Source of the DNA: Myxococcota bacterium
GTDB taxonomy: Bacteria > Myxococcota > JACRCW01
DNA length: 17,680 nucleotides
Reading direction: 5' to 3'
Assembly (NCBI GenBank): GCA_040752415.1
Contig: JBFMGU010000217.1
Coordinates: forward strand, 1-17,680
Below, piece by piece: positions 1-17,680 of this stretch. The notes below the pieces were generated by a model. The model worked only from the letters and a program-made list of their open reading frames with translations, did no database searches and was not told where the DNA came from. The translations under genes and the position numbers were made by a program. Every line of letters begins with the position of its first letter. Within the stretch, counting starts at the first letter, position 1.

Positions 1-143
1 AAGTCCTGCTCACCTCTCGCGGCGGTGTCGATTCGCAGGACTACCCTGGAAGAGGCGTGCGGGCGGCGAGGGACGACCGGGCACCGATCCACTCACCGTA
101 GTCCTGCGAAACGGGTCCCACGGCCTCGCGGTGAGCAGGACTT
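1..143. repeat. Inverted doublet of GTAG-type REP-like palindromic units (REPIN-like)
   Basis: 1-14 AAGTCCTGCTCACC is the exact reverse complement of 130-143, and 32-44 TTCGCAGGACTAC is the exact reverse complement of 98-110. Each unit (1-44 on -, 98-143 on +) reads GTAGTCCTGCGAA-N17/19-GGTGAGCAGGACTT and is itself a hairpin (AGTCCTGC...GCAGGACT). It may extend left of the window. Confidence 0.7.
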
Positions 144-217
144 GTCGTTTTGTTGCCTGCCAATCTCATTGGCGGGGAGCCCAGGGCGTCGTCCCAAAAG
201 AGCCGCGCCCAAATCCG

Positions 218-1465
218 TCAGGCCGCGGCGCTCTGCCTCCGCCCGGTGAGCAGCCAGGTGGGCATGGCCCCCTTCCCCTTCACGTCGATGGTCCCGCGTG
301 GCTCGAGGACAAAGCGGGCCTGCAACCGCTCGCTGGTGGCCTCGGAGACCTGGATGCTGCCCTTCATGCCATGGGACTCCATGCGGCTCGCAATGTTCAC
401 GGCGTCGCCCCACAGGTCGTAGATGAACTTCTTCCGGCCAATGACTCCCGCCACCACCGGCCCGCTGTTGATGCCAATGCGCACGTCCAGCGTCTCTCCC
501 AGGCTGTCCGCGCGTGACCGGATGGCGGCGAGCATGTCCAGGGCCATCTCCGCCACCGCGTCAGCGTGATCCCCGCGCGGCGTGGGCACTCCGCCGACCA
601 CCATGTACGCGTCGCCAATGGTCTTGATCTTCTCCAGGTGGTGCTTCTCCGCCAGGCGGTCAAACTCGGTGAAGATGTCATTGAGCATGTGCACCAGCTT
701 CTCGGGCGGGATGCGCGCGGAGAGCTGCGTGAAGCCCACGATGTCCGCGAACAACACGGTGACGTCGTCATACTTGTCGGCGATGGTGCCGGGTTGCTGC
801 TTGAGCCGCTCGGCGATGGGACCAGGCAGGATGTTCAGCAGCAGCTCCTCGGAGCGTTCGTGCTCGCGGGCCAGCGCGGTGAGCGCGTCCTCCCGGCCCC
901 CGACGAGATAGACGACCATCAACACCGCGAATGCCGCGAAGGTGATCATGTTGAGCGGCAACATCGCCCCGCACAGCCAGTCGGGCATCGTCGAGGGCGG
1001 ACGCGGCAGCCACCGCTCCACGGCGAAGGAAACGCCGAACATGACGGCATACGCACCGAGCCACCGGTAGGCCGCCGCGCGACCGCTGAACGTTGCCGCC
1101 CCCAGCGGAGCCAACATGCCCCACAGCTGCAGCGCGCTGACGTGCTCCGCGCCAATGGTCCACGCCACCAGGAATGGGCCCACCAGGACGGTGAACATGG
1201 CCACGCGCATGAACGCGGCCACGTCCTTGTTCCGCGCCAACAGGAGCAGGCTCCACGTCCACACCACCGCCATGCCCAGCAGCGCCGCGCCCGCGTACGG
1301 CGTCCACACCAGGTGCAGCAGCCCCTCCGCGGCGGTGAACACCACGCCACAGCCCACCACCGCGGTGGCCACGCGTTTGCGCAGTCGCACGTCGTCGGAG
1401 TCCTGCGGAAGGAACCCGATCTCGGTCAGCCGACGCAGTCCTTGCGCAACACCTTCCGAAGCCAT
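218..1465 (-). CDS. Membrane-bound class III adenylate/guanylate cyclase (6 TM plus catalytic domain; Rv1625c-like), probably adenylate-specific
   Basis: Motifs VLFADIVGFT, LEKIKTIGDAYM, RIGINSGPVVAGVIG and KKFIYDLWGDAVNIASRMES; the Lys/Asp specificity pair is typical of ATP-using cyclases. About 6 hydrophobic segments in the N-terminal half. Start placed at ATG 1465 (MASEG) with GAGGT upstream; the ORF track extends to 1570. Confidence 0.92.
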   Translation of the reverse strand: MASEGVAQGLRRLTEIGFLPQDSDDVRLRKRVATAVVGCGVVFTAAEGLLHLVWTPYAGAALLGMAVVWTWSLLLLARNKDVAAFMRVAMFTVLVGPFLVAWTIGAEHVSALQLWGMLAPLGAATFSGRAAAYRWLGAYAVMFGVSFAVERWLPRPPSTMPDWLCGAMLPLNMITFAAFAVLMVVYLVGGREDALTALAREHERSEELLLNILPGPIAERLKQQPGTIADKYDDVTVLFADIVGFTQLSARIPPEKLVHMLNDIFTEFDRLAEKHHLEKIKTIGDAYMVVGGVPTPRGDHADAVAEMALDMLAAIRSRADSLGETLDVRIGINSGPVVAGVIGRKKFIYDLWGDAVNIASRMESHGMKGSIQVSEATSERLQARFVLEPRGTIDVKGKGAMPTWLLTGRRQSAAA

Positions 1466-1644
1466 GCGACACCTCGCCCTGGGGCATTGGAGCACAGGTG
1501 AGGCGGGAGGCGGGAGATGGGGATTGCCACCGTGCCCGTGACCGCGCTCCAGCCCGCCACCACGTGACAACGCCTCTCAATGGTGGCAACGAGTCCAACG
1601 GCTGCCGTGTGGGCGGCGCGGGGCGGCAGCAGAGGGTGATGCCC

Positions 1645-2571
1645 ATGGAGTTGTCGACGTCGGAGAAGGGGTCCCACCAGCGGCTGGCCAACTTTGCATG
1701 GGCCACCCTGGCCTACAACGTCGCCGTGGTGCTGTGGGGTGCGTACGTGCGCGCCACCGGCTCGGGCGCGGGATGCGGCAGCCATTGGCCCACCTGTCGT
1801 GGCGAGGTCATTCCGCGGGAGCCCACCGCCGCCACCCTGATTGAATTCACCCACCGCGCCACCAGCGGCATTGCGCTGCTCATGGTGGTGTGGCTCCTCA
1901 TTCGGTGCCTGCGTGAGCTTCCCGCGGGGCACCCGGGTCGTCGTGGCGCGGTGGCGTCCATGTTCTTCATGCTCACCGAGGCCGCGGTGGGCGCGGGCCT
2001 GGTGCTCTTCGAGCTGGTGGCCGAGAACAAGAGCATGGCGCGCGGCATGTTCATGGCCGTCCACCTCGTCAACACGTTCCTGCTGCTGGCGTCCATGGCG
2101 TTGACGGCGTGGTGGTCGTCGGGGCGGCCGGCGGTGTCGTTGCGCCGTCAGGGTCCGCGCGGGGTGTTCTTCATCAGCGCGGTGATGTTGCTCCTCGTGC
2201 TCGGCGTCAGCGGCGCCATCACCGCGCTGGGCGACACGCTCTTTCCCGCCGGATCGCTGGAGGAGGGGCTGGCCATGGACCTGTCGGCCACCGCGCACCT
2301 GTTCGTGCGGCTGCGGCTGATCCACCCGTTCCTGGCCGCGGGCGTGGGCCTCTACCTGGTGGTGGGCGTGGCGACGTTGCAGCTCCAACGCGGGGAGCAC
2401 CGCGGCCTGGCGCGCTCGCTGATGGTGTTCCTCACGCTGCAGATGATTGCCGGTCCGGTGAACGTGTTGCTCCTCGCCCCGGTGTGGCTGCAGCTGGTGC
2501 ACCTGCTCCTGTCCGACCTGCTGTGGCTCAACGTGGTGCTCCTCGGCGCTGGGACGTTGGCTCGACGTTGA
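1645..2571 (+). CDS. ctaA: Heme A synthase, COX15/CtaA family
   Basis: GAYVRATGSGAGCGSHWPTC (Cys pair), EFTHR, and conserved His in VHLVN, IHPF and LVHLL; about 8 TM helices. ATG 1645 (alternative 1639) with GAGGG at 1632-1636. Confidence 0.88.
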   Translation: MELSTSEKGSHQRLANFAWATLAYNVAVVLWGAYVRATGSGAGCGSHWPTCRGEVIPREPTAATLIEFTHRATSGIALLMVVWLLIRCLRELPAGHPGRRGAVASMFFMLTEAAVGAGLVLFELVAENKSMARGMFMAVHLVNTFLLLASMALTAWWSSGRPAVSLRRQGPRGVFFISAVMLLLVLGVSGAITALGDTLFPAGSLEEGLAMDLSATAHLFVRLRLIHPFLAAGVGLYLVVGVATLQLQRGEHRGLARSLMVFLTLQMIAGPVNVLLLAPVWLQLVHLLLSDLLWLNVVLLGAGTLARR

Positions 2572-2754
2572 GCATCCCCGCCGCTCGACGCGCGCCTCCC
2601 GCCTGGGACAGGATGCCGCCCGGATCACCGACGTGACAGCACCCTTCCGCTTCCGGCCCAGCCGAGGGTGGAACAACGCACCGGGCCGGTGTGTTGTGCG
2701 TTGTGCACGTCGTCAGCGTCCCGCCCATCGCCGCAACCGCGTTCGGAATCCTTC

Positions 2755-4203
2755 ATGTCCAACTACAGTCTCAGCTCCACTCCCAAGAAGTCCGGCGGCA
2801 ACACGGTGCTGCGTTTCCTGGTCATGCTGGTGGTGATGGGCGTGGCCGGCGCCGCGGGCGCCATGGTGACGTTCCGGGAGACGCCGCCGCCCGTCCTGGA
2901 GATTGCCTCCAACCTGCCCGGCATTGGCCAGAAGACCGAGATCACGGTGAAGGCGCGTGAGCCGGACCGCGGCCTGGCGCACGTCAAGGTGGAGCTGGTG
3001 CAGGGCAACACCACGCAGCTGTTGACGGAGGCCAACTTCACGCCGCGCAAGGTCTGGGACCGCTGGGGCCCGCTGACGGCGGAGCACACCTTCACCGTGG
3101 CGGTGGGCAAGTCGGTGAATCCCGCGCTGGTGCAGGGCACCGCGGAGATCCGCGTCACCGCCGAGCGGGTGGGCACCTGGCTCAAGACGCCCGACCCCGA
3201 GGTGAAGACGCTCTCGCTCCCCGTCCAGCTGACCCCGCCCACCATCACGCCCACCTCGCAGGCCATCTACGTGAACCAGGGCGGCGTGGAGGCGGTGGTG
3301 TACCAGGTGGGTGAGACCAGCGTGCGTGACGGCGTGCAGGTGGGCGAGTGGTTCTTCCCCGGCTACCCGCTGCCCGGCGGCGGACCGCAGGAGCACTTCG
3401 CGCTGTTCGCCATCCCCTATGACATGACCGACGCCAGCGGCGTGAAGCTGGTGGCGCAGGACGCGCTGGGCAACCGCGGAGAGAGCGCCGGCTTCGTGCA
3501 CAAGTTCTTCCCGCGTCCCATGGGCAAGGACACCATCCAGCTCAACGACAAGTTCCTGGAGAAGGTGGTGACGGAGGTGCTTCCGCAGTCCGGCCTCGTC
3601 GACAAGCAGGGCCTGCTGGACAACTACCTGCAGATCAACGGCGAGCTGCGCAAGCGCAACAATGAGCACCTCAAGGAGCTGGCCACAAAGACCAGGGCGT
3701 CGTTCCTGTGGCGTCAGGGATTCCAGCCCATGGAGAACGCCAAGGTGATGGGCAACTTCGCCGACCGGCGCACGTACGTCTACAACGAGAAGCAGGTGGA
3801 CACGCAGGACCACCTGGGCTTTGACCTGGCCTCGCTGCGCCTGGCTCCCGTGCCCTCCGCCAACGACGGCGAAGTGGTGCTGGCGAAGTACTTCGGGATC
3901 TTCGGGAACGCGGTGGTGGTGGACCACGGCTTTGGCATCATGAGCCTGTACGCGCATCTCTCCTCCATTGACGTGAAGGAAGGCGCGGCGGTGAAGCGCG
4001 GGCAGACGCTGGGCAAGACCGGCGCCACGGGGCTGGCCGGCGGCGACCACCTGCACTTCACCATGCTGCTCCACGGACTGCCGGTGAACCCGGTGGAGTG
4101 GTGGGACAGCCACTGGATTCATGATCGCCTGGTCCTCAAGCTGGGCAGCGCGCTCCCGTTTGACGACGAGAGCAAGGCTACCGCCAAGGGCAAGCGCGGC
4201 TGA
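2755..4203 (+). CDS. M23 family zinc metallopeptidase (peptidoglycan endopeptidase) with N-terminal membrane anchor
   Basis: HLGFD (HxxxD), YAHLS and GDHLHF (HxH) motifs, GNAVVVDHG; N-terminal TM FLVMLVVMGVAGAAGAMVTF. Start at ATG 2755 (MSNYS). Confidence 0.92.
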   Translation: MSNYSLSSTPKKSGGNTVLRFLVMLVVMGVAGAAGAMVTFRETPPPVLEIASNLPGIGQKTEITVKAREPDRGLAHVKVELVQGNTTQLLTEANFTPRKVWDRWGPLTAEHTFTVAVGKSVNPALVQGTAEIRVTAERVGTWLKTPDPEVKTLSLPVQLTPPTITPTSQAIYVNQGGVEAVVYQVGETSVRDGVQVGEWFFPGYPLPGGGPQEHFALFAIPYDMTDASGVKLVAQDALGNRGESAGFVHKFFPRPMGKDTIQLNDKFLEKVVTEVLPQSGLVDKQGLLDNYLQINGELRKRNNEHLKELATKTRASFLWRQGFQPMENAKVMGNFADRRTYVYNEKQVDTQDHLGFDLASLRLAPVPSANDGEVVLAKYFGIFGNAVVVDHGFGIMSLYAHLSSIDVKEGAAVKRGQTLGKTGATGLAGGDHLHFTMLLHGLPVNPVEWWDSHWIHDRLVLKLGSALPFDDESKATAKGKRG

Positions 4204-4250
4204 CTGGCGCCCCGCGGTCCGCCCGCGCACCACCACCTGTTGGGGCGTGA

Positions 4251-4279
4251 TTGACCCCTTGGCGGGGCGCCACTACCAA
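4251..4279 (+). promoter_or_regulatory. Putative sigma70-type promoter for the 4288 gene
   Basis: TTGACC (4251-4256), 17 nt, TACCAA (4274-4279), then 8 nt to ATG 4288; no obvious SD. Confidence 0.4.
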
Positions 4280-4287
4280 TCGTCGCC

Positions 4288-5091
4288 ATGACGGGAACCC
4301 AACAGCCCTGGGAGTACCTGGCGCCCAACATCAAGGTGATGGAGACCATCCAGGTGGTCTTTGCCAGCTCGGAGGTGTTGCCCCTCATCGGCTCCTCCAC
4401 GCTGCGCGACGTGCTCATCCGCCAGATGGACGCGCTCATGACCGGGAGGGACGTTCATCTCCACGTCGTGTGGGATGCGCTGAAGCTTCGTCCCGGTTTC
4501 GTGCCGGAGAAGGCCTACGCGCCGTTCTGCACGCTGGAGAAGCTGGGCGGGCTGCTGGGCGTCCAATTCCAGTTGCCCAACGCGGTGAGCGCCTTGGATG
4601 AAGCCACGCGCGCGCGCCACGCCCGGGACTGCCCCGTCAGCGAGAGGGACGTGGTGGAGCGACTCAACGCCGTGGCCACCGCGCCCACCAACGTGGAGCT
4701 GCCGCCGCCCAGGGCCCGCAAGCCCGCCGGCAGGATGGACGGCGCGGCGTGGGTGAAGGTTGCCGTCATGGCGTTGCTCACCGCGGGCTCGGTGGGCGCC
4801 TCCGCGTACTACGTGTTCTTCCGCCCGCAGGGAGAGCCGCTGCAGGTGAGCGCGCTGGGGGGAAACATCCCGGTGACGTCGGCCACGCGCTACAGCAGCG
4901 TTGCCACCGCGGTGCTCTCTGACGAAGCGTGGCTAACCCGGCCGGAAGTGGAACGTCGTCGGGATCTGCAGGAAGCGCTGAGCAAGGTGACGCCCGCCGG
5001 CATGGACCGCGTGGTCCTGCGCGACAGCTCCGGTGCCGTCCGCGCCGTGGCCATCTCCCAGAACGGTCAGGTCAGCTTCCTCTTCCCCTGA
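4288..5091 (+). CDS. Hypothetical single-pass membrane protein (267 aa)
   Basis: Strong GC3 codon bias; fills the gap between the M23 and pilin genes; Pro-rich linker, then TM WVKVAVMALLTAGSVGASAYYVFF. No family recognised. Confidence 0.75.
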   Translation: MTGTQQPWEYLAPNIKVMETIQVVFASSEVLPLIGSSTLRDVLIRQMDALMTGRDVHLHVVWDALKLRPGFVPEKAYAPFCTLEKLGGLLGVQFQLPNAVSALDEATRARHARDCPVSERDVVERLNAVATAPTNVELPPPRARKPAGRMDGAAWVKVAVMALLTAGSVGASAYYVFFRPQGEPLQVSALGGNIPVTSATRYSSVATAVLSDEAWLTRPEVERRRDLQEALSKVTPAGMDRVVLRDSSGAVRAVAISQNGQVSFLFP

Positions 5092-5095
5092 CCGC

Positions 5096-5521
5096 TCAAT
5101 GGCAGGCATTCACCTGGTTGGCCGGCTCGGGGTGGTTCACGTCGCTGCTCCACACGTCGGGCGGGCCGCCCGGATTGACCGGCAGCTTCTGGTCCGCCGC
5201 CACCACCTGCCACGTGGTGTCCGTGGTGGTGAAGGTGAACCGGTAGTACACCGCCCCGCTCAACGACTGCGGATCCAGCGGCCCGTATGACGTCAACGCC
5301 GTCACGTCCAGGTACGAGCCGTACTCGCCGTTGTAGGTCGTCTGCGCCACCGCGATGGCATTGAGCACGCCGCGCGCTTCGTTCTGCCGCGCCTTGCACA
5401 TGAAGCTCACGTAATTCGGCATGGCCAGTGAAACCAGGATGCCGAACGTCAGCACCACGAACATCATTTCCACAAGGCTGAAGCCCCGCGCCCGTCTCCT
5501 GGCCATGCGCACCCCGCTCAT
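5096..5521 (-). CDS. Type IV pilin / prepilin-type N-terminal cleavage-methylation protein (PilA/PilE-like)
   Basis: Class III signal RRRARG|FSLVEMMFVVLTFGILVSLAMPNY with Glu at +5, followed by KARQNEARGVLNAIAVAQTTYNGEYGSY. Start is ATG 5521 or 5506. Confidence 0.9.
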   Translation of the reverse strand: MSGVRMARRRARGFSLVEMMFVVLTFGILVSLAMPNYVSFMCKARQNEARGVLNAIAVAQTTYNGEYGSYLDVTALTSYGPLDPQSLSGAVYYRFTFTTTDTTWQVVAADQKLPVNPGGPPDVWSSDVNHPEPANQVNACH

Positions 5522-5528
5522 GCCGCCG

Positions 5529-5560
5529 CTCGTACCATGCCACCGGGCGTTGGCCAACGC
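5529..5560 (-). promoter_or_regulatory. Putative pilin promoter overlapped by a perfect 14-bp palindrome (candidate operator)
   Basis: Minus strand: TTGGCC (5557-5552), 17 nt ending in TGG, TACGAG (5534-5529), 7 nt, ATG 5521. Palindrome GCGTTGGCCAACGC at 5547-5560. An overlapping TGGCATGGTACGAGC also fits the sigma54 GG-N10-GC spacing. Confidence 0.35.
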
Positions 5561-5660
5561 TTGGAACGGGCGGTTCACGTCGTTGTGGTATAGCCGCCCG
5601 CCACATGGGACCCGCGCCCGGGAGCTGACGCGGCGTCCACGACGGACGAAGGAGGGGCGC

Positions 5661-7163
5661 ATGGCATCCCAAGCCGAAACCGCGGCTTTGCCGGAGAGGT
5701 TCAGCACGGGCGTGGCGGGCCTGGACACCATCCTGGGGGGCGGTTTCTTCCGCGGCGGCATCTACGTGGTGAGCGGGAGGCCGGGGGCGGGGAAGACCAT
5801 CTTTGCCAACCAGGCCTGCTTCCAACACGCCGCGCGGGGGGAGCGCGCGCTCTATGTGACGCTATTGGCGGAGAATCACGCGCGAATGCTGACGCAGATG
5901 CGCTCCCTCTCGTTCTTCCGCCAGGAGAGCGTGGGGACCAGCATCCACTTCATCAGCGCCTTTGACGCCCTGGCCAAGGAGGGACTGGATGGCCTGTTGC
6001 GCGTGGTGCAGAAGACCGCGCGCGACCTGGGCGCCACGCTCCTGGTGCTGGACGGGATGGTGACGGCGGAGAACCTGGCGCGCAACAACGTGGACTACAA
6101 GCGCTTCATCCATGAGCTGCAGACGTGGTGCGGGCTCATGGAGTGCTCCGTGATCCTGTTGACCAGCACACCCTCGGACCCGGCCATCCAGCCGGAGCAC
6201 TCCATGGTGGAGGGCATCATCGAGCTGTGTCGGCAGGGGCACCGCATGCGCAGCGTCCGGCTGCTCAGCGTCACCAAGTTCCGCGGCGGTCCGGTGCTGG
6301 AGGGGGAACACTCCTATGTCATTGACCAGAACGGGCTGGACGTATTCCCGCGGCTGGAGTCGCTGGCCATGCATCCGCCGGTGGCGCGTGACCACGGGGC
6401 GCGCGCGGGGACAGGTGTGGCGGCGCTGGACCGGGTGCTGGGCGGGGGATTCCCGGTGGGCTCGGCGTCGCTGGTGCTGGGGCCTACCGGCTGCGGCAAG
6501 ACCATGCTGGGCATGCAGTTCCTGGAGGCGGGCGCGGCGCATGGGGAGAACGGGTTGTTGTTCACGTTCTTCGAGAACGCGGTCGACCTCGTGGAACGGC
6601 AGGGCAGCGTGTGGCGGCGCCTGCGTGGTCACCTGCAGGAGGGTCGCATCCACGTGTGCTGGCAGCCGCCCACCGAGCGCATCCTGGACGCCATGGGCGC
6701 CACGCTCGTCGACACGGTGGTCCGACAGCGGGCGCGCCGCGTGTTCATGGATGGCCTGGCCGGCTTCCGCGAAGCGCTGCCCAACCCGGAGCGCCTCTCC
6801 GCGTTCTTTGCCGCGCTCACGCAGATGCTGGCGGACCAGGGGGTGACCACGCTGGTCTCCGAGGAGACGCGCGACCTTCTCCCGCGGGAGGCGCAGATTC
6901 CCACCACCGGCGTCTCCGCCACGTTCCAGAACATCCTCTTCCTGCGCCACGTGGAGGACCGCGGCCACCTCACGCGCGTGGTCTCCGTGGTCAAGATGCG
7001 CGACAGCCCCCACGAGCACGGCACCTACCGCGTCACCGTCGGTGGCGACGGGCTGGACCTCCACGGCGCGCTGCCGGACCCGGCTCCCGGTGGTCGCGCC
7101 GCGAGGACAACCCGGGCCACACCGCGCCGCGCCAGGGTCCGCGCCAAGGCAAGGAAGCGCTGA
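5661..7163 (+). CDS. KaiC-like (RAD55/RecA superfamily) double-domain ATPase
   Basis: Two ATPase domains: STGVAGLDTILGGG...GRPGAGKT...LLVLDG...KFRG and TGVAALDRVLGGG...GPTGCGKT...VFMDG...KMRDS. Strong SD GGAGG before ATG 5661. Confidence 0.92.
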   Translation: MASQAETAALPERFSTGVAGLDTILGGGFFRGGIYVVSGRPGAGKTIFANQACFQHAARGERALYVTLLAENHARMLTQMRSLSFFRQESVGTSIHFISAFDALAKEGLDGLLRVVQKTARDLGATLLVLDGMVTAENLARNNVDYKRFIHELQTWCGLMECSVILLTSTPSDPAIQPEHSMVEGIIELCRQGHRMRSVRLLSVTKFRGGPVLEGEHSYVIDQNGLDVFPRLESLAMHPPVARDHGARAGTGVAALDRVLGGGFPVGSASLVLGPTGCGKTMLGMQFLEAGAAHGENGLLFTFFENAVDLVERQGSVWRRLRGHLQEGRIHVCWQPPTERILDAMGATLVDTVVRQRARRVFMDGLAGFREALPNPERLSAFFAALTQMLADQGVTTLVSEETRDLLPREAQIPTTGVSATFQNILFLRHVEDRGHLTRVVSVVKMRDSPHEHGTYRVTVGGDGLDLHGALPDPAPGGRAARTTRATPRRARVRAKARKR

Positions 7164-7164
7164 G

Positions 7165-7551
7165 ATGCGGCGGGGGCGCGCAACCATTCTCGTCGTGGAT
7201 GACGAGTCCGCGGTGGTGCAGGCGCTGGCGGAGGCGCTGACGTCGGAGGGTTACGTGGTGGTGGCGGCGCCGCACGGGCTGGCTGCGTTGGAGGCCGTGA
7301 CCGTGCACCGCCCGGACCTGATCCTGCTGGACCTCATGATGCCGGTGATGGACGGTCTGGCCTTCCTGCGCCGCCTCCGCGCCCAGTCGCCAGGTGACGA
7401 GGTGCCGGTGGTGCTGATGACCGCCGCCACGTCCGCGCTGCTGCAAGCACCCGAGAGATCCTGGGACCACCACCTCCCCAAGCCCTTCACGTTTCCGCAG
7501 CTGGAGCAGGTGGTGCAGCGGGTGCTCGCGCGACGTCGTCAGCCGGCGTGA
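7165..7551 (+). CDS. Single-domain response regulator (CheY-like receiver)
   Basis: ILVVDDE, LILLDLMMPVMDG (phospho-Asp), VVLMTA, KPF. ATG lies 1 nt after the KaiC-like TGA, suggesting translational coupling. Confidence 0.92.
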   Translation: MRRGRATILVVDDESAVVQALAEALTSEGYVVVAAPHGLAALEAVTVHRPDLILLDLMMPVMDGLAFLRRLRAQSPGDEVPVVLMTAATSALLQAPERSWDHHLPKPFTFPQLEQVVQRVLARRRQPA

Positions 7552-7648
7552 GCCTGGGACCAGGGAGCTGCGTCACCCCGGGTATCCAAGGCCGGTGAAA
7601 CGCCGAGTACGGGCTGCGCCGGTGCCGGAACAAGCTGCCCACCGCGCT

Positions 7649-7933
7649 TGCGGACGTCGTGAGCGGACCGCACGTGGAGGGCGGCGGCCGGTCGGCGCCC
7701 TGGCCAGCGACGAGCAGGCTCCCCACCGGCAACGGTCCACCAGGCGCGGCCACGGGTGCATTTCCGGGCGCTGGGATCGGCCGCCAAGGCCGCACCCGAC
7801 GAGGAGTGTGCAGCCTCACGCCCGACGTCCCGGAGCCCCCGGCCTGTTCGGTCCGCCGGGAACGCGCTCGGCGCTGGCCAGGGCGGCGCGGGCTCGCCGC
7901 ACTCCAGGTCGCGGTCCGCTCACGACGTCCGCA
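7649..7933. repeat. Long imperfect inverted-repeat element (~75-bp arms); candidate structured ncRNA or MITE
   Basis: 7649-7671 is the exact 23-bp reverse complement of 7911-7933; 7696-7709 is the exact 14-bp reverse complement of 7872-7885; pairing continues to ~7723/7858; internal sub-hairpins are present. Confidence 0.75.
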
Positions 7934-7968
7934 TACCCGAGTCGCAACTTGCCCCGGCGCAGGGCCTA

Positions 7969-8298
7969 CGGGGCTGCGTCTAAACGAATTGCTAATTCCG
8001 TCGTGGCCGGCGAACACCCAACCCCCCACGCTTGTCCCGCTGCGCTCGCTCGCCCCCCTTCCCCACACCCGCTCACCGTCGTCAACCATTGCGGGGAAGG
8101 GGGGCACGCATTGGCACTGGCACTTTTTCTCGTCGGAAAGAGGGCAGCTGCGCCCAAGGTTGCCCCCCTTCCCCGGCTCGGTGACGACGGAAACCTGGGA
8201 CTGGGGAAGGGGGGCGAGTGGGCGCAGCGGGGCAACCGTGGGGGGTTGGGTGTTCGCCGGCCACGACGGAATGGGCAATTTGTTTAGACGCAGGCCTC
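7969..8298. mobile_element. MITE/REPIN-like non-autonomous element with ~130-bp terminal inverted repeats, flanked by TA
   Basis: 7974-8065 pairs ungapped with 8202-8293 (85 Watson-Crick, 5 G-T, 2 mismatches; perfect 36-bp run 7995-8030/8237-8272). Further blocks pair at 8076-8084/8182-8190 and 8092-8106/8161-8175. TA at 7967-7968 and 8299-8300. No transposase. The repeat is certain; mobility is inferred. Confidence 0.7.
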
Positions 8299-9632
8299 TA
8301 ACGTCCCCTGCGCGCGCTGACGGAGAGCCAGATTCCCACTCCGCCCATGATGGCAATCACGCTGGAGCCACCGTAGCTCATCAGCGGCAGCGTCACGCCC
8401 ACCACCGGCAGCGTCCCGGTCACCATCCCGATGTTCACGAACACGTGCCAGAAGATGAACGCGGCCACGCCCACGGAGAGCAGCGCACCAAACCGGTCGC
8501 GCGCCTTGGAGGCCACGTTGATGCCGGCCCACAGGAGGAAGAAGAACAGGATGATGAGCACCACGCCGCCCACCAGGCCCCACTCCTCGCCCAGCACGCT
8601 GAAGACAAAGTCGGTGTGGTTCTCCGGCAGGAAGCTCAGCTGCGTCTGCGTGCCGGCCTTGAAGCCCTTCCCTTCCGTGCCGCCGGAGCCAATGGCGATC
8701 ATGGACTGGTTGGCGTGGTAACCCGCGCCCAGCGCGTCGGCCTCCGGGTTGAGGAACGTGAGCACGCGCTTCTTCTGGTACTCCTTGAGGACGGTGAACC
8801 ACGCCACCACGCTGCCCGCCACGGCAATCACCGCGCTGATGGCCAGGCTGGCCGGTCGCATCCCGCAGAAGAGCAGCATGCTGAGCGCAATGGCCACGTT
8901 GATGGAGGCCGTGCCCAGGTCCGGCTGCACCAGGATGAGCCCGCCGGGCACGGCAATGACGTCCATGGGCGCCACCACGCTGCGCGGCGGGAACCCCTCC
9001 CGCGCCACCTTGAAGAGGGCCACCACCAGCCAGAGCATGATCACCCCCACCAGCATCCCGCCCAGCGTGCCTCCCTCCAGCGTCCAGCCCACCTTGGGCA
9101 CGGTGACGGTGGCGGCGGCCAGCTTCTTCCACTTCACGGCCAGGAACACGAGCGCGCCCAGCGGCCGACTCACGTTCAGCGGGCGCACCAGCTCACGCAG
9201 CGTGTAGCCCCCCGGCACCTCCCAGTTGGCCAGGTAGCGCGCCATGAACAGGATGATGGCCAGCTTCATCAGCTCGCTGGGCTGCAGGTTCACCGGCCCC
9301 AGGCCTATCCAGCGCTTGGCGCCCATGATGGAGCGACCCTTCACCAGCACCATCGCCAGCAGGAAGATGACCAGGAAGTAGAACGGGACGGCCACGCGCT
9401 CGAGCACGCGGTAGTCGCTGAGCCCCACCGCAATGGCAAAGCAGACGCCAAAGAACACCCAGAGCGCCTGCGCCAGGAAGAGGTTGGGCGCGGTGACCTG
9501 CGCCGCCGACGAGAGATTGATGATCCCCACCGTGGCCACGGACAGCGCGGCCAGCAGCGGCGTGAAGTCCATGCCCCCCATGCGCGAGGGCGAGCCGCCG
9601 CCGGAGCCTCCGTATCGGGATGAGCCAATCAC
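8298..9632 (-). CDS. rodA: Rod shape-determining protein RodA (SEDS peptidoglycan glycosyltransferase)
   Basis: GAKRWI, QPSELMK, QPDLG, GAGYHANQSMIAIGSGG, FLPENHTDFVFSVLGEEWG, LPVVGVTLPLMSYGGSS; directly downstream of mrdA; GTG 9632 with AGGAG SD. Confidence 0.95.
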   Translation of the reverse strand: MIGSSRYGGSGGGSPSRMGGMDFTPLLAALSVATVGIINLSSAAQVTAPNLFLAQALWVFFGVCFAIAVGLSDYRVLERVAVPFYFLVIFLLAMVLVKGRSIMGAKRWIGLGPVNLQPSELMKLAIILFMARYLANWEVPGGYTLRELVRPLNVSRPLGALVFLAVKWKKLAAATVTVPKVGWTLEGGTLGGMLVGVIMLWLVVALFKVAREGFPPRSVVAPMDVIAVPGGLILVQPDLGTASINVAIALSMLLFCGMRPASLAISAVIAVAGSVVAWFTVLKEYQKKRVLTFLNPEADALGAGYHANQSMIAIGSGGTEGKGFKAGTQTQLSFLPENHTDFVFSVLGEEWGLVGGVVLIILFFFLLWAGINVASKARDRFGALLSVGVAAFIFWHVFVNIGMVTGTLPVVGVTLPLMSYGGSSVIAIMGGVGIWLSVSARRGR

Positions 9633-9645
9633 CGCGCGACTCCTC

Positions 9646-11889
9646 TCACTCCGAGGGTTCCGACTGCTGCGGCACCACGTTCACCGGCACCGGCGTCTTC
9701 CTGCCCACGTCCTTGGCCGCCGTCTGCGGGCGGGAGTGGAACCCCTTCTTCTCGAAGTACGCGCGCATCACCGACGCGCTCACCGGCGCGCTCACCGAGC
9801 CGCCAAACCCACCGTGCTCCGTCAGCGTGACGACGACGATCTCCGGCTTGTCCGCGGGCGCGTACCCGGCAAACCACGCGTGGTCACGCACCCAGTACTC
9901 CATCTTCTCCGCGTCCACGTGCGCCACGCTCTTGGACAGGCGCGCCACCTGCGCGGTGCCGGTCTTGCCGGCAATGCTGATGCCGCTGGTGCGCAGCCAC
10001 TCCCCCAGGCCGGGCGGGTCGTCCTTGTACATGACGCCGCTGGCGGTGCCGCCGGGCTTCACCACGTCGGCCATGCCCGCCATGATGGTCTCCAGGCCGC
10101 GCTGGGGAATCTCCTGCCTGGCCCGCTCGCGCGGCGGGAACTCCTGCACCACGTTGCCGTTGGCATCCTCCCTCCGGAGCACCAGTCGGGGCTCATACAG
10201 GATGCCGCCGTTCACCACCGCGGCGAACGCCATGGCCAGCTGCAACGGCGTCACGTTCACGTCGCCCTGGCCAATGGCGTTGTTGACCACGTAGCCGCCC
10301 TGGTAGCTGCCAAAGCGGTCCTTGTAATACTGCTCGTCCGGCATGATGCCGGGGATTTCTCCGTCCAGCGGAATGCCGGTGCGCCGTCCCAGGCCAAAGG
10401 CGCGCGCCGTCTCCGCCAGCGCGTTGGCGCCCAGCGTGTAGCCCAGCCGGTAGTAGTAGGAGTCGCAGCTCACGGTGACGGACTTCTGCAGCGCAATGCC
10501 GCCGTGACCGGCGCGGTTGAAGCAGCGCCACTGCGTGCGACCCAGCGAGAAGAATCCGGGGCACGGCAGGTGCGTCTCCGGCGTGATCTTGCCTTCCTTG
10601 AGCCCGGCAATGGCGGTGAGGATCTTGAAGGTGGAGCCCGGCGAGTAGTGGTTCTGGATGGCCTTGTTGATCCAGGGCTGCAGCGGGTCGCTGTCCAGGG
10701 CGCGCTTGTCCGCGGCGGTCATGCGCGCGCTGACGATGTTGGGGTCGTAGGTGGGGAAGCTGGCCAGCGCCAGGATGCTGCCGGTGGCCACCTCCACCGC
10801 CACCACGGCGCCCGCACGTCCCCGGAACGCGCTCTCCGCCGCACGCTGCAGGTCCATGTCCAGGCTGAGCACCAGCGTGTTGCCCGGCTTGGCCTCCACC
10901 CTGCGGTCCTCTCCCAGCAGCAGCCGCGCCTTGTCCTCCGGCAACCTGCGGCCCTTGGCGTCGACGACGACCTTCTCCTGCCCATCCACCCCGCGCAGCA
11001 CCTTCTCGAACGTGCGCTCCAGGCCGCGCCGTCCCAGGTAGTCGCCGCGCTGGTAGCCCAGCTCCGCCAGCACCTGCAGCTCCGTGCTGGACACCTCGTT
11101 CATGTAGCCCAGCGTGTGGCTGGCCAGGGAACCCTCGCGGTAGCGACGCACCACCGAGGCCACCACGTCGGCGCCGGGCAGCTCACCCAGGGAGGCGGCG
11201 TGCTCAACACGGGCGTAGACCTCCCAGGGCACGTTCTGCTTCACCAGGATGGGCACAAAGCGGTTGAGGCCCTTGGCGCGGAGCGCTTCCTTCTGCGTGT
11301 CGACGAGACCACCCTCCCCCAGCCCCAGGATCTCGGCCAGCCGACGGAACACCAGCGGCGTGCTGGGGAACTCCAGCGGATAGACCACCACGCTGCCCTG
11401 CCCCTCCGCCTCACGCAGGTCCACGCCGGGAAGCGCCAGCGTGTGCAGCGTGCTGCTGACCTCCGCCAGTCGCTCCTCGGGGACGGAAGGCACCAGCACG
11501 TAGGGCGGCGGATGCGGGTTCTTCAGCGCGGCAATGAGGTCCTCGTTGACCTGGCGCAGGGGACGGTCGCTGCCGGCGGCGCGGAGGATGCGGCCCAGGG
11601 TGTGGCGGGAGTCGGGGAGGAAGGCGGGGGTGACGAACACGTCGTGGCTGGGGCGGTTGTCCACCAGCACGCGCCCCTCCCGGTCCTTCATGATGCCGCG
11701 GTCATGCGGAATGCGACGCAGCTGGACAAAGTTGCTCTCGCTCTTCTGCCGGAACTCCTCGTGACGGAGCACCTGCAGCACGTAGAGCCGGATGATGAGG
11801 ATGGACAGCGCCGCCGCCACCACGCCGAGCATGACGCGGTAGCGGAACTTCCCGTATTGCCGTTCACCGCCGAGACCCAGCCCAACCAC
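9646..11889 (-). CDS. mrdA: Penicillin-binding protein 2 (class B transpeptidase), 747 aa
   Basis: N-terminal TM, RGIMKDREG, RRY, GRRGLE; catalytic motifs STFK (SxxK), SCD (SxD, PBP2-typical) and KTGT; DHAWF; adjacent to rodA. Confidence 0.95.
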   Translation of the reverse strand: MVGLGLGGERQYGKFRYRVMLGVVAAALSILIIRLYVLQVLRHEEFRQKSESNFVQLRRIPHDRGIMKDREGRVLVDNRPSHDVFVTPAFLPDSRHTLGRILRAAGSDRPLRQVNEDLIAALKNPHPPPYVLVPSVPEERLAEVSSTLHTLALPGVDLREAEGQGSVVVYPLEFPSTPLVFRRLAEILGLGEGGLVDTQKEALRAKGLNRFVPILVKQNVPWEVYARVEHAASLGELPGADVVASVVRRYREGSLASHTLGYMNEVSSTELQVLAELGYQRGDYLGRRGLERTFEKVLRGVDGQEKVVVDAKGRRLPEDKARLLLGEDRRVEAKPGNTLVLSLDMDLQRAAESAFRGRAGAVVAVEVATGSILALASFPTYDPNIVSARMTAADKRALDSDPLQPWINKAIQNHYSPGSTFKILTAIAGLKEGKITPETHLPCPGFFSLGRTQWRCFNRAGHGGIALQKSVTVSCDSYYYRLGYTLGANALAETARAFGLGRRTGIPLDGEIPGIMPDEQYYKDRFGSYQGGYVVNNAIGQGDVNVTPLQLAMAFAAVVNGGILYEPRLVLRREDANGNVVQEFPPRERARQEIPQRGLETIMAGMADVVKPGGTASGVMYKDDPPGLGEWLRTSGISIAGKTGTAQVARLSKSVAHVDAEKMEYWVRDHAWFAGYAPADKPEIVVVTLTEHGGFGGSVSAPVSASVMRAYFEKKGFHSRPQTAAKDVGRKTPVPVNVVPQQSEPSE

Positions 11890-11986
11890 CGAGGCACCTG
11901 CCGCGCTTCAAGGATCCGCCCTCGCCCACGTCAGGACTGAGGGCACGCTGCGTCTAACAGACGAGCCCCGGCGGGTCTGCCCATGT

Positions 11987-12571
11987 TCACATGTCCAGCT
12001 TCAGGATGGGAAACCCCTTCTGCAGGGTGGGCAGCTGGCCCTTCTGCAGCGGCTTGAAGAACTTCTCCATGTCCTTGAGCACGCCCTTGGGCTTCATCCC
12101 CATCAGCTCCCGGTGCTCCATGGCCACGCGGACCAGTCGGGTCTGCGCGCCCGCCCACAACGCCTCCACGCCCTCCCGGCTCTGCAGGTGGACCTTCAGC
12201 ATGGCCGCCGCGCACTGGATGAGCGCCTGGACGAACAGCGCGGGGGCGCGACCCTTGTCCGCCACCTGCCACAGGCCCTCCCACGCCTCGTGCGCCTCCC
12301 AGAAGTACCAGTGGTTGTAGAGGTCCACGCCCTGGTGCCACGCCGTGAGCACGGGCCAGATGTGCGGGGTCCATTCCGGGTGGGGCGGTGGGCGCACGTC
12401 GGTGTAGCTGTGACCGCGCGGGTCATTGACGGGGTGCGGCTGCCCGCTGCCGGGGACGTAGCGGTACGGCGGGAACGCCCGGTCCGGCGCGTAGCGGGGA
12501 ATCCGCTTGAGGTTGGGCTCGGGCAGCGGCTGGGCGCCCACGTCGGGTTCAGCCTCGGTCACCGTTCGCAT
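11987..12571 (-). CDS. DUF309 domain-containing protein
   Basis: GVDLYNHWYFWEAHEAWEGLW...QALIQCAAA signature and N-terminal PPYRYVPG..PHP..DPRGHSY extension. Start at ATG 12571. Confidence 0.85.
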   Translation of the reverse strand: MRTVTEAEPDVGAQPLPEPNLKRIPRYAPDRAFPPYRYVPGSGQPHPVNDPRGHSYTDVRPPPHPEWTPHIWPVLTAWHQGVDLYNHWYFWEAHEAWEGLWQVADKGRAPALFVQALIQCAAAMLKVHLQSREGVEALWAGAQTRLVRVAMEHRELMGMKPKGVLKDMEKFFKPLQKGQLPTLQKGFPILKLDM

Positions 12572-12577
12572 GGGCCG

Positions 12578-12606
12578 GTTGTGGGCCGGCGCCCCTCCCC
12601 CGTCAA
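12578..12606 (-). promoter_or_regulatory. Putative sigma70-type promoter with leaderless geometry for DUF309 (possibly reading into mrdA-rodA)
   Basis: TTGACG (12606-12601), 17 nt, CACAAC (12583-12578), 6 nt, ATG 12571; no SD. The -10 is weak. Confidence 0.4.
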
Positions 12607-12813
12607 CCCGGGTGCCCGCACGGATGTGCCTCGCGTTGGGACGGGGCGGGGCGAGGGAAAACCTGCGGCGTGAAGGGCGCAGCGTTGGCGGAACGGCGCA
12701 GGCGTTGCCCCGCTGAACGCAACGCTTTCGGTGGAATGGCCCCACGGATGCGCTCCAGCGCGGCCCACACGCGGCACGTACCTTGCGGTGTGGGACGGGA
12801 CGTGGAGGGAAGC

Positions 12814-14427
12814 ATGCTCGTCAAGAAACTCGTGGAGGACCTGCTCCAGCCCGCCGCCTACGGCCTCCCCGCGGGGACCCGCATCCGCCTGGAGGAGACG
12901 CACACGTCCTGGGTGTTCCTGACGGGCTCGTGGGCGTACAAGGTCAAGAAGCCGGTGAACCTGGGCTTCCTGGACTTCTCGACGGAGAGCCGGCGCCAGC
13001 AGGCCTGCAACGCGGAGCTGGTCCTCAACCGCAGGCTGGCGCCGGGCGTGTACCAGGCCGTGGAGCCGGTGCGTCGGACGGCGGACGGGCGGTACGTGCT
13101 GCAGGGCGAAGGCCCCATTGTGGACTGGGCCGTGAAGATGGTGCAGCTGCCCCGCTTCCACCGCGCCGACACCCTGCTGGCCCGCGGCGCGCTGACACCG
13201 GCGCAGCTGGACCACCTGGCGGAGCACCTGGCGCGCTTCCACGAACAGGTCCGCCACGACCCCGAGACCGCCGCGTTTGGTCGCCCGGAGGTCATCCGCG
13301 CGAACATGGAGGAGAACTTCCGCCAGACCACGGACGCGGGCGCCTTTGTCAGCGAGGACGAGCTGCGGGAGATCCAACGCTGGCAGCGCGACTTCCTCTC
13401 CGAGCACGCCGAGCGCTTCGAGGCGCGCATGACCACGGGACACGTGCGCGACGGCCACGGCGACCTGCGCCTGGAGCACGTGTACTTCCTGGAAGACGGC
13501 ACGCTCACCATCATCGACTGCATCGAGTTCAATGACCGCTTCCGCTACGCGGACGTGGCTTCCGACGTGGCGTTCCTCTCCATGGACCTGGCGCGCGCGG
13601 GATACCCGGGTCTGGCGGAGTACTTCCTGGCCCGCTACGCCGCGCACGCCAATGATTTCGACCTCTACTCCGTCGTGGATTTCTACCAGAGCTACCGCGC
13701 GTACGTGCGCGCCAAGACCTCCATGATGCTGCACACCAACACGCACCTCCCGGATGACCTGCGCGACGAGGCCGTCCGACAGGCGCGCGCGTGTTTCCAG
13801 CTGGCCCTCCCCGCGGCGCGCGTGCCGGCGGTGATTGCGGTGGGCGGGTGGATGGCGGCGGGCAAGAGCACGCTGGCGGAAAGACTCTCCCTGGCCATGT
13901 CCGCGCCGGTCGTCGACACCGACCGGACGCGCAAGCACCTCATGGGCGTGCCGGCAACGCAGACGCTGTCGGGTGGAGCGTTCCACGGCGCGTACACGCC
14001 GGAGACCACGGAGCGCGTGTACACGGAGATGCTGCGACGCGCGGAGATGGTGCTGGAGTCCGGCCGCGCGGTGATCCTGGACGCCAGCTTCCAGCGACGT
14101 GGCCTGCGCTCCCTGGCCGCGGGGCTGGCGCACCATCACAACGTGCCATTCATGTTCCTGGAGTGTCGTGCGCCGCGGGAGGCGTGCATCAAGCGGCTGC
14201 GCGACCGCGCCGCCCATCCCTCCGTCTCCGACGCGCGCCCGGAGATCTTCGACGCTTTCCTGGCGCACTTCGAGCCGGTGGAGGAGCTCTCGGAGCGCGA
14301 GCACCTGAGGCTGGACACAAGCCTGCCGCCCGACGAGGTGGCGGAAGTGGCGCGGGAATGGGCCACCGCCAACATGCGCACGCCAGCGGACGTGGCGGAG
14401 ATGGAAGCCTTCCCCATGTATCCGTGA
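12814..14427 (+). CDS. Bifunctional aminoglycoside-phosphotransferase-like / P-loop (AAA_33) kinase protein, Rv2004c-like
   Basis: ETHTSWVFL, KVKKPVNLGFLDFST, HGDLRLEHV, IDCIEFN; C-terminal Walker A GWMAAGKST and ILDASF; SD GGAGG before ATG 12814. Confidence 0.9.
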   Translation: MLVKKLVEDLLQPAAYGLPAGTRIRLEETHTSWVFLTGSWAYKVKKPVNLGFLDFSTESRRQQACNAELVLNRRLAPGVYQAVEPVRRTADGRYVLQGEGPIVDWAVKMVQLPRFHRADTLLARGALTPAQLDHLAEHLARFHEQVRHDPETAAFGRPEVIRANMEENFRQTTDAGAFVSEDELREIQRWQRDFLSEHAERFEARMTTGHVRDGHGDLRLEHVYFLEDGTLTIIDCIEFNDRFRYADVASDVAFLSMDLARAGYPGLAEYFLARYAAHANDFDLYSVVDFYQSYRAYVRAKTSMMLHTNTHLPDDLRDEAVRQARACFQLALPAARVPAVIAVGGWMAAGKSTLAERLSLAMSAPVVDTDRTRKHLMGVPATQTLSGGAFHGAYTPETTERVYTEMLRRAEMVLESGRAVILDASFQRRGLRSLAAGLAHHHNVPFMFLECRAPREACIKRLRDRAAHPSVSDARPEIFDAFLAHFEPVEELSEREHLRLDTSLPPDEVAEVAREWATANMRTPADVAEMEAFPMYP

Positions 14428-14487
14428 CGCGCTTCCGTCAGCGCGTGAGCCGCAGATTCCCTGCGTGCCGGCACCCCGACGTGGGCG

Positions 14488-15174
14488 TCACCCACACAGC
14501 CCCTCCTGGGCCAGGCTGCTCACGCCGCCCGCCGCCACCACCACGTGGTCCACCAGCTTCACTCCCAGCGTGTCTCCCGCCTGCTTGAGCCTGCGGGTCA
14601 GCTCGCGGTCGGGGCCGGAGGGGGTGGGGTCCCCGGAGGGGTGGTTGTGGACCAGGATGACGCCGGAGGCGCGCTCTCCCAACGCCGGTCGGAACACCTC
14701 CCGGGGATCCACCGGGCTGCCTTCCGTCCACCCCTCACTCACCAGCACCTCCGCCAGGAGCCGCTGCCTCCGGTCCACCATGAGGGCCACCACGCGCTCC
14801 CGGGGCAGCGCCGCCATCCGCGGAGCGCACAGCGCCGCCACATCCGTGGGACTCGCCAGCCGGACGCGCGCCCGGACCGGCGGACGGGTGGCCCGGGCCC
14901 CCAGCTCCAACGCGCCCAGCAGTCGCAACGCCGCGGCACCACTGATGTTGGCGCGCTCCGCCAGCTCCGGCGCACGCATCCCGGGGAGTCGCCACAACGG
15001 CACGTCCGTGAGCAGCGCGCGGGCCCGCGCCGTGTGCGTGGCGCCACCACCCCCGTGCAGCACCAACGCCAGCAGCTCCTCATTGGCCAACGCCGAGACA
15101 CCTTCCACCCGCGCCCGCTCGGACGGGAGAGGCTCGGCAGGCGCCTTCTCCGATTCCACAATCCATGCATCCAT
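14488..15174 (-). CDS. radC: RadC family JAB/MPN domain protein (UPF0758)
   Basis: N-terminal GVSALANEELLALVL, LGALELGAR, VDPREVF, JAB motif HNHPSGDPTPSGPD, LVDHVVV. Start uncertain (ATG 15174; the ORF track starts at 15228). Confidence 0.9.
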   Translation of the reverse strand: MDAWIVESEKAPAEPLPSERARVEGVSALANEELLALVLHGGGGATHTARARALLTDVPLWRLPGMRAPELAERANISGAAALRLLGALELGARATRPPVRARVRLASPTDVAALCAPRMAALPRERVVALMVDRRQRLLAEVLVSEGWTEGSPVDPREVFRPALGERASGVILVHNHPSGDPTPSGPDRELTRRLKQAGDTLGVKLVDHVVVAAGGVSSLAQEGLCG

Positions 15175-15321
15175 GGTCGCCGGCCCAGAGCAACTGTCGC
15201 GCCAGTGCGTAACCACCTGTGACGACACGTGGGTTTCCGTGACGAGGTCGAATGTGCCTGTCGCAATTTCAGACAGGGTGTCGTGATCCCGGACAGGTCA
15301 ACGTGAAGAACCTTGTCCGGT

Positions 15322-15330
15322 TGCTATACT
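15322..15330 (+). promoter_or_regulatory. Extended -10 promoter, leaderless transcript of the lipoprotein gene
   Basis: TG-C-TATACT (15322-15330), 6 nt, then ATG 15337; no SD. Confidence 0.6.
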
Positions 15331-15336
15331 TTGGCC

Positions 15337-15948
15337 ATGCGCCGCCTGTTGCTCGTCTCGGTTCTCTCGGGTTCGGTCCTGACAACGGGCGCATGCCTGG
15401 CACCGGTCTCCAAGCTCACCTACGACCGCTACGACGAGAAGAGCAACGTCTACGTCAATGACACGGTGGGCTTTGCGCTGCGCCTGGGAGATGACTGGCG
15501 CGTGCGCACGGATGCGCAGGGTGAGTTCCAGCTGCTGACGCCCACCCAGGCACCCAGCATGGACAACGGCAACGAGGTGACGCTGCAGGCGGTGGCGCGC
15601 CACGTGGGTCTGGTGATCGAGACGCGCAAGGTGCAGCGGTCCACCTCGTTGGAGAAGCTGCAGCCCAGCGTGTTCAAGACGTACGAGAATGCCTTCAAGC
15701 AGCTGCGCTACCGGCTGGTGTCCCTGGAGAAGAAGGTGGCGCACGGCATTGAGTACATGGAGTGGGTGTACGAGCTGCGCACGCCGGACATGGCGCGCAC
15801 CGTGGTGGAGGGCCTGTTCCTGCGGGACAACTACGCGGTGCGCATGCGCGCGCTGGCGTCCACGGAGCGGTTTGAGCAGGTGCGGGGTCGCATTGCGGCG
15901 TTGTACGCGTCGCTGACCCGCGTGGACCCCGTGCGCGACCCGGAGTGA
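15337..15948 (+). CDS. Putative lipoprotein of unknown function (possibly PsbP/DcrB-like fold)
   Basis: MRR plus hydrophobic stretch and lipobox-like TGA-C20; strong GC3 bias. The fold guess rests only on the GFALRLGDDW...RMRALASTERFE pattern. Confidence 0.75.
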   Translation: MRRLLLVSVLSGSVLTTGACLAPVSKLTYDRYDEKSNVYVNDTVGFALRLGDDWRVRTDAQGEFQLLTPTQAPSMDNGNEVTLQAVARHVGLVIETRKVQRSTSLEKLQPSVFKTYENAFKQLRYRLVSLEKKVAHGIEYMEWVYELRTPDMARTVVEGLFLRDNYAVRMRALASTERFEQVRGRIAALYASLTRVDPVRDPE

Positions 15949-16008
15949 GGCCCGGCTTCCGCCGTCCGTGGGTTTGTTGCGCCCGCGCAAATGGGCTAAT
16001 CCCGGCGC

Positions 16009-17680
16009 ATGACAGCTCATGCCGCAATCTGGCTGCTTGTCACCGCAACGGCGGCCGCCACCAATGACAACAACGTGGAATGGAACGGCGTGGAGCACCG
16101 GGTCAGCTCGCCGGTGTACCGCCCCGACGGAGAGCGCGTGGATGCCTCCGACGGTGTCACGCTGCGCGTGCGCTCCTTCCAGTTCGACCTGAACGCGGTC
16201 ACGCTCTACTACCACAACGGCGCCAACTGGCAGTCGACGCCGGCGCGTTTTGACGCGGACTACGCGGACTGCGACGGTGAGTCGCTGGGGGCGCCGTGCG
16301 TGTTGTGGGTGGCGGCCATCCCGCCGTTCTCCGGCGCCACCGCCTACTACTTCGCCGTCACCGACCAGGCCGACACCGACTACCTGGGCGCGGATGTGAA
16401 CAACAACGCGGTGATGATGGAGGACGCCCCCGACGAGGCGGGGAGCTTCCAGCTGGCGGCACCGTCGGGCGGCAAGGTCATCCACGTGCGCGCCGAGGGC
16501 GCCACGCAGACGTTGGAGGTGGCCACCGCGCCGTGCGGCATTCCCGGCACCTTCTCCGCCGTCACGTTGGGCGCGGCGCAGGACGGCTGGCGCACCGGCA
16601 CGCTCAACGCCTCCCCCGGCGAGCGGTTGGCGTTCAAGGTCAGCGTCGACGGGCAGGTGCGGCAGGTGGACCGGCTGGGGCGTCCCTGGACCAGCACGCA
16701 CGACGAGGTCTGGCTGGACCGCGGCCTCACCTACGACGTGAATCCCGGCTCGGTGCTGCGCCCGCTCGTCGACAGCCACACGCATCCCATTGCCACCGCG
16801 CAGGACCTGGGGTTCTTCCCGGACACGGTGACCAACGTGCTGGACGGCCACGGCGTGCTGCTGGGCCTGACCACGCTCGACGCCAGCCAGGACCAGGTGG
16901 CCGGCCTGGTGCAGTCCCGCCCGGACCGCTTCCGCGCCCTGGCCTGGGGCCACCCCACCGCCGACGACTTCCAGCGCGCCGCCGACCTGGGCGTGGTGGA
17001 GGCGTTGCTGCGGGATGACGCGTTCCAGGGCATCAAGCTGCATCCCGTGGGAGACAGCTTCCCCGCCGACGCGGCCTACGTGGACCCGTATCTCGACCTG
17101 GCGGAGAAGTACCGCGTTCCCGTGGTCATCCACACCGAGGAGCAGAGCGGCGCCTCCCCCGCGGACGCGGCCAGCCCGGCGCGCGTGGCCACGCTGGCGC
17201 TGCGGCATCCCGGCGTGCTGGTGGTGATGTTCCACATGGACATTGCGGCGTGCGACCGCACCAACGTCATCCGTCACGCCCAGCGCGCACCGAACATCCT
17301 GGTGGAGACCAGCTGGAGCAACGCGCGGCAGGTCCGGCTGGCCATGTGCTCCCTGGGAGCGCACCGCGTGATGTTCGGCACCGACGCCACCACCGACGGA
17401 GACACGCACTATGACCGCGGCAACAACATCCTCAACGCCGCGTGCACCGACTACAACCAGGGCTACACGCAGGTGATTGGCGAGATGGCGGGCTCGTCGC
17501 CGTATGCGGCGCTCAGCGTCCAGGAGCTGGCCAGCTGGCAGCGTGACACCGCGGTGGGCGCGTTCGATCTCTCGCTGCGTCCGTTCCCGCCGGCGGCCCG
17601 TGAGCAGTGCGCCTCCGACGCCCCCGCGCCCTCGCCCCAGGTGTTCCCGTACCCCCAGAACGCGTGCGCGGATTTCCCGG
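16009..17680 (+). CDS. Secreted multidomain metal-dependent amidohydrolase (Amidohydro_2-like) with N-terminal CBM34/TVAI-domain-N-like module; 3'-truncated by the window edge
   Basis: Open frame from ATG 16009 to the end of the window (at least 557 aa, no stop, so absent from the ORF track). Signal-like MTAHAAIWLLVTATAAA, then NDNNVEWNGVEH. Barrel motifs: VDSHTH (H 16777/16783), GIKLHP (17029), PVVIHT (H 17131), VMFH (H 17233), RVMFGTD (D 17383). Confidence 0.88.
   Translation, partial: MTAHAAIWLLVTATAAATNDNNVEWNGVEHRVSSPVYRPDGERVDASDGVTLRVRSFQFDLNAVTLYYHNGANWQSTPARFDADYADCDGESLGAPCVLWVAAIPPFSGATAYYFAVTDQADTDYLGADVNNNAVMMEDAPDEAGSFQLAAPSGGKVIHVRAEGATQTLEVATAPCGIPGTFSAVTLGAAQDGWRTGTLNASPGERLAFKVSVDGQVRQVDRLGRPWTSTHDEVWLDRGLTYDVNPGSVLRPLVDSHTHPIATAQDLGFFPDTVTNVLDGHGVLLGLTTLDASQDQVAGLVQSRPDRFRALAWGHPTADDFQRAADLGVVEALLRDDAFQGIKLHPVGDSFPADAAYVDPYLDLAEKYRVPVVIHTEEQSGASPADAASPARVATLALRHPGVLVVMFHMDIAACDRTNVIRHAQRAPNILVETSWSNARQVRLAMCSLGAHRVMFGTDATTDGDTHYDRGNNILNAACTDYNQGYTQVIGEMAGSSPYAALSVQELASWQRDTAVGAFDLSLRPFPPAAREQCASDAPAPSPQVFPYPQNACADFP

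What the first reader, a model, noticed from the sequence alone, without database searches (positions are those of the whole stretch)
7563..7954. Candidate large structured non-coding RNA (~390 nt) filling the gap after the receiver gene
Seen: a ~75-bp rod (perfect 23 bp 7649-7671/7911-7933; perfect 14 bp 7696-7709/7872-7885) is capped by a multibranch head: ACCG-GCAA-CGGT GNRA tetraloop (7725-7736), CAGGC/GCCTG (7741-7745/7842-7846), CGGGTGC/GCACCCG (7753-7759/7792-7798) and GGCC-GCCAA-GGCC. An outer stem CGGGTA/TACCCG (7579-7584/7934-7939), with weaker pairing 7563-7574/7941-7954, encloses a side domain at 7586-7648 (CGGTG-AAA-CGCCG; GGGCTGC..GCTGCCC). No credible ORF. I see no signature of RNase P, tmRNA, SRP, 6S or group II intron domain V. 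Inference: an undescribed structured RNA on the + strand, or a MITE-like DNA element. The short stems alone could arise by chance at this GC content; the 23-bp and 14-bp stems could not.
Basis: partly seen in the sequence, partly recalled or inferred. Interest (0 to 1): 0.72.

Follow-up and report, generated by a model that had tools for sequence, protein, structure and literature searches.

The report
Worn hairpin MITE carrying REP doublet
The long hairpin is one worn copy of a roughly 290-base palindromic DNA repeat found at about 150 places in this genome, likely spread as a miniature transposon that carries a pair of REP-like hairpins, so it is most likely ordinary mobile DNA and not a new RNA gene.

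Summary
The stems are real (fold z -6.2) and Rfam has no match. But 7610-7966 is one copy of a dispersed family: 157 loci by BLAST, 151 by a profile that left this copy out and hits it at E 2e-36. Siblings are about 290 bp, with 26-bp inverted ends and 3-bp TNA duplications (10 of 22 clean pairs; chance 3.3). IS1182-family elements show similar ends and a TGA duplication. The 37-bp inner core resembles the REPs flanking this genome's RAYT genes. The multibranch head is private: 0 of 20 siblings keep any of its four helices whole, and the loop looks like a mosaic of two subtypes. There is no overall G-U strand bias (170 vs 153) and the minus strand folds at least as well. The family was not found in the relatives searched. 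No parent transposase with matching ends was found; no RNA data were available. The scan has already noted repeats like this in this genome, and REP-in-MITE elements in other genomes.

The parts
7610..7966 (.). Worn copy of palindromic repeat family A (MITE-like, siblings 278-307 bp; this copy 357 bp)
   Evidence: Profile of 18 siblings, window copy excluded, hits 7622-7962 at E 2.2e-36, envelope 7610-7966; alignment with 20 siblings
7610..7641 (+). Left terminal inverted repeat, degenerate (73% to consensus, apparent 6-nt insertion)
   Evidence: TIR matrix score 15.6 at 7616, just under the cut-off of 16; identity; exact start read by eye
7668..7703 (+). Left REP-like core, worn (78% to the 37-nt consensus)
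7704..7877 (.).
   Evidence: 7710-7790 scores best against A2 copies (top 6 of 6), 7800-7871 against A1 copies (top 6 of 6); model positions 138-155 are matched twice
7771..7809. Extra segment that the 20 aligned siblings lack (58 gap columns); holds the GGCC hairpin and the 3' side of the CGGGTGC helix
   Evidence: no other long match in the genome
7878..7914 (-). Right REP-like core (92% to consensus), inverted relative to the left one
7941..7966 (-). Right terminal inverted repeat, degenerate (65%); flanks of this copy are GTA and TAC, so no direct duplication is retained
   Evidence: no matrix hit at score 8 or more
7563..7609 (.).
   Evidence: No family coverage; best score under a B-end profile E 7.3
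7970..8297 (.). Abutting copy of sibling family B: same TIR type, different core; ends at the rodA stop codon
   Evidence: 100-nt arms, 90% complementary; TIR scores 30.9 and 33.9; 113 loci
7165..7551 (+). Stand-alone response-regulator receiver gene (context; after a KaiC-like ATPase gene)
   Evidence: PF00072 E 6.5e-26
8298..9632 (-). rodA (context; converges on the gap)
   Evidence: TIGR02210 over cut-off

Best explanation
The hairpin is a worn copy of a non-coding palindromic repeat present at about 150 places in this genome, likely spread as a MITE by an IS1182-family transposase acting in trans and carrying a likely captured pair of REP hairpins as its core. Shown: copy number, 26-bp inverted ends, 3-bp TNA duplications in the family, intergenic position with strong bias to convergent gaps, and a 37-bp core that is better conserved than the ends and resembles RAYT-flanking REPs. 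Inferred: a DDE transposase binds the ends and inserts at TGA/TAA-type sites with a 3-bp staggered cut; copies survive mainly at gene 3' ends; the core came from a RAYT system. This copy has decayed ends, no retained duplication and a loop probably made by recombination between two subtypes, so it is probably immobile. Its RNA-like head is probably an accident of that loop.
For: 157 loci; 151 loci on 131 contigs by profile. 250 TIR ends vs 4 in the reversed-genome control; 100 of 250 have TNA just outside. 3-bp direct repeats in 10 of 22 clean pairs (permuted mean 3.3, p 1e-4) and 12 of all 49 pairs (mean 3.4); 4-bp repeats 0 of 22. The IS1182 element at C499 (315 bits, cut-off 270) is bounded TGA|AGGTCTG...CAGACCC|TGA. 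Of 24 loci of it and its homologues, 14 had both ends located and all 14 read TGA...TGA, three starting GGGGCTGAG like a MITE end variant (read from the printed flanks). That IS and a 98-bp core-less MITE (C500) sit in the same third repeat. Only 2 of 157 loci overlap a called gene; 56 of 102 classifiable loci are in convergent gaps vs 227 of 1279 background gaps. RAYT genes at C476 and C512, and a homologue in G026, are flanked by GGAGTGCGG-hairpin repeats. Head helices whole in 0 of 20 siblings; 57.7% paired vs 60.2% shuffled. G-U 170 vs A-C 153, p 0.37; minus strand -256.1 vs plus -247.9. Core pattern: 185 matches here, 1 in 400 other genomes of the phylum.
Against: No transposase gene between matching TIRs was found. 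The C499 IS shares only about the first 7 bases of the end, so it is not shown to be the parent. This copy keeps no target duplication, and 12 of 22 clean pairs lack one. The core is better conserved than the TIRs even in ends picked by their TIR (median 97-100% vs 85%; 100 of 131 ends at 95% or more), which plain MITE decay does not predict. Arms within a copy are more alike than between copies (0.875 vs 0.849, 0 of 300 permutations, 37 copies), and rod pairing and covariation are marginally above shuffles (25 and 26 of 500), so something keeps the hairpin, or copy age and subfamilies mimic that. Subtype A1 alone leans to G-U (98 vs 64), though A2 leans the other way (72 vs 89). No true empty site was seen: in G001 rodA abuts a different gene.
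Confidence: 0.78

Rival explanations
1. The mobile unit is the inner REP doublet (a REPIN), copied by a RAYT through a single-stranded hairpin; the outer ends are old baggage or a later add-on.
For: Core conservation of 89-100% at most columns, falling off outwards; 80 of 221 arms have no recognisable TIR (arms were picked by a core pattern, but the effect holds in TIR-picked ends). Two RAYT genes with similar flanking REPs are in the genome. Arm co-variation. Convergent-gap bias fits REPs (PMC3733652, passages).
Against: Where ends survive they sit at a fixed distance (-57 to -60 in 130 of 135 arms scored 12 or more) and carry 3-bp duplications, which points to a DDE enzyme. Similarity fades gradually rather than stopping at a REP boundary. 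No RAYT is flanked by the exact family-A core. The head tetranucleotide is GGAG, not the canonical GT[AG]G (PMC6006769, passages).
Confidence: 0.13
2. The repeat arrived as mobile DNA, but this or many copies are now kept because the hairpin acts in RNA, as a terminator, nuclease site or stabiliser in the 3' ends of the converging receiver and rodA transcripts.
For: Convergent-gap enrichment; 23 of 250 TIR ends abut a called stop codon; no intrinsic terminator-like site in this gap; 60 Watson-Crick pairs and 5 mismatches in the tested arms of this copy. Such co-option is described for ERIC and SMAG (PMC3184786, passages).
Against: No overall G-U bias by element orientation (p 0.37) or by transcription direction (54 vs 71, p 0.15; 18 same, 13 opposite in 31 tandem contexts). 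This copy is more worn than most siblings. Position bias also follows from purging of harmful insertions.
Confidence: 0.07
3. It is a stand-alone structured non-coding RNA of about 390 nt on the plus strand, as first proposed.
For: z -6.21, no Rfam match, a GNRA-type loop and a branched head in this one copy.
Against: The rod is repeat arms; the head helices are not kept in 20 siblings; the outer stem pairs repeat with unrelated flank; the minus strand folds better; no sigma-70-like promoter nearby; no full-length homologue in 60 genomes by BLAST or 100 by profile (only 18 candidates scored per genome). The nearest relative searched is only of the same family, so these misses are weak evidence.
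Confidence: 0.02

Closest known systems
Bacterial MITEs (Nezha, Correia/NEMIS, ERIC, IMU; PMC3184786 and PMC11602168, passages)
   Same: Short (50-800 bp range), non-coding, multi-copy, intergenic, terminal inverted repeats, short target duplications, stable predicted fold, narrow taxonomic range.
   Different: The whole element is a quasi-palindrome whose best-conserved part is an internal REP-like pair rather than the ends; no cognate transposase gene identified; this copy has lost its duplication.
IS1182-family insertion sequences (NCBIfam NF033551; IS1272 in PMC5678879, passages)
   Same: Ends begin with a purine-rich G-run followed by CTG/GTG-like bases, with a 3-bp TGA duplication in the relatives examined; liking for palindromic targets, which the paper reports for some members.
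   Different: No transposase; the ends match the resident IS only over the first few bases; the MITE also uses TAA/TTA. IS1272 itself replaces stem-loops and leaves no duplication.
REPIN-RAYT systems (PMC3337134, first third of the text; PMC6006769 and PMC3733652, passages)
   Same: Two short imperfect palindromes in inverted orientation, highly conserved, with a variable spacer, forming one long hairpin; extragenic; RAYT genes with similar flanking repeats in the genome.
   Different: Wrapped in 26-bp IS-type ends with TNA duplication; GGAG instead of GT[AG]G at the head; core not identical to the RAYT-flanking repeats. PMC3733652 does mention REP dimers lying inside longer palindromes in a few species.

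Membership tests
MITE | Short, non-coding, many dispersed copies | tested here: met
   157 loci, 2 overlapping a called gene; 278-307 bp end to end in 33 pairs
MITE | Terminal inverted repeats of 10-15 bp or more | tested here: met
   26-bp consensus, 250 ends vs 4 in control; degenerate in this copy (73% and 65%)
MITE | Target-site duplication (family level) | tested here: met
   10 of 22 clean pairs, permuted mean 3.3, p 1e-4; 27 nested or worn pairs set aside, 12 of 49 overall (both TIR families pooled)
MITE | Target-site duplication at this copy | tested here: not met
   Flanks GTA and TAC
MITE | Autonomous partner with the same ends, or empty-versus-filled sites | tested here: inconclusive
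   None found in a 520-contig assembly or by TIR scan; no close strain available
IS1182-derived MITE | End sequence and duplication type of an IS1182 element | tested here: inconclusive
   Same 3-bp duplication type and similar first 7-9 bases in 14 of 14 loci with both ends located, out of 24 examined; inner TIR bases differ
REPIN | Two conserved REP-like palindromes in inverted orientation with a variable spacer | tested here: met
REPIN | 5' GT[AG]G tetranucleotide at the hairpin foot | tested here: not met
   GGAG(T) precedes the hairpin; canonical definition from PMC6006769
REPIN | A RAYT gene flanked by the same REP | tested here: inconclusive
   C512 and C476 RAYTs carry the same head and a similar tail but different palindrome interiors
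REPIN | Excision or cleavage of the doublet by RAYT | not testable with these tools
   No reads listed; needs biochemistry
Known structured RNA families (Rfam 15) | Covariance-model match | tested here: not met
   No hit in 7563-7954 at E<=1
Novel structured ncRNA | Conserved, covarying helices with strand preference | tested here: not met
   Head 0 of 20, no covariation; no overall strand bias; rod only marginal
Novel structured ncRNA | Discrete transcript | not testable with these tools
   No RNA holder listed

The most novel reading that the evidence does not exclude
One IS1182-type pair of ends acts as a general carrier that has captured the target hairpins of two unrelated nuclease systems: a RAYT-type REP doublet (family A, this element) and the hairpins flanking a DUF559 gene (family B, next door). 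After insertion the resident RAYT keeps rewriting the REP cores while the ends decay, so two enzymes maintain one element.
Probability: 0.3. Interest if true: 0.45.

Novelty: new variant of a known kind. Interest (0 to 1): 0.2.

Why it matters
As an RNA candidate it can be dropped: the fold comes from a repeat. It is a caution that z-scores and even arm covariation mislead for palindromic mobile DNA. These repeats also help explain the broken assembly (53 of 154 family-A loci lie within 300 bp of a contig end). The modest point of interest is the layered build, IS-type ends around a REP-like pair that outlasts them. If RAYT activity maintains the core, the family would offer many natural replicates for asking what RAYTs do to REPs.

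Tried and rejected
Rfam: three sub-threshold miRNA hits on the neighbouring family-B hairpin only. tmRNA: the genome's one ARAGORN call is elsewhere. Homologues: 20 of 60 other genomes gave only short hits at E<=0.01, best 6e-6; 0 of 100 with the sequence-only model; exact core pattern 0 in metagenome contigs and 0 in viral contigs. TIR scan of the genome collection: 17 single matches, none with a convincing mate (best 3-6 mismatches of 16), treated as chance. IS5 IS1031/IS427-type N-terminal domain PF13340: not found with this query. Y1 genes at C12 and C24 are flanked by other repeats. RAYT relatives in metagenomes: none confirmed. Sequencing runs: none was listed, no RNA holder listed. Empty site: rodA in G001, G002 and G003 runs straight into other genes, and the KaiC-like gene was not found with this query in G001, so these are not orthologous empty sites. 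The 98-105-bp core-less copies were considered as pre-capture shells; their breakpoints differ and fall at short direct repeats, so I read them as deletions (by eye). One search used a mistyped structure and is void; one search replaces it. The automatic duplication count (2) is too low because the pattern began one base early in 12 loci; I counted from the printed flanks. Literature searches listed no title or abstract start describing a REP doublet inside IS1182-type ends; the library lacks most subscription papers and I read no supplements.

Full report
Observation. The region folds far better than shuffles (z -6.21, 0 of 100), Rfam has nothing there, and no gene is called in the gap. The gap lies between a receiver-domain gene on the plus strand and rodA on the minus strand, so it is convergent.

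It is a repeat. BLAST against the 11-Mb, 520-contig genome found 154 loci. With two sibling queries added it found 157: 79 with both arms, 30 cut by contig ends and 48 partial. A profile of 18 siblings, built without this copy, found 151 loci on 131 contigs and matched 7622-7962 at E 2.2e-36. Family coverage starts near 7610-7620 and ends near 7966; 7563-7609 is single-copy.

MITE anatomy. Siblings are 278-307 bp between 26-bp inverted ends. A matrix finds 250 such ends against 4 in the reversed genome, and 100 of 250 have TNA just outside. These ends belong to both family A and its sibling family B. Of 49 innermost end pairs, 22 had intact termini and were not nested; 10 of the 22 carry a 3-bp direct repeat (TCA 4, TGA 3, TTA 3) against a permuted mean of 3.3 (p 1e-4). 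Over all 49 the count is 12 against 3.4. Only 2 of 157 loci overlap a called gene. Of 102 classifiable loci, 56 are convergent, 40 tandem and 6 divergent, against 227, 601 and 451 for background gaps of 250 nt or more (my own gene caller).

Which enzyme. No transposase lies between matching ends. The genome holds one intact IS1182-family gene in this assembly (315 bits, cut-off 270), bounded by TGA duplications and ends that resemble the MITE end only over the first few bases. Among 24 loci of that gene and its homologues, 14 had both ends located and all read TGA...TGA; three begin GGGGCTGAG, as a MITE end variant does. Nine showed only the 3' end and one neither (counted from printed flanks). 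That IS and a 98-bp core-less MITE sit in the same third repeat. An IS1182-type mover is thus inferred, not shown.

The core. The most conserved part is not the ends but a 37-nt core present once in each arm, itself a small hairpin. In 131 ends chosen by TIR and sub-terminal sequence, median identity is 85% for the TIR and 97-100% for the core. Two RAYT genes (C476 over the cut-off, C512 under it) are flanked by inverted repeats with the same GGAGTGCGG head and a similar tail but different interiors. A homologue in G026 has such flanks too; one in G134 showed none. So the interior looks like a REP doublet, though it lacks the canonical GT[AG]G (PMC6006769, passages). REPINs are described with 94-99% REP conservation in most classes and variable spacers (PMC3337134, first third read). 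The neighbouring family-B copy (7970-8297, 113 loci) has the same type of end, but its interior matches the hairpins on both sides of a DUF559 gene at C323, where the match starts inside the TIR.

RNA tests. In 20 hand-picked siblings covering both subtypes, none keeps any of the four head helices whole; two helices depend on a segment that all 20 lack. Head pairing is 57.7% against 60.2% shuffled. The loop's left part matches subtype A2 and its right part subtype A1, which suggests recombination. Across 78 copies G-U and A-C mismatches number 170 and 153 (p 0.37), with no bias by transcription direction in 31 tandem contexts, and the minus strand of this copy folds at -256.1 against -247.9. 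A 23-bp perfect stem is shorter than the family median of 34.

Results against my reading. Subtype A1 alone leans to G-U (98 vs 64) while A2 leans the other way (72 vs 89). Rod pairing and covariation are marginally above shuffles (25 and 26 of 500). Arms within a copy are more alike than between copies (0.875 vs 0.849; 0 of 300). These fit selection on a DNA hairpin, repair of one arm from the other, or differences in copy age, and they do not exclude an RNA role. This copy keeps no target duplication.

Range. The core pattern occurs 185 times here and once in 400 other genomes of the phylum. BLAST and profile searches of 60 and 100 relatives found no full copy. The closest genome searched is only of the same family, so this shows narrow range and not absence. 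No sequencing run was listed.

Earlier notes. I searched them after forming the MITE reading; the RAYT searches came before. Notes on this genome describe worn MITE copies and pile-ups, a REPIN/MITE hybrid, a DUF559-linked repeat and an IS1182-like element. I could not confirm that they concern the same family; the look-up by sequence returned nothing. One calls the organism an uncultured Myxococcota, which I did not check. Five notes on other genomes report REP doublets inside MITE shells. These are unchecked AI notes, not support.

Verdict. A real hairpin but not a new RNA gene: a worn, probably mosaic and immobile copy of a lineage-restricted MITE-like family with a REP-like doublet inside. 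That it is a repeat copy is near certain; that an IS1182-type enzyme spread it is likely; a role for RAYT or for the RNA fold is open. Interest 0.2.

Noticed in passing
window 7970-8297: A second palindromic repeat (family B, 113 loci) abuts the element, shares its type of end and stops at the rodA stop codon; its interior matches the two hairpins flanking a DUF559 gene at G000:C323 (L126).
   Followed up: partly
G000:C499:5233-6712 (L023): Intact IS1182-family element with TGA duplication, inserted in a third repeat family rich in TCAGAAG/CTTCTGA units that has many copies in the genome.
   Followed up: partly
G000:C512:9100-9910 (L046) and C476:44250-45090 (L045): Two RAYT-like genes, 51% identical, each flanked by its own inverted GGAGTGCGG-type repeats; the C512 repeats have a long inner insert.
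   Followed up: partly
G000:C124:49283-49680, C168:7121-7527, C224:55368-55810: Nested 'Russian doll' stacks: one element sits between the outer 50 bp of another whose middle is gone, with inverted rather than direct flanks; 26 of 250 ends abut such an outer stub. This recalls the stem-loop-replacing transposition of IS1272 (PMC5678879).
   Followed up: partly
G000:C18:24333-24430, C500:24807-24904, C257:10623-10727: 98-105-bp copies with both ends but no core, apparently deletions between short direct repeats.
   Followed up: partly
window 5688-7551: Double-domain KaiC-like ATPase followed by a stand-alone receiver gene; no close match with this query in the three nearest genomes.
   Followed up: partly
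window 8298-9632: RodA matches its family in two stretches, with an extra segment of roughly 70 residues between them.
   Followed up: no
window 9646-11889: PBP2-type protein of 747 aa whose dimerisation-domain match spans 259 residues against a 180-position model, so it carries an insert.
   Followed up: no
G000:C342:6030-6370 and C279:42070-42920: Partial IS1182/IS5-like transposase genes: one cut by a contig end, one in two frames.
   Followed up: no
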